DNA from: an uncultured archaeon
Lineage (GTDB): Archaea > Thermoproteota > Nitrososphaeria_A > Caldarchaeales > Wolframiiraptoraceae
Reading direction: 5' to 3'
DNA length: 64,000 nucleotides
NCBI GenBank assembly: GCA_938083505.1
Contig: CALKCF010000001.1
Location: 17,388 to 81,387 of the forward strand
The notes beneath the pieces were generated by a model. That model was given only the letters and a program-made list of their open reading frames with translations, was not told the origin of the DNA and ran no database searches. Below, in pieces: positions 1-64,000 of the stretch. The translations under genes were made by a program, and so were the position numbers. Every line of letters begins with the position of its first letter. Within the stretch, counting starts at the first letter, position 1.

Positions 1-1
1 T

Positions 2-370
2 TACGGTGAGCAGGCTGTGAGGGAGGCTTTGAGGAGTGGAATGCTTGAAACGCTACTCATCTCTGAAGACTTGGACAGAGTCGAGGTAAGGGTCGAGTGT
101 AGTAATTGCAGATACATCAAAACGGAGACACTAAGCAGCGACGAGGTTCAAGTGACGCTACCTAGCATTCTATCACAAAAGTGCCCATCGTGCTACAATC
201 AAACACTTCAGGTAAAGAAGATCGCTCCCTTGATAGATGTCTTAATCGATGAGGCCGAGGAAAGCGGAACAAATGTCGAGTTAATATCTGGAGGGCATGA
301 GGAAGGAGAGATGTTTAAGAAGGCATTTGGCGGGCTGGCTGGTTTCCTGAAAAGCAGGACAGGGACATAA
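2..370 (+). CDS. aRF1/Pelota-family translation termination/rescue factor, C-terminal domain (5' end cut by window edge)
   Basis: The frame is open from position 2. YGEQAVREAL...ETLLISEDL and the C-terminal ...FGGLAGFLKSR resemble the domain-3 signature of aRF1/Pelota. It contains a CxxC...CxxC zinc-ribbon insertion. Confidence 0.5.
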   Translation, partial: YGEQAVREALRSGMLETLLISEDLDRVEVRVECSNCRYIKTETLSSDEVQVTLPSILSQKCPSCYNQTLQVKKIAPLIDVLIDEAEESGTNVELISGGHEEGEMFKKAFGGLAGFLKSRTGT

Positions 371-389
371 AAACGGCGCACGTCGTATG

Positions 390-641
390 TTATTTCTTTT
401 CTCCCTCGTGCTTCATCATACAACCTTCGCATGCGCTGTTTATGACGCGCCTTATATGCCCTGGTTTGGTCTTACAGCCACATTTGATGTAGATTATACC
501 TTCTTCCTTACACAATAGGTCACCACATTCGCAGACGGTAAAAACTATACCGCTGTACCCATTCACCAAAGAATCTAGATCCAGGTCTTTAGAGTAGCTA
601 CCGCGAAAGACGTAATACATATCTCCCAAAAATATCACCAT
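390..641 (-). CDS. small cysteine-rich (zinc-ribbon-like) hypothetical protein
   Basis: 83-aa ORF that fills the gap between the aRF1-like gene and the LysE-like gene. It has CxC...C and CxC...CxxC spacing. No recognisable family, so it may be spurious. Confidence 0.25.
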   Translation of the reverse strand: MVIFLGDMYYVFRGSYSKDLDLDSLVNGYSGIVFTVCECGDLLCKEEGIIYIKCGCKTKPGHIRRVINSACEGCMMKHEGEKK

Positions 642-741
642 TAATTAGGATCCAACACCTCTACTTTTAATCTTTATACAACATACGTGTTCTAATGTCT
701 AGATTAGGGTTATTATATACGCCCGAACACAGTTAAGCAGT

Positions 742-1374
742 ATGACTTGGGATTCGCTCATACCTACTGTGATTATTGTCTCGCTCTCCGGCGCACTCGC
801 ACCTGGTCCGCTATTCTTTGCAACGGTTACTTATGGGATTAGAGGCGGAGCAAAGTCTGGCTTCATGGTTGCTCTTGGACATACCGCTTTTGAGTTCCCA
901 CTCGTCATTACCATGGCGCTGGGCATCCTATCTGTGATAAACGTGACGCAACTCAAACCCTTCATAGGGCTCATAGGCTCTGTCGCGATAATGGGGTTTG
1001 GACTCTTACAATTAAGAGGTGCACTTAGGCAGGGTGTAACACTTAACGGAAACAAAAGCTTCAAGATCCCAACCAACGCCTTTTTGGTGGGTTTACTCTT
1101 CACAGGGCTGAATCCTTTCTTTATAATTTGGTGGTTTACGGTAGGCATGAAACTCGTATTCGACTCGTTACTACTTGCATCCTTAATAGGTGTCTGTGTG
1201 ATGTACGCGTCGCATGTCTGGATAGATTATGCTTGGCTCGCATTTGTTTCACAACTCGCAAATAAAGCATCAAATTTCATCAAAGGAAGGTGGATGAGGA
1301 TGCTGATTATATCCCTGAGTATTATACTGATAGCCTTGGGAGCATTCATACTAGTAAACGTTTTATTGGGTTGA
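742..1374 (+). CDS. LysE/RhtB-type amino-acid exporter
   Basis: 210 aa with about 6 TM helices. The N-terminus SLSGALAPGPLFFATV and overall topology are typical of LysE-family translocators. Confidence 0.6.
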   Translation: MTWDSLIPTVIIVSLSGALAPGPLFFATVTYGIRGGAKSGFMVALGHTAFEFPLVITMALGILSVINVTQLKPFIGLIGSVAIMGFGLLQLRGALRQGVTLNGNKSFKIPTNAFLVGLLFTGLNPFFIIWWFTVGMKLVFDSLLLASLIGVCVMYASHVWIDYAWLAFVSQLANKASNFIKGRWMRMLIISLSIILIALGAFILVNVLLG

Positions 1375-1415
1375 ACATAGGCTAAGCATAAATCCACCTA
1401 TGTTTATTTAACTTC

Positions 1416-1733
1416 TTGAAGACCATGCTACATCCTGACCTTATAGTGATACTCATCGCATTTATAGCAACGACTTCGGCGCTTATTGTTGTTTATGTTA
1501 TGCGGGTTTACAAGGCTAAGCAAAACGTTGAGGATAGGTCCGTACTCAATCCCGACAATGTCAAAGTTACTTTACCCGAGGTGAAGTTAAAGGACACTGA
1601 AGGGCTGCGTACAACTATACTTGAGTTTAAAGGTAGAAAAAACTCGGAGGTGGAAGAACTTTTTGAGAGACTTAATATGACGAAAGAATCTCTCAAGAAG
1701 CTTATGGAGGAATTGGATGATGCAAACCGCTAG
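1416..1733 (+). CDS. hypothetical single-TM protein with charged coiled-coil tail
   Basis: 105-aa ORF with an N-terminal hydrophobic helix followed by a K/E-rich segment. It overlaps the rpiA start by 17 nt. Confidence 0.3.
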   Translation: MKTMLHPDLIVILIAFIATTSALIVVYVMRVYKAKQNVEDRSVLNPDNVKVTLPEVKLKDTEGLRTTILEFKGRKNSEVEELFERLNMTKESLKKLMEELDDANR

Positions 1734-2427
1734 CGACGATAGGATATTAAATGCTAGGATAGCAGCGATCACAGACGTTCTATCTAAGGAGATATATGAT
1801 GAAATGATCATCGGCATAGGTAGCGGATCGACAATCGAGATGTTGCTCAAGGAGCTGGGAAAGTTTGTGAAAGAAAGGAGCTTAAATATAGTCGTCATTC
1901 CGTCCTCATACCGCTCGCACATGTTGGCCGTCGCTGAGGGGTTGAGGACGGCGACGCTTTATGAATACAGCGATCTTGACCTAACAATTGACAGTTTTGA
2001 CGAGGCAGATGAAGAAAACAACGTAATCAAAGGCGGGGGTGCAGCATTAACTAGAGAGAAGGTAATCGCCCAAGCTGCTAGCCGCGTGGTTTACGTCGCA
2101 GATTATGCAAAGATGAAGAAGATCCTCAGCATGCCTGTACCGCTTGAGGTGCTTCCCTTCGCTCTACCGCATGTTAAGAACACTGTTAAGAGACTTGGCG
2201 GCGAACTCAAGCCCAGATATGGCACTGGAAAGTTCGGGCCGGTATTCTCCGATAACGGGAACATGATAGCAGATGCCGATTTTGGTGAATTGAAAGACCC
2301 ACGGAGACTTGAGGTAGAGCTTAAGCAAATAGCAGGCGTTATCGAGAACGGAATCTTTGCAAACATTTGTCACATGACATACATAGGGCAGCAGGACGGT
2401 ACGGTGAAGAGAATAGAATGGAAGTAG
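1717..2427 (+). CDS. rpiA: ribose-5-phosphate isomerase A
   Basis: 236 aa. The IGIGSGSTIEMLLKELG motif and the conserved C-terminal GVIENGIF are characteristic of RpiA. Confidence 0.85.
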   Translation: MMQTASDDRILNARIAAITDVLSKEIYDEMIIGIGSGSTIEMLLKELGKFVKERSLNIVVIPSSYRSHMLAVAEGLRTATLYEYSDLDLTIDSFDEADEENNVIKGGGAALTREKVIAQAASRVVYVADYAKMKKILSMPVPLEVLPFALPHVKNTVKRLGGELKPRYGTGKFGPVFSDNGNMIADADFGELKDPRRLEVELKQIAGVIENGIFANICHMTYIGQQDGTVKRIEWK

Positions 2428-2489
2428 ACATAAATTTATTCCGGTTAGGAAATCGCTTATTAGGCGGTGAGTAGGATAAAGTAGACAGG

Positions 2490-2566
2490 GCCGCCGTAAC
2501 TTAGCCTGGCCAGAGTGGGGGGCTCATAATCCCTTGGCGTGGGTTCAAATCCCACCGGCGGCACCA
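2490..2566 (+). tRNA. tRNA-Met (anticodon CAT), intron-less, CCA encoded
   Basis: Hand-folded: acceptor GCCGCCG/CGGCGGC, D stem ACTT/GAGT, anticodon loop CUCAUAA, T arm GTGGG-TTCAAAT-CCCAC, discriminator A, then CCA. Confidence 0.85.
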
Positions 2567-2588
2567 CTATTAGCCTACCAATAATGTA

Positions 2589-2606
2589 AACCTATAAATA
2601 TAGGTT
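2589..2606. repeat. 18-bp AT-rich perfect palindrome AACCTATAAATATAGGTT between convergent genes
   Basis: Read directly from the sequence. It lies 3' of both tRNA-Met and the minus-strand tautomerase gene, so it may be a termination or protein-binding site. Confidence 0.4.
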
Positions 2607-2645
2607 CTTAGTCTTGGAGTAGCAAATTTCGTAATGTTGCATTAG

Positions 2646-2849
2646 CTACGGTATCTTTACATCCTTGAACTTCTCGCTAGCCTGCTGCCCGGCTATGCCC
2701 CAATTTTCCATTGGGTCTTCATGGATTATGATCTCGACAGCTTCCGCAGGGATACCCAACGTTGTAAAAACCTTGGTTATACCCTCTATCACTTTTTTCT
2801 TTGCCTCACTTGAGAAACCTTTCCATACATATGTATGAACTACTGGCAT
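2646..2849 (-). CDS. 4-oxalocrotonate tautomerase-family protein
   Basis: 67 aa starting MP(V), the catalytic Pro1 signature. The tautomerase fold is about 60-70 aa. Confidence 0.7.
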   Translation of the reverse strand: MPVVHTYVWKGFSSEAKKKVIEGITKVFTTLGIPAEAVEIIIHEDPMENWGIAGQQASEKFKDVKIP

Positions 2850-2988
2850 GATCCAGTCTATTGTTACAATATGAGGATTTGTATAAAAATTTTAGCTAAA
2901 ATTCTGAAATTCGAAAATGGAAGAAAAGTCCGCAGATATCTATAACTAAAAAGAAAGATTTAATTAGCAACCCATCAACAAAATATTT

Positions 2989-4857
2989 TTGATGTCAGAG
3001 GTAATATTAAAAGTTGATTTAACGAAAGGAGCCATTACTAAAGAAACAATTGATCCAAATATTCTGAAAAAGTTCATGGGCAACAAAGGACTTGCCGCAT
3101 ACTACTTGTTTAATGAGATACCGCCAAGAGTTCCTGCATTCAGTGCCGAGAATAAGGTAGCTATAATGTGTGGCCCCCTGATAGGTACTGTTGTACCTAG
3201 CTCTGTAAAGTTCTGTGTGGCAACAAAGTCGCCCCTTACTGGAGGTTGGACCGATGGGTACGCGAGCGGGACATGGGCTGATATGCTAAGGGCTGCGGGC
3301 TACTATGGTATAATAATTGGAGGCATAGCTGAGAAGCCGACTTATCTTTACATAGAGGACGATAAGGTTGAGCTCCGCGATGCATCTGACATATGGGGTG
3401 CAAACACTTACGAAACGATAAGGTTATTGAAGGAGAGGCACCGCTCCGATATAGAGCCTAGAGTTTTGACGATAGGTCCTGCCGCTGAAAAGCTAGGGCT
3501 TATAACGACAATCATAGCTGAGTACAGGGCTGCGGGCCGTGGTGGTGTCGCCAGCGTCCTAGGTTTTAAGAAGCTAAAGGCAATAGTCGTTAAGGGTCAC
3601 AAGGAGGTAAAAGTTGCAAACCCAGAGAAACTAGAGGAAGCGGCAAAGGCTGCTAGGGAGAAGCTGATAAAGAACCCAATAACCGGTGCGAGAGGAAGGC
3701 ACCAGCAGATGGGCACATCGAACATAGTGCTTGGTGTGAATGCGGCAGGTGCCCTTCCGACTAGGAACTTCCAGACAGGAGTCTTCGAATATGCAGAGGA
3801 GATAAGCGGTGAGAGCTTCAGGGACACACTGTGGATGGGAGGAAGTAGGAGGAGGCCATGTCCAAGGTGCATAAACCAATGCACACATCTTGCTGTCATA
3901 GAGTCCGGAAAGTGGGCAGGAATTGTGGACGAGGGACCTGACTACGAGAACCTAGTTATGCTCGGCTCAAACTGTGGTGTTGCAGACAAGAACACGATAG
4001 CGACAGCTGAGTTCCTCTGTGACGTCTACGGTCTTGATGGTATATCGGCAGGAAACACGATAGGCTTCCTGATGGAGTGCTTCGAGAAGGGCCTAATAAC
4101 AAAGGAGGATACTGATGGCGTAAACCTTAGGTTCGGTAACGAGGATGCGCTAATAGAGGCGCTGATTAGGGGAGGGACCATCACAGGTAAGCTCGGCAAG
4201 CTCGTTGCAATGGGTGTAAGAAGGGCAGCAGATGTGATAGGCCAAGGATCGCAGAAGTTCGCGATGCATGTTAAGGGACTGGAGATGCCGGCTTACGAGC
4301 CTAGGGCTGCGTTCGGCATGGGACTTGCCTATGCAAGGTCAGATAGAGGTGCCTGTCACTTAAGACCGTGGACGTTTGGAGCAGAATGTCTGGGCCTTGC
4401 ACCTAGAGAGGTCCCGTATTTACCGTACGATACGCAAGGAAAGGGTGCATGGGTCAAGACGTTGAACGATGTGTTTGCTACCGTACACTGCACCGGTGTC
4501 TGTCTGTTCATCGCTTTTGGCATAGATGCCGTTGAGGATATATTGCCGATGGTCAATGCTGCGACAGGTTTCAACTACACAACTGAGGAATACCTAAAGG
4601 TCGGAGAGAGGGCGAACAACCTGACGAGGGCATTCTGGTTCAGAGAGGTGAGCGACTTTGGAAGAGATTACGACACGTTACCATGGAGGTGCCTGCATGA
4701 GCCGCTACCGTCAGGCCCGGCAAAGGGTAAGACCGTTCCTCTGGAGCCGATGTTGAACGACTACTACAAAGCATCTGGATGGGATGCAAACGGCAAGCCG
4801 ACGAAGGCTAAGCTACAAGAGCTTAGTTTAGACTTCGTTATCGATAAGATTTATTAA
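2989..4857 (+). CDS. aor: tungsten-containing aldehyde:ferredoxin oxidoreductase family enzyme
   Basis: 622 aa. Both the N-terminal AOR_N domain and the C-terminal pterin-binding domains are recognisable, including cysteine ligands for the 4Fe-4S cluster. Confidence 0.85.
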   Translation: MMSEVILKVDLTKGAITKETIDPNILKKFMGNKGLAAYYLFNEIPPRVPAFSAENKVAIMCGPLIGTVVPSSVKFCVATKSPLTGGWTDGYASGTWADMLRAAGYYGIIIGGIAEKPTYLYIEDDKVELRDASDIWGANTYETIRLLKERHRSDIEPRVLTIGPAAEKLGLITTIIAEYRAAGRGGVASVLGFKKLKAIVVKGHKEVKVANPEKLEEAAKAAREKLIKNPITGARGRHQQMGTSNIVLGVNAAGALPTRNFQTGVFEYAEEISGESFRDTLWMGGSRRRPCPRCINQCTHLAVIESGKWAGIVDEGPDYENLVMLGSNCGVADKNTIATAEFLCDVYGLDGISAGNTIGFLMECFEKGLITKEDTDGVNLRFGNEDALIEALIRGGTITGKLGKLVAMGVRRAADVIGQGSQKFAMHVKGLEMPAYEPRAAFGMGLAYARSDRGACHLRPWTFGAECLGLAPREVPYLPYDTQGKGAWVKTLNDVFATVHCTGVCLFIAFGIDAVEDILPMVNAATGFNYTTEEYLKVGERANNLTRAFWFREVSDFGRDYDTLPWRCLHEPLPSGPAKGKTVPLEPMLNDYYKASGWDANGKPTKAKLQELSLDFVIDKIY

Positions 4858-4878
4858 ATCCCCACCTTTTTATATTTT

Positions 4879-5175
4879 TTGGTGAAGAAAAATTTGGAGG
4901 CGGTAGCCGAGAAAGGGGAAGTTATTGTTAAGTTCATGGGTGTTTTGAGGGATACTGCAGGTCCAGAGATTATGGTGCCCATCAAGGGCAAATCAAGGAT
5001 ATCAGACGTTTTGCAGGATGTTCAGAAAAAGCTTGAACCCTTGATGGATAAAAACCTGTTGAGTAAAATATTGAAGTATTCTAGGCTCGTGCTGAATGGT
5101 GTCTATGCGCCCGATGAGGCAGAGATAAAACCTGGCGACGTTTTGATGATAATAAGCCCTGCAGCTGGAGGATAG
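4879..5175 (+). CDS. MoaD/ThiS-fold ubiquitin-like small protein ending in Gly-Gly (SAMP-like)
   Basis: 98 aa with a TTG start and a C-terminal ...ISPAAGG followed by a stop. It sits immediately downstream of the tungstopterin enzyme gene. Confidence 0.6.
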   Translation: MVKKNLEAVAEKGEVIVKFMGVLRDTAGPEIMVPIKGKSRISDVLQDVQKKLEPLMDKNLLSKILKYSRLVLNGVYAPDEAEIKPGDVLMIISPAAGG

Positions 5176-5360
5176 TATAGTTCTGAATATACCAAGTATA
5201 GTGGGCTTTATTAGTTTAGCATGCAGGAAAAATTAGCATGATTTTGAACTAATTGTAGGTGGCATATAATACCATGGATTCAGAGCTCAAAATGGTACTC
5301 AATTAGCGTTTGACGTATGCGTTAACAAACAGTAATATTAAGGAATTAAACTTTTGAATC

Positions 5361-6119
5361 ATGAGGGACATGCTCTGTAAAAATTACAGAATAGTACACA
5401 TATCCGATACGCACATCACAAAGCATGGCCAGTTTGATGAAAACGTATTTAATATGGGTCTCGAAGCGCTTGACATGCTCAGCCCGAAACCAGATATTTT
5501 AGTGCACACAGGAGATTTGACGGATAATGGCATCCTTCCAGACTATGAGTTGGCGGTGGATAAACTCAAATCTGTGAAGTACAGATACATAGTAGCACCG
5601 GGCAATCATGATGAAAGGAACTATGGCCATTCCCTATTCAAGGAGATGTTTGGATCGTTGGATTTCGAAGTGGATGACGAATTGGCAAAGTTCGTGGTTC
5701 TGAACTCACCAGAACCTGATAGGGATGAAGGAAGGCTGGGAAGGCGCAGACAAGTTTATTTAGAAGAGATTCTGAAGTCAACGCCGGCAAAAAAATTAAA
5801 GGTCGTAGTTTTTCATCACCATCTAGTGCCCGTTCCTTACTCCGGAAGGGAAGTGAACGTTTTGGAAGACGCTGGCGATGTACTTGACATAATTATTCAA
5901 AACCGCGTCAACTTAGTGCTAATGGGACATAGACATGTAAGACATGCGATCAAGATAGAGGAGACAGTTCTCGTAAACGCAGGAACATTTTCATGCGTAA
6001 GGACGAGGGGGCATTTTCTCCACTCATTTAACGTTATAGATATATTGAGCGATGGTACTATAAAAGTCTCGGAAGTTGACATAAGGACCAAGGAGGAGAG
6101 GCTGTTAAAGCGTTTTTAA
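5361..6119 (+). CDS. calcineurin-like metallophosphoesterase
   Basis: The HISDTH, GDLTDNG, GNHDE, HHH and GHRH motifs are all present. Confidence 0.75.
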   Translation: MRDMLCKNYRIVHISDTHITKHGQFDENVFNMGLEALDMLSPKPDILVHTGDLTDNGILPDYELAVDKLKSVKYRYIVAPGNHDERNYGHSLFKEMFGSLDFEVDDELAKFVVLNSPEPDRDEGRLGRRRQVYLEEILKSTPAKKLKVVVFHHHLVPVPYSGREVNVLEDAGDVLDIIIQNRVNLVLMGHRHVRHAIKIEETVLVNAGTFSCVRTRGHFLHSFNVIDILSDGTIKVSEVDIRTKEERLLKRF

Positions 6120-6266
6120 AGCTGGTGCTTAGAAAATGAGAACCTCACGATATAGAACTTTATACTTCGCCCAGTAAGACGATTGTCTTTTTATGAAAGG
6201 AAGGTTTTTATTAGAATTCAGCAAACAAATTAAGGTTTAACAAAATGTAGTTGGAGGTCAAAAAAA

Positions 6267-8918
6267 GTGTACAATAAGATACGCATCGAGAAGGTAATCA
6301 AGAGGGATGGCAGAATCGTCGAGTTTGATACCAACAGAATATCAGAGGCAATTAGGAAAGCCATGGTTTCGACAAACCAGTATGACCCAAAAACCCATTC
6401 GGAAGTCTTGAACTACGTTTTGAGACTATTAAACGAAAAGTTTGCTGACGGACGCATACCACACGTTGAGGAGATACAGGACATAGTTGAGCTTTCCCTC
6501 GTCAAGTTCGATTTATATGAAGTAGCGAAGGCCTACATCCTTTACAGAAAAGAGAGGGAGAGAATAAGGGAAGAAAAGAAAAAGATACTTGAAAAGGACT
6601 ATGTCGATGAGGTCGATAAGGCATTCTCATTAAACGCTCTCAGGTTGATGGCGTCCAGGTATTTGCTTAGGGATGAGAGTGGCAAGCTAATCGAAGGCCC
6701 AAAACAGATGTTCCAAAGAGTTGCCGCCCTTGTTACGATACCTGACATCTTATATGATGAGCTGGTGTTCTCAAAAACAGGAGGTCAGAAGATCCGTGAA
6801 AAAGAGGACTTTAACCCGTTAGAATGGACCAGTAAACTTGTATTGGAAACTGGAGATGGTGGACAGAAGATCGTTTGGAATGAATGGCATCTTGAACGCA
6901 TGAAGCATCTTTATGATGAACTTAACTCACAAGGAAAGATGAAAGTTAGTTGGAGTGAATTTCTCAAACTTTTCCAGAATGGTGCTTTTAAGCATGTTCT
7001 TAAAAACTTTGAAAATTATTACAATCTAATGGTTAGTAAAAAATTCATGCCAAACAGCCCTACATTATTTAACGCCGGTACAAGGTTAGGTCAACTTTCT
7101 GCATGTTTTGTCCTCGATATACACGACAACATAGAGTCGATAATGGATGCAGCCAAAGAGGCTGCCCTCATATTCAAGTCTGGTGGCGGGGTTGGCATAA
7201 ACTACTCTAAGCTGAGGCCTGAGGGAGACCTTGTTTTCTCAACTTCTGGCGTTGCATCGGGTCCGGTATCTTTCATGAAGATAATTGATACCGTTACAGA
7301 AGTGGTTAAACAAGGAGGTAAGAGAAGAGGTGCCAATATGGGCATACTTGAGGTATGGCATCCTGACATAGAGAAGTTCATAAGTTCGAAGATGACCGAG
7401 GGGTACCTTGAGAACTTTAACATATCAGTATTGATAACTCCGGACTTTTGGGAAAGTTACGAAGCTAAAAAACCGTACCCGCTGATAAACCCCAGGACGA
7501 AGACTGTTTGGAAGACTGTAGATCCTATCAGGCTTTTCAGGTCGATAGCCGAGGCTGCATGGAAGACTGCAGATCCTGGTGTGATTTTCTTAGAAAACCT
7601 AAACCGGAGAAATCCGTTAAAGAAGTGTTTTAGTTACATAAGAGCTACGAATCCATGTGGCGAGCAACCGTTATATCCCTATGAATCATGCAATCTTGGC
7701 TCCATAAATCTATACGCTTTCGTACGTCATACACCCAATGGACCCGTATTAGATTGGGAAGAACTTTCTAAGACCGTAAGACTCAGCGTTAGGTTTCTGG
7801 ACAATGTAATAGACGTCAATAAATATCCTTTAGAAAGCATAGAGAAAATGACAAAAAGAACAAGGAGGATCGGCCTAGGGATAATGGGGCTGGCAGACAC
7901 ACTTTACGCGCTTAAGATTCCGTACAATAGCGAAGAAGGGTTTGCCATGATGAGTAGGATCATGGAGTTCATAGAATTCCACGCCATGTTGGAATCCGTT
8001 GAGTTAGCAAAAGAGAGGGGCACATTCCCAGAGTTTCAAAATTCGAGCTATGTGGACGGTGAGCTGCCAATAGAGGGATACTATCATAGGGAATGGTGGA
8101 CATTGAACTGGGAGGAGGTTGCGATCGCAATAAAGAACCATGGAATAAGGAACTCTCACGTCACTACAGTCGCACCAACCGGCAGCATATCGATGCTTGT
8201 GGATACGTCTTCAGGTCTTGAGCCGCAGTTTGCTCTTGTCTTTGAAAAGAGAGTCACCGTCGGCACGTTCTATTACTGTGATGTTGAGTTTGAGAGGCAA
8301 CTCAAAGATGCGGGGCTGTATAGTGATACCTTACTAAAAAAGGTTGCTGAAAATGGCGGATCGGTTCAAGGATTGGAAGAAATCCCAGAGGAGATGAGGA
8401 GAGTCTTTCTCGTTGCATACGACATACCTTGGTGGGACCATATTAGAGCGCAGTTTGAGATTAGTAAATGGGTCGATGCCTCCGTAAGTAAGACTATCAA
8501 TATGCCGAGCTGGGTTACTTCTGACGACATTATGATGGCATATCTTTTCGCGTACAAGCTTGGGTTAAAAGGAATAACCGTGTATAGGGACTCCTCCAAA
8601 ACGGCACAAGTATTGGTTACACCGACGCAAAAGATGGAGAGGTATGTTGTTTTGACACCTAACAAGACTTTGAAGATCATGGAGGAGCTCGGGTTCAACG
8701 TCAATCAAATTCTGATGAAATACACTAAAGCAAATGCCGCATTTGAAAAAGTAAAACCAAAGCCTAAACCAGTGCACCTTCTCACAGTCCCTGAAAAGAT
8801 AACGAGCATGAAGGAAAAAATAGAAAAATGTCCATCTTGCGGTAGCATTAATATCCTGTACCAAGAGACCTGTGTTAAGTGCATAGATTGCGGATGGAGC
8901 AGCTGCCCAATAGCGTAG
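6267..8918 (+). CDS. nrdJ: adenosylcobalamin-dependent (class II) ribonucleotide reductase with N-terminal ATP-cone and C-terminal zinc ribbon
   Basis: 883 aa with a GTG start preceded by GGAGGT. The ATP-cone (RIEKVIKRDGRIVEFD), the catalytic region (NPCGEQPL) and the C-terminal CPSCG...CVKCIDCG are present. Its length is consistent with no intein. Confidence 0.85.
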   Translation: MYNKIRIEKVIKRDGRIVEFDTNRISEAIRKAMVSTNQYDPKTHSEVLNYVLRLLNEKFADGRIPHVEEIQDIVELSLVKFDLYEVAKAYILYRKERERIREEKKKILEKDYVDEVDKAFSLNALRLMASRYLLRDESGKLIEGPKQMFQRVAALVTIPDILYDELVFSKTGGQKIREKEDFNPLEWTSKLVLETGDGGQKIVWNEWHLERMKHLYDELNSQGKMKVSWSEFLKLFQNGAFKHVLKNFENYYNLMVSKKFMPNSPTLFNAGTRLGQLSACFVLDIHDNIESIMDAAKEAALIFKSGGGVGINYSKLRPEGDLVFSTSGVASGPVSFMKIIDTVTEVVKQGGKRRGANMGILEVWHPDIEKFISSKMTEGYLENFNISVLITPDFWESYEAKKPYPLINPRTKTVWKTVDPIRLFRSIAEAAWKTADPGVIFLENLNRRNPLKKCFSYIRATNPCGEQPLYPYESCNLGSINLYAFVRHTPNGPVLDWEELSKTVRLSVRFLDNVIDVNKYPLESIEKMTKRTRRIGLGIMGLADTLYALKIPYNSEEGFAMMSRIMEFIEFHAMLESVELAKERGTFPEFQNSSYVDGELPIEGYYHREWWTLNWEEVAIAIKNHGIRNSHVTTVAPTGSISMLVDTSSGLEPQFALVFEKRVTVGTFYYCDVEFERQLKDAGLYSDTLLKKVAENGGSVQGLEEIPEEMRRVFLVAYDIPWWDHIRAQFEISKWVDASVSKTINMPSWVTSDDIMMAYLFAYKLGLKGITVYRDSSKTAQVLVTPTQKMERYVVLTPNKTLKIMEELGFNVNQILMKYTKANAAFEKVKPKPKPVHLLTVPEKITSMKEKIEKCPSCGSINILYQETCVKCIDCGWSSCPIA

Positions 8919-8972
8919 GTTAATTTTAATATTTAAGGTCTTTACGTAAAATTTTGTCGGGAGGGGCTGACT

Positions 8973-10439
8973 GTGGATTTTACCCCGTCGCCTTTACATG
9001 TCCTTATAATTCTTACGGCCATATCGCCTATCTTGGCGTACGTCTCAAGGAAGTTTCGCTTGGAATGTGTGATGGATGTTTATTCCGTCATCGGTCTTGC
9101 GGTCGTATTCTATTTTGCGATCATCCAAATGCTGAACGTTACTTTTCAAGGTAGCGCATTAACACTTACAGGTCTGCGTGAAGGGACAGCATCAATAATC
9201 CTCATCGATAAGTTGTCTGCTTATGTAACCTTCGTCTTTGTACTCGTCGGCCTAGCATCCGCGCTGTTCTCAGTTGGCTACATAAGGGAGCGAAAGACGG
9301 AATACTATCCGCTCCTTCTAACGATGATAACCGGGATGGTTGGTGTGGCATCTTCCGGTGACTTCGTGACCTTCTTCATCTTTTGGGAGATGATGAGCTT
9401 ATCGGCTTATGTCCTTGTGGCGTTTAGGTACAAAAGTTGGGAGGCTGTGGAGGCCTCGCTGAAGTATCTTATAATAAGCTCCGCGGGCACTGCCGCTATA
9501 CTCTTCGCGCTATCGCTCATGTACGGCATAGCGGGTACGCTCAACATGAACCTCCTGTCAACGGTCTTTGGTTTTCAAGACATGGCGGGCAAAGTTTGGA
9601 GCTATGTAATTTTGGCGCTTCTTTTAGCAGGGCTCGGCGTTAATGCTGCGATAGTGCCATTCCATACTTGGCTGCCGGATGCCCATCCTGCTGCGCCTAG
9701 CCCGATCAGTGCCATGCTGTCGGGCGTTGTGATAAAAACGGGAATATATGCGATGTTCAGGGTTTTGGCGGTCATATTCCCTTCAGCAATCTACAATTGG
9801 GGAATAGCATTGGCATTGTACGCTGCTATAACCATGACGGTCGGCAACCTTATGGCCATGCTCCAAGAGGACATAAAACGGTTACTTGCCTTCAGCAGCA
9901 TAGCCCACATAGGCTACATAGTCTTCGGAATATCCTTGGCGACTGTTAATGGTTTGGCCGGAAGCCTCTTACATGTATTAAACCATGCGAGTATGAAGGG
10001 GCTGCTCTTCTTATCTGCCGGTGCCTTCATACACGCGACGGGTACGAGAAACCTAGACGAGCTCTCAGGCGTAGGTCGTAAGATGCCGATCAGCGGTACG
10101 ACATTTGCGATAGGTGCATTCTCGCTCGCCGGTATACCTGGCCTGAGTGCTTTCGTAAGTGAGTTTCAGATAATAACTGCCAGCCTGGAGGCAGGGATGT
10201 TGCCCTTTACGATTATAATGGTACTTAACGTTCTGATATCCGTCGCTTACTACCTTAGAGTCATTCAGATAATATTCCTGAAACCCTTAACATCCGTCTC
10301 CGAGAAGGCGCACGAAGTCAGCCCTCTAATGCTGATACCGGTCGTGGCCCTAGCTGGCCTTGGTGTATGCATAGGGATTTATCCATCGCCCTTTTTAGAG
10401 ATGACAAAAGCGATAGCTGGTTCCTTGCTCGCCCACTAA
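8973..10439 (+). CDS. NuoN/NuoM/MrpD-family proton-conducting antiporter-like membrane subunit
   Basis: 488 aa and polytopic. The motifs WLPDAHPAAPSPISAML and HASMKGLLFL are hallmarks of the complex-I antiporter-like subunit family. Confidence 0.7.
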   Translation: MDFTPSPLHVLIILTAISPILAYVSRKFRLECVMDVYSVIGLAVVFYFAIIQMLNVTFQGSALTLTGLREGTASIILIDKLSAYVTFVFVLVGLASALFSVGYIRERKTEYYPLLLTMITGMVGVASSGDFVTFFIFWEMMSLSAYVLVAFRYKSWEAVEASLKYLIISSAGTAAILFALSLMYGIAGTLNMNLLSTVFGFQDMAGKVWSYVILALLLAGLGVNAAIVPFHTWLPDAHPAAPSPISAMLSGVVIKTGIYAMFRVLAVIFPSAIYNWGIALALYAAITMTVGNLMAMLQEDIKRLLAFSSIAHIGYIVFGISLATVNGLAGSLLHVLNHASMKGLLFLSAGAFIHATGTRNLDELSGVGRKMPISGTTFAIGAFSLAGIPGLSAFVSEFQIITASLEAGMLPFTIIMVLNVLISVAYYLRVIQIIFLKPLTSVSEKAHEVSPLMLIPVVALAGLGVCIGIYPSPFLEMTKAIAGSLLAH

Positions 10440-10504
10440 ACAATTCATCCGACCCAACTTTCTACTGCACTATTTATAAGCAACAATCACATAGTGCTTT
10501 TTGT

Positions 10505-11146
10505 ATGATTTTTAAGAATAGAGAAGAGGCAGGTAAGCTATTGGCGAAGACCCTTAAAGATTACAAGGAACGCGATGTAGTCGTCCTAGCAATTCCTAGG
10601 GGCGGCGTCGTCGTCGGCTATTACATTGCGGAGGAGCTTGGCTGCCCACTTGACGTCATAATCCCTAGAAAATTGGGTGCACCGCTTCAGCCAGAGCTGG
10701 CAATCGGAGCCGTAGCAGAAAACGGCACCACCGTGTTAAATGAGGATCTGATATATTCTATGGGCATACCGCAGCAGTACATACAAAGGAAGATTAGGGA
10801 GGAGGTTGCCGAGATAAGAAGGCGCATGTCGCTTTACAGGTCGGGAAGGGAAGCGATAACGGTAAAAGATAAGATCGTAATACTTGTTGACGATGGTCTT
10901 GCAACCGGTGCTACGATGAAGGCGGCAATAAAGTACGTCAAGAAACTTGGACCAAAGGCGATCGTGGTAGCAGTACCCGTGGCACCGCCAGACGTCGTTA
11001 GGAACCTGGGGCAGGAAGTCGACAAAGTCATATGCCTGTCGACTCCCGAGCCTTTCTTCGCTATAGGCCAATTCTATGAAGAATTTGAGCAAGTTGAGGA
11101 CGAAGAAGTCATAAGGCTCCTTTCGGCTAGGAGGGAGCCTGCATGA
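10505..11146 (+). CDS. phosphoribosyltransferase (type I PRTase fold)
   Basis: 213 aa from the ATG at 10505. The PRPP-binding loop VILVDDGLATGAT is present. I rejected the upstream in-frame extension to 10367. Confidence 0.7.
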   Translation: MIFKNREEAGKLLAKTLKDYKERDVVVLAIPRGGVVVGYYIAEELGCPLDVIIPRKLGAPLQPELAIGAVAENGTTVLNEDLIYSMGIPQQYIQRKIREEVAEIRRRMSLYRSGREAITVKDKIVILVDDGLATGATMKAAIKYVKKLGPKAIVVAVPVAPPDVVRNLGQEVDKVICLSTPEPFFAIGQFYEEFEQVEDEEVIRLLSARREPA

Positions 11147-11379
11147 TAAGAAATGGTGAACTGGCATCTCCTTTCGTATTACTCGGCATACTTCTCATAA
11201 TAATTGGTGCGATGCTGCTCATAATACCGGCCCTACTAAGGTTTGTACCGAGGCTGGAAGAAATTCATCCTTTCATCCTCTGGTGGTTCAAGGTTGACGG
11301 CATAACAATAGGTACCTCGCCAGCGTTCATACTGATAGCGGTTTTAATTTACCTCATATTACTACTGGTTAAGCACTAG
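11143..11379 (+). CDS. small two-TM membrane protein
   Basis: 78 aa, hydrophobic, with an ATGA start/stop overlap with the PRTase gene. Confidence 0.35.
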   Translation: MIRNGELASPFVLLGILLIIIGAMLLIIPALLRFVPRLEEIHPFILWWFKVDGITIGTSPAFILIAVLIYLILLLVKH

Positions 11380-11381
11380 GG

Positions 11382-12734
11382 CTAATCTATCATTTCGGCA
11401 AGTTTGATCACGAGCGATGCGACCTCCACAGCATCCTTTCCGAACACCGTAACCATCGGCTCCTTTCCCCAATCACCTTCATGGTACACGATGTTCGGAA
11501 CTTTACCGCGGAGTTTCACGGCTTGGCTTATACCCCACCTCACGCTCATGCCCTCGATCTTCTTAACGTCCTCGGGTTCCAGCCTTCTATCATAATACGA
11601 TATACAAAGACCTAGAGCTTTTGCTGCGTTCAGGATGTCTTTATCAAACCTTATGTTCATAGCTGCCCTCATGTTCGGGTCGTACTCCATAACACTCAAC
11701 ACAGCGTTCGCTACATGTCGAGATGTTCCAAACTCTGGGCATCCGGAGGCTTTAACACCCCACGGCTGTCTCACTATCCTTCCAGGTATAGCAACAACCT
11801 CCTCTCTGCTTTCTGCGTACGGAATCGCCATGGCTATGTTGGATTGCGACTCCGGTATGAGTTTCGCGACCGCTGGTACGGACTCCAGCATCCTGACAGC
11901 ATCTTTTAGACGTTCTAAAGCCTCAAACCTCATGGCGGCCTCATACACAGATGCTGACGGATTTACCGGTCCGTGTCCTTTACCGATACTTATTCCGCTC
12001 TTAATGGCGTTTAACACGAACTGTTTGGCCACTAAGACTGCGTTGATGATATCCGAGCCTTTCGCCAGCTCAGCTGCTATGGCGGATGCGAAGACGCAAC
12101 CCGTGCCATGTGTGTTTTTCGTATCGATCCTTACGGATTCTAATATCCTGAATTCGCCATCATAGTATAGCGTGTCAGCAGATTTTTCAGCGCTTATGTG
12201 TCCACCCTTCACAACTACCGCTTTCGGTCCCATCTCGGCTATTGCCTTTGCTGCCCTTTTGGCATCCTCCAAAGTCTTTACAGCAAAGCCCGCAAGTCTT
12301 GAAGCTTCCAACGCATTTGGTGTTAAAACAGTAGCAATCGGAAGCATCCTCTCGATGAGACTTTTCACGGCATCTTGCTTAAGCAACTCTGCACCGCTCT
12401 TTGCGATCATCACGGGGTCCACGACTATAGGTTTAGAAAGCTTGGAAAGCTCTTCAGCGACAGCGTTTATTATTTGGAACGTGTGTAGCATGCCCGTTTT
12501 AACAGCATCAACCCCTATGTCCTCAACGACGACCCTTATCTGGCTCCTGATGACCTCGACATCTATATCTTGAACGGCATGAACACCAACTGTGTTCTGG
12601 GCAGTGATCGTGGTTATTGCACACATACCATGGACGCCTAGGGCTGCGAAGGTCTTAAGATCTGCCTGTATTCCAGCACCTCCTCCCGAATCGGAGCCCG
12701 CGACCGTTAATGCACGTGCCCTAAACGCCCTCAT
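11382..12734 (-). CDS. thiDN: bifunctional hydroxymethylpyrimidine/phosphomethylpyrimidine kinase and archaeal thiamine-phosphate synthase (ThiD-ThiN fusion)
   Basis: 450 aa. The N-terminal 260 aa carry the ThiD ribokinase-like fold ([22 protein letters not shown]). The C-terminal 180 aa match the ThiN domain found only in archaeal ThiDN. Confidence 0.8.
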
Positions 12735-12810
12735 TACGCTAAAAGCTTACATTGTTCAGGCTTATATGCATACATAAAACATGCTTATAAAATTGCGAGA
12801 AGGGGTAAAT

Positions 12811-13365
12811 TCATTCCAAGAAGATTACCTCATCGACCTTTTTCATTATTTTTTCAGTCAGCATCCTTTCCCTGAGAGTTATGCCGGAGCCCTTGTCATA
12901 CTGAAGTTTAGTACCATAGTAGGCCGTTCCCACGAATGTCTCGGAGACCTTTATGCATTTTTCAAGCAACTCAGGGTCGCCGGCGTGGAGGTAGATTGTG
13001 AGGTCGTTAATGAAGAGCAGTCTTGTAGGCTTGCCGAGGAATTTCTTCAATAAAGGTTCAATGGCTTCTCTGTTCTTCTCGGCTAACAACAGAACTTCCT
13101 CCTTCATCTTACCAGAAAGTCTTGGTGCAAAAACGTCCGTCGGTACTAGCAATCTAGTGCCGCTGATGTTACGCAAATAATCCGTCACCCTACCGCCGAA
13201 CTCGCCGATCTTTTTTGGTGCTAACTCTATCAAAGTAACTTCGCTGGAAAGACCTCGCATGATCGCCTCCTCTAACAATTTAACGAGAAGCATAGTTTTG
13301 CCTGTTCCGGTATCACCTGCTATCAGCACCTTCTTACCAAGCACCTTATCGAGTTTTAGCGCCAA
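12811..13365 (-). CDS. small P-loop NTPase (THEP1/RecA-like)
   Basis: 184 aa with Walker A IAGDTGTGKT and a Walker B-like LLFINDLT. Family not resolved. Confidence 0.45.
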   Translation of the reverse strand: MALKLDKVLGKKVLIAGDTGTGKTMLLVKLLEEAIMRGLSSEVTLIELAPKKIGEFGGRVTDYLRNISGTRLLVPTDVFAPRLSGKMKEEVLLLAEKNREAIEPLLKKFLGKPTRLLFINDLTIYLHAGDPELLEKCIKVSETFVGTAYYGTKLQYDKGSGITLRERMLTEKIMKKVDEVIFLE

Positions 13366-13370
13366 AAGTC

Positions 13371-13952
13371 TTAACTCCTTTCTGAAAGCACACCAAACCT
13401 TTCAAGCGCGATCAGAACCATGAACCCTATGATGCTACCTATGACTGAGCTTATGGCCCATCCGCTCCATAACGTGAGTAGTGCTGTAAATGTACCAAGC
13501 TCCTGCATACGTAGGAGCATATCTTGCGCAGGCTTCAGATAACTAGCGGCCCACGGTGCGACCATGAACAACGAGATTGTCCCTCCGATAAAAACCGTGC
13601 CTATCGGTTCAAAGAGTGCTGCTACGTACTTTAGATATCTAATTTTTATTTGTGATGTAATCATATAAGTAAGCCCCACGACTATAGCACCAGGTATGCC
13701 TCCGGGAAAAGCGAATATCGTACCAACACCAAGCGCATTCCTTATAAAACCAACTATTATAGCTACGAGTGCTGCCCACCAAGGACCCAGCATTATGCCA
13801 GTCAGCGAGTTTATGAGGTGTTGCCCAGGGTAGGCCTTCGTCCCGAGGAAAGGAAACCAGAAGAACGGTGCTAACACGACACCCAGCGTCGAGAAAGTTG
13901 CAGCTAACGCAACCTTTCTTGATAAACCAGAAAGCCTGTAGTTGGTGTTCAT
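13371..13952 (-). CDS. polytopic membrane protein, ECF-transporter S-component-like (ThiW/BioY-like)
   Basis: 193 aa with 5-6 TM helices. It lies between a thiamine gene and a P-loop ATPase on the same strand. The family assignment is tentative. Confidence 0.4.
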   Translation of the reverse strand: MNTNYRLSGLSRKVALAATFSTLGVVLAPFFWFPFLGTKAYPGQHLINSLTGIMLGPWWAALVAIIVGFIRNALGVGTIFAFPGGIPGAIVVGLTYMITSQIKIRYLKYVAALFEPIGTVFIGGTISLFMVAPWAASYLKPAQDMLLRMQELGTFTALLTLWSGWAISSVIGSIIGFMVLIALERFGVLSERS

Positions 13953-13986
13953 AGAAAATTACATATTTTGTTCTAAATAATAACAT

Positions 13987-14391
13987 TTACTTCCAAACCC
14001 ATAAGTCACTTGTAAAATAGTTAATACATGTACCAATCCCTATGGCTATTATATTGGATATCAAGTAGTGTATGGTTAGGAACTCCGTTATGAGGAATAA
14101 TGCGAGCATTGTTGTGACGAATCCAAGAATTCTTGAAATATGGAACTTAATGAGCCTAAGCCAGCGTGAAGAAGACGTGTTTCTTTTCCTGAAAGTCCAT
14201 ACTTCGTTTAGAATAAAGTTGTTAAGGAGCGCGACCTCAAAGCTGAACATAGCCGCCAACATATAATAGATTCCAAGGATGTAGGCTAAGAAAAAAAGTA
14301 CTGCTTGGTTAATAAGAACACCAATAGCACCAACGACGCTAAACTCCAGGAACCTTATTGTGAATGCGCTTTTGATGAGTTTTAAAATCAT
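13987..14391 (-). CDS. GtrA-family membrane protein
   Basis: 134 aa and 4 TM. The N-terminal FLEFSVVGAIGVLINQAVLF and NEVWTFR motifs match GtrA. Confidence 0.65.
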   Translation of the reverse strand: MILKLIKSAFTIRFLEFSVVGAIGVLINQAVLFFLAYILGIYYMLAAMFSFEVALLNNFILNEVWTFRKRNTSSSRWLRLIKFHISRILGFVTTMLALFLITEFLTIHYLISNIIAIGIGTCINYFTSDLWVWK

Positions 14392-14421
14392 CGCCCTTAC
14401 GCTGGATTTTTCCGTAACCGT

Positions 14422-15282
14422 TCACCCATAGAGTTCCTTAGACTTCAGTATGTTTGTCCTAAAATTTCCCCTATTGTCCTCAGGTGTCTCCAAGATGAAC
14501 GGAAGGTTCCTTAGATCTTTGTGGTGAAATATCGCCCTGAAACCTTCTTCACCTATCATACCCATACCTATGTGTTCGTGTCTATCCAAATGACTACCTA
14601 GTCCACCCTTTGAATCGTTTATGTGAACGACCTTAAGGTGCTTCATGCCTATCACACTATCAAATTCCTCAATGGTCTTTTCCACAACCTCTTCGTTTCT
14701 CAAATCGTAACCAGCTGCAAAAGCATGGCACGTGTCGAAGCATATTGCGATACGCTTATTATCACCTATCAGGTCTAAAATCCTTCTTAGCTCCTCAAAT
14801 CTCGAGCCGACACTATTCTTCTGCCCTGCCATGTTTTCCAGCAGTATTATGACGTCATTCCGGACTTTTTCCAGTGCGGTCTTACATGCTTCCACCACTT
14901 TTTGTATGCCGACATCGATACCCTTGCCCATATGGCTTCCAAGATGGACTGCAAGGAACTTTATACCCAGCTCGCCGCACCTCTCAAGCTCAGTCATCAA
15001 GACTTTGAGAGACTTAGTGAAGAGTTGCTTCGATGGTGAGGCTATGTTTGGTAAGTACGGCATGTGGCCGACTGGTACGGAGAATCCTTTAGCCGCAACC
15101 TTTTCTCTGAACAATCTGATCTCTTCCGGGTTTAGTTTTTTGAACTTCCATCCCCTCGGGTTCCTTATGAATATCTGAAAAGTACCTGCGCAGCCTATTT
15201 CTACAGCCCTATCAACGGCCTTGTCAATCGAGCCCGCTATAGATACATGTGCCCCTAGGATAGGGCCCATTGTCATGTTCAT
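14422..15282 (-). CDS. nfo: endonuclease IV (AP endonuclease, TIM barrel)
   Basis: 286 aa. GAHVSIAG at the N-terminus plus metal-binding His/Asp/Glu spacing is typical of Nfo. Confidence 0.85.
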   Translation of the reverse strand: MNMTMGPILGAHVSIAGSIDKAVDRAVEIGCAGTFQIFIRNPRGWKFKKLNPEEIRLFREKVAAKGFSVPVGHMPYLPNIASPSKQLFTKSLKVLMTELERCGELGIKFLAVHLGSHMGKGIDVGIQKVVEACKTALEKVRNDVIILLENMAGQKNSVGSRFEELRRILDLIGDNKRIAICFDTCHAFAAGYDLRNEEVVEKTIEEFDSVIGMKHLKVVHINDSKGGLGSHLDRHEHIGMGMIGEEGFRAIFHHKDLRNLPFILETPEDNRGNFRTNILKSKELYG

Positions 15283-15348
15283 AGTGATCTAGCAACTCAT
15301 AAAAAAGCATTTACAAAATAACTTCGACGAAAGGTTCGAAGGGAGTTA

Positions 15349-15567
15349 CTAGAGCCTGCATGCCCTCTTCATCTTTAAGGAGATTAACATAGTCCTAACG
15401 TCCTTTGGGTCCTTGGATGTATACAGCACATATTTAGGATTCACATAATTTTTCTTACCACAACCGTGGCATACGAAATAACGCTCAGCAAAAGTAACTT
15501 GTAAGTGGCCGCAGCTCGTGCATGATACAACCTTATACTCTTTACGCGATGCTCTAATATTCATCAA
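15349..15567 (-). CDS. small zinc-ribbon protein
   Basis: 72 aa with CxxC...CxxC (CTSCG...CHGCG). Confidence 0.4.
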   Translation of the reverse strand: MMNIRASRKEYKVVSCTSCGHLQVTFAERYFVCHGCGKKNYVNPKYVLYTSKDPKDVRTMLISLKMKRACRL

Positions 15568-15631
15568 TCTTCAAAACAAACTAACTTTATATTAAAGTTA
15601 GCTTAGTGGTTTTGCTGCACTGTAACAGAAG

Positions 15632-17659
15632 GTGTCTGTTTTGCTACAACCATTTAGGGAAAGTTTTACATTAATGCCGCACTACACAGAAATCGTTTTT
15701 TATTTAGTCTTAATACCATTCACGATAATACTTGTCGTAGGTCTGTATAAGCATTACAAGCTTTACGGAAGGTGTGTAATAGAAGAGCTCGCTAGGCATT
15801 GTGGACAGAGGTTGAAGGTTTTCCTTAGATATGGTCTACTTCAAGCTAGGATACTTTCTGACCGCTTTATGGGTAGTCTACATGTAACACTCTTTATTGG
15901 AGTTGCCGCCCTCTTCATAGGTACGTGTATAGTTTTTCTTGATCATATGATTGAAAAGTTTGGAGGGAAATTGTTAGTGGGAGATATCTACCTAGTTATT
16001 GAAACACTCCTAGATTTCTTTGGTTTACTCTTCATGTTAAGCGTAGCCGTACTCCTCGTCTCCAGAGTTTTCAGATATCCTTCTAGAATCGGCGTGCGTG
16101 TCCAATACATGCTAGTGTTGATAGGGTTATTTTACGTGGGCGTATCTGGGTTTTTGGTGGAAGGGTTTAGAATATTTCTTAAACAGGTGCCATGGTCTAG
16201 CTACTCTTTTATGGGTGCAACAATCGCAGATGTACTTTCATACTTTAACATTCATCTGGAGTTTGTGTATGGTTTGTACGTTACAGTTTGGTGGAGTCAT
16301 GCGCTCACAGCGCTTATGTTAATAGCTTTTCTACCTTATTCAAACCTTATACATATCCTAACGTCATCTATGAACATCTATCTTTCAAGACCTGCTGAGC
16401 CTGCTGGAAAATTGACAACACCATTAAACATTATGACTTTAGGTGAAGTTGGAGAGTCCGAGTTACGTATAGGATTCAAGAGAACAAGAGAGATGAACTG
16501 GCGAGATGCGCTCGGTGTTTATGCTTGTACAGACTGTGGCAGATGTGAGGAGTCATGTCCAGCTTACGAGGCGGGTTCAGCGTTATCACCGAGGAAGCTT
16601 ATCCAATCGCTAAAATTCTTACTCGATAAGAGTCTTGAAGACCGTGACGTGCTAGCTGATGATGCGATAAAGGAGGAGGCAGTATGGGCGTGTACTACCT
16701 GTCATGCGTGTTCCTGGAAATGCCCCGTTCTCATAAGCCCTACAAAGTACGTAATCGAAATTAGGAGGGCGACAGTCTTCGAAGGGAAGATGGATGAAAG
16801 GGTTTATCCATTAGTCTCTAACATAGCTAGGATGTCCAATCCATTCGGCATACCCGAGTACGAGAAGAAGAAGTTGATCGAAGAGCTCAAAGGTATAGGT
16901 GTAAAAGTTCTACCGAACAACGGTGATGTTGAATACCTATACTGGCTCGGTTGTGCTGCTTTTTATGACCCAAGGGTTGGAAAAGTAGCTAAGGCGACCA
17001 TTAGGCTGTTAAAGGAGGCAGGATTGAGTGTTGGGGTACTCATCGATGAAAAATGCACTGGTGACCCAGCCAGAAGAGTTGGTGAGGAGGGCAGATTCCA
17101 AGAGCAAGCGTATGCTAACGTAGAGAAGATCATGGGACTTAAAGTGAAGAAGATAGTGACACACTGTCCACATTGTTACAACACATTAAAGAATGAGTAC
17201 AAGGAGTTTGGACTAGAGGCCGAAGTCATCCACCATACTCAACTGTTGAGCAAGCTGCTAGAAGATGGAAGGCTTCGTATAAAGAAAAGACTTGAGGCAT
17301 ATGCCGTACTGCATGATTCGTGTTACATAGGTCGTGTGAATGGAATATACAACGAGCCAAGACATGTGTTATCTACTGTACTATCGGGTAGGCTTTTAGA
17401 GTTTCCGCGTTCAAGAGAAAATAGTTTCTGCTGTGGTGCAGGCGGTTGCAACTATTGGTACCACATACCGAGGGTCAAGAGGGAATCTCTGATAAGAGTT
17501 GAGGAGGCAATCTCGATAGGCGCAAAGATTCTTGTTACTGAGTGTCCATATTGCCTAGCGATGTTTGAGGATGCTGTGAGGGTCATGAACCTTGAGGGCT
17601 TTATTGTAAAGGACGTGGCGGAAATCTTAACAACATCAGTCTTTGACAAAGAAATTTAA
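15632..17659 (+). CDS. membrane-anchored Fe-S oxidoreductase: N-terminal polytopic HdrE/NarI-like domain, two 4Fe-4S motifs, two CCG domains (HdrD/GlpC/GlcF-like)
   Basis: 675 aa. Residues 1-260 are hydrophobic with conserved His. CTDCGRCEESCP and CTTCHACSWKCP are the two 4Fe-4S motifs. The CCG domains are WLGCAAFYDP and CCGAGGC. Confidence 0.75.
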   Translation: MSVLLQPFRESFTLMPHYTEIVFYLVLIPFTIILVVGLYKHYKLYGRCVIEELARHCGQRLKVFLRYGLLQARILSDRFMGSLHVTLFIGVAALFIGTCIVFLDHMIEKFGGKLLVGDIYLVIETLLDFFGLLFMLSVAVLLVSRVFRYPSRIGVRVQYMLVLIGLFYVGVSGFLVEGFRIFLKQVPWSSYSFMGATIADVLSYFNIHLEFVYGLYVTVWWSHALTALMLIAFLPYSNLIHILTSSMNIYLSRPAEPAGKLTTPLNIMTLGEVGESELRIGFKRTREMNWRDALGVYACTDCGRCEESCPAYEAGSALSPRKLIQSLKFLLDKSLEDRDVLADDAIKEEAVWACTTCHACSWKCPVLISPTKYVIEIRRATVFEGKMDERVYPLVSNIARMSNPFGIPEYEKKKLIEELKGIGVKVLPNNGDVEYLYWLGCAAFYDPRVGKVAKATIRLLKEAGLSVGVLIDEKCTGDPARRVGEEGRFQEQAYANVEKIMGLKVKKIVTHCPHCYNTLKNEYKEFGLEAEVIHHTQLLSKLLEDGRLRIKKRLEAYAVLHDSCYIGRVNGIYNEPRHVLSTVLSGRLLEFPRSRENSFCCGAGGCNYWYHIPRVKRESLIRVEEAISIGAKILVTECPYCLAMFEDAVRVMNLEGFIVKDVAEILTTSVFDKEI

Positions 17660-17711
17660 GAAATAAAAAATTTATTATATATTATTAAAATTCGGTACTC
17701 TGTGATATTGC

Positions 17712-18485
17712 ATGTTGAATGTCCTCGTATGTGTGAAACAAGTTGTAGACATAAATCAGCTTAGAATATCTGATGGATCCATCGAAGAAGCCATACGACG
17801 CGCACCAAGAAAGATCAGCGAATTCGACCTGAACGCGTTAGAAGAGGCCATAAGGTTAAAAGAAAAACACGACGGCAAAGTCATGATTCTCAGCGTCGGT
17901 TCTGATGTTAAAACCATGCTGATAAGGGAGGCACTCGCAATGGGTGCCGACGAGGCTTACGTCGTCTCGGACCCCCTCATGGAAGGCTCTGATGGGTTTG
18001 TTACCGCCACGGTATTAGCAGAGGCAGCTAGAAGGATAAAAGGGTGGGATATCATACTCTGCGGGGAGGCGTCCTCTGATGAGGCTGGATATCAAACAGG
18101 TCCTAGGTTAGCCAAGGAGCTCGGCATACCTTTCCTGGCCTATGTGACGAAGCTAGAACTGAGATCAGGTAAAGCGTTGGTTGAAAGAACTTTAGAGGAT
18201 GTCGTGGAAACTTACGAGGTACCGCTGCCCGCTCTATTCACAGTGGGCTTAGAGATAAACACACCAAGGATTCCAAGCCTACTTATGATAAAGGTAGCAT
18301 CCAAGAAACCTATAACGTCTTGGAGTTTGAAAGATTTGGGGATAACTGTCAAGCCAGCTTTAAGAACGATAGAGATGAAGGTCTTGAAAAGTGAAAGGAA
18401 GAACGTGGTGATAGAGTGCAGCCCCGAGGAGGCGGCAGAAAAGCTGGTCATGAGTCTATTGAGGGAGGGTGCTATAAAGGTATGA
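17712..18485 (+). CDS. etfB: electron transfer flavoprotein beta subunit
   Basis: 257 aa and ETF-beta/FixA-like throughout. It overlaps etfA with an ATGA junction. Confidence 0.85.
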   Translation: MLNVLVCVKQVVDINQLRISDGSIEEAIRRAPRKISEFDLNALEEAIRLKEKHDGKVMILSVGSDVKTMLIREALAMGADEAYVVSDPLMEGSDGFVTATVLAEAARRIKGWDIILCGEASSDEAGYQTGPRLAKELGIPFLAYVTKLELRSGKALVERTLEDVVETYEVPLPALFTVGLEINTPRIPSLLMIKVASKKPITSWSLKDLGITVKPALRTIEMKVLKSERKNVVIECSPEEAAEKLVMSLLREGAIKV

Positions 18486-19444
18486 GCGGAAAGGCGGTTC
18501 TTGTCTTCTCCGAAGAAGATAACCTTGCGTTTGAGCTTCTTGCTTTGGCTAAACAGTTATCGAACCAACTAGGTTCTTGGACAGGGGCCATAATCTTAGG
18601 TGACGGGGAAGATAGGGTTGTCAAATTTACGGAGCACTGTGCTGATAAGATCTTCGTGGTCTCAGAAGTTGATCCACAAAGAAATGGACCAGATGTAATT
18701 GCTGAGGCTGTAGCGCAGGTTGTTTCAAACATGTTGCCACACATAGTGCTAATTGCGGCGACGAAAATAGGAAAGGAAGTTGCCGCCTATTTGGCGCAAA
18801 GCCTACGCACAGGATGCGCATCGGGGTGCTTAGACGTATCGCTTAGAGATTCGCAGGTTGAGGTCACTAGGTTTGTAATGGGTGGTAGATTTTTAGCAAG
18901 ACAGATTTTTGAAAGTTATCCCGCCGTAATCACAATACCGCCCCACAGATTTCAAGCAATACAATTAAAAGGTAACGGAAGCGTAGAAAATGTAAAGGTT
19001 ACAGTACAGAAAAGGATCTCTAAACTTGAGTTCCGAGCGGTTGAGAAAAGTGGTGCTGAGCTTGAGGATGCAGAGGTTGTGGTTGCTATAGGGAGGGGCC
19101 TAAAAAGAAAAGATGACTTAAAGCTGGTGGAGGAGCTTGTTAAGGTGTTAGGAGCTGAGCTTGGTTGCACGAGGCCAATATCTGGAGACTTAAAGTGGCT
19201 TCCCGAGGACAGGCATATAGGGCTTTCTGGAAAGCATGTGAGGCCTAAACTATACATTGCAGTCGGTGTGTCAGGCCAGATACAACATGTTGTAGGCATG
19301 AGGGATTCAAAAACTGTCGTATGTGTAAACACAGACCCAAACGCTCCGATGCATAAAGAAGCTGACTACAGCATAGTAGGCGATCTTTACAAAGTTTTAC
19401 CAGCCCTTACTAATATTATTAAAAGAATAAAGGAGAAGGCCTAA
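18482..19444 (+). CDS. etfA: electron transfer flavoprotein alpha subunit
   Basis: Start set at ATG 18482. The C-terminal FAD-binding signature PKLYIAVGVSGQIQHVVGM is present. Confidence 0.85.
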   Translation: MSGKAVLVFSEEDNLAFELLALAKQLSNQLGSWTGAIILGDGEDRVVKFTEHCADKIFVVSEVDPQRNGPDVIAEAVAQVVSNMLPHIVLIAATKIGKEVAAYLAQSLRTGCASGCLDVSLRDSQVEVTRFVMGGRFLARQIFESYPAVITIPPHRFQAIQLKGNGSVENVKVTVQKRISKLEFRAVEKSGAELEDAEVVVAIGRGLKRKDDLKLVEELVKVLGAELGCTRPISGDLKWLPEDRHIGLSGKHVRPKLYIAVGVSGQIQHVVGMRDSKTVVCVNTDPNAPMHKEADYSIVGDLYKVLPALTNIIKRIKEKA

Positions 19445-19452
19445 AAACCTTT

Positions 19453-21651
<2,199 letters not shown>

Positions 21652-21680
21652 CTAAAATAAAAACTAATAAATTTAAATCC

Positions 21681-23138
21681 CTAGCCTTTAATTACGCCTA
21701 TAGGAACAAACCTAGCAACTTTTGTAGCTATTCCTACAGCGTGGCTTACATCAACAACCTCATCGACGTTCTTATATGCTTCGTCGGCCTCTTCTATTAA
21801 GGTCTCCGTGCTGTCGCTCCTGACGATTATGCCTTTGCTTTCCATCTCTTTTATAATAGTTAGGCCTGTGTAACGCCTCTTCGCACCTGCCCTGCTCATT
21901 TCTCTTCCAGCCCCATGAGCCGTGCTACCGAAGCTCAGCTCCATAGCTTTTGGATTTCCTAGCAAAAGCCAGCTTGCCGTTCCCATTGAGCCAGGAATTA
22001 TCACAGGCTGCCCTATGCTCCTGTAATCACTGGGTATGAGTGGATGTCCAGCGGGGAAACTCCTCGTCGCTCCTTTTCTGTGAACATAAACGTCCTTCGT
22101 CTCACCGTTTACTTTATGCTTCTCTAGTTTCACGATGTTGTGGGCCACGTCATACACAAGCTTCATTCCAAGAGATTCTGCTGGCTGTTTGAATACCTCC
22201 TCGAAACTCTGTCTAACCCAGTGGCTAATCGCTTGCCTATTCGCGAACGCAAAGTTAACGGCGCACGCGAATGCCTTAAGGTACTGCTCAGCCTCGGGAG
22301 TGTTGGCAGGTGCGCATGCAAGCTCCCTATCTGGTAGCTTGATTCCATACTTGTGAGATGCCCTTTCCATGACCTTCAAGTAATCACTACATATTTGGTG
22401 ACCGTAACCTCTGCTACCTGTATGGACTAAAACCGTTATCTGATTCTCATGATGTATCCCAATAATCTTTGCTGCTTCGCGGTCAAATATTTTGTCAACC
22501 CTTTGTATTTCGAGAAAGTGATTGCCGCTACCGAGCGTACCTATCTGAGACTCGCCTCTACTCTTAGCAGTCGGTGAGACTTTTGAGGGATCCGCTCCTT
22601 TTAAAGCCCCCTCTTCCTCTATGTACTTTATATCCTCACCCCATCCAAGCCCATACTTTTCTATTATATAGCGCGCCCCCTCTATCGCTATCCTATCAAG
22701 GTCTGAAGCACTCACTCTGAAGTCCTTCCGCCTACTTCCAAGACCTGCGGGAATATTCCTAAAAATCGTGTCTATTAGTTCCTTTAACTTGGGCATGACT
22801 TCCTTTACGGTAAGGTTTGTTACCATAAGCCTGACGCCGCAGTTGATGTCGTATCCTACACCTCCTGGCGATATAACACCCTCCGTCGCATCCATAGCAG
22901 CCACACCTCCTATGGGGAAACCGTACCCTTCGTGCGCATCAGGAAGCACTACGCTAGCTTTGTATATGCCTGGAAGCATAGCAACGTTTGCACCCTGCTC
23001 AAGTGTTCTGTCCTGTGTCATCTTTTGGAGTAACTTCTGAGATGCGAATATCACGACCGGTACCCTCATGCCCTGTTTGAAATCCTTCTCTATGGTCCAT
23101 ACGTTTTCATCTAACTTCTTTAACGGTATATTGTTCAT
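21681..23138 (-). CDS. rtcB: RNA-splicing ligase RtcB
   Basis: 485 aa with the conserved metal-binding His/Cys network and no intein. Confidence 0.9.
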   Translation of the reverse strand: MNNIPLKKLDENVWTIEKDFKQGMRVPVVIFASQKLLQKMTQDRTLEQGANVAMLPGIYKASVVLPDAHEGYGFPIGGVAAMDATEGVISPGGVGYDINCGVRLMVTNLTVKEVMPKLKELIDTIFRNIPAGLGSRRKDFRVSASDLDRIAIEGARYIIEKYGLGWGEDIKYIEEEGALKGADPSKVSPTAKSRGESQIGTLGSGNHFLEIQRVDKIFDREAAKIIGIHHENQITVLVHTGSRGYGHQICSDYLKVMERASHKYGIKLPDRELACAPANTPEAEQYLKAFACAVNFAFANRQAISHWVRQSFEEVFKQPAESLGMKLVYDVAHNIVKLEKHKVNGETKDVYVHRKGATRSFPAGHPLIPSDYRSIGQPVIIPGSMGTASWLLLGNPKAMELSFGSTAHGAGREMSRAGAKRRYTGLTIIKEMESKGIIVRSDSTETLIEEADEAYKNVDEVVDVSHAVGIATKVARFVPIGVIKG

Positions 23139-23177
23139 GCCAAATTATAATTTAACTCTCGTATATTTAAACCATTG

Positions 23178-24215
23178 TTAATTTGTCCCACATTTTTGGA
23201 GAAGGTGTTCTGACAATATTCGCCATAACTCATCCGTAACTGTCGACTTTATGCTCTCAACGGTACCTTCAGACCTTATCACTTTTCTTCCATACTTTTT
23301 AGGTACCACTTCGCCTATAATTGCAGCTTTTATACCTGCCCTTTTAAGGGCGGAAATTATTTTTTTATAATTACCTCTAAAAGAGGCTATCAGAGTGCCT
23401 GAACTTATCAGTTTCAAAGGGTCGCACCTTAGTGTTTCACAAATTATCTTAGTCTCTCTAGCAATCGGTATGGCATTTTCATAAACAATAAACCCTGTCC
23501 CAGAAGCCTCGGACATTTCGTAAAGCCCGCCCAACAGGCCACCTTCGGTCGGATCATGCATCGCCGTGGCAAGACCCGTTGACGCTATCTTTATGGCCTC
23601 ATTCACGACGCTTATCTTCCTGTAAAACATAGAGGCCCTTTTGAGTAAACGTTTGTCTATTTTCGAGCTAAGTGCCTCTGACAAATCCGTAGCAAGTATC
23701 GCCGTTCCCTCTATGGCCGCAGTCTTCGTCATGAGTATCTTATCACCAGGTTTCGCGCCCCTCGTCATGTAGTATTTATTCCCTTCAACTATTCCTATCA
23801 TCGTTCCGATTATGATTGGTTCAGATATATGGAGTGCAACCTCGGAATGGCCCGTGATAACTGAGACGTGAAGTTCCGATGCTGCCCTATGAATCTGCTT
23901 GACTATGGACGCGAATAAGTGTTCATCGTTTTTGGGCAGTAGTATACAAGATGAAAACCAAGCAGGTTTTGCGCCACAAACTGCTACATCATTAGCATTT
24001 ATGTGAACTGACAACCACCCGAGTAATTTCCTCGAGCCGGTTATAGGATCGCACGCTATAACTAGGCGTCTCTTGGGTACATCGACGACTGCCGCATCCT
24101 CGCCATATGCTGGCCATAGAAGAACATCCTTCCTCTTCGCTCCTAACCATTTGAAGACCGTTTTTTCCAGAACTTCTTTCGGCAATTTACCGTAGGTTGT
24201 CCTCATATCGTACAT
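23178..24215 (-). CDS. AIR-synthase-related (PurM-superfamily) protein, HypE/COG2144-like
   Basis: 345 aa. The N-terminal GEDAAVV and DPITGS motifs and the C-terminal PurM_C-like domain are present. The precise subfamily is unclear. Confidence 0.55.
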   Translation of the reverse strand: MYDMRTTYGKLPKEVLEKTVFKWLGAKRKDVLLWPAYGEDAAVVDVPKRRLVIACDPITGSRKLLGWLSVHINANDVAVCGAKPAWFSSCILLPKNDEHLFASIVKQIHRAASELHVSVITGHSEVALHISEPIIIGTMIGIVEGNKYYMTRGAKPGDKILMTKTAAIEGTAILATDLSEALSSKIDKRLLKRASMFYRKISVVNEAIKIASTGLATAMHDPTEGGLLGGLYEMSEASGTGFIVYENAIPIARETKIICETLRCDPLKLISSGTLIASFRGNYKKIISALKRAGIKAAIIGEVVPKKYGRKVIRSEGTVESIKSTVTDELWRILSEHLLQKCGTN

Positions 24216-24250
24216 TCTAACATGTGCTCTGACTTTAATACATTAAAACT

Positions 24251-24919
24251 CTATAACGACCTATTGCGAAGTATGTTCTCCACTTTTGGCACATCTGCTG
24301 CAGAAGAAACTCTATATAGGATAGCAAGTTTGCTATCAAACAACCTGAGGGCATTGGTTGACACATAAAGCACATTTCTAAGCTTCTTGATAAGCTCAGG
24401 TAAATGCATCTCAGGATACTTTTTAAAAGCTTCAATGAAGGGGTCGGTTTGGTAGGATGCCAAGCTGAAGTCGACATTATTATTTAGCATTCTGGGTAAC
24501 ACAGCCGTGAATTTTTTGGAGGCTTCTAGCAAAAAGTAAGTAAATTCTAGTGTTATGCACGGCATATCGCAAGGAAGGACGAGTACACTAGAACTCGGAA
24601 TGTGCTCCAGAACCTCTCTTACCTTTTCATATTCATTCGAATACTGAGTTTTCTCCATCCTCATGAGTGAGGCAAAGTATTTTTCACATATAGGCTCGTA
24701 AGCCTCAGCCTGCGTTTCATTCTCAACCGATAAGAACAACTCTGTAACCTCGTCGGGCACACTGTCAAGGACGTACTCAATCATAGGCTTCCCAGCTATC
24801 TTTACCAACCCTTTCTTATCACCCATGTAACCTTTTCCGTTTACAATGATGACACAAGAATAACTTCTTGTCCTACCTTTAGACATGGATGCCAACCGTT
24901 CCTCTTTTTTCATTATCAT
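24251..24919 (-). CDS. mobA: MobA-like molybdenum cofactor guanylyltransferase
   Basis: The glycine-rich NTP-binding stretch IIVNGKGYMGDKKGL and the PCDMP motif are present. The start is uncertain; M12 is possible. Confidence 0.6.
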   Translation of the reverse strand: MIMKKEERLASMSKGRTRSYSCVIIVNGKGYMGDKKGLVKIAGKPMIEYVLDSVPDEVTELFLSVENETQAEAYEPICEKYFASLMRMEKTQYSNEYEKVREVLEHIPSSSVLVLPCDMPCITLEFTYFLLEASKKFTAVLPRMLNNNVDFSLASYQTDPFIEAFKKYPEMHLPELIKKLRNVLYVSTNALRLFDSKLAILYRVSSAADVPKVENILRNRSL

Positions 24920-25108
24920 AACAATATTAGTTATAATTAGTTATAGTTGTCCCTGAATATAAATGCTTTAGAAGTTTCAGCCAGCTGTATAACGATTACA
25001 ATAAAGCCTTAACGTAGAATTGTTACGTACTCGAAACGCTTAAATAAAAACGCATAATGCAATTTACTAAAGAGAGGCGGTGAACGTGAGGGATTGCCTT
25101 TTCTTCAT

Positions 25109-25141
25109 GGCTGGCTATAGCTGGTATTGCTATAGCCAGCC
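25109..25141. promoter_or_regulatory. perfect 13-bp inverted repeat GGCTGGCTATAGC-(7)-GCTATAGCCAGCC in the divergent mobA/aspartate-kinase intergenic region
   Basis: Read directly from the sequence. It lies about 60-95 nt upstream of the aspartate kinase start. Confidence 0.5.
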
Positions 25142-25202
25142 AGACGCCTCTCTCTAAAGCTATCTTCTCCTTTTTGGGTTTTTGTGGCTTTGGAGGGAGG
25201 TC

Positions 25203-26426
25203 ATGTCTATGAAAGATATAATAGTCGTAAAGCTTGGCGGCTCTGTCCTCCAAGACTCTAAGGCTCTTGAAAAGGCAGCGTCTTGGGTAAAGGATCTGCT
25301 AAAGGAACATGGACTGGTGGTGGTGGTCTCAGCACTAAAGGGTATGACCGATGAGCTTTTGAAGATGGCTAAGGAGGTTAACCCAGAGGTTCGACCCGAA
25401 GTACTCGACGAAATTTTGGCGATGGGTGAAAGGACGAGTGCTAGACTTTTCACTGCTGCGTTGAATAGGTTCGGCGTTGATGCTGTTTTGGTAGACCCAT
25501 CCAACGATTACTGGCCTGTAATAACGGACGACGTACATTTTGACGCAAACCCCATCTATCACGAAACAGAGAAAAGATGTAAGGAGAAATTATTGCCATT
25601 GATTGAGGCTGGCAAAGTCCCTGTTGTGTGCGGATACATTGGTGTTAGTACCTCGGGTAAGATAACTACGTTAGGTAGGGGTGGTAGTGATACGACGGCC
25701 ATACTGCTCGGTAGTTGTCTAAAAGCTGCGGAAGTTGTCTTAATTAAAGATGTTGAGGGTATATATTCAGGAGATCCAGATAAGGTCAGTAATGCTGAGA
25801 TACTTGAGGTACTTAACGTAGATGAGGCCAGGTTGTTGACAGAAGGAGGCGCAAAGGTCATTCATTCAAAGGCATTAAGATACCTATCAGAAGGTCTCAG
25901 GTTAAGAGTGTCCAGTATGGAAAGCTTAGGAAGATCAGGAACCGTCATAATTGGCACCCTTCCAAAACTTGATGTTGTCAAACACCCGGCTAAAGCAACC
26001 ATGATAACGATACTTTCGAGAAACTCTAATGGTGTTTCGCTCGTTAAACTTGTCGTGGAGTTTGTCCAAAAACACAACGGAGAAATCCTCAACATAACGA
26101 CTGATGAGAAATCCATCATAGTTTATACGAATTTAGATACCAATTTTATGGATAAGTTACATAAGGAGGTTGTAGAATCCGGTATGGGCAAGGCCATAAG
26201 CTTTTTCGAAAGGTTGTCTGCTATAACAATAAGCGGCAGGATGCTTGAAATAAGTCCGGGTGTAATACATAAAGTTGTAGAGCCGCTCGCACGACACGGC
26301 ATAAATATCTATGGTTTGGTGACCATAAGCTCATCTATCAGAATATTCGTGTCCGCAAAAGATGCAGATAAGGCGACATATCTTATAAAAGCAAACTTGG
26401 AGGTGGAGTTGAATGAAACAAATTAA
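25203..26426 (+). CDS. aspartate kinase
   Basis: The start is ATG 25203, preceded by GGAGGGAGG. The kinase domain (VVKLGGSVL) and C-terminal ACT domains are present. Confidence 0.85.
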   Translation: MSMKDIIVVKLGGSVLQDSKALEKAASWVKDLLKEHGLVVVVSALKGMTDELLKMAKEVNPEVRPEVLDEILAMGERTSARLFTAALNRFGVDAVLVDPSNDYWPVITDDVHFDANPIYHETEKRCKEKLLPLIEAGKVPVVCGYIGVSTSGKITTLGRGGSDTTAILLGSCLKAAEVVLIKDVEGIYSGDPDKVSNAEILEVLNVDEARLLTEGGAKVIHSKALRYLSEGLRLRVSSMESLGRSGTVIIGTLPKLDVVKHPAKATMITILSRNSNGVSLVKLVVEFVQKHNGEILNITTDEKSIIVYTNLDTNFMDKLHKEVVESGMGKAISFFERLSAITISGRMLEISPGVIHKVVEPLARHGINIYGLVTISSSIRIFVSAKDADKATYLIKANLEVELNETN

Positions 26427-27468
26427 AGTTGCGGTACTTGGAGCTACCGGAATGGTTGGTCAACGATATGTGAGCATGCTTTCGAGACATCCGTGGTTCA
26501 AGCTTTCATGTCTAACAGGGAAGGAGTCTGCCGGTAAGAAGTACGGCGAAGCAGTGAGGGGCAACCCGATCGACATCCCGTCTAGCGTAGCGGATATGGA
26601 AGTTTTACCTAATGAGCCAAAGTACGTTGACGCAGATCTAGTATTCTCTCCACTACCAACCGAAGTTGCTCGCGAATCGGAGCCACTTTTTGCGCAAGAA
26701 GGTTTTCCCGTTGTGAGCGATGCTTCTGCTCATAGGATGGAGAAGGATGTCCCACTTATCGTACCTGAGATAAACCCGGAACATATAGAGTTAATAGACG
26801 TTCAGAAAAAGAATAGAAAGTGGGATGGGTACATCGTAACCACACCAAACTGCACGACCATAGGTTTAATCATGCCCCTCAAACCACTACACGATGCTTA
26901 CGTTCTCAAGAAAGTCGTGGTCACTACGATGCAAGCGGTCTCAGGTGCGGGCTTCCCAGGAGTACCATCGCTTTCCATACTTGGGAACGTTATACCATAC
27001 ATATCCGGTGAGGAAGATAAAGTGGAAAAAGAAACGCAGAAGATACTGGGGAAGTTCAAGAGTAACCATATAGAGCCCGCTCCTATAATCATTGAGGCCA
27101 GCTGCACCAGAGTTCCTACAATAGACGGACACCTAGAATCCGTGTATATTGAGACAGAGAAACCCGTGAACATAAACGATGCAAAAAAGGTGTTAGCAGA
27201 ATTCAAAGGTCTTCCACAGGAGCAGGCTCTCCCTACAGCTCCTGATAAACCGATAATTGTCATGGAAGAGGAAGATAGGCCGCAACCAAGGCTTGACATA
27301 TATGCTGGAAGTGTTCCGGGAATGAGTGCGGTCGTTGGGAGAGTAAGGTCTGCAAAAGACGAGAGAGCTCTGAAGTTCTTTGTTCTTAGCCATAATACGA
27401 TAAGAGGTGCTGCCGGCATAGCAATACTGACAGCTGAGTTGCTACACGTATCCGGGAGGATAGAGTAA
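26413..27468 (+). CDS. asd: aspartate-semialdehyde dehydrogenase
   Basis: 351 aa with N-terminal VAVLGATGMVGQ and the active-site Cys region. It overlaps the aspartate kinase gene by 14 nt. Confidence 0.85.
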   Translation: MKQIKVAVLGATGMVGQRYVSMLSRHPWFKLSCLTGKESAGKKYGEAVRGNPIDIPSSVADMEVLPNEPKYVDADLVFSPLPTEVARESEPLFAQEGFPVVSDASAHRMEKDVPLIVPEINPEHIELIDVQKKNRKWDGYIVTTPNCTTIGLIMPLKPLHDAYVLKKVVVTTMQAVSGAGFPGVPSLSILGNVIPYISGEEDKVEKETQKILGKFKSNHIEPAPIIIEASCTRVPTIDGHLESVYIETEKPVNINDAKKVLAEFKGLPQEQALPTAPDKPIIVMEEEDRPQPRLDIYAGSVPGMSAVVGRVRSAKDERALKFFVLSHNTIRGAAGIAILTAELLHVSGRIE

Positions 27469-27470
27469 AC

Positions 27471-28268
27471 ATGGTTTTCGGAAAGCAGGTCAGGTTGAGT
27501 AGAATAACAGAAAAAGGAAAGATGCTTTGCATACCGATGGACCACGGTGTTACTATAGGGCCGGTCAAAGGCTTAGACAAGATATTTGATATAATAGAAA
27601 AGATTAGCTTTGGAGGAGCCACGGCCGTTTTGACACAAAAAGGTATACTGAGGATGATGCCCAAGCCCTTGAACGTTGGCACTATAATGCATGTCTCTGC
27701 AAGTACGTCATTAGGACCATCACCTAACTTCAAAGTGAGAGTTTCGAGTGTGGAAGAAGCCCTAAGGCTCGGAGCAGATGCTGTTTCCGTTCACGTTAAT
27801 ATAGGATGTAGTGATGAGCCGAAGATGCTGAGAAAGCTTGGAATGCTTGCTGATGAGTGCGACGAATGGCAAGTACCGTTCATAGCGATGATGTATCCGA
27901 GGGGCGAGAACATAAAGAATCCAAACGACCCTGAGATCGTAGCACATGTTGCAAGGATAGGTGCTGAGCTTGGAGCTGACATCGTAAAGACGCCCTACAC
28001 AGGCACTCTGGAGACATTTAGGAAGGTTGTGGATGGTTGCCCAGTTCCCATAGTCATAGCCGGTGGACCGAAAGCAGAGAGCGACCTAGAAGTTTTGAAG
28101 ATGGTAAGGGAAGCTATGGACGCCGGCGCTATCGGCGCAGCAATAGGCAGGAACGTTTTTCAACATGATAATCCGTTTGCGATAACCAAAGCGCTCAGGG
28201 CCATAATAATTGAGGATTACACACTCAATGAGGCGCTGGAGGTGCTTAAGGACGCATCTACCAAGTAA
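27471..28268 (+). CDS. 2-amino-3,7-dideoxy-D-threo-hept-6-ulosonate (ADH) synthase, class I aldolase DhnA-type (archaeal shikimate-pathway entry)
   Basis: 265 aa with a DhnA/class-I FBP-aldolase-like fold (Schiff-base Lys in the IVKTPYTG region). It lies between asd and DHQ synthase II. Confidence 0.7.
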   Translation: MVFGKQVRLSRITEKGKMLCIPMDHGVTIGPVKGLDKIFDIIEKISFGGATAVLTQKGILRMMPKPLNVGTIMHVSASTSLGPSPNFKVRVSSVEEALRLGADAVSVHVNIGCSDEPKMLRKLGMLADECDEWQVPFIAMMYPRGENIKNPNDPEIVAHVARIGAELGADIVKTPYTGTLETFRKVVDGCPVPIVIAGGPKAESDLEVLKMVREAMDAGAIGAAIGRNVFQHDNPFAITKALRAIIIEDYTLNEALEVLKDASTK

Positions 28269-29310
28269 AAAGGAGTTTTGCATAGATTTAAGAGACTGGA
28301 ACGACGAAATCTTTAGAGAAGCTTTCTCGAGAGGGATTACTACATATTATTGTGATCCTACCAACATTCCACAAGAGCTTAGACAAAAGCTGACGATATA
28401 CTCGGATTTGTCGACCGGAGATGTCATTGTTATACCTCTCGGTAAAGAGGTACCGCAGGTGAGAAGGTTTGCGGTGTATGCTGTCGTGCTAAATTATAGC
28501 GATGTAGAGAAGTTAATCTCCGCGGTAAAGCTTGGCGCCGAGGCTTTGATAGTTGATGCTAAAGATTGGAAGATAATACCGTTAGAAAACATAATCGCAT
28601 ACCTGCAAAAAACATCCACGAAGCTTATGGCGAAGGTCGATAGCTTAGAGGAGATCGAAACTATGTACGGCATCTTGGAGAGAGGGGTTGATGTTGTCTT
28701 GTTTAAACCAAAGAGCAAAGAGGATGTTAGCAGAATATTTGAGGCGATCAGCTACATCGTAAGTGTTCAGCTAACTTCGGTGGAAGTTACAGAAGTCAAG
28801 GATGTAGGGATGGGGGATAGGGCATGTATCGATACGATATCTATTTTATCGATAGGGGAGGGCATGCTCGTTGGAAGTAAAGCAAGTTTTCTATTCCTCA
28901 TTCACAGTGAATCGTTAGGTTCTTCGTTCACGGAACCAAGACCCTTCAGGGTAAATGCAGGTGCGATACATAGTTATGTTTTAACACCTACTGGTGGAAC
29001 TAAGTACTTATCAGAGATAAAGGCAGGTGATAGAGTCCTGATAATTAACATGCAAGGCTCGGCAAGACCCGCCACAGTCGGCAGGGTTAAGATAGAGAGG
29101 AGGCCGATGAGACTTATCAGGGCTGAGGCTAACGGTGAAGAGGGTACTGTTGTTTTGCAAAACGCTGAGACCATAAGGCTTATAGGACCAGACGGTAAGC
29201 CCGTCCCGGTAACTGAAGTTAAACCTGGTGATAAAGTGTTAGCGTACATAAGCAGAGAGAAGGCTAGGCATTTCGGAGTGGCGATTGACGAATTCATAGT
29301 GGAGAAATAA
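28210..29310 (+). CDS. 3-dehydroquinate synthase II (archaeal type)
   Basis: The region RPFRVNAGAIHSYVLTPTGGTKYLSEIKAGDRVLII is conserved in the MJ1249-type DHQS-II family. The start is uncertain (see findings). Confidence 0.75.
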   Translation: MRITHSMRRWRCLRTHLPSKKEFCIDLRDWNDEIFREAFSRGITTYYCDPTNIPQELRQKLTIYSDLSTGDVIVIPLGKEVPQVRRFAVYAVVLNYSDVEKLISAVKLGAEALIVDAKDWKIIPLENIIAYLQKTSTKLMAKVDSLEEIETMYGILERGVDVVLFKPKSKEDVSRIFEAISYIVSVQLTSVEVTEVKDVGMGDRACIDTISILSIGEGMLVGSKASFLFLIHSESLGSSFTEPRPFRVNAGAIHSYVLTPTGGTKYLSEIKAGDRVLIINMQGSARPATVGRVKIERRPMRLIRAEANGEEGTVVLQNAETIRLIGPDGKPVPVTEVKPGDKVLAYISREKARHFGVAIDEFIVEK

Positions 29311-29341
29311 TTCTCGATTATTCATTGAAACTGGTGAAACG

Positions 29342-30049
29342 ATGTTTACGAGAGCAAAACTGTTCAAATTATGTGTATCGACATTTGGAAGAGACATACA
29401 CTCTTTGAGAGATTCTGTAGTTAAGGCAATAAGCGTTGGCGCAGACCTCGTAGAGGTTAGGCTTGATTATTTAGATGAATTGAACGTTAATGTTGTAAGC
29501 TCAACGCTAAAGCCTTACATGAATAGACTCGTGTTAACGCTCAGAGCGCATTATGAGAATGGACTATTTGAAGGTGATGAAAAGGAAAGAGCAGAAATCC
29601 TCAAACAATTGGGTCGGGAAGGTCCAGCGTATGTCGATATAGAGCTTCGTTCTCCTATGTTTCAGGACTTATCAAAAGAGTTGATGAAGGCAGGTACCGC
29701 TTTAATAGTTTCATGGCATGACTTTGAGAAGACACTAGATACCGACACACTCAGAAGAATAGCCAATATGGCCATGATTGGTGGAAGTATTGCGAAAGTT
29801 GTAACTATGGCGAGATCTTTCAGCGATAACCTTAAGGTCCTCTCGCTATACCATACAGGCGATAAACACAGACTTGTAGCCTTCTGTATGGGAACAGAAG
29901 GTGTCTTATCTCGGTTTCTCTCGGTAATGTTGGGAGCACCCTTCATGTATGTCTCATTGCCTGGGGAGCCAACAGCACCCGGCCAACCCAGCATCACCGA
30001 AGCAAAGGAGATCTTCCGCATGCTTTCGTTAAGCTGTTGTGGAGAGTGA
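29342..30049 (+). CDS. aroD: 3-dehydroquinate dehydratase, type I
   Basis: 235 aa with VGADLVEVRLDYL and the Schiff-base Lys region. Confidence 0.8.
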   Translation: MFTRAKLFKLCVSTFGRDIHSLRDSVVKAISVGADLVEVRLDYLDELNVNVVSSTLKPYMNRLVLTLRAHYENGLFEGDEKERAEILKQLGREGPAYVDIELRSPMFQDLSKELMKAGTALIVSWHDFEKTLDTDTLRRIANMAMIGGSIAKVVTMARSFSDNLKVLSLYHTGDKHRLVAFCMGTEGVLSRFLSVMLGAPFMYVSLPGEPTAPGQPSITEAKEIFRMLSLSCCGE

Positions 30050-30928
30050 TTGGGCATATCACCACAAACACGCTTCGGTAACAAAAGACTCATAGGCCTC
30101 ATTGGACAACCGGTTAAGCATTCGATATCACCGGATATTCACAATGCTGCTTTTAACTATATGAACCTCGATTACTTTTACATCGCCTTTGATGTGAAGG
30201 AAAGGGCCTTAGGACTTGCTGTTAAGGGTCTTAAGGCCCTAGGAGCTTTAGGTTTTAATGTAACGATACCATATAAGCAGAAGGTCGTGAAGTTCCTGGA
30301 TAAACTTGTAGACGATGCTAAAGTCCTAAAGACCGTAAATACTGTGGTGATCGAAAAAGATAGAATGATTGGGTACAATACAGATGTTTTAGGTATAATG
30401 AATACCCTGGTGCCTTACAAAGACGTAATAAGTGGTTGTGAAGCATTGATTCTTGGTGCAGGTGGAGGCGCTTCTGCCGCCGCCTTAGCCTTGGCCAGAT
30501 TTGGTTGTAATCACATAACGTTTGCTAACCGAACACTTTCAAGGGCCCGTAGGCTTGCGAACTTCCTACGTCAGAAGATTAAAATTTCTGCAGAGGGCAT
30601 AGGTCTTTCGGCCAGCAACTTATCTGCAATTGCCAAAACTTGTGGTATTGTAATCAACGCGACACCCATCGGTATGTGGCCGAATAACAATAATTCATTG
30701 CTTAAAAAGGAACAGATACGAAGTGGCTCTATAATAATGGATATGGTATACAATCCTTCTGAAACAGCACTCCTTAGAGAAGCAAAGCTTGCAGGTGCTA
30801 TATGCGTCTCCGGACTTGACATGTTGGTATTTCAGGCTGCAGAGTCCTTTAAATTATGGACATCCTTAGAGCCGCCGATAGAGGTTATGAAGGAGGTTGC
30901 CTTAGAGGCAATAGGTCGTTTTGTATGA
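30050..30928 (+). CDS. aroE: shikimate 5-dehydrogenase
   Basis: LIGLIGQPVKHSISPDIHNAAF at the N-terminus and the GAGGGASAAA Rossmann motif are present. Confidence 0.85.
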   Translation: MGISPQTRFGNKRLIGLIGQPVKHSISPDIHNAAFNYMNLDYFYIAFDVKERALGLAVKGLKALGALGFNVTIPYKQKVVKFLDKLVDDAKVLKTVNTVVIEKDRMIGYNTDVLGIMNTLVPYKDVISGCEALILGAGGGASAAALALARFGCNHITFANRTLSRARRLANFLRQKIKISAEGIGLSASNLSAIAKTCGIVINATPIGMWPNNNNSLLKKEQIRSGSIIMDMVYNPSETALLREAKLAGAICVSGLDMLVFQAAESFKLWTSLEPPIEVMKEVALEAIGRFV

Positions 30929-31803
30929 AGGCGAGCGCTAGGGCGCACGGCGCTATAACGATCGTTAACGCCATATCGATTGGTAAAGGGGCGGCCATGG
31001 GTATCGATCTTTATACAGAGGTCACTGTGGAGATAGGTGGTAAAGACATAGATGTGATGATAAAGGAAAACCCGGATGAGGATACAACACTAGCGAAGGT
31101 GGCGGTAAGCAAAGTCTTGAAGTTGGCACATATGAACTGCGGAGCTTATGTCGAAATCAGCTCAAACATACCAATCGGCAAGGGATTGAAGAGTTCCAGC
31201 GCAGCCGCCAATGCTATAGTTCTGGCTACGGCAAGGGCTGCGGATTTGAACTTGAATGATATTGAGATGTTAAATATAGCCGTTGACGCGGCAATAGAAG
31301 CTGGCGTTACCATAACCGGTGCATATGACGATGCGTGTGCTAGCTATTATGGCGGCATAGTCATCACAGATAATTTGAAGAGGCAGATTGTGAGAAAGGA
31401 TAAAGCTCCAGAAGACCTTTTTGTTATTTTGCTCGTCCCAGAATCAAAGAGTTATACTAAATTTTTTGATAAGAACGTACTTAAATCTATTGCATCATTT
31501 ATTGAGGATGTATATAGCATGACTCTGAACGGGGAATATTGGAAAGCCCTGACACTTAACGGCATACTTCATTCGGTGGTGTTAAATTACGACGCGAAAA
31601 AAGCTATAAACGCTATGAAAGCAGGAGCTTTAGCTGCCGGTCTATCTGGAACCGGGCCCGCCATTGCCGCTGTATGTAGAAAAGATGCTTTGGACAACGT
31701 TGTCAATACATTAAGCGAAAAGAGATGTAAGCTCATAATAGCTAAACCGAATAACAAAAAAGCTTACTCATGGAGAGGTGGTCGTGTTGCAGGTTTCGAT
31801 TAA
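30925..31803 (+). CDS. aroK: shikimate kinase, GHMP-kinase type (archaeal)
   Basis: The start ATG at 30925 overlaps the aroE stop (ATGA). The GHMP motif PIGKGLKSSSAAANA is present. Confidence 0.75.
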   Translation: MKASARAHGAITIVNAISIGKGAAMGIDLYTEVTVEIGGKDIDVMIKENPDEDTTLAKVAVSKVLKLAHMNCGAYVEISSNIPIGKGLKSSSAAANAIVLATARAADLNLNDIEMLNIAVDAAIEAGVTITGAYDDACASYYGGIVITDNLKRQIVRKDKAPEDLFVILLVPESKSYTKFFDKNVLKSIASFIEDVYSMTLNGEYWKALTLNGILHSVVLNYDAKKAINAMKAGALAAGLSGTGPAIAAVCRKDALDNVVNTLSEKRCKLIIAKPNNKKAYSWRGGRVAGFD

Positions 31804-33076
31804 ACCCTCAGTGATATATGGTAGGGTACAAGCACCTCCCAGCAAAAGCTACAGCCATAGGGCTATAATAGCTGCCTCTATGTCAGATGGCGAATGTGTT
31901 GTAGAAAACGTTTCAAAATCCGATGATGTTCTTGCCACAATTAGTGCGTGTAAAAAATTTGGCACCTCAATAGTCGAAGAAGGTGATAAGCTCATCATCG
32001 ACGGCCTCTCAACACCTAAGACACCAGAGGATGTTGTGAACGTTCAGAACTCGGGAACGACATTGAGGATAATGACTGGTATAAGTTGCTTAGTTCAAGA
32101 CGGGTACGTAATACTCACGGGCGATGAGAGTATAAGAAGAAGGCCAATGCAGCCACTCCTTGACGCCCTTAACATGCTTGGAGGGGAGTGCTGGTCTACA
32201 AGGCTTAATGGTTGCGCTCCCATTGTCGTTAAAGGTGGTGGATTAAAGGGTGGGAATGCCTGGATGAATGGTAAAGTATCTTCCCAGTTCGTATCATCCA
32301 TACTGTTCTCATCACCGAAGGCTACAAGCGATACGACGCTCACGATACAAGGAGATCTCGTATCAAAACCTTACGTTGACGCCACCATACATGTACTAGA
32401 ACAGTTCAACATTCATATAGAAAGGGAAGGATACAAAGTATTTCGCATTGCTTCACAGCAGAATTTTAAGCCCACGCATTTTGTAGTGCCCGGAGATTTT
32501 GGGCTTGCCTCCTTCATGATGGCTGCAGCGCTTATTACAGATGGTTCAGTAAATGTTGAAGGGCTTAATCAAGAGTTACCGCAAGCCGATGCTGCCATAG
32601 TTGATATACTTATCAAGATGGGGGCCAGCGTTAAGTTGGATTACAGTTCTAGGCGTGTAACAGTTAGTGGAGGTGGAAGGCTTAAGGGCGGTAGCTTTAA
32701 CTTATCCGATTCTCCAGACCTTTTGCCAGTCTTAGCAGTCCTAGCTACCAAATGTGAAGGGACTGTTGAAATAACAGGTGTGGAACATGCAAGGTTTAAG
32801 GAAAGCGATAGGGTTAGTGCCCTTGCACATGCTCTTTCTATGATAGGAATGAATGTAAAAGAGATGCCGGAGGGATTAAGCATAACGCAAGGTAAATTGG
32901 TTAAGCATGCAGTACTCGACTCAAAAGGTGACCATAGACTCTTCATGGCCTATTGTCTTTTAGGGCTCATCCTAGAAGAGGGGTGCACTATAGCGGGAGC
33001 AGAGTGCATGAACGTATCTTATCCGAATTTTCTTAGAGACCTTGCTAGTTTAGGTGCAAAAATTGAGCTCATATAA
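31778..33076 (+). CDS. aroA: 3-phosphoshikimate 1-carboxyvinyltransferase (EPSP synthase)
   Basis: GTG start overlapping the aroK end. PSKSYSHRAII and the conserved two-domain EPT fold are present. Confidence 0.85.
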   Translation: MVVLQVSIKPSVIYGRVQAPPSKSYSHRAIIAASMSDGECVVENVSKSDDVLATISACKKFGTSIVEEGDKLIIDGLSTPKTPEDVVNVQNSGTTLRIMTGISCLVQDGYVILTGDESIRRRPMQPLLDALNMLGGECWSTRLNGCAPIVVKGGGLKGGNAWMNGKVSSQFVSSILFSSPKATSDTTLTIQGDLVSKPYVDATIHVLEQFNIHIEREGYKVFRIASQQNFKPTHFVVPGDFGLASFMMAAALITDGSVNVEGLNQELPQADAAIVDILIKMGASVKLDYSSRRVTVSGGGRLKGGSFNLSDSPDLLPVLAVLATKCEGTVEITGVEHARFKESDRVSALAHALSMIGMNVKEMPEGLSITQGKLVKHAVLDSKGDHRLFMAYCLLGLILEEGCTIAGAECMNVSYPNFLRDLASLGAKIELI

Positions 33077-33142
33077 CTATACTAAGTTTAAATTTAAATA
33101 ATAGTTAGGCTAACCTAATTCTGACAAACTCTATGGAAGGTA

Positions 33143-33451
33143 ATGATGCCCGAACGTTGTGGATGTCATAGGCAGAGGCATATGTATAGACACGGTCAAC
33201 GACTCGGAGATTTAGTCTCTTTGCTAGAGCTTAAAAACGGTCAGGAAGGCGTAGTGGTTATTCTAGAAGGAGATGAAAAAGTCATTCATAGACTTTCAGA
33301 GTTAGGCATAGTACCCAACACTATCATAAAGGTTATAAACTCGATACCTTTTGGTGGACCTGTTGAAATCCTTGTAAGAGGGAGCAAACTCATTATCGGA
33401 AGGGATATTGCCAAAGGAGTATTGGTACGTGTAGAAGAGTGCGAAAAATGA
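33143..33451 (+). CDS. feoA: FeoA-family small protein (with Cys/His-rich N-terminal extension)
   Basis: The C-terminal 75 aa form an SH3-like FeoA fold (GQEGVVVIL...ILVRG). The start may be an internal Met. Confidence 0.6.
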   Translation: MMPERCGCHRQRHMYRHGQRLGDLVSLLELKNGQEGVVVILEGDEKVIHRLSELGIVPNTIIKVINSIPFGGPVEILVRGSKLIIGRDIAKGVLVRVEECEK

Positions 33452-35397
33452 GTGCCTGCTGTACGCCCTCAAGTACAAAAAAGAATAAAAGAGCAGATTT
33501 TGTTGTCGCACTGGCGGGTAATGCAAACGTCGGTAAGAGCACACTCTTCAATCAGCTAACGGGATTGCATCAACACGTGGGTAATTGGCCAGGTAAGACT
33601 GTCGAAAGACGTGAGGGGAGCCTAGTAGTCGACGGTTACACAATAGATGTTGTAGATCTACCTGGCATATACTCTTTATCAACCTTCTCGATAGAGGAGC
33701 TCATATCACGTGAGTACATAGTATTCGAAAGACCTGATGTTGTAATAAATGTCGTGGATGCCTCTGTGTTAGAGAGAAATCTGTATTTTACACTCCAACT
33801 TCTAGAGTTGCAGGTACCTATTGTTATTGCTCTAAACATGGTTGACTTAGCCGGAGATAAAGGTCTGAGCATAGACGATAAAAAGCTGAGCGAAGAACTT
33901 GGCGTACCTGTCGTTCCTACAGTTGCGAACAAAGGCATAGGTGTATACGAGTTAATTCGACAGGTTATCAATTTAGCACAACGTAAGATAAAGTTAAGAC
34001 CCATACGAATTACGTACAGTAAGGACGTCGAAGAAAGGTTAGAAAAGTTGACAGAACTTCTTAAGAATGAAGACGTAAGTTACCCACTCCGTTTTGTTGC
34101 TATAAAACTCCTCGAAGGGGATGAAGACATTAAAAGAAGGGTTAGTAAAAATATTGTTGAAGTTGCTGAGAAGTTTGCAAAGGAGATCAAGGAAATAAGA
34201 GACATACCAGCCCCAATCGTAATAACTTCTGAAAGATATGCAATTGTAAGCAAAATCATCAAGAAATCCCAGAAAGTTTTAGCATCTCCTAAAATCAGCT
34301 TGATGGAGAAAATTGACCAATTACTTACACATAAAGTCCTAGGATATTTGATAATGGTGATAGTTATCTTCTCGTCTTTTTACATTATATTCACTTTAGG
34401 TGACTATCTTTCTACAATACTTTTGGAAACATTTGATTTGATTAAACCATCAATAGTCGCAATAATAGGTGAGATGATGTGGGAAGGGTTCTTTGGTGGG
34501 TTCATAGCCGGCGTTACACTTTTAATTCCATTTGTTTTTCCATTCTATTTGCTTCTCTCTGTATTAGAAGATACAGGATACCTTCCAAGGATTGCGTTCC
34601 TTCTTGATAATGTCATGCATAAGGTAGGCCTTCATGGAAAAGCCATCATACCACTCATCATGGGTTATGGTTGCAATGTTCCCGCATGTTTTGCGTGCAG
34701 AATAATGGAAACTCAAAGGGAGCGACTCATATCTGCATTTGCAGTTACGTTCATTCCTTGCACTGCGCGACTCGTTGTGATATATGCGTTAGTAGGTGTG
34801 TTCGTCGGCATAGAGTGGGCATATCTGTTACTGTTAATAAACTTTGTAGTCGTTATGGGTATGGCGAGACTGGCTTTCAAGGTGTGTCCAGGAGAGTCTA
34901 TGGGTCTCATAATGGAGGTGCCGCCGTTAAGATTGCCTGCATTAAAAACCGTATTGCTGCAGACATGGGGTAACATTAAGTCAATAATCTACATCGTTTT
35001 TCCTGTCTACATTCTGGGAGGTGGAATATTAGCGACATTGTATTCATTCAACTTTTTACAACCAGTAGAAAGTTTGCTAACACCATTAACTGTAGAATGG
35101 TTGGGTTTGCCATCATACGCAAGTATTCCATTGCTCTTCGGTGTGGTAAGAAAAGAAATGGTCATAATCATGCCGGCCATAATTTTTGGAACCATGAATT
35201 TTACACATCTATTTACACACATCCAAATGATAACGCTAGCGTTTGTGAGCATGTATTACGTGCCTTGCATCTCTACATTCATGATGTTGAAGAGGGAGTT
35301 TGGGTGGAAGACAGCTTACTACATCACGATTTCCCAGATCGCATTTGCAACGTTCCTCGGAGGTTTATTCTACAGAGCTCTCGAAGTGTTACTTTAA
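33439..35397 (+). CDS. feoB: ferrous iron transporter FeoB
   Basis: The G1 box GNANVGKST and the G3 box DLPG are followed by a polytopic permease domain. It overlaps feoA by 13 nt. Confidence 0.9.
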   Translation: MRKMSACCTPSSTKKNKRADFVVALAGNANVGKSTLFNQLTGLHQHVGNWPGKTVERREGSLVVDGYTIDVVDLPGIYSLSTFSIEELISREYIVFERPDVVINVVDASVLERNLYFTLQLLELQVPIVIALNMVDLAGDKGLSIDDKKLSEELGVPVVPTVANKGIGVYELIRQVINLAQRKIKLRPIRITYSKDVEERLEKLTELLKNEDVSYPLRFVAIKLLEGDEDIKRRVSKNIVEVAEKFAKEIKEIRDIPAPIVITSERYAIVSKIIKKSQKVLASPKISLMEKIDQLLTHKVLGYLIMVIVIFSSFYIIFTLGDYLSTILLETFDLIKPSIVAIIGEMMWEGFFGGFIAGVTLLIPFVFPFYLLLSVLEDTGYLPRIAFLLDNVMHKVGLHGKAIIPLIMGYGCNVPACFACRIMETQRERLISAFAVTFIPCTARLVVIYALVGVFVGIEWAYLLLLINFVVVMGMARLAFKVCPGESMGLIMEVPPLRLPALKTVLLQTWGNIKSIIYIVFPVYILGGGILATLYSFNFLQPVESLLTPLTVEWLGLPSYASIPLLFGVVRKEMVIIMPAIIFGTMNFTHLFTHIQMITLAFVSMYYVPCISTFMMLKREFGWKTAYYITISQIAFATFLGGLFYRALEVLL

Positions 35398-36530
35398 CCT
35401 ATAACTAACTTTTCAGGTATCAGTTTCCCTTCCTTGAACCTAGTAGGTAGGAACGGTCTCATGAGCTCGTCTATTTCTCCGTACAATATGTTCTTAGCCA
35501 ACAGCTTACCGATTAGAGGCCCCATCATGAAGCCATGACCACTATCACCGTAGCTCACGTAAAGCCCTTCCGGCCACTCAGGGTCCCTTCCCATTATATG
35601 GCTTGAATCTGCAGACATGGAGTAATACCCGCTCCAGCATCTCATGATTCTGGCTCCTCTTAACGCAGGGAACCTCTTGTATACGGCTTTTGCCCACTTT
35701 ACCAAGAACTCAAGTGTGTTCTCCAACGGCAGGAGTCCACTCTTTGCTGGAATCTCTATACTTCCGAGTATCTCACCTTTAAGTGCTTGACCAATATACG
35801 CTGAAGTTCCGAAGTCTATGATCAGAGGTTTAATAAAGTATTTGTAAGACTCCGTTAGGGCAATCTCCTTCCTTTCGGGTTCCGTTGGTAACTCAATTCC
35901 CAAACCTATCAGGAGCTCATCAGTCCAAGCACCTGCAGTCAACAAAACGACATCAGCTTCTATATTGCCTTGAGGTAGTTCAACGCCTATAACTTTGTTG
36001 TTTTCTACGAGTACCCTTTTAACGGGAGACTTCTCGAAGAGCCTGGCACCAAGCTTAGTTGCTGCTTTGTAGTAACCGAACGCTACGTAACTGTGAAAAC
36101 AGCTTCCGTTCTGCGGACCAAAGAAGCCTTCAACAACGTCATCCGTGTATATATACGGATACCTTTCTTTAATTTCTGATGATGAGAGAAACTTTCCAGC
36201 TATCCCAAGCCGCTCCCACATTTTGTTCTTTTCACGGAATGCTTTAACTTGCTCCTCACTAAACAGCAACCAAAGATAGCCACCTGTTGTCACTATAATA
36301 TTCCAGCCAGTAATCGATGATAGTTTGAGCATAATTTTCTTTGCTTCTAAAGCAAACCTAGAATTTTCCTCGGTCCAGAAATGAACCCTGAACCTGCTGG
36401 CAGACCTTACCGTTGAACCATATGATAGATACTCCTTTTCTAAGATGATTATATTCTTTGCTCCAAGCTTTGCTAAGTTATATGCTGAAGAGAGTCCCAT
36501 AACTCCTGAACCAACTATCACGATTCTCAT
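35394..36530 (-). CDS. FAD-dependent oxidoreductase, sarcosine oxidase beta / L-proline dehydrogenase beta-like
   Basis: 378 aa. The N-terminal VIVGSGVMGLSSAY dinucleotide-binding motif and a DAO-family fold are present. It overlaps the alpha-like gene by 4 nt. Confidence 0.75.
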   Translation of the reverse strand: MRIVIVGSGVMGLSSAYNLAKLGAKNIIILEKEYLSYGSTVRSASRFRVHFWTEENSRFALEAKKIMLKLSSITGWNIIVTTGGYLWLLFSEEQVKAFREKNKMWERLGIAGKFLSSSEIKERYPYIYTDDVVEGFFGPQNGSCFHSYVAFGYYKAATKLGARLFEKSPVKRVLVENNKVIGVELPQGNIEADVVLLTAGAWTDELLIGLGIELPTEPERKEIALTESYKYFIKPLIIDFGTSAYIGQALKGEILGSIEIPAKSGLLPLENTLEFLVKWAKAVYKRFPALRGARIMRCWSGYYSMSADSSHIMGRDPEWPEGLYVSYGDSGHGFMMGPLIGKLLAKNILYGEIDELMRPFLPTRFKEGKLIPEKLVIG

Positions 36531-38323
36531 GTTTTATTCATCTCCATAGCAGCCAGCAAGTTAATGGGCATAGATATGGTAAGCGGTCTTTGTCTAGCTA
36601 TACCTACTGCGTTAGGACTTAAGCCTGCGACATATGCTATGTATAACGCAGAATTAACAAGGCATAGCCTGCCCTGACAGCTAGCCGTGCCGATTCCAGT
36701 ACTACGCTTCACCTTCTCAAGACATGTGAAGCCGTAGACGGATATAGAGCGGTGCAGGTCCCACAGCCTGATGTCTTCACAGAAACAAACGAATGCATCT
36801 CTTCTCGGTCCTGAGCAGAATAACGTGGGCAGCTCGGTTATCTTCTCATCTGGAATAAGGGCCGTTTCAAAAGACCTGAATACCTTCTCTTTGGGGTCGC
36901 TTATGCCAAACTTTTGGAGCAATGATCTGTATTCTTTCACGAGCGCCTCACGTTCAGCTTCGGCACTAGTTTTATTTAACATAACAGCGGCGGAGAGTCC
37001 TGCGATTCTTCCTTCGATTATGTGAAGTATTCCATAGGGTGAGCCGGAAGCACCACCCGCCACGAAAAGACCATCCTTTGAAGTTCTCATGAAAAAATCA
37101 TGAAGTGGTAGAAAGCCAAGCTCTTTGACGTATGCTATTTTTGCACCAGCTTGGGCAGAAATCCTTATGTCAGGGTTCGTAGAAGCTGCGCAAATTACGC
37201 AATCAACGTTTAACCTAAACTCCTCACCCTCACATTTTACCTTAAGAAGTTTAACCATCTCTTTTCCTATTGCAACAATCTCTTTCACTCCATGTATGAC
37301 GTCACCTTTACCGGTATTGCCACACGATTTGTCAAGTACGACCGTATTGACGTCATTTTTTTTCAGATTTTCTGCTAACCTTAATCCACGTTCTGTGGCT
37401 CCCAATATGGCAACATTCTTTCCTGGAATAACGCCGTGCATATTTAACATCATGAGAGCGGATGAAGCGTCTATTATTCCTGGCAAGTCGTTATTGGCGA
37501 ATATGCATGGCAAATCTACGGTGCCCGTAGCAACAATATACGCTTTAGCTGAGATTATATAAGGTGTTCCAACATTGAGCGGATAAGGTGAAAATGCAAG
37601 CGCTGCATCTTCAAAGAAGCCAACAAATGTAGTTTTCGATAAGACCCTCACACCAAGTTCAAGTGCTTTTCTCCTCAGGTTTTTTACGAATACGTGACCA
37701 GGTTCTGATATTCCAGGCGGTTCAAACTTGTCGTATAACATCTCCCCGCCGAGCTCAACACCATCATCTATTTGGAGAACCTTAAGATCGTACTTTCTGG
37801 CCTCGATGGCTGCTGAAAGTCCAGCTGAGCCACCACCGATTATCACTAAATCAGCATTTTCTACAATCGTGGAAACACTATGCGAAATTTCATATTTAGC
37901 TGGTTCTGGATTATTGATGCTATTTGCAATGAACTTAAGAGCTATAGGCCAAATTAACCTATTCTTCACGAGAGGTTTATGTAGCAGACTCGTGTCTACC
38001 ATGGATTCGAAAACACGCATTAATAACGGTCTTTTTTGTTGGGTACGAACCTTAAGCCCATCCGTTAGATAAATTTCGGACGGGTTCATGGCGGGTATGC
38101 CGTTTATGCTGACCATTACCGTTCTAGCTTGTGGATGTAAACTGAAGAATCCACGAGGTCTGTAGAGCTTTTTGCTCCTACCAAGAAATTTTATACCGTT
38201 AGCGTATAACGCTACGCTTATGGATTCCGACGTAAAGCCACTTATAGTCGCGCCATTAACGTCGATAGAAACAACGTTACCTTGGCTATCTGCCGTCAAA
38301 TCCTTAGCACGTAAAGCACCCAT
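36527..38323 (-). CDS. FAD/NAD(P)-binding oxidoreductase, sarcosine oxidase alpha-like, with C-terminal BFD-like [2Fe-2S] cysteine motif
   Basis: 598 aa. GGGSAGLSAA and a second Rossmann stretch GATERGLRLAENL are present. The C-terminus carries CFCEDI...CLEKVKR...CQGRLC. Confidence 0.7.
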   Translation of the reverse strand: MGALRAKDLTADSQGNVVSIDVNGATISGFTSESISVALYANGIKFLGRSKKLYRPRGFFSLHPQARTVMVSINGIPAMNPSEIYLTDGLKVRTQQKRPLLMRVFESMVDTSLLHKPLVKNRLIWPIALKFIANSINNPEPAKYEISHSVSTIVENADLVIIGGGSAGLSAAIEARKYDLKVLQIDDGVELGGEMLYDKFEPPGISEPGHVFVKNLRRKALELGVRVLSKTTFVGFFEDAALAFSPYPLNVGTPYIISAKAYIVATGTVDLPCIFANNDLPGIIDASSALMMLNMHGVIPGKNVAILGATERGLRLAENLKKNDVNTVVLDKSCGNTGKGDVIHGVKEIVAIGKEMVKLLKVKCEGEEFRLNVDCVICAASTNPDIRISAQAGAKIAYVKELGFLPLHDFFMRTSKDGLFVAGGASGSPYGILHIIEGRIAGLSAAVMLNKTSAEAEREALVKEYRSLLQKFGISDPKEKVFRSFETALIPDEKITELPTLFCSGPRRDAFVCFCEDIRLWDLHRSISVYGFTCLEKVKRSTGIGTASCQGRLCLVNSALYIAYVAGLSPNAVGIARQRPLTISMPINLLAAMEMNKT

Positions 38324-38373
38324 GTCTCTAAATTTATAGGGATCAATTTAAAAACTTTTTAAAACATTATAAA

Positions 38374-39297
38374 TTGAAGAACTGTGCTAAGACTTGGTGG
38401 TATTCGTTGGGAGGGCCATGGTCCGCTCTAGTCAATTATTGGCAAGTTACAAAACCACGTACATGGTTCCTTCTAACATTCACCGGATTTTGTAGCGCCA
38501 TAGTTGGTTTCGGAGTTTCTGGAAAAAACATAGATTGGTATGTCGTCATGCTGACAACTTTAGCCATTATCTTAGGTTCAGCAGGAGCTAATGCGATCAC
38601 ATGTTATATAGATAGAGATATTGATGCTGTAATGGATAGGACTAGAATGAGACCCTTACCCTCTGGTAAGATAAAGCCAGCTGAAAAAGCACTTTACTTT
38701 GGTCTCATACTCTCAACGATAGCCATCGCGATATCCATTATGCTTAATCTCATATGCTTTGGTCTGATGCTCTTCGGATTAATAGACAACATCTTAGTTT
38801 ATAACAAATGGTTAAAGCGCCGAAACCCCATTAATATAATAGCTGGCAGCTTTTCTGGTGGTGCGCCAGCTATGATAGGTTACTCAGCGGCTACAACCGA
38901 AAATCTCACTTTCGGCTTAATACTTGCAGCAATTGTCGTTCTTTGGGTACCTACACATATCTGGAGTCTTGCACTCAAATATAAGGAGGATTATATGAAA
39001 GTAAAAGTTCCTATGTTACCAGTAGTCGTGCCTGAAAAAGTTGCTATAAGGTGTATAGCATCTACCAGCGTCTTGATGGTGGCGTTCAGCTTTTTGCCGG
39101 TCCTTATGAGCGTTTTTCAAATGATATACGCGATGATAGCATCCATTTTCGGTGCAGTAATTTTAATTCTTAACTCCTTGCTTGTCATCAGGCCGGATGC
39201 TAGGAAAGCGTGGTTTGTATTTAAGATGTCAAGTCCTTACTTAGCTGCCTTATTCACGGCTATGGTCCTTGATGTTTTCTTCCTAACTCACCTATAG
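38374..39297 (+). CDS. ctaB: protoheme IX farnesyltransferase (heme O synthase), UbiA family
   Basis: LTKPRT at the N-terminus, the YIDRDIDAVMDRTRMRPLPSG Asp-rich motif, and about 8 TM helices. Confidence 0.75.
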   Translation: MKNCAKTWWYSLGGPWSALVNYWQVTKPRTWFLLTFTGFCSAIVGFGVSGKNIDWYVVMLTTLAIILGSAGANAITCYIDRDIDAVMDRTRMRPLPSGKIKPAEKALYFGLILSTIAIAISIMLNLICFGLMLFGLIDNILVYNKWLKRRNPINIIAGSFSGGAPAMIGYSAATTENLTFGLILAAIVVLWVPTHIWSLALKYKEDYMKVKVPMLPVVVPEKVAIRCIASTSVLMVAFSFLPVLMSVFQMIYAMIASIFGAVILILNSLLVIRPDARKAWFVFKMSSPYLAALFTAMVLDVFFLTHL

Positions 39298-39956
39298 TTT
39301 ATTGTCCTATCTGGTTTAATCGCTGAGAGAACATATTCAACAAACTGCATCTCCGGTAAGGCTCCCTCAAAAGAAACAACATCGTTTATTATGGTCTTAG
39401 GAACTGCTATAACGTCGTATTTATTCGCAAGTTGAGGAAATTCTATAGCCTCTATCATATCAGCCCTAATGAGCTCGTTCTCGATCGCCAACTGATGCGC
39501 AACCCTTACAGCTCTAGGACAATATGGACAGGTTGGTGTTACGAATACCTGAATATGTACAGGCTCCTTTACGTTTTTAATTTTTTCTTTTACTATAGGT
39601 TGGAGTTTTGTCGTTCCCCTTGACGCATCTATTATAGTGTCGATGAAAGCTGGAAATTCATAACCCGTCGGTAAACCAAAGAACCTTATGCCGTACTCAC
39701 GGATGCCAAATACTGCTGTTGCCGGTATTTTATCTATGCCCCACCTTTGCGCTTTCTCGTAATCCTTTTCGAAATCGAATACTTCGAGCTTTATCTTATC
39801 TGAAAGCGACGCTAGGTCTTCCATCAATTCTCTATTTGTTGCACAATACTCACACTCAAAATCCTGCGTAAATACAATGAGCCTAACATCGTTTTCCATA
39901 TTTCTATTAAGCTTTTCTGCAATAAGCTTTTTCTCCCTTTCTTTCAAGATGGGCAT
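39288..39956 (-). CDS. protein disulfide oxidoreductase (two thioredoxin-fold units, CEYC and CPYC)
   Basis: 222 aa with two CxxC active sites spaced as in PDOs of hyperthermophiles. Confidence 0.8.
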   Translation of the reverse strand: MPILKEREKKLIAEKLNRNMENDVRLIVFTQDFECEYCATNRELMEDLASLSDKIKLEVFDFEKDYEKAQRWGIDKIPATAVFGIREYGIRFFGLPTGYEFPAFIDTIIDASRGTTKLQPIVKEKIKNVKEPVHIQVFVTPTCPYCPRAVRVAHQLAIENELIRADMIEAIEFPQLANKYDVIAVPKTIINDVVSFEGALPEMQFVEYVLSAIKPDRTINYR

Positions 39957-39988
39957 TAATCAAATATTTACGAGTCAAATTTATAAAT

Positions 39989-40411
39989 CTAACGGTTATC
40001 ATCTATAGCCTCATTAGCAAGCTCGTCGGCCAGCTTGTTCAACTCTCTGGAGATGTGAAAGTACTCGACATTAAGTAATCTTTCCAGCTCTTTAACCTCG
40101 GAGTAAAGCTTGCCAAGCCTTGCCTCTTTAACAGAGAATTCACCCCTAAGCTGCTTCACTATCAGCTCACTATCGGAGAAAACCTTTACTTTTTTTACAT
40201 TAAACTCTATAGCTAACTTTAGTCCTTCTAGGAGTGCTAAATATTCGACCTCATTGTTTGTTTTGTTGCCAACAAACTTCTTGAAACAAATCGTCTTAGA
40301 ATTGAACTTGAGAACAATGCCGATACCAGCGGGTCCAGGATTACCTCTAGATGCACCGTCAACGTATATCTCGACCTCGGCAAGCCCTTGAGTGCTGCGA
40401 TTTGATTGCAA
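39989..40411 (-). CDS. rnhA: ribonuclease HI
   Basis: The DGASRGNPGPAG motif and the DEDD catalytic residue pattern are present. Confidence 0.8.
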   Translation of the reverse strand: MQSNRSTQGLAEVEIYVDGASRGNPGPAGIGIVLKFNSKTICFKKFVGNKTNNEVEYLALLEGLKLAIEFNVKKVKVFSDSELIVKQLRGEFSVKEARLGKLYSEVKELERLLNVEYFHISRELNKLADELANEAIDDNR

Positions 40412-40430
40412 GTAATTTTTACCCTAAAGT

Positions 40431-42806
40431 TCAGTTTTTAGATTTTGTAAGTTCGTTGAGTTTTTCTAAAATTATTTTCTGTTCTATGCTGGCGACGAGC
40501 TGCTTCGTTTTGATCACAACGTCTGGGTTGACGCTTATTGAATCGATACCACATCTAACTAGGAATTCTGTGAATTCTGGATAAACGCTGGGTGCCTGTC
40601 CGCAAATCGAAACGGTAACACCATTTTCGTGCGCAACTTTTATCAGATTTTCTATTGCCCTCAGTACAGCCGGGTCTCTTTCGTCAAAATATCTGGCGTC
40701 TATGCTGGGCAATATGGCAGAATCTCTGTCGGTCGCCAAGATGAACTGAGTGAGGTCGTTAGAACCTATGCTGAAACCATCGCATAACTTGCTAAACTCA
40801 TCCGCCATGAGTATCGTGCTTGGAACTTCTGCCATCAGCCATACTTTAAAGTCCCTGCCTCTCTCAAGCCCTTCCTCTTTCATTATTTCTAAGACTCTTT
40901 CTATTTCCCATATGGTCCTCGCCATCGGTATCATGACCCAAACATTCTTCAGACCCCACTCATCTCTAACCTTTTTGATAGCCTTACATTCAAGTCTAAA
41001 TGCCTTTTCGTACCCTTTGCTTATATACCTCGCTGCCCCTCTCCATCCCATCATCGGGTTCGCTTCTTCAACCTCATACTTCTCTCCGCCCTTTAATTCT
41101 CTATACTCATTCGTCTTGAAGTCTGAAAACCTGACCACGACTGGTCTGGGTTGTATCGCCCTAGCAACTTTTGCAACCCCCTCAGCTAGCTTATCCACGA
41201 ACTTTTCAGGCTGACCTATCTCAATGAGATAATTTGGGTGCTCGCCTATGTATGAGGCCAGTATGAACTCTATGCGCATTAAACCTATACCATCAAAGGG
41301 CAGATCTGCATACTCATCTATCTTTTCTGGAACACCAAGGTTCATCATGATCTTCGTAGCTGTAACTGGCACATTAATTAAAGAGACTGGGGCACCAGAA
41401 GGTACGCCTGCGGGAGTCGGTGGTTTTGCCATTAACTCCTCTACAGCACCTTCGTATACTACGCCCGATTTAGCATCTACTGTGTAAATCTGTCCATCTT
41501 TCATAGTCTCGATGGCATCACCAGTGCCTACTATACAAGGTATGCCCAACTCTCTTGAAACTATAGCTGCATGACATGTCATTCCGCCTTCTGAGGTCAC
41601 TATTGCTGATGCTATCCGCATTGCAGGTACCCAATCGGGCGACGTCATTCGTGTGACTAATATGTCGCCCTTTCTCATCTGCCCTATGTTCTTTATGTCT
41701 AAGATCACCCTGGCAGTCCCAATAGCAATGCCAGGGCTTGCTGGCAATCCTTTCGTGACAACTTTTCTAGCAACCGTTACGGTTCCAGATTTTACAGGAA
41801 TTTCTGCAGCTGCTTTCTGGGACCATACAGTCTCAGGTCTAGACTGAACTATGAAAACATTGTATGGGAAAGGTACATCCATATCTATGCTCCATTCTAT
41901 GTCCTGTGGTGTGCCATAATGTTCTTCGATGCGGATAGCGAGTTCTGCGAGCCTATATATCTCTTCATCAGTTAAGCATGGCACATTCTGCTTCGAAAGT
42001 GGGACCCCATGCTTCTCCGTACCACCTTTTGGGCTGTAAATAATCTCGATAGTTTTCCTCGCAACCTTCTTTTCAATTATCTTTAATGTTTTTTTGTCAA
42101 CAATATATACATCTGGTGTTGCTTCACCGCTTACTACAGACTCGCCAAGTCCCCAGTTGGCTTCTATTAGTATCTTTGATGTATCACCTGTAATTGGGTG
42201 TAGTGTGAACATTACGCCAGAGGCTTTTGCATTAACCATCTTCTGAACTACTACACATAAGTACACACTCATATGATCGAATCCTTTCTCATGTCTGTAA
42301 AATGTTGCCCTTGACGTGAACAAGCTTGCCCAACATTTCTTAACACTTTCCAACAGTTGCTTTTCACCCCTAACGTTTAGGTAAGTTTCTTGCTGTCCAG
42401 CGAAGCTGGCCGATGTCAAATCTTCAGCAGTTGCACTCGATCTGACGGCTACAGGAGGGTCTATCATACCTACTTTCTCAGCCAACTTCCTGTACGCCGC
42501 TATTATCTCTACCTCTAACTCTTTGGGAATTTCTTGCTTTAATATGAGTCCCCTTATTTCTCTGGTTTTCTCTTCTATCGACTCAGGATTTGAGTAATTT
42601 ATTTCACTCAATATATTATGTATTTGTTCAACAATACCAGCCTTCTCTATAAAATACTTGTATGCATATGCTGTTATTGTAAAACCGGGAGGTACAGGTA
42701 TGCCAAGTCTTAACATTTCGCCTAAGTTCGCACCCTTACCCCCAACTAGGGGTACATCCTCCTTTGTTATTGACTCCAGTTCAAGTATGAACGTGTTCTC
42801 TTTCAT
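40431..42806 (-). CDS. ppsA: phosphoenolpyruvate synthase (PEP/water dikinase)
   Basis: 791 aa. The ATP-grasp N-domain, the phosphohistidine domain ([17 protein letters not shown]) and the PEP-utilising C-domain are all present. Confidence 0.9.
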
Positions 42807-42867
42807 TTCTCTTACCTCATTAATCTTATTAAGGAATTATATTCCTTGTTAATTTTTAAGCGTTTAG

Positions 42868-43380
42868 CTAGGAGGATGTCTTTAGCTCTACTAATTTGCT
42901 AATAGTTACCTTATAACTCTTAGGAAGCTTTTTTGACGCCAGCTCAAGGGCTTCCTTAGCCACATTAACGCCGTTTTCATACACAAGAACCCTGAAGACA
43001 GGCTTTCCAGGTTCCAGCCTTGCAGCCCTTCCTATGGGCTTTCCGAATGCCCTTCTCATACCTTCCTGTAGCCTATCGGCATGCGCCCCAAAGATCATCT
43101 TGTTTTCCCTTAAAATGATGTGTGGGTGGGTCTTGAGTTCTAGGAAATAATTTTCACCTAATTTGCTACTAAGCATCTTTCCTATGGACACTCTGGCCGA
43201 CTCTAGCGCTACATCCCTAACCTGAAGCTCTTCCAACGCTATAAGCTCAAGTTCGTGTGTATAGTCTTCTCTGTAAGTTCCCATCGTGTACTTACTTATT
43301 CTTGGCTCAGGTGCACCATGGATATATTCCCCTCTTGTATAGGGCATACCTTCTGTCCTGCGGTAGTTCCTAGCCTTCAT
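42868..43380 (-). CDS. rpl10e: ribosomal protein L10e (uL16)
   Basis: 170 aa with the N-terminal ARNYRR...PYTR.EYI.G.P pattern typical of L10e. Confidence 0.8.
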   Translation of the reverse strand: MKARNYRRTEGMPYTRGEYIHGAPEPRISKYTMGTYREDYTHELELIALEELQVRDVALESARVSIGKMLSSKLGENYFLELKTHPHIILRENKMIFGAHADRLQEGMRRAFGKPIGRAARLEPGKPVFRVLVYENGVNVAKEALELASKKLPKSYKVTISKLVELKTSS

Positions 43381-43470
43381 CTATCTACCCTCTTTGCTTA
43401 TATTACAAGAATCAGCCGCTAATTAATCTTTATCAAGGTTTGTTTTTAATAAATTTGACCTTCTATAACA

Positions 43471-44088
43471 TCATTCCCTTCTGAGGAATCTTTCTGATGC
43501 AATACTAGACGGTTCTCGAACCAGCAAGAAATAACCGCCGCCTCGGCCGGTCAACTCATCCATTATCCTTTTAGTAATCGCCTTTGCAGGATCTGAGAGC
43601 CCGCCCCTTTCATGCAAATCTTTAAAGGATTCGAAAGGTTTCTTTTCCCTTTCTTCCAGAATTTTTTGCATAGATTTTTTACCAATGCCAGGAATCAGTT
43701 CAAGCGCATGGAGTCTTGGTGACACGGGTGTGCATGTATTAAAGAACTCTACAAACCTTTGCTCATTTGCCTGAACTATCTTTTGGATAACATCCTCCAA
43801 TTCAAGTTTAGCATTCTCAGTAAGCTCATCATAATTTATACGTCTGAGTATTCTTAAGATGTTTCTCGGAACATCTTTACCTATATAGAGCCTTATGCCT
43901 ACGCGCGGTCTATAATTCTCGTTTATCGCAGCCTCCAGGAGAGTAAAGTATTCTTCACCTAACAATTGGATAAGCAATTCATCCTTATGTATATTTACAT
44001 GAGAAGTTGAGCTCCTGAGCAGTGTCGCATCGACTACATCCAATACATAAGCATAATCCTCATATTTCTTCTGCTTTTGCAGATGCAA
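43471..44088 (-). CDS. OB-fold plus helix-hairpin-helix nucleic-acid-binding protein (DUF655/COG1491-like)
   Basis: The HhH motif LIPGIGKKSMQKIL is present, and the gene sits in the conserved L21e-RpoF neighbourhood. Confidence 0.55.
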   Translation of the reverse strand: MHLQKQKKYEDYAYVLDVVDATLLRSSTSHVNIHKDELLIQLLGEEYFTLLEAAINENYRPRVGIRLYIGKDVPRNILRILRRINYDELTENAKLELEDVIQKIVQANEQRFVEFFNTCTPVSPRLHALELIPGIGKKSMQKILEEREKKPFESFKDLHERGGLSDPAKAITKRIMDELTGRGGGYFLLVREPSSIASERFLRRE

Positions 44089-44127
44089 TCCCCCTTTTGA
44101 CGTCCTGCCTTACACGTTCAAAATTCG

Positions 44128-44490
44128 TTATTTGCTTGCCTCTAAAGCTTGCTCAACAAGGTTCAATATACCGCGCATCTTTTCTTCAGAGAATAATAAA
44201 AACGATACTAGGCGACGGTAACCACTCAGGATTGTTCTAAGTTCATCGAGAGTCTCAGGACATATGTCAGCAACTTGGACCGCCTCCTCCCTTTCTAGTC
44301 CGTATTCGTTCATAAGCTTAGTGATAAGCAACTCAGCCTGCTCAGGAGTTAATTTTGAGTACTTTTTTGTATAATTCAACGTTTTTAGCTGAAATGGGTT
44401 TAAGTATTGTTCCCTTTCTTCCAAGAGCTTCTTGACCTCAGCTATGGGTATAGGTTTAGAACTCAATATCTTCCTTGGCAACTCAGCCAC
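44128..44490 (-). CDS. rpoF: DNA-directed RNA polymerase subunit Rpo4/F
   Basis: 120 aa. The size, acidic helical character and position immediately downstream of rpl21e all fit Rpo4. Confidence 0.65.
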   Translation of the reverse strand: MAELPRKILSSKPIPIAEVKKLLEEREQYLNPFQLKTLNYTKKYSKLTPEQAELLITKLMNEYGLEREEAVQVADICPETLDELRTILSGYRRLVSFLLFSEEKMRGILNLVEQALEASK

Positions 44491-44779
44491 CTTCCCAAGG
44501 TCTGAGATGGTCTGGCAATATCGTTAGCTTCTTCAACTTATCTCCTAACATTAGAGAGACTTCGTATGCATTACCCTTCTTAGATAGTATTGTGCCTATT
44601 TTACCATAAAATCTTTTATGCGGCATCCCCTTCTGAACTGCCGGGTCAACTACTATTAACACTTTATCACCCGGATTATACTCTCTGATGTATATATCCG
44701 GTCTTGGACCACTTCGCAAGCCATACTTCTTCCTAAGTAGTTGCCTAGTTCTCACCCTGTAACCATGCGAGTTGGGCAT
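44483..44779 (-). CDS. rpl21e: ribosomal protein L21e
   Basis: 98 aa. MPNSHGYRVRTR...GDKV...HKRFYGKIG are L21e signature residues. Confidence 0.85.
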   Translation of the reverse strand: MPNSHGYRVRTRQLLRKKYGLRSGPRPDIYIREYNPGDKVLIVVDPAVQKGMPHKRFYGKIGTILSKKGNAYEVSLMLGDKLKKLTILPDHLRPWEGG

Positions 44780-44787
44780 ACCAGCCT

Positions 44788-46116
44788 TTACTCCTCCACT
44801 TCTAGTACTGAAAGGGTAATATTTATTGGTGTGGTTCCTAGAGTATCAGCTATATTAGGCACAGTCCTCCCACCATCCCCGTTTATCACCTCTTTTATGT
44901 AAAGACCTCCTTGTGCCTTTATCTTGAACTCTACGAGCTTATCTCCTTTCTTTTCAGCCTCTATGAAATAGAGGTATTTTTTCCTAACTTTTTCGCCTCT
45001 ACGGAAAATTCTGCTCGGCGTCCTCTGATGTATCAATAAGTTTCTGAATTTCTCGCAGAGTTCTTTTAGCCTTTCCTCATCTACACTCGACTCGAACTCA
45101 ACAAGCGCAATGTAAGTTTTTGATGTAATTGCTGATTTTGCTTTCATATCCCTCACATCTTTTTTTGTTGCATAAGATAAAGATAAGACTTCGACCTTAC
45201 CCTTTGCACACTCATTTATAGCATCTTGTAGTTGGTTGAGTTGAACAAATCTCTTCCTTGGTGATTTTAACTCGAGGATAAATGGTCTTCCATTTCCAAG
45301 AACTGTTACATCCACATCTTCTCTTCCTGCTGCATGAAATTTATAGTCTAGGGCTTCAAAGAAGCCCAGCGCCGGATTTCCTATAAGTTCGCTGATGGAA
45401 TCCGAATATTCCCTTCCAGTATGGCCGCAAGCATCACACCCCTTACCTCGACACTTCCTGCATATCCATGGTGCCTGAGGTATGTTAGGTTGTAACTTTT
45501 TATAATAACCCTTGATAAACACAGGATTTGACTTAATAGTAAATGTACCTGAAAAAATGTCCACAATTATAGTTACATCTGGTGTGGCAAATTCAACGGG
45601 CTTTTTCATAATTCCTTCAATAATTTTCCCTATTTCTCTCGTTATGTCGCTCTTGATTTCTTCACCAAAGGTTAAGGCGAACTCGGCCTTTATTTGGTCA
45701 TCTTTTTCTTTTATATGAGCTGGGATGGTTGCGCCTATTAAAAAGTTCGAAAATTCATATTCTTTCAGCTCTTCCACTATCTTTTCAGCCATACGACGAA
45801 AATTCTCATCAGTCAATTTGCCTTCGCAAATATAGCATGTTTTAATTTCGTTAATCTGATAATTGAGCAATTTGGCAAACTTTATCACGTATCTGTTCAT
45901 GCCATTTTCAGCAACCGTTTTCAAAATATTTGCTGCATCCATATTGTTCATTAATAACTTTAGGTTTGCCTCCATCGCTAACACGACTTTAAGATTCTCA
46001 CCCCTTGCCTTATTGCCCACGCCGGATAGTAGCCTCGCAAATTGTCTTCCGAGGCAGTAATCACAAAGTGCATACTTCTGCAACATCCTATAAGCTAAGT
46101 CAAGTATCCCCTCCAT
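44788..46116 (-). CDS. pus10: tRNA pseudouridine synthase Pus10
   Basis: 442 aa. The N-terminal zinc ribbon (CDYCLGRQF...CYICEG), the THUMP-like region and the C-terminal catalytic domain are present. Confidence 0.75.
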   Translation of the reverse strand: MEGILDLAYRMLQKYALCDYCLGRQFARLLSGVGNKARGENLKVVLAMEANLKLLMNNMDAANILKTVAENGMNRYVIKFAKLLNYQINEIKTCYICEGKLTDENFRRMAEKIVEELKEYEFSNFLIGATIPAHIKEKDDQIKAEFALTFGEEIKSDITREIGKIIEGIMKKPVEFATPDVTIIVDIFSGTFTIKSNPVFIKGYYKKLQPNIPQAPWICRKCRGKGCDACGHTGREYSDSISELIGNPALGFFEALDYKFHAAGREDVDVTVLGNGRPFILELKSPRKRFVQLNQLQDAINECAKGKVEVLSLSYATKKDVRDMKAKSAITSKTYIALVEFESSVDEERLKELCEKFRNLLIHQRTPSRIFRRGEKVRKKYLYFIEAEKKGDKLVEFKIKAQGGLYIKEVINGDGGRTVPNIADTLGTTPINITLSVLEVEE

Positions 46117-46140
46117 TTGTGTTCACCAACTTTGCTCATT

Positions 46141-47487
46141 TCATTCTCCTAATTCTGCACTAAACATACGCTTTGGTAACTTCAAAGGAGACCTTTTTAT
46201 AGATTTTATCATCCTTTTTAATAAATTATATTGTTGGAGGAGGTGTTTAACATCCTTCTCGGTCACACCCGATCCTCTAGCTATACGTCTTATCCTCGAG
46301 GAGTCTATAATGTGAGGGTTCTTCCTTTCCTCAGGCGTCATAGAAAGTAAAATCGCCGACCATTTTTCGATCTGCGTCTCAACCTTTTCGAATTCCTCGT
46401 CAGGTATATTGGGAAGTCCAGGTAAAGGTAACTTCGATATTATTTTCTTCAAAGGTCCTAATTTTTTCATTTCTTTAAACTGTTTTATAAAATCTTCTAA
46501 GGTAAACTTCCCGCTTGTAAAACTCTTGAGCCTCTCCTTGTTAAACTCCAACTCGGCAATCTTTACTCTTTCTAGTAAACCCTTTATGTCGCCTATACCT
46601 AAGAGCCTACCGATGAAGCCTTGTGGGTTAAACACTTCTATATCTTCGAGTTTCTCACCAGTTCCGATAAATTTTATCTGTGCTCCAGTGGCCGCCACGG
46701 CCGATAGTGCACCACCACCTTTCGCAGAGGTATCCATCTTAGTGATTATTATAGAACCTATTGGTGTTGCTTTGTGAAATGCCTCAGCATGTGCACCAGC
46801 CTGTTGACCTATCGTTCCATCCAACACCAACATTATTTCGTTAGGTTTAATGTTTTCCTCTAACATCTTCATCTCTTGCATTAGCGATTGTTGATCTTTG
46901 TGTCTACCAGCCGTATCTATAATTATAACGTTGCATTTTTGTTTGGATAGACATTCAACACCCTTTGTGGCTATAGTAATAGCATCACGCTCTTCAGGTA
47001 GGCCGTAGACAGGTATGTCTTTCCCATCAAGGAGTTGTCTTAACTGTTCATATGCTCCAGTTCTGAATGTGTCAGCGCAGACTACACCTACCGAGTAACC
47101 CAATTTCTTGAGATAATTTGCCAGCTTTGCAACTGTAGTTGTTTTTCCGTGTCCTTGTATGCCAACAACCATGATTACGTATTGTTTAGATTTATCTATG
47201 GTAATCTTATAGGGCTTCTCACCTATCAGCGATATAAGTTCCTCGTACACTATTTTTATAATTTGATCTTTCTTGGAAATACCTGGTGGAACTTTCTCTG
47301 TCAATGTCCTATTCCTTATCTTCTCCGAGAGTTTCATCACGAGCTCAACATTTACGTCCGAGACCAGGAGAGCTCTTTGTATGCCTCTTATGAGTTCCTC
47401 GACGACATTTTTATCTACACCTGTTGCAGACATGAATTTGCTTATGGCCTGTTTTATGAGTTCACCGAGCGAAGTTATCGGGTTCAA
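46141..47487 (-). CDS. srp54: signal recognition particle protein SRP54
   Basis: 448 aa. The N and G domains (GIQGHGKTTT, DTAGR) and the Met-rich M domain are present. Confidence 0.9.
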   Translation of the reverse strand: MNPITSLGELIKQAISKFMSATGVDKNVVEELIRGIQRALLVSDVNVELVMKLSEKIRNRTLTEKVPPGISKKDQIIKIVYEELISLIGEKPYKITIDKSKQYVIMVVGIQGHGKTTTVAKLANYLKKLGYSVGVVCADTFRTGAYEQLRQLLDGKDIPVYGLPEERDAITIATKGVECLSKQKCNVIIIDTAGRHKDQQSLMQEMKMLEENIKPNEIMLVLDGTIGQQAGAHAEAFHKATPIGSIIITKMDTSAKGGGALSAVAATGAQIKFIGTGEKLEDIEVFNPQGFIGRLLGIGDIKGLLERVKIAELEFNKERLKSFTSGKFTLEDFIKQFKEMKKLGPLKKIISKLPLPGLPNIPDEEFEKVETQIEKWSAILLSMTPEERKNPHIIDSSRIRRIARGSGVTEKDVKHLLQQYNLLKRMIKSIKRSPLKLPKRMFSAELGE

Positions 47488-47550
47488 GGCTTAAGTAATA
47501 CTCTGAAATCTAATAATAAAGGTTGCTCAAGAAGTATTTATCCTCAACGA

Positions 47551-48552
47551 GTGCATAAGGGGGTGGTGCCGCATTTGAACAGCAAAAGAACAGCCCTAAT
47601 AGAGGGTAGTTATGTCGAGGTAGGAGTCGGTGTGATATTTGCAGTAAAGGGTGTATCACATCCACCTAAAGGAGTTATAGCGGTTCCAAAGTATATAAAA
47701 ACAGAAGGTTCGGTCGTCAAATTGAACAGTTTCAATTCCTCGGTGTATTTTCTCAGGAGACATTTTCGTGAGTTTTTAATACATGACGAGTACTTAGGCC
47801 AAGAGATACCGTTTGTACCTTTAGAGGAAGTTAAGCGAGTTTACGACCCGATCGATGGAAAGAATTATTTGAGAAAAGATGCGATATCGAGCATTGCCCT
47901 TAAAATGGTGGAGCTAATTGTTGAGAACTCCGGAATAGAGAGCGACTTCGTTGGCATATCAGGTTCTATCCTTTTAGGTCTTTATAACGAATTCTCTGAC
48001 ATTGACATTGTAGTTTATGGTATAAAAAATTGTTTGAAAGTTTATGACGCCCTAAAACTTATGCGTGAAAATAATATAACTGAACATCTTTCTGAAGGTT
48101 TCTTAAAAAAAATCTTGGAATCTAGATCTGACACGCTCATGGAACCTATCGTGTGGATGATGCATGAAAAAAGAAAACTTACAAACGGAGTATTCATGGG
48201 AAGACCATATACACTAAAACTCACTCCTCTTCCAGAAGAATTTTGGGACAAATACGGAGAGCGCCGTTTTAAGGAAATCGGTAGGGCCATCATACGCTTC
48301 CAAGTAAGTGATGCTTCAAAGAGCATCTTCACACCTTGTCGTTATGAGATCAAGGTGATTAGTATAATCAATGGACCGGAGATTTCGTCGAAGGTATCTT
48401 CGATCGTTTCATTCAGAAGTAGATTTGCCGAACAGCTTCGCGAAGGTGAAGTTGGTATAGCTTCAGGAAGGCTTGAATTATCAAACGATGAGAGGTTAAG
48501 ATTATTTATCGGAAATGATCCACATGACCTTTTAATGGTCGATTCGTCTTGA
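47551..48552 (+). CDS. pol-beta-superfamily nucleotidyltransferase-domain protein, tandem paralog 1
   Basis: The minimal NTase motif is GISGSILLGLYNEFSDIDIVVYG (G-S x11 D-I-D). The start is chosen at the in-frame GTG 47551, because the longer ORF from 47149 runs antisense through srp54. Confidence 0.6.
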   Translation: MHKGVVPHLNSKRTALIEGSYVEVGVGVIFAVKGVSHPPKGVIAVPKYIKTEGSVVKLNSFNSSVYFLRRHFREFLIHDEYLGQEIPFVPLEEVKRVYDPIDGKNYLRKDAISSIALKMVELIVENSGIESDFVGISGSILLGLYNEFSDIDIVVYGIKNCLKVYDALKLMRENNITEHLSEGFLKKILESRSDTLMEPIVWMMHEKRKLTNGVFMGRPYTLKLTPLPEEFWDKYGERRFKEIGRAIIRFQVSDASKSIFTPCRYEIKVISIINGPEISSKVSSIVSFRSRFAEQLREGEVGIASGRLELSNDERLRLFIGNDPHDLLMVDSS

Positions 48553-49592
48553 GAAGGTTTAGAGACAAAGATTATGTTGAGACATATGAAGAGCGGTTCT
48601 TCTGTGTAGTAGGTGAAAACCATCCTCATGATAGACTTATTGCATATTTGAAGTACTTGCCGGGCGATGGTGCATGGTCACGGCGAGGAAAAAGTTTCAC
48701 GAGAGTCATACGTAGTTATTCGATGCAAGAGTTAGTTGATACGATAAATTTTCTTAAGAAAAATAAACCTGAGTATGTTTTTTACGACGAAACGATAGCT
48801 ACTGAGATGTCTTGTGTTCCACTTAACAAAGTGTTAAAATACTATAGATGCGACAAGAGATTACGTGAGATATTAAAGGATGATAGGTTAGATGAACTTG
48901 AGAGCAAAGCTAAGGAATTGGTGGAATCAATAGTAAAAGTTTCTGGTATAGACGTTAAAAACATGGGAATCACCGGCTCAATACTTTTAAAAATACATCA
49001 TCTGAATTCGGACATAGATCTTGTTGTATATGGAAAAAACAACTTTTGGAAAGTGTTACACAACTTATACTTGATTAATGATATTAAACCCCTCGACGAG
49101 TTAAGATTAAACGAGTGGATTAAGAGGATAAGTGCAAAATATCCTATTTCTATAGATATAATATCGAAGCTGGTAAAGTTGGTAAGGAACAAATACATTT
49201 ACAAAGGCACACCTTTCTCGATTCATGGTGTCAGATTAGATGAAGAAGTGACAAGAAGTTATGGTGAAGTTATTTACCGTAAATTAGGTCTTGCTAAAAT
49301 AAGGGCAGTAATTTCTGACGCATCAGAATCTTGTTTCACACCGGCTATTTATAGACTATCTAACGTGGAGACAGAACAAGAATACGCTAAAGATGTAGAA
49401 ATACTGGCATGTTTTGATGGAACATTCACAGCGATGTTTGATGAGGGTACATATATAGAGGCTTTCGGAAAGGTCGAGCGCGTTATGGAGCTAAAAAGTG
49501 GGCGCGTATTTAAATGGTTGCTAATCGGTACGTTTGAAGGTATGGACAAAGAGTATATTATTCCGATTAAAGAAGCACCTTTACCTCATTAA
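48549..49592 (+). CDS. pol-beta-superfamily nucleotidyltransferase-domain protein, tandem paralog 2
   Basis: The NTase motif is GITGSILLKIHHLNSDIDLVVYG. It shares blocks with paralog 1 (YVE...HP...IA..KY, ISDAS.S.FTP..Y). Its ATG overlaps the paralog-1 stop (ATGA). Confidence 0.65.
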   Translation: MRRFRDKDYVETYEERFFCVVGENHPHDRLIAYLKYLPGDGAWSRRGKSFTRVIRSYSMQELVDTINFLKKNKPEYVFYDETIATEMSCVPLNKVLKYYRCDKRLREILKDDRLDELESKAKELVESIVKVSGIDVKNMGITGSILLKIHHLNSDIDLVVYGKNNFWKVLHNLYLINDIKPLDELRLNEWIKRISAKYPISIDIISKLVKLVRNKYIYKGTPFSIHGVRLDEEVTRSYGEVIYRKLGLAKIRAVISDASESCFTPAIYRLSNVETEQEYAKDVEILACFDGTFTAMFDEGTYIEAFGKVERVMELKSGRVFKWLLIGTFEGMDKEYIIPIKEAPLPH

Positions 49593-51216
49593 GTACCCTA
49601 TTCTGTATCCACAGTGGTGTCCAAGGCATTAGTAGCAAGGCATACTTACCCTCAGCGGCACTCTTCAGAACATCTTTGCTTCCAACAGATAGGTATCCAG
49701 ATAAAAGATAGCGCGCATACTCTACCGATTTATTTACATCAAGATAGTGCCCTATGTAAAGCAAAACCTCTGTCAAGTCCCATACCTTATCACCATTAAA
49801 TGAGGCCTGTTCTAAGTCTACTATGTAAACTTTGTCTCCTGATATTATGAAGTTTTCAGGTTTACAATCACCCAACGTGATGTCATGTTGATGAATTTTT
49901 GCTAATTCTCTCCCAACCATAAACGCAGCTCTATTTAACACGTTTTGTTCACTTCCCGACATCCACATTTGCATAAGATCCTGCCCTTCAATGAATTTCT
50001 GGAACAACATCTTCTTCTTCCAATTTATATGATATATATCGGCTGTATTGAAACCAAGTTCCGCAAGCTTATTAACAAAGTAAATCTCATTAGAAAGCCT
50101 GACATCAGCTATGACCGAGAAGTTCTTCATACCAATAGTCCAGACCCTAGCCGCTACCCACTTCAGGTCCGTCCAGTTAATATATTTCTTAACAAAAACC
50201 CTCTCTTCTGAATCTTTTGTTCGGATTATGATGACATAAGTCGAGTTAAGCATCCGACCTATCTTCTTTATAAGTATCTGACTTCTGTTCACATTATAAA
50301 CTCGTTCAACGAAGTCCATGATGTCGAATCGTTCTTTTAACGGTTGTTTCCCTATGGCAGTTTTTATGAACACGTATTCCTCCGGATCAGGAAGGTCGTT
50401 TTCAGTTTTGTAAAATAGTGACCTCCTGATTTTTGAGTATAATTCCTCTGCTATGATGCGTGGATTAAAGCGTCCTGCATAACCATGCACGAGATACATT
50501 TTAAACATCTTTTCGAAATCATAAACTTTTTTAGCAAACTTATTCGCTTGGTTTAAAGTTGAAAGTATGAACTTGTTAGAAAGGCGATAATACTCACCAT
50601 CCTTGAGTAGAAAACCCTCAGATTCTAAATCAGCTAAGGCTAAGTAAAATCCTTTCATACAAATTTCTGTATTAACCTTCTTATAAGGTGCAGAAAATAT
50701 CTTCGAATAACTATAACGCGCCGGCGGATACATCAGAGCCCTTCTCCTTAACTTCTCGAAGAGAAAGTATTCAGGCTGCATCAAAAGCTCGTTTGCAGCC
50801 ATTCTGTGCTCCAGTATTAGATTCTCACATAATTCCAACACAACATTTTTCTTGTAAGTCTTGTCAAATTCTTTCAAAAGTGTGACACCTATAATAGGAT
50901 AAAACGGTGTTAGAAGTCTTCCTGCCACAAATTCTCCAAAAGAGCCGTTTCTCACATCATCCCTCATGATATTTTCATCAACCGCTAAAATGGCAACTGT
51001 AGGTTCAAAATTTCTTAGATAGTAGTATTTTATACCCTCCTTGAATTTTTTCACGATACATAACACATCCAAATCGCTACTCTTCAAAGAGTAGCCAGAA
51101 AGTTGAGAGCCGTAAATGCAAAGGCACGATATGTCATCTTCCTTAAAGATACTTTTCGAGGCTTCAAGTGCTATTTGAGCTAACATATTAAGCCTATCCT
51201 CTGGAATTGCATACAT
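49567..51216 (-). CDS. nucleotidyltransferase (ANT/KNTase-like) N-domain fused to protein-kinase-like (APH/Kdo-kinase/RIO-like) C-domain
   Basis: 549 aa. The N-terminal NTase motif is IYGSQLSGYSLKSSDLDVLCIV. The C-terminal 200 aa carry VFVKKY (candidate ATP-binding Lys), a catalytic loop HQHDITLGDCKPENFII and a metal-binding IVDLEQA (DFG-equivalent). Confidence 0.65.
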   Translation of the reverse strand: MYAIPEDRLNMLAQIALEASKSIFKEDDISCLCIYGSQLSGYSLKSSDLDVLCIVKKFKEGIKYYYLRNFEPTVAILAVDENIMRDDVRNGSFGEFVAGRLLTPFYPIIGVTLLKEFDKTYKKNVVLELCENLILEHRMAANELLMQPEYFLFEKLRRRALMYPPARYSYSKIFSAPYKKVNTEICMKGFYLALADLESEGFLLKDGEYYRLSNKFILSTLNQANKFAKKVYDFEKMFKMYLVHGYAGRFNPRIIAEELYSKIRRSLFYKTENDLPDPEEYVFIKTAIGKQPLKERFDIMDFVERVYNVNRSQILIKKIGRMLNSTYVIIIRTKDSEERVFVKKYINWTDLKWVAARVWTIGMKNFSVIADVRLSNEIYFVNKLAELGFNTADIYHINWKKKMLFQKFIEGQDLMQMWMSGSEQNVLNRAAFMVGRELAKIHQHDITLGDCKPENFIISGDKVYIVDLEQASFNGDKVWDLTEVLLYIGHYLDVNKSVEYARYLLSGYLSVGSKDVLKSAAEGKYALLLMPWTPLWIQNRVLNEVKVLL

Positions 51217-51281
51217 TTCTCTTATAGAGTAATCAGGCTCAAGGTTTAAACTTTTATTCTCGCTTAGTATAACAAGGGCTT

Positions 51282-52625
51282 ATGCTAACAATCTCGGAGG
51301 CTAAAGAACTTCCTAGAAAGCTGGTCAAGAAAATTTTAAAGCTAGGTGCATCTGATGCAACAGTAAGGTTAAGCGTATCAAATTCAACGATGATAAGGTT
51401 TTCAAACAATAATGTCACAATTTCGAACTCTTTTAAGATTGCCGTATTGGAAATATACATAGCATTTAAAGAGAGGAGAGTTACAGGTACAATAACTGAC
51501 CTCTCACAAGCTTCAATTGAACAAACGATTGAACGATTGATGTCTACTGCTAAGACCGTTCAACCTTCTGACGTTTATGCACCGCTTCCAAAAGGTCCAT
51601 TTAAGTATGATAGATATCTCCTGAAAGTTGGCAACATTAGTATGGAGCCGGACATACTTGTCGATTACGTGAATGCGGCCGTAAATTCTGCAATCTCCAT
51701 GGGTGCTAAAAGAGTCGCTGGTTTTCTTAGGTTTATGAAGAGTGAAACTGTGCTTTGCACTAGCGGCAACGTAGAAGCATCATCCAAAAAGAATGCTGCT
51801 GCACTTTATGTGAGAGCATTCGCGGCGGACGATGCTACAGGGCAATTCGCCACAGCTACAGCTGACAGTTCGGAATTTAGGCCAGAAAAAGTTGGCTCCA
51901 TTGCCGGTGAGATAGCAAAGATTGCCTTAAATCCAGTTGAAGGTGAGCCAGGTAGATATGACGCGATTCTGGGACCAATGGCGTTTGCCCATATCATTGA
52001 TGAATTCGGCTCAGCTACATCTGCTTTTAACGTTGACATCGGTGCGTCCTTCTTAGTCGATATGTTAGGGAAACAGGTTGCTTCACAAAAATTCACGTTA
52101 ATTGATGATCCTACATTGTATAACACTTACGGTGCGGAGCCTTTTGATGACGAAGGACTACCGACTAGGAGGAACATAATTGTGGAGAACGGTATCTTGA
52201 AAACTTATCTTCATAATAGTACAACGGCGAAAAGGCACGGTACAACGAGTACCGCAAATGCTGGGATAATAGTTCCTACACCGTTTAACCTAATAATTGA
52301 GGCTGGCGATAGAAGTTTCGAGAAGTTGCTTTCTGAGGTTGATAGAGGCATATATGTAACAAACGATTGGTACCTAAGATATTCAAACTACAGAGAGGGT
52401 GATTTCTCTACTGTACCGAGGGATGGGCTCTTCATGATAAAGAACGGTAGTATAGAAAAACCCCTCAAGGGTCTCAGACTCGTCGGCAACATGATAAAGC
52501 TCTTAAGCTCTATAATAGCGTTAAGTATGGAGAGGCACTGGATAGAGTGGTGGGAAGTAGAAACACCCGTCTACGCTCCTTGGGCGTTAATCGCCGACGT
52601 TGAATTTACAAAAAGTATGCTTTGA
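51282..52625 (+). CDS. TldD/PmbA-family metallopeptidase
   Basis: 447 aa with the family's N-terminal and C-terminal domains. It is a single copy with no TldD/TldE partner in the window. Confidence 0.75.
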   Translation: MLTISEAKELPRKLVKKILKLGASDATVRLSVSNSTMIRFSNNNVTISNSFKIAVLEIYIAFKERRVTGTITDLSQASIEQTIERLMSTAKTVQPSDVYAPLPKGPFKYDRYLLKVGNISMEPDILVDYVNAAVNSAISMGAKRVAGFLRFMKSETVLCTSGNVEASSKKNAAALYVRAFAADDATGQFATATADSSEFRPEKVGSIAGEIAKIALNPVEGEPGRYDAILGPMAFAHIIDEFGSATSAFNVDIGASFLVDMLGKQVASQKFTLIDDPTLYNTYGAEPFDDEGLPTRRNIIVENGILKTYLHNSTTAKRHGTTSTANAGIIVPTPFNLIIEAGDRSFEKLLSEVDRGIYVTNDWYLRYSNYREGDFSTVPRDGLFMIKNGSIEKPLKGLRLVGNMIKLLSSIIALSMERHWIEWWEVETPVYAPWALIADVEFTKSML

Positions 52626-52633
52626 ATATTCTG

Positions 52634-53179
52634 CTATAATTTATACCCTATCTTCCTTAGAAATTCCTTCCTCTTCTTTATGTCCTCTTCTCCTTCTATT
52701 CCCTTTGATTTGTAACCGTCGATTACGCCCATTATACCTCTGCCCTGTTCTGACTCAACCACAATGATCTGGAGCGGATTTGCTGTAGCTGCTAGGATTG
52801 TGCAAACTTCAGGTACTTCTTTTAATCTGTTCAACACATTTATGGGATACATATCCTTTATGAACAACAAAAACGTATGACCACATCCAATCTTGAGCAA
52901 TGTTTCGGCGGCGAGCTTCCTTAGTTCTTCATCCGTGCCTTCATGTCTAATGAGGCACGGACCGCTGGCTTCAGCGAACGCTAAGCCAAACTTCGCTCCT
53001 GGTACAGAGTTCATTATAGCTTCATAAATGTCCTCTACACTCTTTATGAAGTGTGTTATGCCGAATATAACGTTACAACCTTCAGGCACTTTTATGTCTA
53101 TTATTTCCAACTTCAACCTATATACACCTAAGACACTCAAAATTTTATGGTGTGATAAAAACATTACATTTTCAACCAC
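52634..53179 (-). CDS. DUF355/COG1839-like ('adenosine-specific kinase' family) protein
   Basis: 181 aa. The pattern PEG.NVIFG..HFIK.VED...A......KFG.AF.EASG...R..G.DEEL matches that family as I remember it. Moderate confidence. Confidence 0.45.
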   Translation of the reverse strand: MVENVMFLSHHKILSVLGVYRLKLEIIDIKVPEGCNVIFGITHFIKSVEDIYEAIMNSVPGAKFGLAFAEASGPCLIRHEGTDEELRKLAAETLLKIGCGHTFLLFIKDMYPINVLNRLKEVPEVCTILAATANPLQIIVVESEQGRGIMGVIDGYKSKGIEGEEDIKKRKEFLRKIGYKL

Positions 53180-53238
53180 GACACATACGTTCGAACAACA
53201 TCACATTTATTATCGTCCAAGTTTTTAATTTATTATGA

Positions 53239-54387
53239 ATGGTACCTGTCAAGACAGGCGTTGCCGAACTACCGTTGCACTCCGGTCATGTGCCAAGCTG
53301 GCTTATAGAGAAGATGAAAAAGCTTGCAGACGCCATAGTTAAAGTTATCGTTGAAAGCTACAATACGGAAGAGTTTCTCAAAAGAGTATCGGATCCTTTC
53401 TGGTTCCAGTCATTCGGCTGTGTTCTTGGTTTCGATTGGCACTCAAGTGGTTTGACGACGGTAGTGACTGGGGTTCTTAGGGAGAGTCTGAGTCTCGATA
53501 AACATGGTGTTATGGTTGCTGGCGGAAAGGGTCTGAAAAGTAAAAAGGTACCTGACGATTTAAAATCAGCACTTCTCATGTATAGGTTTGATGAGGGCAT
53601 GATAGAGCGTTTGTTACGTGCAAGCAGACTGTCCGCAAAAGTTGACAACACACTCGTCCAAGATGGTTATGAGCTATATCATCACGCTATATTCGTGAAT
53701 GAAAAAGGAAAGTGGGCTGTAGTCCAGCAAGGCATGAATATTTCAGATGAGTATGCAAGAAGGTATCATTGGCTTGGTGAGTCGGTGAAGAGCTTCGTTA
53801 TTGAACCACATTACTCCATAATCAGCGATAACGTGTCCTCTGTGGTTCTCAATATGACTTCACGAAAATGTGAGAATGTCAGGAAAGTTTCTATAGACCT
53901 TGTATGCGAATCACCATCGAAGTTGATACGTATTTTTAACACCCTCAACAAACAGGAAAGTTTGACTAAATGGTTAGATGAAGAAACCGGTAAACCGATG
54001 ATAGAAAAGATTCCAGCGTATCTTCGTATGCCTAAGAAGGTGAACTGGGATTTGTTGCGAAAAGTATACGAGCTCAAACCAAGAAATTATGAAGAGTTGG
54101 TCGAGATAAGAGGTGTTGGACCATCAACTGTTAGGGCACTTGCCCTTATCGCTACGCTAATATTCGGCGCAGAAATCGACTGGAAGGACCCCGTAAAGTA
54201 TAGCTTTGCCGTGGGTGGGAAAGACGGCGTGCCGTATCCTGTATCAAGAAGGACCATAGGCAAGGCGACGAGATTCTTAAGAGAAATGATAGACGCGGCT
54301 GATTTGGAAAGAGAGGCAAAAAAAGAAGCTCTTAGAAGGTTAGCACATGCCGAGCGAATGAAGGTGTTAGAATTCACGAGTGATTAG
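53239..54387 (+). CDS. DUF763/COG1415-family protein with C-terminal helix-hairpin-helix
   Basis: 382 aa. LPLHSGHVPSWL at the N-terminus and the HhH stretch LVEIRGVGPSTVRALALIA near the C-terminus are present. Confidence 0.5.
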   Translation: MVPVKTGVAELPLHSGHVPSWLIEKMKKLADAIVKVIVESYNTEEFLKRVSDPFWFQSFGCVLGFDWHSSGLTTVVTGVLRESLSLDKHGVMVAGGKGLKSKKVPDDLKSALLMYRFDEGMIERLLRASRLSAKVDNTLVQDGYELYHHAIFVNEKGKWAVVQQGMNISDEYARRYHWLGESVKSFVIEPHYSIISDNVSSVVLNMTSRKCENVRKVSIDLVCESPSKLIRIFNTLNKQESLTKWLDEETGKPMIEKIPAYLRMPKKVNWDLLRKVYELKPRNYEELVEIRGVGPSTVRALALIATLIFGAEIDWKDPVKYSFAVGGKDGVPYPVSRRTIGKATRFLREMIDAADLEREAKKEALRRLAHAERMKVLEFTSD

Positions 54388-55440
54388 AAAGTCTGCTAGG
54401 GCTTTGAGTTTTTTCTTTGCAGGCGTATCCGGTAAGAGTTTGTCTAGAGCCTTCCAAGATTCGCTAACCAGCTCTCTAGCGACTTTGCTTGCATACTCTA
54501 CCGCACCGCTCTTCTTTATTAGAGTGATTGCCTCTTCTATTAGGCTAGGTTCGTTCGTGTGTAACGAAAGGATTTTCTTGAGCCTGTTTGCCTCCTCTTT
54601 TGACAGATGCTTTAGTGCATAAATCACCATCAAAGTCCTCTTACCTTCCTTTATGTCACCTCCTATCTCCTTACCGTACTTCGTCATATCGCCTACAATG
54701 TTTAATATGTCATCCTGTATCTGGAAAGCTATGCTAAGAGACTCTGCAAACTCTTTTAAGCTCTCTAAAAGTTTGTGATCTGCGCCTGCCATTATACCAG
54801 CTATCCCGACCGCCATACGTGACAACGAGCCTGTTTTAAAAGAACACATTTGCATATAGTGTTCTTCGGTAATTTCTTCAACAAGTCCTTTATGCCAAGC
54901 TATATCCATAGCCTGGCCTAGACTTAGCCTGAGCATTTCTTCCACATAACATCGCATGATCGCGAGCATCTTATCAGAATCTATTTTTTTATTGTTCAAC
55001 AAAGCTAAGAGCGGGAGATAATACATCGTGTTGCCAACGTTGACCGCTACATCAACACCGTAGATTTTATGAATGCACTCTTTGCCACGTCTAAAATCTC
55101 CGTTATCTTCCACATCGTCAACTATTAGCGTACCGTTATGTATGATTTCAGGTATTATGGTTATGTCCAATATATCCTCGGCCCTACCACCCAACGCTTC
55201 GTACGTTATTAAAAGCAAGGCTGGTCTCCACCTCTTTCCACCTCTATCTATTAAGTCCCAAAACGGTTCAGATATTGCCTTAGTTAACGACTTAGGTTCG
55301 TATGAAAACCTCGACTTACCAAATAATCTGATAGCCTCTTCTTGTGTAAACTTTCTTGGCACATAATGTTCCATAACCTTTTCGACAAGCTGGGAATATT
55401 CCTTCAGTATATTCAACACTTGCCGTTCTATTTCCATCAT
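54367..55440 (-). CDS. polyprenyl (geranylgeranyl or longer) diphosphate synthase
   Basis: The first Asp-rich motif LIVDDVEDNGDFRRG and the second QIQDDILN are both present. Confidence 0.8.
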   Translation of the reverse strand: MMEIERQVLNILKEYSQLVEKVMEHYVPRKFTQEEAIRLFGKSRFSYEPKSLTKAISEPFWDLIDRGGKRWRPALLLITYEALGGRAEDILDITIIPEIIHNGTLIVDDVEDNGDFRRGKECIHKIYGVDVAVNVGNTMYYLPLLALLNNKKIDSDKMLAIMRCYVEEMLRLSLGQAMDIAWHKGLVEEITEEHYMQMCSFKTGSLSRMAVGIAGIMAGADHKLLESLKEFAESLSIAFQIQDDILNIVGDMTKYGKEIGGDIKEGKRTLMVIYALKHLSKEEANRLKKILSLHTNEPSLIEEAITLIKKSGAVEYASKVARELVSESWKALDKLLPDTPAKKKLKALADFLITREF

Positions 55441-55506
55441 GTTTTCAAGTACGCTTTTCTACATTAATGATATAAAAAGCTTAGGATTTTTTACAAATCA
55501 GTATAG

Positions 55507-56274
55507 CTATATTTTGAAGCCTGCCTTCTTAAGAAATTTCGATAATTTTTCGTACTTCTTTTCTACCTCTTTCGTCTTTTCTATCTTTGCTATAAAATAA
55601 TCTTTGTATTTCATAGAAATGCCTGCATACTTCATCAAGTAACCCTCCTGATCATACGTTTCTGAAGATTCTTCGACGTAGTTGGCAATCTCATACGAAT
55701 TCGGCTCCCGATACTTGTTTTTATGAAACACTATATGTAACGGCCATCTAGGCCTTTTAGGTGGCAACTCATCCTTTTCACCTATGCAAAGAAGACCAAT
55801 AGGAATTACACCTTTCGGGAGTTCTAACAAGGCCGCCACCTGTTCCGCCTCAACAAGCACGCAATCAAGTAAAGCGGTGCCGAAGCCTAAAACCTCGGCA
55901 GCAATTATCATGTTCTGGGTTGCGAGCCCTGTCTCGAATATGCTATATATTACCTCGACAGGATGTTCATTAGAAGTCAAAACATGGTTGGGGTTAAGGT
56001 AATTAAACATTTTATTAACCCTATTAAGGTCACTACATATGACTATTATCGCAGAGGCGTTTGATATGTACTTTATACCACAAACCTCCTCAAGTGCTCT
56101 CCTTTTTTCCTTATCGCTGACAAGTATGAACGAATAAGCCTGATTATATGATGGTGCTCTTTGACCTGCCTCCACTATCATGTGAAGTATATCTTCTGGT
56201 ATGTCGGCGGGCTTAAACTTTCTAATCGTCCTTCTGTTATATATGAGGTTTAGCAAACTCCTAGTTATGCTCAT
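55507..56274 (-). CDS. nitroreductase-family flavoprotein
   Basis: The N-terminal RRTIRKFK motif and an FMN-binding fold are present, with a C-terminal extension of about 60 aa. Confidence 0.7.
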   Translation of the reverse strand: MSITRSLLNLIYNRRTIRKFKPADIPEDILHMIVEAGQRAPSYNQAYSFILVSDKEKRRALEEVCGIKYISNASAIIVICSDLNRVNKMFNYLNPNHVLTSNEHPVEVIYSIFETGLATQNMIIAAEVLGFGTALLDCVLVEAEQVAALLELPKGVIPIGLLCIGEKDELPPKRPRWPLHIVFHKNKYREPNSYEIANYVEESSETYDQEGYLMKYAGISMKYKDYFIAKIEKTKEVEKKYEKLSKFLKKAGFKI

Positions 56275-56330
56275 GGTTTATTCTTAACTAAAGCCTTAAG
56301 TTCTTTAAATAAAAATTTTGTTATTGTGCC

Positions 56331-58379
56331 TTATCTTAGCTTTAACCTTTTTAACGTTAAGGAGTTTGTGACAACACTGACGGAACTCAACGCCATGGCT
56401 ATACCGGCCAGTATAGGATTAAGATACCCCATGGCAGCAATCGGTATGAGTGATGCGTTGTAAGCGAAGGCCCAAAAAAGATTTTGCTTTATCTTACGCA
56501 TTATGTTCTTGCTAAGCTTTATCGCTGCCACGACGTTCCTTAAATCATCTTTTATCAGGACTATTCCAGAAGTTTCTATGGCGACGTCCGTTCCACTACT
56601 TATAGCAATACCTACGTCAGCCTGAGCCAGTGCTGGAGCATCGTTCACACCATCGCCGACCATAGCCACTCTCCTTCCTTCTAGCTGAAGTTTCTTTATG
56701 ACGTTAAGCTTTTCGGAGGGCAGAACCTCCGCTATCACGTGCTCTATATCAAGCTTCTTTGCTATCACCTTCGCCGTCCTTTCATTGTCACCCGTGAGCA
56801 TTATGACTTCGAGACCCATGGACTTCAACTGCTTCACGGTTTCAGCTGCATGCTCCTTCAGGATATCCTCTAAACCTATCAAAGCGACTGGTCTTTCATC
56901 AACCGAAATTATTAAAACTGTCTTACCTTCCTGCTCAAGCTTCCTCAGAGTTTCTTCAAACTCAAATAATCTGAGATTCATTGAGATAAGTAACTTTCTG
57001 TTACCTATAACTACGTGTTTTCCATTTACGGTTGCAATGACACCTTTGCCGGGAACTGCCTCAAATTTTTCCGGTTTGATAAGCTCTATTCCGAGCTCTT
57101 TCGCCTTCTTAATTATAGCCTCTCCCAATGGGTGTTCCGAGCCGAACTCGGCGGATGCAGCTAGCAATATAACCTCTTCTTCATTCATATCATCTAATAG
57201 TGTGATGCTCGTTACTGTTGGCTCACCTTTTGTGAGTGTACCAGTTTTATCAAATACTACGCTCGTTATATTATATGCTCTTTCAAGGTTTTCTCCACCT
57301 TTTATCAGTATACCGTTTTCGGCACCTTTTCCTACACCAACGACCACAGCCGCTGGTGTTGCTAGACCTAGAGCGCAGGGGCAGGCTACTATTAAAACTG
57401 CTATGAATGATTTAAGACCGAGAAGAGGGTTGCCAAAAAGGAGATACCATGTTAAGAATGCGATGATGCTGATGCTCACAACTGCAGGAACGAAGTATGA
57501 GGCCACCCTATCCACCAATCGCTCTATTGGAGCTTGAGCGGTCTGAGCTTCTTCAACAAGCCTTACTATCTGGGATAGTGTGGTGTCAGCTCCAACCTTA
57601 GTTGCTCTAATCAAGAGAAGGCCACTCCTGTTAATCGTACCGCCTATAACTTTGTCACCAACTTCTTTTTCTACGGGAATGCTTTCACCAGTCACGATTT
57701 TTTCATCGACTGCAGAATGACCGTCGATGACTATACCATCTACCGGTATCTTCTCACCCGGTTTAACTAATAACAAGTCACCAACCCTAACCTTTTCGAC
57801 AGGAACTACCGTCTCGACATTATCCCATATGACTCTTGCCGTGGTTGGCTGTAGTTCCATAAGCTTCCTTACAACATCCGATGCCCTCCTTCTTACGCTA
57901 TGCTCGAGCAGTCTTCCGAGAAGTACGAATGCTATTATCAACGCTGATACTTCATAGTACAATTCTCCGGAAAACACGGATGGCAAGAATGTCGCAAGCG
58001 TGCTATAAAACCAAGCTGCAGAGGTTCCTATGGCTATGAGCGTATCCATGTTTGCTGACTTGGCTCTAATCGCGTGCCACATGCCTTTGTAGAAAGACCA
58101 ACCCGCAATAAACTGTACCGAAGTTGCCATAAAGAACAACAGTAGGCTATTATTTACGGGTAAAGATGGAGTCGAAAACCATGTTAGTATAAAGATAGAT
58201 ATTCCTAGTGCGAAGCTAAAGATTGTCATCATTTTCAATTTTCTAACTTCAATCTCGGGCATTAAGAAAGTCTTGAGGCAAGTTTCACTGCAAAAGTAGT
58301 ACGTTCTCCCCCTCACGGTTGCCTTTAGGGCATCCTCCGTCTCTTCCACGAACATTCCACATACAGGGTCTTTTGCCAC
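56331..58379 (-). CDS. copA: copper-translocating P1B-type ATPase with N-terminal TRASH/YHS metal-binding domain
   Basis: The TRASH motif DPVCGM...YYFCSETC, the transmembrane CPC, the phosphorylation site DKTGTLT and the hinge GDGVNDAP are all present. Confidence 0.9.
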
Positions 58380-58526
58380 ATATTGGTTATGTACAACGTT
58401 AATTTATAAATATTGCAGAATATGCCTCACAATCATATGGTCAGAACTTAAAATCAGTTATTTGTTATTCACGACGGTTCTGGGTTTGTCAAAAGTTTAT
58501 CTTTATCTGAAAGCTTAAGGCTTCTG

Positions 58527-59192
58527 ATGAATAAGTTTGAAGAAGACCTATCGAAAATCATTGCACGTATAGGCGACAAGTACGGCAAAGAAGTTATAAA
58601 TAAACTCCATAACATGTACAAGAAGTTGTGTAAACTGTACGAAGCTAACATTGTTAAGATAAATCATTCAGTGATGGAGGTTGTCTGTGCTACTGAGTTA
58701 ATCGTTAAAGGTTATGATGTAGATGTTGAGTATAGACTCAACGACATACTCGTGTGCGACGTATATGGAGTAAAAGGTGATGGTAACATTATAATCGAGA
58801 TAGAGACTGGCTTCGTACCCCCCGAACATGCACTTGACCCAAATACTTACCTATTAGCTAGGGTTGCCAGCAAGATAGCAAGGTACAGTACCTTCGCAAA
58901 AAAGTTTGGTATCGGAACACCGCCGCATAACATCGTTCAGATACCGTACGTATTCCTAAAGCCGCCAAGAGACAGGACTGAGAAAGAGGTGCTTTATCTC
59001 AAGAAGATCTGCGACCTCTACTACACAAAACCACCTGTTAGTTTTGAAGAAATACTCAACGCAAGACTTTGCGTAGTCTATGTGATAAACGTTGACGAAG
59101 CGACGGTCAGCGAATTATCACCACAAGAATACTATGAAATGCTCAAACAAGCGATGAAGGACACAAATACATCTCTATTTGTTCATAAATAA
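58527..59192 (+). CDS. hypothetical protein (possible PD-(D/E)xK-like core)
   Basis: 221 aa with no recognisable family. The stretch VCDVYGVKGDGNIIIEIETG loosely resembles a nuclease-fold strand-turn-strand. Confidence 0.35.
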   Translation: MNKFEEDLSKIIARIGDKYGKEVINKLHNMYKKLCKLYEANIVKINHSVMEVVCATELIVKGYDVDVEYRLNDILVCDVYGVKGDGNIIIEIETGFVPPEHALDPNTYLLARVASKIARYSTFAKKFGIGTPPHNIVQIPYVFLKPPRDRTEKEVLYLKKICDLYYTKPPVSFEEILNARLCVVYVINVDEATVSELSPQEYYEMLKQAMKDTNTSLFVHK

Positions 59193-59203
59193 TGTTTTAA
59201 AGT

Positions 59204-59417
59204 CGCGTCGTCTTTCGGAGATGGCAGGCCTCCCTGCTAGGGCACCCCTCCGTGGGTTTTAATCCCCCAGGTACCCTATGGGCACCTCCCACCCATACCC
59301 AGCTTAGGGACGCTGCCAAGGCGGCCTCTGAAGCACTGGGCATGGGTCGGCGCATACAACATCTGAGGCTTCCCCCAGATGCTGTTTAGCACCGGCCTCT
59401 CCTTTTCCGGACGACGC
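59204..59417. ncRNA. GC-rich structured RNA candidate with paired termini (RNase P-RNA-like or another stable RNA)
   Basis: An abrupt GC-rich island lies in an AT-rich intergenic region with no ORF. Positions 59204-59211 (GCGTCGTC) pair with 59410-59417 (GACGACGC), followed by a CGGA/TCCG extension. An internal hairpin CATCTG...CAGATG is present, and a TAGGGCA motif resembles RNase P conserved region I. Confidence 0.45.
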
Positions 59418-59676
59418 AAATTGTTGTATAGCTTAATGTTAATTTATACATTTCACTCTAAAATAGTAAAAGCATTACTTCATAATTGTAACGAGGAAAA
59501 ATGTTTTTGAAAATTTTATTAAAAATAACCATTAATAAAATCTTAAAAGCTCAATCCAAATTCTAAATTAGCCAAATTCGCAAGATTGTCATATTTTATT
59601 TGTAACGTCTTCCTAATTCTTGAAAAATATGACAACAACCTTCTCGAATTACCAAATAAATTCTGATCTTGTCGAT

Positions 59677-60747
59677 TTATGCGACTACTTTTACTTTTTC
59701 TTTATAAAGACGTCTTCTAAACCAAAGCGCCACGTTTACCAACGAAATCATCACGGGAACTTCTATCAAGGGGCCGATAACCGTTGCAAAAGCTTCCTTG
59801 GAAGCTAAGCCGAAAACGGATACGGATACGGCTATCGCAAGGTCAAAGTTGTTGCTCGCGGCCGTAAAAGCCAGGGAAGTGACCCTACTGTAATCAAGGC
59901 CTGATTTATAACCAATTAGGAAGGATAGGAGGAACATTATAACAAAGTAGGAAAGTAGTGGTATTGCCACCCTCACAACGTCCATTGGAAGGGTGATTAT
60001 GTACTCACCTTTTAAGGAGAACATTACGATGATTGTAAACAACAGGGCAAAAAGAGATGTTGGTCCAAGTCTTGGCATAAGAATTTTATCATACCATTCT
60101 CTTCCTTTCTTTTTAAGGAAATAGAAACGTGTAATAATTCCACCAAAGAATGGAATGCCGAGGTATACGAGAACCGACGTAGCAACTTCTATAAAGGATA
60201 TTTCAACTAACGTGCCAGTGCCAGCAATCCAAGAACTTGCGAGGGTGATATAGAAGTAAGCGTAGACGGAATAGAAAGCTGTCTGGAATACCGAGTTTAA
60301 GGCGACGAGTATAGCAGCCCACTCCCTATCACCGTCAGCAAGATCGTTCCAGACGATGACCATAGCTATGCACCTTGCTAAACCCACTAGAATTACGCCA
60401 TTTCTGAATTCAGGGTAATCTGCGAGGAATACCCATGCAAGAACGAACATAAGAAACGGGCCCACCAAGTAGTTGAGTATAAGCGACTCTGTAACCATGG
60501 TTTTCGAGCCTCCAGCCGTGACGATCTTCCTAAGCTCTTCATACCTTACCTTGGCAAGGGACGGATACATCATCCAAATTAGACCTATCGCTATAGGGAT
60601 AGAAGTAGTGCCTATGCTTAACTGGCCCAGTATATCAGCGATACTTGAAAAGACGTAACCCAAGCTTATGCCGATTATCATTGCTAAAAAAATCCAAAGC
60701 GTTAGAAACTTGCTCAAGATTGGGAGGCCAGTTTTTTGTTCGGTCAT
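59677..60747 (-). CDS. acr3: arsenite efflux transporter, ACR3 family
   Basis: 356 aa with 10 TM helices. The N-terminal LSKFLTLWIFLAMIIGISLGY pattern is typical of ACR3. Confidence 0.8.
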   Translation of the reverse strand: MTEQKTGLPILSKFLTLWIFLAMIIGISLGYVFSSIADILGQLSIGTTSIPIAIGLIWMMYPSLAKVRYEELRKIVTAGGSKTMVTESLILNYLVGPFLMFVLAWVFLADYPEFRNGVILVGLARCIAMVIVWNDLADGDREWAAILVALNSVFQTAFYSVYAYFYITLASSWIAGTGTLVEISFIEVATSVLVYLGIPFFGGIITRFYFLKKKGREWYDKILMPRLGPTSLFALLFTIIVMFSLKGEYIITLPMDVVRVAIPLLSYFVIMFLLSFLIGYKSGLDYSRVTSLAFTAASNNFDLAIAVSVSVFGLASKEAFATVIGPLIEVPVMISLVNVALWFRRRLYKEKVKVVA

Positions 60748-60799
60748 ATTATGAGCACCAAGACGTTTTAGGAGTTTTTATCAAGAAACAACACTAATA

Positions 60800-60825
60800 A
60801 CTATATTATAATACTATATTATAAT
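60800..60825. repeat. perfect tandem duplication of 13-nt unit ACTATATTATAAT (x2) upstream of the ACR3 gene
   Basis: Read directly from the sequence. It is A/T-rich and TATA-like. Confidence 0.6.
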
Positions 60826-60945
60826 ACTTTAAATAAAAATAAAAAATATATAAACTCATCATTGAGTTGTTTTTAGATTACGGACTTTAGGAGGAATACT
60901 AGGCAGACTTTTGCTTTATGGATATCTTCGTAACTCGGGAAGCTA

Positions 60946-61029
60946 TGCCGGGGCTGGGATTCGAACCCAGGATGGCCTACGCCAGTGGGTCTTAAGCCCA
61001 CCCCCTTGACCAGGCTCGGGTACCCCGGC
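60946..61029 (-). tRNA. tRNA-Leu (anticodon TAA), class II with long variable arm, intron-less
   Basis: On the reverse complement: acceptor GCCGGGG/CCCCGGC, anticodon loop CUUAAGA, variable arm about 15 nt, T arm CTGGGTTCGAATCCCAG, discriminator A. Confidence 0.85.
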
Positions 61030-61080
61030 CATCATATTACAATAAAACAACAGAGGTGTTATAAGATTTAACTTATGATC

Positions 61081-61845
61081 TTATGCTTGCCGTGTGTAAA
61101 GCTCGGTAACCTTTACCCTCTCTATGCCTTGTATATTCTCTTGAATTTCTTTGGCTATTAGTCTCTTGGCTATCTGTAAGTTTGGCAGAAGATATGCCTC
61201 TTCCGGCATAGTGATAACCACTTCCGGTGGTGCAAATTCAATAGTGAATTTTTGAAGATCCACGTCTGGTAACCTATTATGTATTATCTGCTGGATCTTT
61301 TCCTTGTCATTCGTTATGAGTTTCCTTATAGTGACGTTGCAGACGAGTGTCTTGCCAGCAAGGTATGGGTTAAAGTCCACCTGAACTCTTCCAGAACCTA
61401 TAGAACGTATTATGCCCTCCTTTCCATCGATGTTGACCTTAGCACCTATGACTAGTGGTGTTTCGACGTCCTTAAACCTTCTGATTGGGTAAACCTTAAC
61501 TTTTGTTGGGTCTCTCTGACCAAAGGCCTTTTCCGGCGATATTTCAAACGTCTTGGACTCACCAACAGACATTGTGATTAATTCGTCTTCAATTGCCTTG
61601 AGCAACATGCCCTTACCGATTATTACTAATCTAGGTTCGTAAAGCCTTGAGGCATCATAGATGCCTGCCTCCCTCGCTTCCTCCTCTGAAGTTGTATCAA
61701 CTAGTTCACCAGTTTCTTTTACCCTTATAGTATAGTCTACCAAAAGGAAGCTGCCTGGAGATAAGCTAGACTTTGTGACCTCTTGTGCCTGCCTCTCGTC
61801 AGCACTTTCTTTTTCTTCAGGAGTTTCTAAACCTTCTGGGGACAT
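61081..61845 (-). CDS. FKBP-type peptidyl-prolyl cis-trans isomerase, long archaeal form with C-terminal domain
   Basis: The FKBP core (FLLVDYTIRVKETGELVDTT ... NPYLAGKTL) follows an acidic N-terminal tail. Confidence 0.75.
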   Translation of the reverse strand: MSPEGLETPEEKESADERQAQEVTKSSLSPGSFLLVDYTIRVKETGELVDTTSEEEAREAGIYDASRLYEPRLVIIGKGMLLKAIEDELITMSVGESKTFEISPEKAFGQRDPTKVKVYPIRRFKDVETPLVIGAKVNIDGKEGIIRSIGSGRVQVDFNPYLAGKTLVCNVTIRKLITNDKEKIQQIIHNRLPDVDLQKFTIEFAPPEVVITMPEEAYLLPNLQIAKRLIAKEIQENIQGIERVKVTELYTRQA

Positions 61846-61967
61846 CTCTCAACTTTTTGCTTAATGGCTTTTATTAAAGTGTTAACATGCAAACATTTTT
61901 ATTTTGGTAGAATTATAAACCTTATGGCTTTATGCATAAAGCCATAGAGAAGTTATTGGACTAATAG

Positions 61968-62648
61968 TTGGTGTCCAAGACGATGTTTGAGTACGAAATG
62001 AGTAGAAACAAACTCTTGAAGACTGGGACCACGACAGTAGGTATAGTTGTAAAAGATGCCGTAGTTTTCGCTACAGACACTAGGGTTACAGCAGGTTATT
62101 TTATAGCCCATAAAAAAGGAAAGAAGGTATTCCCATTAGCGGACCATGTAGCGATAACGATTGCGGGTAGGGTCGCTGATGCACAAAACATTATAGACGT
62201 ACTCCGCACTAACATCAACTATTATCAGATCCAATGGACAAGACGTATGGAGATAGCGTCTGTAGCTAGGCTCGCCTCAAACATTCTATTCAATAATAGG
62301 TACTTCCCATTAATAGCACAGTTGATAATAGGTGGTGTGGATGACCAAGGACCACATCTATATAACCTAGACCCAACGGGCTCTATGACCGAGGAGCTTA
62401 TGATCGCAACAGGCTCAGGCTCCCCTATCGCATATGGCATAATCGAGTCGAGCTACAGACCAGACTTAAAGCTTGAGGATGGTATTAAGTTAGCCTTTAA
62501 GAGTGTTGCGTCAGCTATCAAGAGGGATATTGGCACAGGGGACAGTATTGACGTTGTGTATATTACTACTACCAAACCATATACCGAGTTAACACTCGAA
62601 GAGAAGTTACCACTTTATGAGGAGTTTCTGAAAGTCAGTGTTAAATAA
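61968..62648 (+). CDS. psmB: proteasome beta subunit
   Basis: A propeptide is followed by the catalytic TTTVG N-terminus. The Ntn-hydrolase fold is present. Confidence 0.9.
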   Translation: MVSKTMFEYEMSRNKLLKTGTTTVGIVVKDAVVFATDTRVTAGYFIAHKKGKKVFPLADHVAITIAGRVADAQNIIDVLRTNINYYQIQWTRRMEIASVARLASNILFNNRYFPLIAQLIIGGVDDQGPHLYNLDPTGSMTEELMIATGSGSPIAYGIIESSYRPDLKLEDGIKLAFKSVASAIKRDIGTGDSIDVVYITTTKPYTELTLEEKLPLYEEFLKVSVK

Positions 62649-62668
62649 AATAGTCCAGGTGCAATAGG

Positions 62669-63999
62669 TTGAGTGCAGCAGATAGGCTCAGAGCAGAGAT
62701 ATTAAGATATTTCTCTGTAGTTAGCCCTAGGGAGGCGGCTATTACAAAAGTTGAGTACGAAGGGACGAGGCTCGCTATATACACTAAGAATCCTGAGTTG
62801 TTCGCGGAAAGGGACCAGATCGCAAAAGACCTCGTGAACATGCTTAAGAAACGCGTGATCATAAGGTCCGACCCAGCAATAAGATTGCCTCAGGAGGAAG
62901 TGGAAAAGATGCTCAAATCAACCTTTGGCGAAGATGCCACTGTCTTCTTCGATGATATTTTAGGGGAAGCTATAGTTGAAGTTAAGGAGCTTAACACCAA
63001 CAAAAATGGGGAGAAAATCAAGAATGTTTGTAAGGTAACGGGTTGGCATGTAAAAGTATTAAGGAAAACGTTAATACCTTCAAAGACAATCGAGAAGATT
63101 AACCAATACCTTTATAAAGATTCGGATAAGAGGCTCGGCATATTAAGAACAATAGGTGAAAGAGTATTTGCAACACAAACTTTTAGAACCAGCGACGTAA
63201 CGCTCACAACACTCGGCTCCGGAAGGCAAGTTGGAAGGTCCGCCATATTGCTTCAGACCAATGAGAGCAAGATATTGTTGGACTGTGGTGTTGCCCTTGG
63301 TGCTGTAAGCAAGCTCGATATGTTACCTAGATTTGATGCCTACCCTTCAATCTTTAATGAACTTGATGCCGTAATAGCAACACATGCACACCTCGACCAC
63401 ACTGGCGCCATACCTTACCTGTTCAAGTATGGTTACAGAGGGCCTGTTTATTGTACTGAACCAACATTGCCTCTTATGACTATGGAGCAGTTAGACTTTA
63501 TTAATGTCGCAGAAAAGGAGGGGTTATTTCCGCTATACAATGAGAATGACGTAAAAACGGCAGTCCAGCATACTATAACCCTAAAATACGGTAGCGTTAC
63601 AAGCGTAACACCAGATATAAGGGTAACAATGTACAATGCTGGACACATACTGGGCTCTTCAGTTGTTCATATACATATAGGTGAGGGGCTATACAACATC
63701 GTTTACACTAGCGACTTTAAATTTGAAAAGAGTAGGACACTAGATGCATGTGTTCATAAATTCTTAAGGGCAGAGACCTTGATAATGGAGAGCACGTATG
63801 GTGCGACGCCCCTACCATTTACTAGAGAAGAAAGCGAGGCATTGTTGGCCGGCTATATAAAGCAGACGGTAGAGGCTGGTGGGAAAGTGCTGATACCCGT
63901 ACCGGCCGTCGGTAGAGCTCAAGAGATAATGCTCGTCCTTAATGATCTTTTAAACTCAAAGAGTATACCAGAAGTACCCATTTACTTAGATGGTCTCGT
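62669..63999 (+). CDS. aCPSF1-type ribonuclease (KH domains, metallo-beta-lactamase, beta-CASP), 3' end cut by window edge
   Basis: TTG start. The KH-like N-terminal region is followed by the HAHLDHTG metallo-beta-lactamase motif. The ORF is open to the end of the window. Confidence 0.8.
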   Translation, partial: MSAADRLRAEILRYFSVVSPREAAITKVEYEGTRLAIYTKNPELFAERDQIAKDLVNMLKKRVIIRSDPAIRLPQEEVEKMLKSTFGEDATVFFDDILGEAIVEVKELNTNKNGEKIKNVCKVTGWHVKVLRKTLIPSKTIEKINQYLYKDSDKRLGILRTIGERVFATQTFRTSDVTLTTLGSGRQVGRSAILLQTNESKILLDCGVALGAVSKLDMLPRFDAYPSIFNELDAVIATHAHLDHTGAIPYLFKYGYRGPVYCTEPTLPLMTMEQLDFINVAEKEGLFPLYNENDVKTAVQHTITLKYGSVTSVTPDIRVTMYNAGHILGSSVVHIHIGEGLYNIVYTSDFKFEKSRTLDACVHKFLRAETLIMESTYGATPLPFTREESEALLAGYIKQTVEAGGKVLIPVPAVGRAQEIMLVLNDLLNSKSIPEVPIYLDGL

Positions 64000-64000
64000 C

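Follow-up and report, generated by a model that had tools for sequence, protein, structure and literature searches.

Within the window (the whole 64-kb stretch of DNA analyzed here, probably from an Aigarchaeota-like, Terraquivivens-related archaeon), positions 25209–33076 of the + strand carry ask, asd, the genes for ADH synthase and DHQ synthase II, aroD, aroE, a GHMP-type aroK and aroA, in that order (Table 1). All eight co-directional reading frames are present and belong to the families that an earlier note on this DNA had named. Neighboring genes overlap or stand no more than 31 nt apart, and the set is probably transcribed as a single operon. The 14-nt ask/asd overlap and, with ATG 30925 as the aroK start, the 4-nt aroE/aroK overlap are as previously described; the DHQ synthase II/aroD gap is 31 nt, aroD and aroE are spaced by 0 nt and aroK and aroA overlap by 17–26 nt. 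Two junctions require revision. The asd and ADH synthase genes are separated by 2 nt rather than overlapping by 2 nt, and the ADH synthase/DHQ synthase II overlap stands, but its size, formerly put at 58 nt, is 41 or 59 nt depending on whether DHQ synthase II starts at ATG 28228 or TTG 28210. The ask start is also more likely to be ATG 25209 than the 25203 assigned earlier, because the former is the sole start kept in relatives and lies 8 nt past the Shine–Dalgarno (SD) sequence. As had been noted, aroC is absent from the cluster and feoA/feoB follow aroA; they have a TATA-like box of their own. The 64-kb window contains no aroC, second ask/asd, hom, thrB/C, dap genes, DAHP synthase, class I fructose-bisphosphate aldolase (FBA) or DKFP synthase.

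Table 1. Genes and leader elements of the ask–aroA region
Feature	Position	Strand	Basis
TATA-like box TTAAATAA in GCTTAAATAA, putative operon promoter	25042..25049	+	sequence; promoter function predicted
Element A, purine-rich SD of leader ORF AAGAGAGGCG, can pair with element B	25070..25079	+	inverted repeat I2
Leader ORF (M)RDCLFFMAGYSWYCYSQPDASL, 23 codons + stop, 6 Phe/Tyr/Trp	25086..25157	+	sequence, relatives
Perfect 14-bp hairpin TGGCTGGCTATAGC / GCTATAGCCAGCCA of Tyr/Trp codon region	25108..25142	+	fold, inverted repeats
Element B, pyrimidine-rich anti-SD CGCCTCTCTCT, final codons of leader ORF	25145..25155	+	MFE fold
Two T5 tracts TTTTTGGGTTTTT in loop between B and ask SD; possible archaeal oligo-T terminators	25171..25183	+	predicted function
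Element C, ask SD GGAGGGAGG	25192..25200	+	sequence, relatives
ask, aspartate kinase with ACT domains	25209..26426 (alternative start 25203)	+	profile matches, start conservation
asd, aspartate-semialdehyde dehydrogenase, archaeal/eukaryotic type	26413..27468	+	profile matches
ADH synthase (AroA'), class I aldolase fold, Schiff-base Lys173 + Tyr142	27471..28268	+	profiles, alignments
3-Dehydroquinate synthase II (AroB')	28228..29310 (alternative start TTG 28210)	+	profile matches
aroD, type I 3-dehydroquinate dehydratase	29342..30049	+	profile matches
aroE, shikimate dehydrogenase	30050..30928	+	profile matches
aroK, archaeal GHMP-family shikimate kinase	30925..31803	+	profile matches
aroA, EPSP synthase	31778..33076 (start 31778, 31784 or 31787)	+	profile matches

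The family assignments follow from profile scores. The ask product matches PF00696 (165 bits), PF13840 (ACT, 33 bits) and TIGR00657 (257.8 against a cut-off of 208.7). AroK passes TIGR01920 (257.8 versus 126.85), contains both GHMP domains (PF00288, N; PF08544, C) and has a length of 292 aa that agrees with the gene calls of relatives; AroA passes TIGR01356 (414 versus 287). DHQ synthase II aligns over the full length of PF01959 (363 bits, profile positions 9–344 of 344), but falls below the cut-off of every NCBIfam sub-type equivalog (best 341 versus 392) and would thus represent a subtype of the family that these models do not cover.

The linkage is not peculiar to this contig. In 39 of the 166 sequences examined, ask and/or asd lie immediately 5' of the ADH synthase gene; these belong to Aigarchaeota, Conexivisphaera, other non-ammonia-oxidizing Nitrososphaerota, and Jord- and Freyarchaeia, and in Odinarchaeia asd is located inside the operon. 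The linkage occurs in the complete genome of Conexivisphaera calida as well as on metagenome contigs. The same gene order is found in relatives whose asd is 89–91% identical to that of the window and in others at 55–68%, and one relative has an 11-gene supraoperon running from ask to tyrA next to a divergent trp operon. Judged from these comparisons, the gene order is not a product of chance, and, among Nitrososphaerota and Asgard archaea, the position of precursor-supply genes at the head of an aromatic operon is ancient and conserved. Reading the gene order as a functional precursor-to-EPSP module, as the earlier note did, gains support from this recurrence of the ask/asd–ADH synthase–DHQ synthase II–aro linkage in very distant archaea. 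Calling the module self-contained overstates the case: no gene in the window provides the sugar partner, be it DKFP or an equivalent.

Upstream of ask is a leader of ∼130 nt (25070–25208) containing a 23-codon ORF that starts with GTG 25086, 8 nt past GAGG, and has 6 aromatic codons inside 12 codons. At the TATA-like box of the putative promoter, the motif GCTTA[A/T]ATA is invariant in the leaders of seven relatives. In six relatives the leader frame is the sole open frame, with in-frame indels, a retained stop position and exchanges between Trp and Tyr. The leader peptide has a conserved N-terminal motif, R-[GD]-x-x-[LVI]-[YF]. Comparable SD-preceded ORFs can be recognized in most ask/asd-led leaders. 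We compared 28 non-redundant leaders of this kind with 300 shuffle sets in an unbiased test: the last 12 codons contain 116 aromatic codons, as against a shuffle mean of 49.8 and a maximum of 64, and 0 of the 300 sets reach 116. Controls show no aromatic excess in the same test (83 versus 72.8 and 61 versus 61.4). Aromatic-rich leader ORFs are thus specific to ask/asd-led aro operons. Phe, Trp and Tyr make up 25.6% of the leader peptides, a curated set picked by eye, and 6.6% of the operon proteins. Taken by itself, the window leader does not reach significance on the aromatic statistic (p about 0.08–0.2), so its case rests on relatives and structure. Some ask/asd-led operons have weakly aromatic leaders or leaders of another type (e.g. 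Conexivisphaera, L084 and a tandem-hairpin type in Jord- and Freyarchaeia). Because the leader that precedes ask carries aromatic codons, the whole unit, including ask and asd, seems to be under the control of the aromatic pathway.

The structural evidence comes from two alternative helices. The leader folds with an MFE of −72.3 kcal/mol (z = −7), in which the ask SD (element C) pairs with the 3' end of the leader ORF (element B) with a probability of 1.0; element B can instead pair with the SD of the leader ORF itself (element A). In an alignment of six distinct sequences, the B:C helix is 85% paired across relatives, with both partners altered in 4 pairs, and the A:B helix is 89.6% paired with 3 such pairs, as against 30–46% for slid controls. 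Within the window lineage, both helices have been kept through compensatory changes, and the 14-bp hairpin is partly kept in relatives (helices 1–2). Sequestration of the SD by the end of the leader ORF is evident in the window lineage, but the other lineages do not show it as a rule and use other folds; the leaders L104, L116, L121 and L145 have a hairpin and then TTTT ahead of the SD. A scan of the window leader for bacterial-type terminators found nothing.

We suggest, with a probability of roughly 0.6 on computational grounds, that the region is one aromatic operon in which ask and asd are ordinary orthologues, controlled by ribosome-mediated attenuation that senses the supply of aromatic aminoacyl-tRNAs. 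Aspartate would be converted to aspartate semialdehyde (ASA) by the ask and asd products, condensed with a keto-sugar phosphate by ADH synthase and cyclized to dehydroquinate by DHQ synthase II, and aroD, aroE, GHMP aroK and aroA would then lead to EPSP; ask and asd in these lineages would thereby be co-transcribed and co-controlled with their largest consumer. We infer that the leader is translated, and that the pyrimidine stretch at its end acts as an anti-SD toward the ask ribosome-binding site. With an ample supply of aromatic aminoacyl-tRNAs, the ribosome would read through the leader and depart, and the anti-SD:SD helix would stop ask translation, with the T5 tracts perhaps contributing termination. 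When these tRNAs are scarce, a ribosome stalled on the Tyr/Trp codons, 12–25 nt upstream, would mask the anti-SD and free the ask SD. The conserved N-terminal motif might add a nascent-peptide component. More broadly, the balance of evidence tips slightly toward bacterial-style leader-peptide attenuation, by Phe/Tyr/Trp and in some lineages also Thr, as the gate of ask/asd-aro operons in Aigarchaeota, other Nitrososphaerota and Odinarchaeia. We found no literature report of a leader-peptide attenuator in archaea, and if the proposal is correct this would be the first amino-acid leader-peptide attenuator family described in that domain.

The most serious alternative concerns the status of ask and asd. 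The earlier note suggested that they are a copy dedicated to aromatic synthesis; another pair elsewhere would then serve Thr, Met and Lys. The apparent control by aromatic codons only would be awkward for a sole copy, since shutting the operon down whenever aromatics suffice would slow Thr/Met synthesis as well, unless expression is leaky or another input exists; the window leader lacks Thr, Lys and Ile codons and includes a single internal Met codon. The ask protein also lies just under its closest NCBIfam equivalog cut-off (NF005159, 358 versus 379) and is distant from characterized kinases (116 bits). The asd protein, however, clears equivalog TIGR00978 by a wide margin (442.7 versus 301.2), and no second copy is seen within the 64 kb. 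The orthologous ask of Caldarchaeum is a solitary gene without an adjacent asd, and asd heads the aro operon there, whereas the ask-asd pair of other archaea resides in dapA-dapB-ask-asd-lysA operons. Operon variants in other lineages have ask only or asd only, so that such genomes have to share at least one of the two enzymes, and some leaders mix Thr with aromatic codons (6 Thr in L171, 4 in L104), as expected of a shared enzyme. A specialized second copy is therefore possible but unlikely; ask and asd are most likely ordinary orthologues and probably the only copies in the genome.

It is less probable still that the short ORF is incidental and that the leader works as an RNA that binds a metabolite or protein (a riboswitch or an RNA–protein switch) or carries a DNA operator. 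The very stable fold, with both alternative helices conserved, would suit a binding RNA, as would the Jord-/Freyarchaeial and L029 leaders, which keep two small hairpins more than they keep the peptide, and palindromic GCTATAGC repeats in the leader could serve as an operator. Lineages differ altogether in nucleotide sequence and fold, however, and yet all retain a short ORF that follows an SD and has a cluster of Phe/Tyr/Trp codons; the frame survives through in-frame indels. We saw no conserved unpaired aptamer-like core, Rfam has no family matching the leader, and the GCTATAGC palindromes themselves consist of Tyr-Ser codons (TAT AGC).

The gene at 27471 is assigned to ADH synthase, as the earlier note proposed. 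Its product passes equivalog TIGR01949 (338.2 versus 299.45) and falls well short of the paralogue models for archaeal class I FBA (198 versus 430), LsrF (175 versus 297) and BagB/FevI (229 versus 500); these scores speak against an FBA. In PDB comparisons it reaches 295 bits with MJ0400 and 128 bits with a true FBA. Its DIVKT and MMYPRG motifs align with K184 and Y153 of MJ0400, the Schiff-base lysine and an active-site tyrosine of that enzyme, and the corresponding K173 and Y142 are invariant across 16 homologues. The sugar substrate is disputed for a haloarchaeal ADH synthase homologue (PMC4162585). The reading in which the aldolase/DHQ synthase II pair makes another product (e.g. the 3-amino-4-hydroxybenzoate of GriI/GriH), or the aldolase serves glycolysis as an FBA, and ask/asd are adjacent for other reasons, can draw on fold families that also hold FBA, LsrF and GriI/BagB, on a relative labelled a GriI-type synthase in one database and on FBA-type activity reported for the haloarchaeal homologue (PMC4162585), but is very improbable given the scores above, a score far under the BagC/FevH cut-off (194 versus 750) and the dehydroquinate-consuming enzymes, which almost all relatives encode directly downstream within the one operon.

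The DKFP/ASA route to dehydroquinate, with MJ0400 as ADH synthase and MJ1249 as DHQ synthase II, is known from Methanocaldococcus jannaschii and Methanococcus maripaludis (White 2004 and Porat 2006, as summarized in PMC9012536 and PMC3082918). The window has the same two enzyme families, retains the MJ0400 lysine and tyrosine and shares the canonical later steps, including the GHMP-type shikimate kinase. In methanococci the genes of the route are scattered, and to our knowledge asd and ask are unlinked to those for ADH synthase and DHQ synthase II; in the window, by contrast, as in numerous Nitrososphaerota and Asgard archaea, ask/asd head the operon. The dapA-dapB-ask-asd-lysA operons (L103, L139) contain the same pair, with asd 51–53% identical to that of the window, likewise embedded with an ASA-consuming pathway, which in their case is that of diaminopimelate and lysine; these operons have no long leader because ask is internal.

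For the proposed control, the closest parallels are bacterial. The pheL, trpL, thrL and hisL leaders of Escherichia coli are short SD-preceded ORFs with clustered end-product codons that overlap mutually exclusive helices, and bacterial attenuators mix several amino acids when a pathway is shared. The window leader has the same SD-preceded ORF, clustered codons for several end products of the pathway and mutually exclusive helices, in an archaeal host. In its lineage the regulated helix would hide the SD of the first gene, whereas bacterial attenuators use a hairpin-plus-U terminator; archaeal termination requires oligo-T only. The actinobacterial LEU element, which precedes leuA (PMC1262725), differs in organism and amino acid, and there the SD is bound by the stretch of Leu codons itself, whereas the pairing partner in the window is formed by the codons just past the aromatic cluster. 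As in ermC/ErmCL (PMC5499644), a stalled ribosome on the leader ORF is proposed to melt a helix that masks the downstream ribosome-binding site, but the ermC stall needs a drug together with a particular nascent peptide, whereas hungry aromatic codons would cause it here.

Eight co-directional genes lie on the + strand from 25182/25209 to 33076 (ORF listing and profile searches), and the operon they form is real (see table; junctions were set from start-codon inspection and gene calls in relatives). The earlier note's eight-gene description is right except in details such as the asd/ADHS junction. Its reading of the gene at 27471 as ADH synthase (ADHS) rather than fructose-bisphosphate aldolase (FBA) also holds: the protein passes the equivalog model and falls far short of the cut-off for archaeal class I FBA (198 versus 430), and among solved structures it scores 295 bits against MJ0400, the characterised ADH synthase, and 128 bits against a genuine class I FBA. 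The motifs DIVK(173)T and MMY(142)PRG are conserved. Pfam searches covering all the remaining large ORFs across the window found no aroC, second ask/asd, hom/thr/dap, DAHP synthase or FBA gene. Chorismate synthase is thus missing from the cluster, as the earlier note says, and feoAB is next downstream.

Features of the leader and operon (window coordinates)
Feature	Position	Strand	Description	Junction with next gene
TATA-like box region	25040-25049		GCTTAAATAA
Element A	25070-25079		purine-rich SD
Leader ORF	25086-25157		GTG start 25086; stop 25155-25157; (M)RDCLFFMAGYSWYCYSQPDASL
ask	from 25182/25209	+	amino-acid kinase plus ACT domains (profile search)	14-nt overlap
asd		+	TIGR00978 score 443, cut-off 301	2-nt gap
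ADHS	27471	+	DeoC/LacD-fold aldolase; ADH-synthase equivalog passed, 338 versus 299	41/59-nt overlap
DHQS-II		+	PF01959, 363 bits	31-nt gap
aroD		+	type I	0 nt
aroE		+		4-nt overlap
aroK		+	archaeal GHMP shikimate kinase, TIGR01920, 258 versus 127	17-26-nt overlap
aroA	to 33076	+	last gene of operon

The upstream neighbours are divergent genes for Cdc48, RtcB, an AIR-synthase-like protein and an NTP-transferase. Inclusion of feoAB in the operon unit was rejected: the adjacency is found only in the closest relatives (L001/L002), and feoAB is probably a separate transcription unit because the 66-nt aroA-feoA gap (33077-33142) contains a TATA-like TTTAAATTTAAATAA. Further along the window, 7 kb past aroA, is a gene of the PEP synthase/pyruvate phosphate dikinase family (40431-42806, - strand); EPSP synthase uses PEP as its co-substrate, and no linkage is implied. 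Four consecutive ORFs (46409-51216; 122, 467, 347 and 549 aa, of which the 549-aa one is on the minus strand) are without a Pfam family at E <= 1e-5.

The best asd matches are MAG proteins labelled Nitrososphaerota/Aigarchaeota (89-91% identity), and the best named ask match is from Ca. Terraquivivens tikiterensis (85%). We surveyed gene neighbourhoods using ADHS as the anchor in species-representative genomes and asd in metagenomes, together with individual asd and ask homologues. Among 166 sequences, the arrangement is ask-asd-ADHS in 23, asd-ADHS in 13, ask-ADHS in 3, ADHS first in 62, ask-asd without ADHS in 17 (many of these following the end of a dapB-like gene) and asd alone in 48. Linked forms occur in the window's close relatives, in Ca. 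Calditenuis and other Aigarchaeota, in Conexivisphaera calida, and in several non-ammonia-oxidising Nitrososphaeria, some Nitrosopumilales, Jordarchaeia and Freyarchaeia. The complete genome of C. calida has the order asd-ADHS-DHQSII-aroD-CBS-aroE-aroK-aroA-aroC-CM, with a CBS-domain gene (L083, 13645-14070) between aroD and aroE, and aroC and a chorismate-mutase-domain gene past aroA; in Odinarchaeia, asd sits between aroD and aroE. The most extensive form is a supraoperon in a Nitrososphaerales MAG (L084, 1987-19943), ask-asd-ADHS-DHQSII-aroD-E-K-A-aroC-(chorismate mutase/aminotransferase)-tyrA (prephenate dehydrogenase), which stands back to back with a divergent trpEGDCFBA. No Trp-codon leader was found before that trp operon, whose trpE looks leaderless.

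Among the sequences surveyed, the ask/asd-ADHS linkage is absent from Nitrososphaeraceae, the soil ammonia oxidisers. In loci of this family (L006-L081), a 1-3 kb insertion separates DHQS-II from aroD, and one MAG (JAICQW01) carries two different ADHS loci (L061 and L081). An archaeal asd-ADHS-DHQSII contig (L004) is filed under a Bifidobacteriaceae MAG, probably through a binning error. That the linkage recurs across such distances and in varying forms shows the supply of aspartate semialdehyde (ASA) to be functionally coupled to the ADH-synthase route, which supports the earlier proposal that the gene order reflects a functional module. We found no published account of asd/ask-aroA'/aroB' linkage in the literature searched, although absence there is not proof.

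A further question is whether this ask/asd copy is dedicated to aromatic biosynthesis, as the earlier note suggested, or is the shared copy of the cell. The window's asd is a canonical equivalog (TIGR00978). In Caldarchaeum MAGs, the orthologue of its ask (51-52% identity) is a solitary gene without a neighbouring asd, and asd heads the aro operon; ask-only and asd-only operon variants also occur. In other archaea (metagenome contigs L103, 972-6380, and L139, 927-7041), an asd 51-53% identical to the window's belongs to a dapA-dapB-ask-asd-lysA operon for diaminopimelate and lysine. Since orthologues are also found as single genes or in lysine operons, the ask-asd pair behaves as a precursor cassette that joins the main consumer, moving with the pathway that consumes most: aromatic here, lysine elsewhere. 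This indirect evidence favours ordinary, shared orthologues in the window. A second ask/asd copy in the source genome seems improbable, and the claim of a dedicated copy is unproven and somewhat unlikely.

The stretch preceding the operon holds a 23-codon leader ORF. Its Tyr and Trp codons form a perfect 14-bp hairpin, and its last codons (element B, CGCCTCTCTCT) pair with the ask SD (element C, GGAGGGAGG) in a helix of ~22 bp that reaches the start codon. The leader has an MFE of -72.3 kcal/mol (z = -7), and the ask SD is paired with probability 1.0 in the predicted fold; alternatively, element B can pair with element A, the SD of the leader ORF. The same frame is present in seven leaders (the window's own, L001, L166/167, L169, L173, L171 and L176) whose asd proteins are 68-91% identical where known, and encodes RDCLFLTNGYSYYRYSELDASL, RDCLFLTTGYSYYRYSETGASL, RDCLFPNSWYFPYYRYSQQAAPL, RDCLFLLPGWRFGYYRYSQPVASL, RATGLTYTGFSTFTTFSYYYRW and RDCLFLTASYRWYRYSELDASL. 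In the alignment of this lineage, indels are in frame, the stop position is unchanged and the remaining two frames are closed. Pairing reaches 85% in the B:C helix, where 4 pairs have changed on both sides, and 90% in the A:B helix, where 3 have done so, versus 30-46% for slid controls; in L171, for example, B is CCGCCTCC, C is GGGGGTGG and A is GGAGGCG. At gathering and E-value thresholds, no Rfam family was found in the window leader or seven other loci. Counts of sigma-70 promoters and hairpin terminators were at or below shuffle expectation in a scan that is unsuited to archaea. The leader ORFs are not annotated as genes in the public records examined.

Translational attenuation is the most economical reading of this leader. 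If a ribosome stalled at the Tyr/Trp codons (25116-25133), it would mask the beginning of element B, 12-25 nt further on, and the ask SD would be freed; a ribosome that finishes the leader would leave element B free to close it. Further layers may come from the A:B alternative, in which the SD of the leader ORF would be hidden, and from two T5 tracts (25171-25183). A mixture of Phe, Tyr and Trp codons fits an operon that serves the common pathway. We infer leader translation, stalling and the polarity of the switch from sequence.

Leader ORFs of the same kind, with unrelated nucleotide sequences, are found in other lineages. Their peptides include MGRVNLLGFAFTAYTYFYFWEG in Calditenuis, ..FKFTGFTTYAYFYAWKS, LKGDSRGGSVYRWAFGFYYF, MELTKNACIVFFFSFWSYYYFALA, ..FFFGFWSYGYFALA, MNSHSTTSTTSWHFYSFGYFYYN and ..STVFYAYSYSFSYF in further lineages, and ..CWRYNFFGEYSTLTSLYSA in Odinarchaeia. 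Sequestration of the SD by the 3' end of the leader ORF is not a universal rule, as it is true in the window lineage but fails across lineages. One automatic procedure, used for real and dinucleotide-shuffled sequences alike, selected the best start-to-stop ORF whose end falls 25-140 nt ahead of the gene and counted the aromatic codons among its last 12. The 28 non-redundant ask/asd-led leaders contain 116 such codons versus a shuffle mean of 49.8 (maximum 64), a total reached by 0 of 300 shuffle sets, and 11 of the 28 are individually significant (p <= 0.01). The control regions behave differently: 50 ADHS-first upstream regions give 83 versus 72.8 (reached by 37 of 300 sets) and 57 unlinked-asd regions give 61 versus 61.4 (166 of 300). 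Phe, Trp and Tyr make up 25.6% of the curated peptides versus 6.6% of the operon's proteins (Trp 4.9-fold, Tyr 4.4-fold and Phe 3.3-fold enriched), figures that are biased by the choice of ORF, as the shuffle test is not. A general enrichment of Thr codons, as in multivalent control, was rejected (1.33-fold, p = 0.08 overall; strong only in some lineages).

Most leader peptides carry an N-terminal motif, R/G-[GDE]-x-x-[LVI]-[YF] (RDCLF, RGGSVY, RGDLLY, RGDHLY, GERLY and others; window 25086-25106 and loci L012, L018, L026, L005, L060, L084, L083, L093, L095, L096 and L123), which is conserved as peptide despite synonymous codon changes. Some lineages depart from the aromatic pattern: the ORFs of Conexivisphaera and L084 are short and weakly aromatic, and share the form R-[GD]-x-x-[LVI]-[YF] with the others. 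The motif could supply the first regulatory codon, or it could bring about nascent-peptide arrest.

Promoter spacing differs among the loci. In loci led by ask or asd, the start codon lies 130-200 nt from a TATA-like box. In the ADHS-first loci of soil ammonia oxidisers the box lies only ~25 nt from the ATG, and the mRNA is therefore effectively leaderless; about 25-45 nt upstream of ADHS, the Nitrososphaeraceae loci L006-L081 have a strongly conserved promoter-like (C)ATATCACTTTTAAGTAGG or AAGTTATAAGTAGG. A different leader precedes ask/asd in Jordarchaeia, Freyarchaeia and one Thermoproteota MAG (L065, 7500-7690; L068, 7420-7610; L079, 8660-8800; L029, the Thermoproteota locus, 2470-2560, with L092 the same as L029). 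It has two small hairpins, (T)TGG-TGATGNNNNG-CCA(A), with loops starting with a C-box-like UGAUG, and both copies lie inside an ORF encoding ..VMPCQY..VMPCQFI before its stop; the stems are conserved and the loop codons vary (PC, QR, SR). The stand-alone ask of Caldarchaeum MAGs has a short ORF after its TATA-like box, encoding MSIVEFSRRGFHDQRLPLYLL in L174 (7895-7975, containing a GCTATAGC palindrome) and MAFYG in L175 (7965-7985).

The ASA route to aromatics was worked out in methanogens. Linkage of ask/asd with ADHS and DHQS-II in TACK and Asgard archaea provides independent genomic support for ASA as an in vivo aromatic precursor outside that group. The enzymes of the pathway are themselves known (White 2004; Porat 2006; cited in PMC3082918 and PMC9012536), the question of their substrates is still open (PMC4162585) and the source of DKFP, the sugar partner in the ADHS condensation, is often unidentified (PMC9012536). 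The operon by itself is of modest interest; the leader ORF and its switch raise that interest as a concrete, testable candidate for attenuation in archaea, and the aromatic-codon ORF family in several archaeal phyla offers concrete, mutable constructs for such tests. As a practical matter, the unannotated ORFs also mark operons of the aromatic pathway, and the regulation of these operons, in uncultured archaea.

Attenuation by leader peptides is considered a mechanism of bacteria. What is new here is a conserved leader ORF with aromatic codons and a putative switch that sequesters the SD, a candidate for ribosome-mediated attenuation in archaea; if true, leader translation would be functionally coupled to downstream gene expression in these organisms. 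No archaeal leader-peptide attenuator was found in the full-text literature searched, where absence is not proof and the matches are bacterial. They include the actinobacterial LEU element, in which the leader's own Leu codons form the helix with the SD of leuA.

What the first reader, a model, noticed from the sequence alone, without database searches (positions are those of the whole stretch)
47551..52625. Compact locus of three nucleotidyltransferase-domain proteins (two tandem paralogs plus an NTase-kinase fusion) paired with a TldD/PmbA peptidase: candidate uncharacterised nucleotide-signalling or modification module
Within about 5 kb, three separate proteins each carry a minimal pol-beta-type NTase motif (G-S x9-11 [DE]h[DE]h). 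Two of them (47551-48552 and 48549-49592) are clear paralogs in tandem with an ATGA start/stop overlap. The third (49567-51216, opposite strand) fuses an ANT/KNTase-like NTase domain to a protein-kinase-like domain (HxD...N catalytic loop plus DLE in place of DFG). Its 3' end overlaps the 3' end of paralog 2 by 26 nt. Its 5' end is divergently paired with a TldD/PmbA peptidase gene across a 65-nt spacer that contains the palindrome GTTTAAAC (51244-51251). I do not recognise this domain combination as a characterised family. Multi-NTase loci with accessory kinase or peptidase genes are typical of nucleotide second-messenger defence systems (CBASS-like, SMODS) and of nucleotidylylation/phosphorylation modification systems. 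That context is from established knowledge; applying it here is inference. The flanks are housekeeping genes (srp54 on one side, conserved DUF355 and DUF763 genes on the other), so the locus could equally be a conserved archaeal RNA or protein modification pathway.
Basis: partly seen in the sequence, partly recalled or inferred. Interest (0 to 1): 0.85.

Follow-up and report, generated by a model that had tools for sequence, protein, structure and literature searches.

The report
Conserved archaeal nucleotidyltransferase–kinase gene block
Four neighbouring genes, kept together across one order of hot-spring archaea, encode two paired nucleotidyltransferases, a kinase fusion and a protease-like protein; none is characterised, they do not look like an immune system, and their neighbours in other archaea suggest they help build the side chain of the methanopterin-type one-carbon cofactor.

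Summary
All four genes, the paralogy (29% identity, E 3e-31), the overlaps, the 65-nt spacer and the palindrome are at the stated coordinates. The start codons are GTG and TTG, so the overlap reads TTGA, not ATGA.

The defence/signalling reading is not supported. PADLOC gives no real hits, there are no phage or archaeal plasmid matches, and no effector gene is present.

- **Paralogs ("PAR").** They belong to an uncharacterised, mostly archaeal family: an N-terminal beta domain, a Pol-beta NTase and an acidic OB fold. No whole-protein PDB match exists. An ancient duplication gave two subfamilies, both catalytically intact and usually operonic.
- **PAR neighbourhoods.** Of 67 PAR loci outside Caldarchaeales, 37 lie within 8 kb of CitG-like, Ftr, Fwd, Mch or Mtd genes. 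CitG-like is the commonest direct neighbour.
- **Fourth gene.** The "peptidase" lacks HExxxH, so it is PmbA/TldE-like.
- **Block conservation.** The block recurs in 16 other Caldarchaeales-type loci with differing flanks.

Best inference (confidence about 0.4): these are enzymes that build or tailor the phosphodiester-linked tail of a methanopterin-type C1 carrier. No biochemistry was tested.

The parts
47551..48552 (+). par1: PAR subfamily-2 nucleotidyltransferase (N-terminal beta domain + Pol-beta NTase + OB fold). GTG start at 47551, with an alternative in-frame TTG at 47575.
   Evidence: ORF. Start codon read. Paralog of par2. PAR profile E 8e-81. Assigned to subfamily 2.
47953..48006 (+). 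par1 NTase active-site motif GISGSILLGLYNEFSDID
   Evidence: Translation. GGS and DxD are 100% conserved in subfamily 2.
48549..49592 (+). par2: PAR subfamily-3 nucleotidyltransferase. TTG start overlaps the par1 stop (TTGA).
48966..49019 (+). par2 NTase active-site motif GITGSILLKIHHLNSDID
   Evidence: Translation. G140, G143, S144, D155 and D157 are invariant.
49567..51216 (-). Fusion protein: Tam41-like NTase/winged-helix domain plus Bud32/APH-like kinase domain. Its 3' end overlaps par2 by 26 nt.
50407..51216 (-). Tam41-like NTase + winged-helix domain (about aa 1-270). The GS..DLD motif lies at 51067-51111.
49567..50319 (-). Bud32/APH-like kinase domain (about aa 300-549). The catalytic loop and DLEQ lie at 49807-49893.
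51217..51281 (.). 65-nt divergent spacer containing the palindrome GTTTAAAC (51244-51251). It is probably a shared TATA-box-like element, about 31 and 34 nt from the two start codons.
   Evidence: Sequence. The element is conserved only among Terraquivivens species; other genera have different A/T-rich boxes. The promoter role is inferred.
51282..52625 (+). PmbA/TldE-like protein of the TldD/PmbA family, without the HExxxH metal-binding motif.
   Evidence: PF19289 1e-64, plus PF01523 and PF19290. Scores are far below the NCBIfam equivalog cut-offs. No HExxxH in any of 14 orthologs.
47488..47550 (.). Spacer between the divergent srp54 and par1 genes, with an A/T-rich box (TAATAATAAAGG, about 47511-47522).
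   Evidence: Sequence. The promoter role is inferred.

Best explanation
The region consists of three adjacent transcription units on the chromosome of a Caldarchaeales archaeon (Aigarchaeota; closest to Ca. Terraquivivens).

**The units**
1. par1-par2. This is an ancient, translationally coupled pair of catalytically intact Pol-beta-fold nucleotidyltransferases. Each has an N-terminal beta domain and an acidic C-terminal OB fold.
2. A bifunctional protein. It joins a Tam41-like domain to a Bud32/APH-like kinase. Tam41 is the enzyme type that converts a phosphomonoester plus CTP into a CDP-alcohol.
3. A PmbA/TldE-like protein that has no metal-binding site of its own.

**Proposed role (inferred, not shown)**
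I propose that these proteins assemble or tailor the phosphodiester-linked side chain of the methanopterin-type one-carbon carrier.

**Proposed chemistry (inferred, not shown)**
- A hydroxyl group is phosphorylated by the kinase domain.
- Alternatively, in other archaea, a 5-triphosphoribosyl group is installed by the CitG-like enzyme that usually sits next to the PAR genes.
- NTase-fold enzymes then form the phosphodiester with loss of pyrophosphate or NMP. CitX and MdcG do this with the CitG product. LicD/fukutin-type and Tam41-type enzymes do it with CDP-alcohols.
- In methanopterin the matching bond joins the alpha-ribosyl 5-phosphate to 2-hydroxyglutarate.

**What is shown and what is inferred**
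Shown: domain folds, motif conservation and gene neighbourhoods. Inferred: substrates, the order of steps and any role for the TldE-like protein.
For: **PAR family**
- It is widespread in archaea: at least 532 GTDB species hits and 1,203 clusters at E<=1e-10.
- Two ancient subfamilies both keep GGS and DxD at 100%.
- 27 of 29 co-directional subfamily-2 to subfamily-3 pairs are separated by -4 to 66 nt.

**PAR neighbourhoods**
- Of 67 PAR loci without the fusion, 42 carry C1 or cofactor-tail genes within 8 kb.
- 37 of these carry the core set: CitG-like, Ftr, FwdA/B/C, Mch, Mtd. Pfam confirms the assignments.
- The pattern spans Ignisphaera, Desulfurococcales, Bathyarchaeia, Nitrososphaeria, Methanomethylicia, Culexarchaeum, Aenigmatarchaeota and Asgard lineages.
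- Direct neighbours: CitG-like 15 loci, Ftr 14, RimK-type ligase 6.

**Fusion neighbourhoods**
- In three loci the fusion is directly upstream of, and co-directional with, gcvT. glyA, an F420_ligase-like gene and a membrane protein follow.
- That membrane family (E 8e-32) and the F420_ligase-like family are also PAR neighbours.
- One further locus carries Fae.

**PAR and the fusion together**
- They are adjacent in 16 other Caldarchaeales-type loci with varying flanks.
- An independent kinase-to-PAR operon exists on Streptomyces plasmids.

**Structure**
- The fusion combines a Tam41-like fold with an ELK kinase fold.
- The par2 OB domain is acidic, pI 5.05.

**Literature**
- Bacterial dH4MPT lacks the phosphate and hydroxyglutarate (PMC8141765).
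- Methylotrophs keep a CitG-like gene in the mch cluster (PMC3615186; PMC11533326).
- PAR homologs found here were archaeal, apart from the Streptomyces plasmids and one doubtful MAG contig.

The CitG then CitX/MdcG logic, and the NTase fold of LicD/fukutin, come from established knowledge. They were not tested here.
Against: - The window contains no C1-pathway or CitG-like gene.
- None of the 13 block-carrying loci from the PAR scan has such a gene within 8 kb.
- No CitG-like homolog named as Caldarchaeales appeared among the 120 listed hits.
- Papers on Caldarchaeales do not mention methanopterin.
- Whether classical methanogens, which certainly make methanopterin, have PAR was not resolved.
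- Published biochemistry, as I remember it, proposed PRPP plus ATP for these steps.
- An OB fold, and a kinase most similar to Bud32 and ArkI, would also fit an RNA substrate.
- par2 and the fusion are convergent, and the fusion and the TldE-like gene are divergent. The block is therefore not one operon.
- The fusion's NTase motif is degenerate in most genomes that keep the block.
- Streptomyces, which carries a PAR homolog, is not known to use methanopterin.
- No biochemical test was possible.
Confidence: 0.4

Rival explanations
1. An RNA-directed module (tRNA or other RNA modification or repair). On this view the OB-fold NTases add nucleotides to, or modify, an RNA end, and the Bud32/ArkI-like kinase phosphorylates the RNA.
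For: - The best structural matches of the C-terminal domain of par2 are ssDNA/RNA-binding OB folds and aaRS anticodon-binding domains.
- The NTase core resembles terminal uridylyl/adenylyl transferases.
- The best matches of the kinase are Bud32 of the tRNA-modifying KEOPS complex, and the list includes the tRNA kinase ArkI.
- The Streptomyces module combines kinase, phosphatase, NTase-OB and methyltransferases. That composition recalls Pnkp/Hen1 RNA repair, a comparison made from memory.
- The window's flanks include Pus10 and SRP54.
Against: - 55% of PAR loci outside Caldarchaeales lie in methanopterin/methanofuran C1 clusters, next to small-molecule tailoring enzymes.
- The fusion sits in front of gcvT and glyA.
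- The OB domain is acidic, pI 5.05, and has no conserved basic residues among the invariant columns.
- The Pus10/SRP54 flank is specific to Terraquivivens-like genomes.
Confidence: 0.15
2. The four genes are neighbours with no shared function. par1-par2 is one functional unit. The fusion and the TldE-like gene are unrelated genes whose adjacency has simply persisted within one order.
For: - There are three separate transcription units in convergent and divergent orientation.
- Outside Caldarchaeales-type genomes the genes are never adjacent.
- All block loci come from one order-level lineage.
Against: - The flanks differ widely among block loci while the block persists.
- The block survives insertion of a CDGSH gene between par2 and the fusion.
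- PAR and the fusion share two neighbour families elsewhere.
- A kinase-PAR pairing arose independently in Streptomyces.
Confidence: 0.2
3. A protein-modification or regulatory module. The NTases nucleotidylate a target protein and the kinase phosphorylates it, with the TldE-like protein acting as partner or processing factor. A RiPP-like peptide-maturation pathway falls under the same heading.
For: - The kinase gives weak hits to lanthipeptide synthetase kinase domains.
- TldD/E proteases are known to process peptides (established knowledge).
Against: - No precursor-peptide ORF is present. The spacers are 65 nt or the genes overlap.
- The TldE-like protein has no metal-binding motif.
- Context in other lineages is cofactor or C1 metabolism.
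Confidence: 0.08
4. An anti-virus defence or nucleotide second-messenger system (CBASS/SMODS-like).
For: - Several NTase domains lie close together, alongside a kinase and a peptidase-family gene.
Against: - PADLOC gives no hit for par1 or TldE. It gives only marginal, generic hits for par2 and for the kinase domain.
- There are no phage matches.
- No effector gene, no mobile-element context and no compositional anomaly are seen.
- The genes are vertically conserved across orders and phyla in housekeeping or C1-pathway contexts.
- The architecture ends in an OB fold rather than the CD-NTase helical domain.
Confidence: 0.03

Closest known systems
CitG / CitX (MdcB / MdcG) prosthetic-group system of citrate lyase and malonate decarboxylase
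   Same: A CitG-family enzyme (PF01874) is the commonest direct neighbour of PAR genes, in 15 loci. In the known system the 5-triphosphoribosyl product of CitG is joined to a hydroxyl by an NTase-fold transferase with release of PPi (established knowledge). PAR is a Pol-beta-fold NTase with an intact GS..DxD motif.
   Different: PAR shows no detectable sequence similarity to the CitX or MdcG profiles. It carries an extra N-terminal beta domain and an OB fold. It comes as two paralogs. No CitG-like gene is present in the window. The acceptor would be a small molecule rather than an acyl carrier protein (inference).
Tam41 / Mmp37, the soluble CDP-diacylglycerol synthase
   Different: There is no Pfam Tam41 hit at E<=0.01. 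The domain is fused to a kinase. The NTase catalytic motif is lost in 69 of 120 family members. Archaeal lipid synthesis uses a different, membrane-bound CDP-archaeol synthase (established knowledge).
Bud32 (KEOPS), with RIO, ArkI and APH-type small kinases
   Different: TIGR03724 scores 52.7 against a cut-off of 125. No Kae1 partner lies nearby. Family-specific Trp-rich motifs are present. The domain is fused to a Tam41-like domain.
Kinase to NDP-alcohol to phosphodiester pathways (CofB/CofC/CofD for the phospholactyl group of F420; LicA/LicC/LicD for phosphocholine)
   Same: The enzyme set matches the logic: a small-molecule-type kinase fold, an NTase that acts on phosphomonoesters, and further NTase-fold proteins that could transfer the phospho-alcohol. 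Context includes F420_ligase-like and RimK-type tail ligases.
   Different: There is no sequence relationship to CofC, CofD, LicC or LicD. The comparison is of logic only and rests on established knowledge plus inference.
CBASS / SMODS CD-NTase defence systems
   Same: Both have a Pol-beta-type NTase core with GS..DxD.
   Different: There is no PADLOC match, no effector, an OB fold in place of the helical C-terminal domain, and a housekeeping or C1-pathway context.
TldD / TldE (PmbA) metalloprotease
   Same: All three family domains are present.
   Different: No HExxxH motif is found in any of the 14 orthologs. No second family member is adjacent. Scores are far below the NCBIfam equivalog cut-offs.

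Membership tests
CBASS/SMODS CD-NTase system | Match to curated defence-system profiles | tested here: not met
   PADLOC gives 0 families for par1 and TldE. par2 hits only PDC-S09 at E 0.0094 over 30 residues. The fusion gives only generic kinase hits (PD-T4-6, E 1e-6 and weaker).
CBASS/SMODS CD-NTase system | NTase core followed by the helical PAP/OAS-type C-terminal domain | tested here: not met
CBASS/SMODS CD-NTase system | Adjacent effector gene and patchy, mobile distribution | tested here: not met
   No effector-like gene is present. The genes are conserved across whole lineages. No phage hits were found.
Pol-beta superfamily nucleotidyltransferase (fold level) | hG[GS] x9-13 Dh[DE]h motif and NTase fold | tested here: met
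CitX/MdcG-type phosphoribosyl transferases | Sequence membership in the CitX or MdcG families | tested here: not met
   No such Pfam family appears among hits of 47 PAR members at E<=1.
CitX/MdcG-type phosphoribosyl transferases | Genomic partnership with a CitG-family enzyme | tested here: inconclusive
   CitG-like is a direct neighbour in 15 PAR loci and lies within 8 kb in 18. It is absent from the window and from all block-carrying loci.
CitX/MdcG-type phosphoribosyl transferases | Transfer of a 5-phosphoribosyl-linked group to a hydroxyl with PPi release | not testable with these tools
   This requires an enzyme assay.
Tam41/Mmp37 | NTase plus winged-helix fold of Tam41 | tested here: met
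Tam41/Mmp37 | Sequence match to the family profile | tested here: not met
   No Tam41/Mmp37 Pfam hit at E<=0.01. No PDB sequence hit with the family profile.
Tam41/Mmp37 | CTP:phosphatidate cytidylyltransferase activity | not testable with these tools
   The catalytic motif is intact in the window protein but in only 51 of 120 homologs.
Bud32 / KEOPS kinase | Score above the curated equivalog cut-off | tested here: not met
   TIGR03724 scores 52.7 bits against a cut-off of 125. The NF0114xx models score far below their cut-offs.
Bud32 / KEOPS kinase | Bud32-like kinase fold with catalytic residues | tested here: met
Bud32 / KEOPS kinase | Association with Kae1 | tested here: not met
   No Kae1 gene is fused or adjacent in the window or in related loci.
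TldD/PmbA peptidase family | The three family domains | tested here: met
   PF19289 1e-64, PF01523 1.3e-4 and PF19290 1.2e-3, all above their cut-offs or close to them.
TldD/PmbA peptidase family | HExxxH metal-binding motif of the catalytic TldD subunit | tested here: not met
   A regex and alignment of 14 orthologs find no H[ED]xxxH. The protein is therefore PmbA/TldE-like.
Methanopterin-type cofactor biosynthesis (proposed role) | Gene clustering with methanopterin/methanofuran pathway genes | tested here: inconclusive
   For PAR this holds in 37-42 of 67 loci outside Caldarchaeales. The fusion lies next to gcvT and glyA in 3 loci. It does not hold in the window itself.
Methanopterin-type cofactor biosynthesis (proposed role) | Phyletic co-occurrence with MptG and methanopterin-dependent enzymes, including classical methanogens | not tested
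   Whole-genome profiles were not available. Attempts did not resolve the question.

The most novel reading that the evidence does not exclude
The PAR pair, together with the CitG-like enzyme, may supply the long-missing late steps of methanopterin biosynthesis. CitG-like would attach an alpha-5-triphosphoribosyl group to the ribityl chain. PAR would join its alpha-phosphate to 2-hydroxyglutarate, releasing PPi. In Caldarchaeales a previously undescribed Tam41-like/kinase fusion would provide an alternative CDP-alcohol-type activation route to the same, or a lineage-specific, cofactor tail.
Probability: 0.2. Interest if true: 0.8.

Novelty: new variant of a known kind. Interest (0 to 1): 0.6.

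Why it matters
- As far as I know, the enzymes that build the ribosyl-phosphate-hydroxyglutarate tail of methanopterin have never been assigned to genes. Methanopterin is the one-carbon carrier of methanogens and most other archaea.
- This analysis yields a small, testable candidate set: the PAR pair, the CitG-like enzyme, RimK-type and F420_ligase-like ligases, and the Tam41-like/kinase fusion. The set is supported by gene context across at least seven archaeal lineages.
- It defines a widespread NTase family with a new domain architecture and no solved relative.
- It identifies the first Tam41-like domain fused to a kinase.
- It removes a false lead: the locus should not be counted as a candidate archaeal defence system.

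Tried and rejected
- **Defence system:** rejected, based on PADLOC and phage and plasmid searches.
- **Known housekeeping NTase (CCA-adding, TiaS, MNT/HEPN, KNTase):** no profile or whole-protein structural match.
- **ANT/KNTase-like N-terminal domain in the fusion:** replaced by Tam41-like.
- **Active TldD protease:** rejected because HExxxH is absent.
- **GTTTAAAC as a regulatory palindrome of special meaning:** it is conserved only within one genus and looks like a TATA box.
- **C1 or CitG genes elsewhere in the 64-kb window:** none found.
- **Literature on a CitG-like or NTase role in methanopterin biosynthesis:** nothing found in the held library. The key 2005 J Bacteriol paper is not held.
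- **Literature correction:** my memory that orf5 is CitG-like was wrong. orf5 is a glutamate ligase, MyfB.
- **Do classical methanogens carry PAR?** Not resolved. The representative library has no taxonomy, cluster names were uninformative, and the CitG-like gene of a Methanobacterium MAG has no PAR neighbour.
- **afdb50 fold library:** unavailable.
- **Exact look-up of the window's own fusion protein:** found no contig.

Full report
**1. Observation**

The four ORFs are at the stated coordinates. par1 and par2 are clear paralogs: 29% identity over 309 residues, E 3e-31. The Pol-beta motifs can be read directly:
- par1: GISGSILLGLYNEFSDID
- par2: GITGSILLKIHHLNSDID
- fusion: GSQLSGYSLKSSDLD

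The fusion carries a kinase catalytic loop, HQHDITLGDCKPENF...VDLEQ. The 26-nt convergent overlap, the 65-nt divergent spacer and GTTTAAAC at 51244-51251 are all correct.

par1 begins with GTG at 47551, with an in-frame TTG at 47575. par2 begins with TTG, so the 4-nt overlap is TTGA rather than ATGA.

Profile support is thin. NTP_transf_2 scores 21.0 and 24.1 bits against a cut-off of 21. The fusion's Polbeta score is below its cut-off. APH scores exactly at its cut-off, and archaeal Bud32 scores 52.7 against 125. The fourth gene is a clear TldD/PmbA family member (PF19289, 1e-64). Flanks are Pus10, PF04008 and DUF763. Base composition shows no island. The rest of the window looks like ordinary archaeal chromosome with two tRNAs.

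**2. Organism and conservation of the block**

The closest relatives of all the genes are Ca. Terraquivivens MAGs (79% identity for par2). This genus belongs to the family Wolframiiraptoraceae, order Caldarchaeales, formerly Aigarchaeota.

A scan of one genome per GTDB species with a PAR profile returned 80 loci. I called ORFs in them and searched them with profiles of PAR, the two halves of the fusion and the TldD-like protein. The arrangement PAR(-PAR)-fusion-TldE occurs in L005-L007, L009-L011, L013, L015, L016, L018, L027, L037 and L039. It also occurs in three loci reached through fusion homologs: L001, L085 and L087.

The flanks of these 16 loci differ widely. In some of them a 73-aa CDGSH gene is inserted between par2 and the fusion. 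The block is therefore kept more faithfully than its surroundings, although only within this order-level lineage. Elsewhere, neither PAR loci nor fusion loci contain the other partner or the TldE-like gene.

**3. The paralogs (PAR family)**

No Pfam or NCBIfam family covers them beyond the generic NTase domain. JGI labels them only as 'predicted nucleotidyltransferase'. The family is of modest size but broad:
- at least 532 GTDB species hits;
- 1,203 clusters at E<=1e-10 among 1.84 billion representatives, nearly all 330-365 aa.

Lineages include Thermoprotei, Bathyarchaeia, Nitrososphaeria, Methanomethylicia, Nezhaarchaeota, several Asgard groups, Theionarchaea and Aenigmatarchaeota.

An AF2 model of par2 (pLDDT 94.5) shows three parts:
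- an N-terminal beta-rich domain;

Foldseek finds no PDB entry at E<=0.001. Clustering 154 PAR sequences shows that par1 and par2 represent two ancient subfamilies that co-occur across phyla. Bathyarchaeia have a third. All subfamilies keep GGS and DxD at 100%. They differ at positions 224 and 226 (S/H, F/R-K or E/E). Of 29 co-directional subfamily-2 to subfamily-3 pairs, 27 are separated by -4 to 66 nt, and 4-nt overlaps occur in three phylum-level groups. Two active enzymes made together suggest either a heteromer or consecutive steps. That is an inference. The OB domain of par2 is acidic, pI 5.05.

**4. Context of PAR outside Caldarchaeales**

I clustered all neighbouring ORFs, named the clusters with Pfam and mapped them. 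This gave a consistent picture.
- Of the 67 scan loci without the fusion or TldE, 42 carry C1-pathway or cofactor-tail genes within 8 kb.
- 37 of them carry the core set: CitG-like (PF01874), Ftr, FwdA/B/C-like, Mch and Mtd.
- Direct neighbours of PAR are CitG-like (15 loci), Ftr (14), an Asn_synthase-like protein (7), a membrane protein family (7) and RimK-type ATP-grasp ligases (6).
- Flavoprotein+Fer4 (DmrX-like), F420_ligase-like, Mer-like and HTH-PfkB genes also recur.

Examples: Ftr-Mtd-FwdB-FwdA-FwdC-Mch-PAR-RimK in L064 and L065; CitG followed by PAR in Ignisphaera (L025, L029, L035, L053); FwdB-Mtd-Mer-PfkB-membrane-PAR-PAR-Ftr in an Asgard and a second lineage (L049, L022).

As a rough expectation, which is my estimate and not a computed control, about ten such genes in a genome of 1,500 or more would appear among 16 neighbours in about 10% of loci. 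The observed figure is 55%. The named taxa that carry CitG-like homologs largely coincide with those that carry PAR.

**5. The fusion protein**

It belongs to a family of at least 266 full-length homologs in Nitrososphaeria.

In the alignment, the kinase residues are invariant: K343, E377, D450 and D467-L-E-Q. The NTase motif is intact in only 51 of 120 members. It is intact in the window's Terraquivivens clade and in a second clade. It is lost in most other block-carrying Caldarchaeales and in a third clade.

The AF2 model (pLDDT 89.4) gives these matches:

Tam41 converts a phosphomonoester and CTP into a CDP-alcohol (established knowledge). The plain reading of a kinase fused to such a domain is 'phosphorylate an alcohol, then activate it as NDP-alcohol'. 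That is an inference, weakened by the frequent loss of the NTase motif.

Contexts outside the block fall into two groups:
- fusion followed by gcvT, then glyA, a membrane protein and an F420_ligase-like gene, in three related loci;
- a Succ_CoA_lig-like gene, then the fusion, then a metallo-beta-lactamase-fold gene, in three others. One of these also carries Fae.

The membrane protein (E 8e-32 and 8e-30) and the F420_ligase-like protein belong to the same families that neighbour PAR genes in other phyla. PAR and the fusion are therefore linked three ways: directly in Caldarchaeales, through shared neighbours elsewhere, and through a common association with enzymes that use the one-carbon carrier.

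**6. The TldD/PmbA-like protein**

None of the 14 orthologs has an HExxxH motif. The best curated hit is PmbA, and all scores are far below equivalog cut-offs. It is a TldE/PmbA-like protein and is not expected to be a protease on its own. I have no explanation for its strict pairing with the fusion.

**7. An independent bacterial echo**

tblastn found full-length PAR homologs on 21 Streptomyces plasmids (PAR profile E 3.8e-40). In two of these plasmids that I examined, the PAR gene overlaps the end of an APH-family kinase gene. It is accompanied by a histidine phosphatase, a Zn-ribbon hypothetical protein, a GntR regulator and SAM methyltransferases. A kinase-PAR partnership therefore arose at least twice. 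The composition also fits either small-molecule tailoring or RNA-end repair, so it does not decide between the main rivals.

**8. Interpretation**

The defence reading fails every test available here.

The best-supported account is that the PAR pair and the fusion act on the side chain of the methanopterin-type one-carbon carrier. The chemical rationale comes from established knowledge:
- CitG makes an alpha-linked 5-triphosphoribosyl adduct.
- An NTase-fold enzyme (CitX or MdcG) then joins its alpha-phosphate to a hydroxyl, releasing PPi.
- Methanopterin contains exactly such an alpha-ribosyl 5-phosphate, esterified to 2-hydroxyglutarate.
- Bacterial dH4MPT lacks the phosphate and hydroxyglutarate (PMC8141765). 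Methylotrophs nevertheless keep a CitG-like gene in the mch cluster. Apart from the Streptomyces plasmids and one doubtful MAG contig, no bacterial PAR homolog turned up in the protein or genome scans.

RimK-type ligases next to PAR would fit the known addition of glutamate to that hydroxyglutarate (MptN; mentioned).

In Caldarchaeales, where I found no CitG-like gene, the kinase/Tam41-like fusion could supply an alternative activation route.

All of this is inference from context and fold. The arguments against it are:
- no C1 genes lie near any block locus;
- PAR status in classical methanogens is unresolved;
- the OB fold and the Bud32/ArkI-like kinase would also suit RNA;
- the block is three transcription units rather than one operon.

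I put the cofactor-tail explanation at about 0.4, unrelated neighbours at 0.2, an RNA-directed role at 0.15, protein or peptide modification at about 0.08, and defence at 0.03.

**9. Novelty and score**

Three things are undescribed as far as the held libraries and literature show: the PAR family and its architecture, the Tam41-like/kinase fusion, and their links to C1 metabolism. The kind of system, NTase-fold transferases and kinases in cofactor assembly, is known.

Interest is 0.6. The finding is a real, conserved and uncharacterised module. It could make an old gap in archaeal cofactor biosynthesis directly testable, but its function rests on context alone.

Noticed in passing
L089 9238-13440; L090 3249-9638 (Streptomyces plasmids NZ_CP109318.1, NZ_CP108475.1): 21 Streptomyces plasmids hold a full-length PAR homolog. 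In the two I examined it is translationally coupled behind an APH-family kinase, with a histidine phosphatase, a 374-382 aa Zn-ribbon hypothetical protein, a GntR regulator and one or two SAM methyltransferases. This is an uncharacterised bacterial module that pairs a kinase with this NTase family independently of the archaeal block.
   Followed up: partly
L011, L013, L014 (73-aa ORF between par2 and fusion); L085 7642-7863: A 73-aa CDGSH zinc-finger (iron-sulfur) gene is inserted between par2 and the fusion in Geocrenenecus-type genomes. The window has a 26-nt gene overlap at this position instead.
   Followed up: no
window 52634-53179 (-): A PF04008 gene ('adenosine specific kinase', formerly DUF355) immediately follows the TldE-like gene in the window and in 7 other loci. 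One of these is a Desulfurococcales PAR locus that lacks the fusion (L045).
   Followed up: no
L091 11221-11913; L093 10276-10977; many PAR loci (e.g. L074 5455-6213): One family of ~230-250 aa membrane proteins neighbours both PAR pairs and the fusion-gcvT-glyA loci. It gives a faint ECF-transporter S-component signal. Near PAR pairs it occurs with an ABC ATPase and an HTH-PfkB kinase. It may be a transporter for a cofactor precursor.
   Followed up: partly
L031, L032, L043, L054, L055, L057-L059, L070, L077, L080, L083: Bathyarchaeia carry three or four PAR paralogs in one cluster, including a Bathyarchaeia-only subfamily with E/E at positions 224/226. In most of these loci an Asn_synthase-like gene, usually with a CAAX-protease-like gene, lies between them, and Ftr is convergent.
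   Followed up: partly
L072 (DFBK01000051.1, labelled Anaerolineales bacterium UBA3082): A contig assigned to a bacterial MAG carries CitG-like fragments and two PAR genes in an archaeal-type arrangement. It is probably a misbinned archaeal contig.
   Followed up: no
window 47149-47550: The longest ORF containing par1 extends 400 nt upstream and overlaps the 5' part of srp54 on the other strand. Homologs and the A/T-rich box at about 47511-47522 show that this extension is not coding.
   Followed up: yes
L004 1-159: A 492-aa protein combining DHDPS and Fae (formaldehyde-activating enzyme) Pfam hits lies 8 kb from a fusion homolog in a Nitrososphaeria contig.
   Followed up: no

Follow-up and report, generated by a model that had tools for sequence, protein, structure and literature searches.

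Pterins of the methanopterin type serve as carriers of one-carbon units in methanogenesis, in the anaerobic oxidation of methane, in the Wood-Ljungdahl pathway of archaea and in methylotrophy by bacteria. We know of no enzyme assigned to the side-chain steps of their biosynthesis, namely the addition of ribose phosphate and the esterification with hydroxyglutarate, and none was found in the literature searched. In two described systems, related chemistry is carried out by successive enzymes. In the CitG/CitX and MdcB/MdcG pairs (EC 2.7.7.61, 2.7.7.66), CitX and MdcG, which presumably have the nucleotidyltransferase (NTase) fold, act after CitG and MdcB (triphosphoribosyl-dephospho-CoA synthase, then phosphoribosyl-dephospho-CoA transferase). 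In the biosynthesis of coenzyme F420, the logic of CofC and CofD is nucleotide activation of 2-phospholactate followed by a transfer that yields a phosphodiester; the folds of CofC and CofD are unrelated to that of the proteins described here. A literature search, in which several queries were broad, returned no paper connecting a nucleotidyltransferase with methanopterin biosynthesis. The methylotroph gene islands for dephospho-tetrahydromethanopterin (dH4MPT), which is without the phosphate and the hydroxyglutarate, include orf7, and no nucleotidyltransferase is listed in them.

Here we describe two adjacent genes, designated A and B, in a window of 64,000 nucleotides (the whole stretch of DNA analysed) from an archaeal genome of the family Wolframiiraptoraceae, order Caldarchaeales. 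Their products belong to a family of Pol-beta-type NTases with an OB-like C-terminal domain, hereafter the NTase-OB family. We give an even chance to the reading that A and B represent an uncharacterised Pol-beta NTase family in the biosynthesis of tetrahydromethanopterin-type carriers, the best-fitting step being formation of the alpha-ribose-5-phosphate-(S)-2-hydroxyglutarate phosphodiester. The family may correspond to COG1665, “predicted nucleotidyltransferase,” a label that gave no match in the literature search and is not mentioned in the NTase classification paper.

Gene A (47551..48552, forward strand, GTG start) encodes an A-type NTase-OB protein of 333 aa, and gene B (48549..49592, forward strand, TTG start) encodes a B-type protein of 347 aa. 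The HMM scores were 396 bits for the A type versus 178 bits for the B type in gene A, and 440 bits for the B type versus 228 bits for the A type in gene B. A mechanical open reading frame at 47149-48552 runs into the SRP54 gene, which lies on the opposite strand; therefore, only its part from about 47551 was taken as gene A. The public gene call (P0100) starts at an alternative GTG at 47563, four codons downstream of 47551. An A/T-rich, TATA-like element, TAATAATAAAGG, was read directly from the sequence at 47511..47522 on the forward strand, 29–40 nt upstream of the GTG at 47551, and is a possible promoter of a leaderless or short-leader A-B transcript. Genes A and B share 4 nt (48549..48552, forward strand), in which the TTG that starts B runs into the TGA that ends A. 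The bases at this junction, read from the sequence, are TTGA and not the ATGA reported in the first-pass annotation, and each of the five Terraquivivens species loci has the same TTGA (L006-L010; six Terraquivivens genomes in all). This stop-start overlap likely leads to co-translation of A and B.

On the reverse strand, a gene at 49567..51216 converges on gene B and overlaps its 3' end by 26 nt. Its 549-aa product was recognised by Pfam and NCBIfam as a fusion of an NTase domain with a Bud32/RIO-like kinase domain. The fusion gene adjoins B in the window as well as in L006-L008, L010, L012, and L015, and is thus conserved in Caldarchaeales; in L091, the tandem A and B is immediately preceded, on the same strand, by a homolog (32% identity, E 1e-83). 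It is possible that the fusion protein is a lineage-specific partner of A and B. When the window was scanned for tRNA and Rfam features, only two tRNAs were detected, both distant from A and B. Horizontal transfer or a mobile island as the source of the pair was rejected on account of ordinary composition and conserved synteny. The identity of A and B as a defence system was rejected on the PADLOC result, which comprised no match for A and one motif-level match for B (E 0.009). More generally, an anti-phage or signalling NTase (CBASS, cGAS-like) or a toxin-antitoxin MNT module is effectively excluded, given in addition the stable synteny in six Terraquivivens species, the ordinary composition, the lack of an effector or HEPN partner nearby and the metabolic context.

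A and B are full-length paralogs of ancient origin. BLASTP produced one alignment of 309 columns with 29% identity (E 3e-31), and the NTase core alone gave an E value of 1e-15. Since the N-terminal ~105 aa (E 6e-10; Smith-Waterman z 13.7, 500 shuffles) and the C-terminal ~100 aa (E 2e-9; z 14.7 from shuffles) were each significant on their own, the similarity reaches well past the NTase motif, as the first-pass annotation had proposed, and greatly exceeds what chance would give; all of the peptides quoted there were found in the translations of A and B. The helical insert, taken by itself, was the sole segment with no significant similarity. The great age that had been claimed for the duplication was also supported, as the A-type and B-type proteins form separate clades, each with TACK and Asgard members.

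The AlphaFold2 models of A and B (pLDDT 93.4 and 94.4, respectively) confidently predict for each protein an N-terminal domain, a Pol-beta NTase core carrying a helical insert, and an OB-like barrel at the C-terminus, all of them encoded on the forward strand. In A, the beta-rich N-terminal domain (residues ~17–104; 47599..47862), delimited by the secondary structure of the model, contains the invariant VKG..HPP, with K33, G34, H37, and P38 as the invariant residues. The Pol-beta-type core and helical insert of A (residues ~105–235; 47863..48255) include GISGS at residues 135–139 (47953-47967) and SDIDIVVYG at residues 149–157 (47995-48021), and the OB-like beta-barrel (residues ~236–331; 48256..48543) has the FTPCRY and SFRSRF motifs. 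In B, the N-terminal domain (residues ~5–112; 48561..48884) has the invariant residues H25, K35, Y36, W43, R52, and Y57; the core with its insert (residues ~113–238; 48885..49262) includes GITGS at residues 140–144 (48966-48980), SDIDLVVYG at residues 154–162 (49008-49034), and S224 and H226 on the following strand; and the OB-like barrel spans residues ~239–340 (49263..49568). The G-S and DxD motifs were therefore located where the first-pass annotation had placed them, and its description of the N-terminal ~100 aa as unfamiliar was upheld, as no match to this domain was reported from Pfam, NCBIfam, or the PDB. The OB-like C-terminal domain, the paralog clades C and D and the metabolic context did not appear in that annotation.

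Both A and B reached the gathering cut-off of Pfam NTP_transf_2 (PF01909), and the NTase alpha/beta fold is present. No Pfam family, NCBIfam family, or PDB chain covered either protein over its full length, and the NCBIfam search yielded no model for A or B. A sequence search of all PDB chains with A, B, and the family profile had best E values of 0.2–0.8, to unrelated proteins; a Foldseek search against the PDB revealed no full-length structural analogue and nothing at E <= 0.001.

Conservation of the catalytic residues was then compared across the family. The G-S and DxD motifs were both kept in 40 of 40 A and 81 of 81 B sequences. Within the hG[GS] motif, G140, G143, and S144 did not vary among the A (40), B (81), and D (10) sequences and were visible in 12 of 12 C sequences, while D155 and D157 of the [DE]h[DE]h motif (DIDI in A, DIDL in B) were 100% conserved in clades A, B, C, and D. 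The strand expected to bear the third carboxylate reads [FT]x[RK] in A, SxH in B, VxN in C, and ExE in D, so that Glu-x-Glu occurs in clade D only. The first-pass annotation regarded the catalytic site as intact in both proteins. Because this strand has Arg/Lys in A and Ser-x-His in B and no canonical acidic residue in either, that statement is borne out at just two of the canonical three positions. The missing acidic residue was also counted against the reading of A and B as methanopterin NTases. Judging from their conservation across all four clades, E233 or E310 could serve as a stand-in for the third catalytic carboxylate.

The absence of the canonical acidic residue from the next strand distinguishes A and B from the minimal and terminal Pol-beta NTases (PF01909; GLD-2, TUTases, Pol X, kanamycin NTase), as do the long helical insert and the N- and C-terminal domains, which are absent there. 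Likewise, A and B differ from the terminal RNA NTases (PAP, TUTase, CCA-adding) in that the core is followed by a helical insert and an OB-like barrel. OB folds bind nucleic acids more often, which is a point against a role in cofactor biosynthesis, and the pair might alternatively be a terminal nucleotidyltransferase that tails, repairs, or modifies RNA, tRNA, or ssDNA, with the OB barrel of an A-B heterodimer gripping the single strand. We consider such a nucleic-acid enzyme quite improbable. The structural matches are at the level of the fold only (9–15% identity for the closest cores, over about 100 aligned residues), and a resemblance to such terminal nucleotidyltransferases is common to all Pol-beta NTases. 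Pfam detected no PAP/OAS substrate-binding domain in A, B, or the family, nor any CCA body or tail domain. Moreover, the context outside Caldarchaeales is overwhelmingly that of cofactor metabolism, not RNA processing, and a nucleic-acid substrate offers no rationale for the HPPK fusion described below.

The NTase-OB family includes about 700–1900 sequence clusters and consists of four old paralog clades, A–D, which were distributed, among the matches listed, over the TACK and Asgard archaea together with a small number of bacteria. Classical euryarchaeal methanogens make the hydroxyglutaryl phosphodiester, and no family member from them was found among the matches listed (best 80–150 entries). 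The lack of any Pfam or NCBIfam model for the family hints at its absence from long-studied genomes. Both points weigh against the methanopterin reading.

For the comparison of gene arrangements, the locus set was gathered with the B-family alignment, as the combined A and B alignment was too divergent. A directly before B was the commonest arrangement (28 of 81 loci), and the two genes were separated by -4 to about +50 nt in almost every tandem, with short spacing in 27 of the 28; clades C and D form a second tandem paralog pair. In the non-tandem loci, A and B were convergent, divergent, or unlinked, which means that pairing is common and not obligatory. Thus, the earlier claim that the duplication has been kept as an operon applies to the commonest arrangement with its short gaps, but not to the 27 loci that had adequate flanks and no A near B. 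The question of whether homologs always occur in pairs, also raised there, was answered in the negative by the same loci and by the bacterial clusters examined, which contained A alone within the available flanks.

In the version put forward in the first-pass annotation, one copy would act as a regulatory pseudoenzyme, and the two proteins would form an obligate heteromer, with no function specified. Such a division is consistent with the wide occurrence of the A-B tandem, with the tandem arrangement of C and D, and with the systematic differences between clades at the presumed third-carboxylate strand (Arg/Lys in A, Ser-x-His in B, Asn in C, Glu-x-Glu in D). However, every sequence compared in the four clades retains the G-S and DxD motifs, no A-B fusion protein was found among the best 150 representatives, and the A-only bacterial clusters, together with the 27 loci of B without a nearby A, argue against an obligate A-B heteromer; a pseudoenzyme with an obligate partner therefore seems rather improbable. 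A comparable case is the NF45/NF90 DZF heterodimer, in which paralogous NTase-fold proteins are paired and which was among the weak Foldseek matches. Nevertheless, the DZF domains have lost their catalytic residues, whereas the G-S and DxD motifs of the NTase-OB family are invariant, and its pairing is not obligatory.

A subsequent analysis of the neighbouring genes, clustered from 80 species-representative loci, showed that 47 of them had at least one tetrahydromethanopterin (H4MPT) or methanofuran gene within 6 kb, against roughly 15% expected for a random 12-gene stretch by our own estimate. The most frequent single neighbour, found in 20 of the 80 loci and often in the same operon, was a gene of the CitG family (PF01874; 221.8 bits), and for these orthologs this is one likeness to the CitG/CitX and MdcB/MdcG systems. 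The orf7 of the methylotroph islands is presumably a CitG homolog as well. Other recurrent neighbours were Ftr (17 of 80 loci), MptN-like RimK ligases (9), FwdA (8), FwdB/D (8), DmrX (TIGR02700, above the cut-off; 7), MfnB-like proteins (7), Mch, FwdC, and MJ0301-type DHPS-like proteins (TIGR00284; 6 each), and Mtd, MptA (TIGR00294), MfnE-like proteins, and MfnF/TIGR03123 (5 each). The neighbour set mixes genes of methanopterin and methanofuran biosynthesis. No citrate lyase or malonate decarboxylase gene and no CitD/MdcC acyl carrier was found among the annotated recurrent neighbour clusters.

Several gene orders recurred. In Asgard archaea and Bathyarchaeia, DmrX, the DHPS-like gene, MptA, A, and B follow one another in the same direction, with all five genes in L073, L076, and L083 and shorter versions in L065 and L072, where MptA or DmrX/DHPS-like had moved or were missing. 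CitG precedes B in Ignisphaera (L024, L030, L038, L050), and in Bathyarchaeia it precedes A, which is convergent with B (L014, L042, L044, L052). The tandem A and B is followed by FwdD/B and FwdA in L020 and L041, and an MptN-like gene adjoins B in L023, L037, L043, L058, L066, and L081. In bacteria, a Syntrophaceae MAG has an 18-gene cluster with the order RFAP synthase-Mtd-ATP-grasp-FwdD-FwdB-FwdA-DHPS-like-Ftr-FwdC-A-Mch-RimK-CitG-...-MfnF-MfnE-MfnB. Coupling to a CitG-family gene was noted in the bacterial cluster L089, and the genes that come after A in L088 are a DHPS-like gene, DUF447, and RFAP synthase. In P0232, HPPK (PF01288, 137.7 bits) is fused to an A-type NTase, and a flavoprotein gene and a DHPS-like gene come next. 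Orthologs of A and B thus sit in the neighbourhood of H4MPT and methanofuran genes in both archaea and bacteria, an association that by itself does not identify the step.

In the window, no H4MPT or methanofuran gene (tblastn, 20 representatives) and no CitG-family gene (tblastn) was detected. None of the ten Caldarchaeales loci had an H4MPT or methanofuran gene, and the Wolframiiraptoraceae genome paper contains no discussion of pterin C1 carriers. The lack of this context in the window and in Caldarchaeales weighs against the proposed role. We infer the pathway assignment for this genome from the context of the orthologs.

The same neighbourhood might point to another step or another cofactor, such as methanofuran synthesis, nucleotide activation in the pterin branch beside HPPK and the DHPS-like enzyme, or salvage of an imported precursor in concert with an ECF-type membrane protein and a PfkB kinase. 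B lies beside MfnB, MfnE-like, MfnF-like, and HisA/F-related genes in Desulfurococcales and Sulfolobales (L033, L046, L062, L068, L077), A is fused to HPPK and adjoins DHPS-like genes, and a membrane protein gene precedes the codirectional A and B in seven loci (L016, L019, L026, L034, L040, L063, L067), four of which have a divergent HTH-PfkB kinase gene. However, we know of no phosphodiester or nucleotide-derived bond in methanofuran that would require an NTase, which counts against that option, and HPPK already provides the activated pterin. In addition, the rank of the CitG-like gene as the commonest neighbour (20 loci) indicates the ribosyl-phosphate part of methanopterin. Another step or cofactor is therefore credible but unlikely.

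Because their relatives lie within methanopterin gene clusters, A and B are candidates for a step of methanopterin biosynthesis. In the scheme that we infer for this step and its substrates, a CitG-like enzyme would use ATP to place a 5-triphospho-alpha-ribosyl group onto the ribitol of the precursor, and the NTase would then let the hydroxyl of hydroxyglutarate attack the alpha-phosphate, with release of pyrophosphate. A and B may work together as a heteromer, or they may take part in two successive phosphoryl transfers, an activation followed by a transfer. In this genome, both would be made from one transcript, and translation of B, which begins at the TTG within the stop of A, would be coupled to that of A.

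In chemical terms, the step proposed here, attack of an alcohol on the alpha-phosphate of a 5-triphosphoribosyl compound with loss of PPi, is the one catalysed by CitX and MdcG. It differs in the acceptor, proposed to be a small hydroxy-acid, and in the donor, proposed to be derived from a pterin; near the NTase-OB genes, no acceptor of the acyl-carrier-protein type was recognised, and the NTase-OB proteins add an N-terminal domain and an OB-like barrel. Neither A nor B matched the CitX and MdcG families (PF03802, PF10620), and similarity to MdcG was seen in one of 53 family members at an E value of 0.013, which is not significant. The comparison with CofC/CofD is purely mechanistic, in that a hydroxy-acid is joined to a cofactor via a phosphodiester. 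By this analogy, a two-step scheme of activation and transfer would account for why two related enzymes are needed. In several loci, B adjoins a MobA-like gene of the CofC-related superfamily; in contrast to the F420 pathway, no 2-phospho-hydroxyglutarate kinase was identified for the NTase-OB scheme. We tentatively extend the proposal, with some doubt, to the late methanopterin steps as a whole: the NTase-OB family and the archaeal CitG-like enzyme may carry out alpha-ribosyl-5-phosphate attachment and (S)-2-hydroxyglutarate esterification, with A and B (and also C and D in Bathyarchaeia) either splitting activation and transfer or decorating variants of the cofactor.

In conclusion, the finding as first written is of more modest value, namely a true ancient duplication in a conserved operon whose pairing is not obligatory. 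The NTase-OB family provides a concrete, testable candidate: although neither a Pfam or NCBIfam model nor a solved structure exists for it, it lies inside methanopterin gene clusters in Asgard, TACK, and some bacterial genomes and is fused to HPPK in one case. Many annotations of archaeal MAGs as “hypothetical protein” or “nucleotidyltransferase domain” conceal a family of four paralogs whose domain architecture is new. If the proposed role is true, chemistry of the CitG/CitX type would have been redeployed for a small-molecule cofactor.

Genes A (47551–48552, plus strand, 333 aa) and B (48549–49592, plus strand, 347 aa) are surrounded in the window by archaeal housekeeping genes; an RNA polymerase subunit-like gene and the genes of L21e, Pus10, and SRP54 (46141–47487) lie upstream of A on the minus strand. 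Gene A was called from GTG at 47551 to TGA at 48550–48552, and the public call P0100 is a protein identical to A, but with its start at the GTG at 47563. A longer mechanical ORF for A, beginning at 47149, was rejected as an artefact that runs into SRP54; its additional 402 nt (47149–47550) cover the 5′ end of that gene on the opposite strand. The intergenic region (47488–47550) contains an A/T-rich TATA-like run (47511–47522), which, as a sequence feature, would fit a transcript with a short leader or none. The A–B junction had been described in the first-pass annotation as an ATGA overlap; however, positions 48549–48552 read TTGA, so that the start codon of B is TTG, and this junction is kept in all five Terraquivivens loci. 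These five Candidatus Terraquivivens species (Caldarchaeales, formerly Aigarchaeota) carry the nearest relatives of the pair (72–79% identity) and share the gene order on both flanks with the window. Thus, the locus is native. Its base composition was ordinary, and mobile-element and defence-system explanations were excluded. The sole RNA genes detected in the window with ARAGORN and Rfam were tRNA-Met(CAT) (2490–2566, plus strand) and tRNA-Leu(TAA) (60946–61029, minus strand).

The alignment of A with B comprised 309 columns with 29% identity (E = 3e-31). As the first-pass annotation had proposed, the similarity extends beyond the NTase motif: the N-terminal ~105 residues (E = 6e-10, z = 13.7 against shuffles) and the C-terminal ~100 residues (E = 2e-9, z = 14.7) were each significant when aligned alone, as was the NTase core (E = 1e-15), and no significant similarity was found for the helical insert aligned alone. 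It also quoted the peptides accurately and placed the G-S and DxD motifs correctly in both proteins. AlphaFold2 models of B and A, built on 86- and 75-sequence alignments, respectively, were of high confidence (pLDDT 94.4 and 93.4; pTM about 0.9) and had a common plan: a beta-rich N-terminal domain of ~100 residues, a Pol-beta-type NTase core followed by the helical insert, and a C-terminal five-stranded OB-like barrel. The N-terminal domain holds the most conserved residues of the family outside the core, namely an invariant His-Pro, K35, Y36, W43, R52, and Y57 in B, and VKG..HPP in A.

When 1.84 billion representatives were searched with a profile, 706 clusters passed E ≤ 1e-30 and 1889 passed E ≤ 1e-3; homologs were annotated solely as “hypothetical” or “predicted nucleotidyltransferase.” On the TACK side, they occur in Caldarchaeales, Bathyarchaeia, Thermoprotei (Ignisphaera, Desulfurococcaceae, Sulfolobales, and Thermoproteaceae), Nezhaarchaeales, Methanomethylicia, and Culexarchaeia; they are also present in many Asgard lineages, and a small number are bacterial. 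Among the matches listed, none came from classical methanogens. A distance tree, together with HMM scores, divided 143 sequences from the species-representative loci into four clades: A (n = 40), B (n = 81), C (n = 12), and D (n = 10). Clades A and B each contain both TACK and Asgard members, whereas C and D were found mostly in Bathyarchaeia, in which they make up a further tandem pair. This C–D pair adjoins B, mainly in Bathyarchaeia, in loci L027 (2910–5024, minus strand), L029, L034, L035, L044, L054, L071, L074, and L079. The G-S and DxD motifs are kept without exception in all four clades, with His-Gly-Ser in clade C where the others have Thr/Ser-Gly-Ser, and E233 and E310 are conserved throughout. 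However, the clades differ at the strand that follows the insert, the expected site of a third carboxylate: it reads [FT]x[RK] in A, SxH in B, VxN in C, and ExE in D, so that Glu-x-Glu is found in clade D only; judging from these sequences, the difference at the presumed third-carboxylate strand indicates that the paralogs are not redundant. A and B belong to a large unnamed NTase family of four paralogs with a new architecture (NTase-OB).

Homologs do not always occur as duplicated pairs. Among 80 GTDB loci and the window, A lay directly 5′ of B on the same strand in 28, the genes were convergent in 6 and divergent in 2–3, A was non-adjacent but within 4 kb in about 7, and 27 had no A in flanks of at least 1.2 kb; in the remaining loci, the contig was too short for judgement or A was truncated at its edge. 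The first-pass idea of an ancient duplication kept as an operon is right but not universal, and its suggestion of a heteromer or a regulatory pseudoenzyme is hypothetical. The tandem was found in Caldarchaeales, Bathyarchaeia, other TACK lineages, and seven Asgard lineages, with a spacing of −4 in 8 loci, −1 in one, and 2–50 nt in the rest, except for a gap of 341 nt in one locus and two cases in which the start call was uncertain. B without a nearby A is found in Ignisphaera, with A and B at separate loci, Desulfurococcaceae, Sulfolobales, Nezhaarchaeales, and Methanomethylicia, among others; bacterial clusters have A without B within the flanks examined. No A–B fusion protein was found among the 150 best representatives of the profile search. 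In Ignisphaera L004 (7094–7606) and L005 (4132–4689), a gene for formaldehyde-activating enzyme (Fae) comes after the unpaired A-type gene, and a Cas12f1-like TNB-domain ORF, a transposon-associated nuclease remnant, lies ~1.3 kb upstream.

The decisive evidence came from genomic context. All ORFs within 6 kb of B were clustered across the 80 loci, and recurrent clusters were annotated. The commonest neighbour was a CitG-family protein (20 loci), followed by Ftr (17), an MptN-like RimK ligase (9), FwdA (8), FwdB/D (8), DmrX (7), MfnB-like (7), Mch, FwdC, and an MJ0301-type DHPS-like protein (6 each), and Mtd, MptA, MfnE-like, and MfnF-like (5 each). At least one neighbour from the methanopterin/methanofuran set was present in 47 of the 80 loci; none occurred in the window or in the 10 Caldarchaeales loci. 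Asgard archaea have the arrangement DmrX>DHPS-like>MptA>A>B>, shorter forms of which occur in Helarchaeota and at one Bathyarchaeia locus; Ignisphaera has CitG>B>, and Bathyarchaeia have CitG>A> with B convergent; elsewhere, A>B> preceded FwdDB and FwdA, or an MptN-like gene adjoined B. In Desulfurococcales/Sulfolobales, B stands beside MobA-like, MfnB, MfnE, MfnF-like, and HisA/F-related genes. This variation by lineage argues for selection rather than inherited synteny. In a Syntrophaceae MAG, an A-type gene lies midway in an 18-gene cluster running from RFAP synthase via Fwd, Ftr, and Mch to CitG and MfnF/E/B, and in a second bacterium it is followed by a DHPS-like gene, DUF447, and RFAP synthase. 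On a bacterial-looking MAG contig, protein P0232 (L086, 5626–7143) is a fusion of HPPK (PF01288, 137.7 bits) to an A-type NTase, with genes for an AfpA/DmrX-like flavoprotein and then a DUF6513 plus pterin-binding (DHPS-like) protein on its 3′ side. These neighbourhoods place the NTase-OB family in the methanopterin/methanofuran gene set, and comparative genomics ties it, by association at the level of the pathway, to methanopterin-type cofactor biosynthesis. Since the OB fold more usually points to nucleic-acid binding, a nucleic-acid substrate for A–B retains a low probability.

Other genes were also observed near the pair. A multi-pass membrane protein of ~400 aa, which matches ECF riboflavin-type S components only weakly (E = 1.6e-4), is encoded directly 5′ of A>B in L016, L019, L026, L034, L040, L063, and L067, beside a divergent HTH-PfkB-family kinase gene in L019, L026, L040, and L067; ECF T and ATPase genes lie close to the membrane gene in L023 and L047. 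This group may be a module that transports or salvages the precursor of a cofactor. In L065, L072, L073, L076, and L083, a DUF1464 gene lies near methanopterin genes and A>B; its product is ASKHA/butyrate-kinase-like, bears a weak similarity to “methanogenesis marker 12,” and is another candidate for the methanopterin pathway. This gene immediately precedes DmrX in L076 and L083 and MptA in L072, and it lies two genes 5′ of DmrX in L073.

For the particular step, its substrates, and any A–B complex, we infer the following. NTases make or break bonds at an alpha-phosphate, and methanopterin has one bond of this type, the phosphodiester that links hydroxyglutarate to the ribose-5-phosphate of the side chain; methanofuran is not known to contain one. 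CitG enzymes move a 5-triphospho-alpha-ribosyl group from ATP onto a hydroxyl, and in their partners CitX and MdcG PPi is then lost as a hydroxyl attacks the alpha-phosphate. In the analogous scheme proposed here, the CitG-like protein would act first and ribosylate the precursor at its ribitol; the NTase would then join this product to hydroxyglutarate, and the MptN-like ligase, a frequent neighbour of the family, would add glutamate; no sequence link of CitX or MdcG to the family was found. The paralogs A and B could form a heteromer or divide an F420-like activate-then-transfer sequence between them. Consistent with this proposal, methylotroph gene islands for dephospho-H4MPT, which is without phosphate and hydroxyglutarate, contain orf7, which we take to be a CitG homolog, and no nucleotidyltransferase.

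In Caldarchaeales, the constant neighbour of the pair, despite rearrangement, is a 549-aa protein in which an N-terminal Pol-beta NTase domain is fused to a C-terminal Bud32/RIO/Kdo-kinase-like domain (49567–51216, minus strand); in the window, its gene is convergent on B and overlaps the 3′ end of B by 26 nt. In L091 (8322–9932), from a distant relative, a homolog (32% identity, E = 1e-83) is encoded directly 5′ of A>B and co-directionally. The fusion may be a lineage-specific partner of A–B. A nitroreductase-family gene (55507–56274, minus strand), whose best NCBIfam match falls below the cut-off, lies ~6 kb downstream of the pair, and a gene of this family is directly 3′ of B in L017, L018, and L039, two labelled Bathyarchaeia/Candidatus Bathyarchaeia and one an unclassified uncultured archaeon; its link to the pair is possible.

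Within open-access coverage, the literature contained neither a description of the NTase-OB family nor a report of an NTase in methanopterin biosynthesis. The interest of the locus lies in its membership in a large unnamed NTase family tied to methanopterin-type cofactor biosynthesis.
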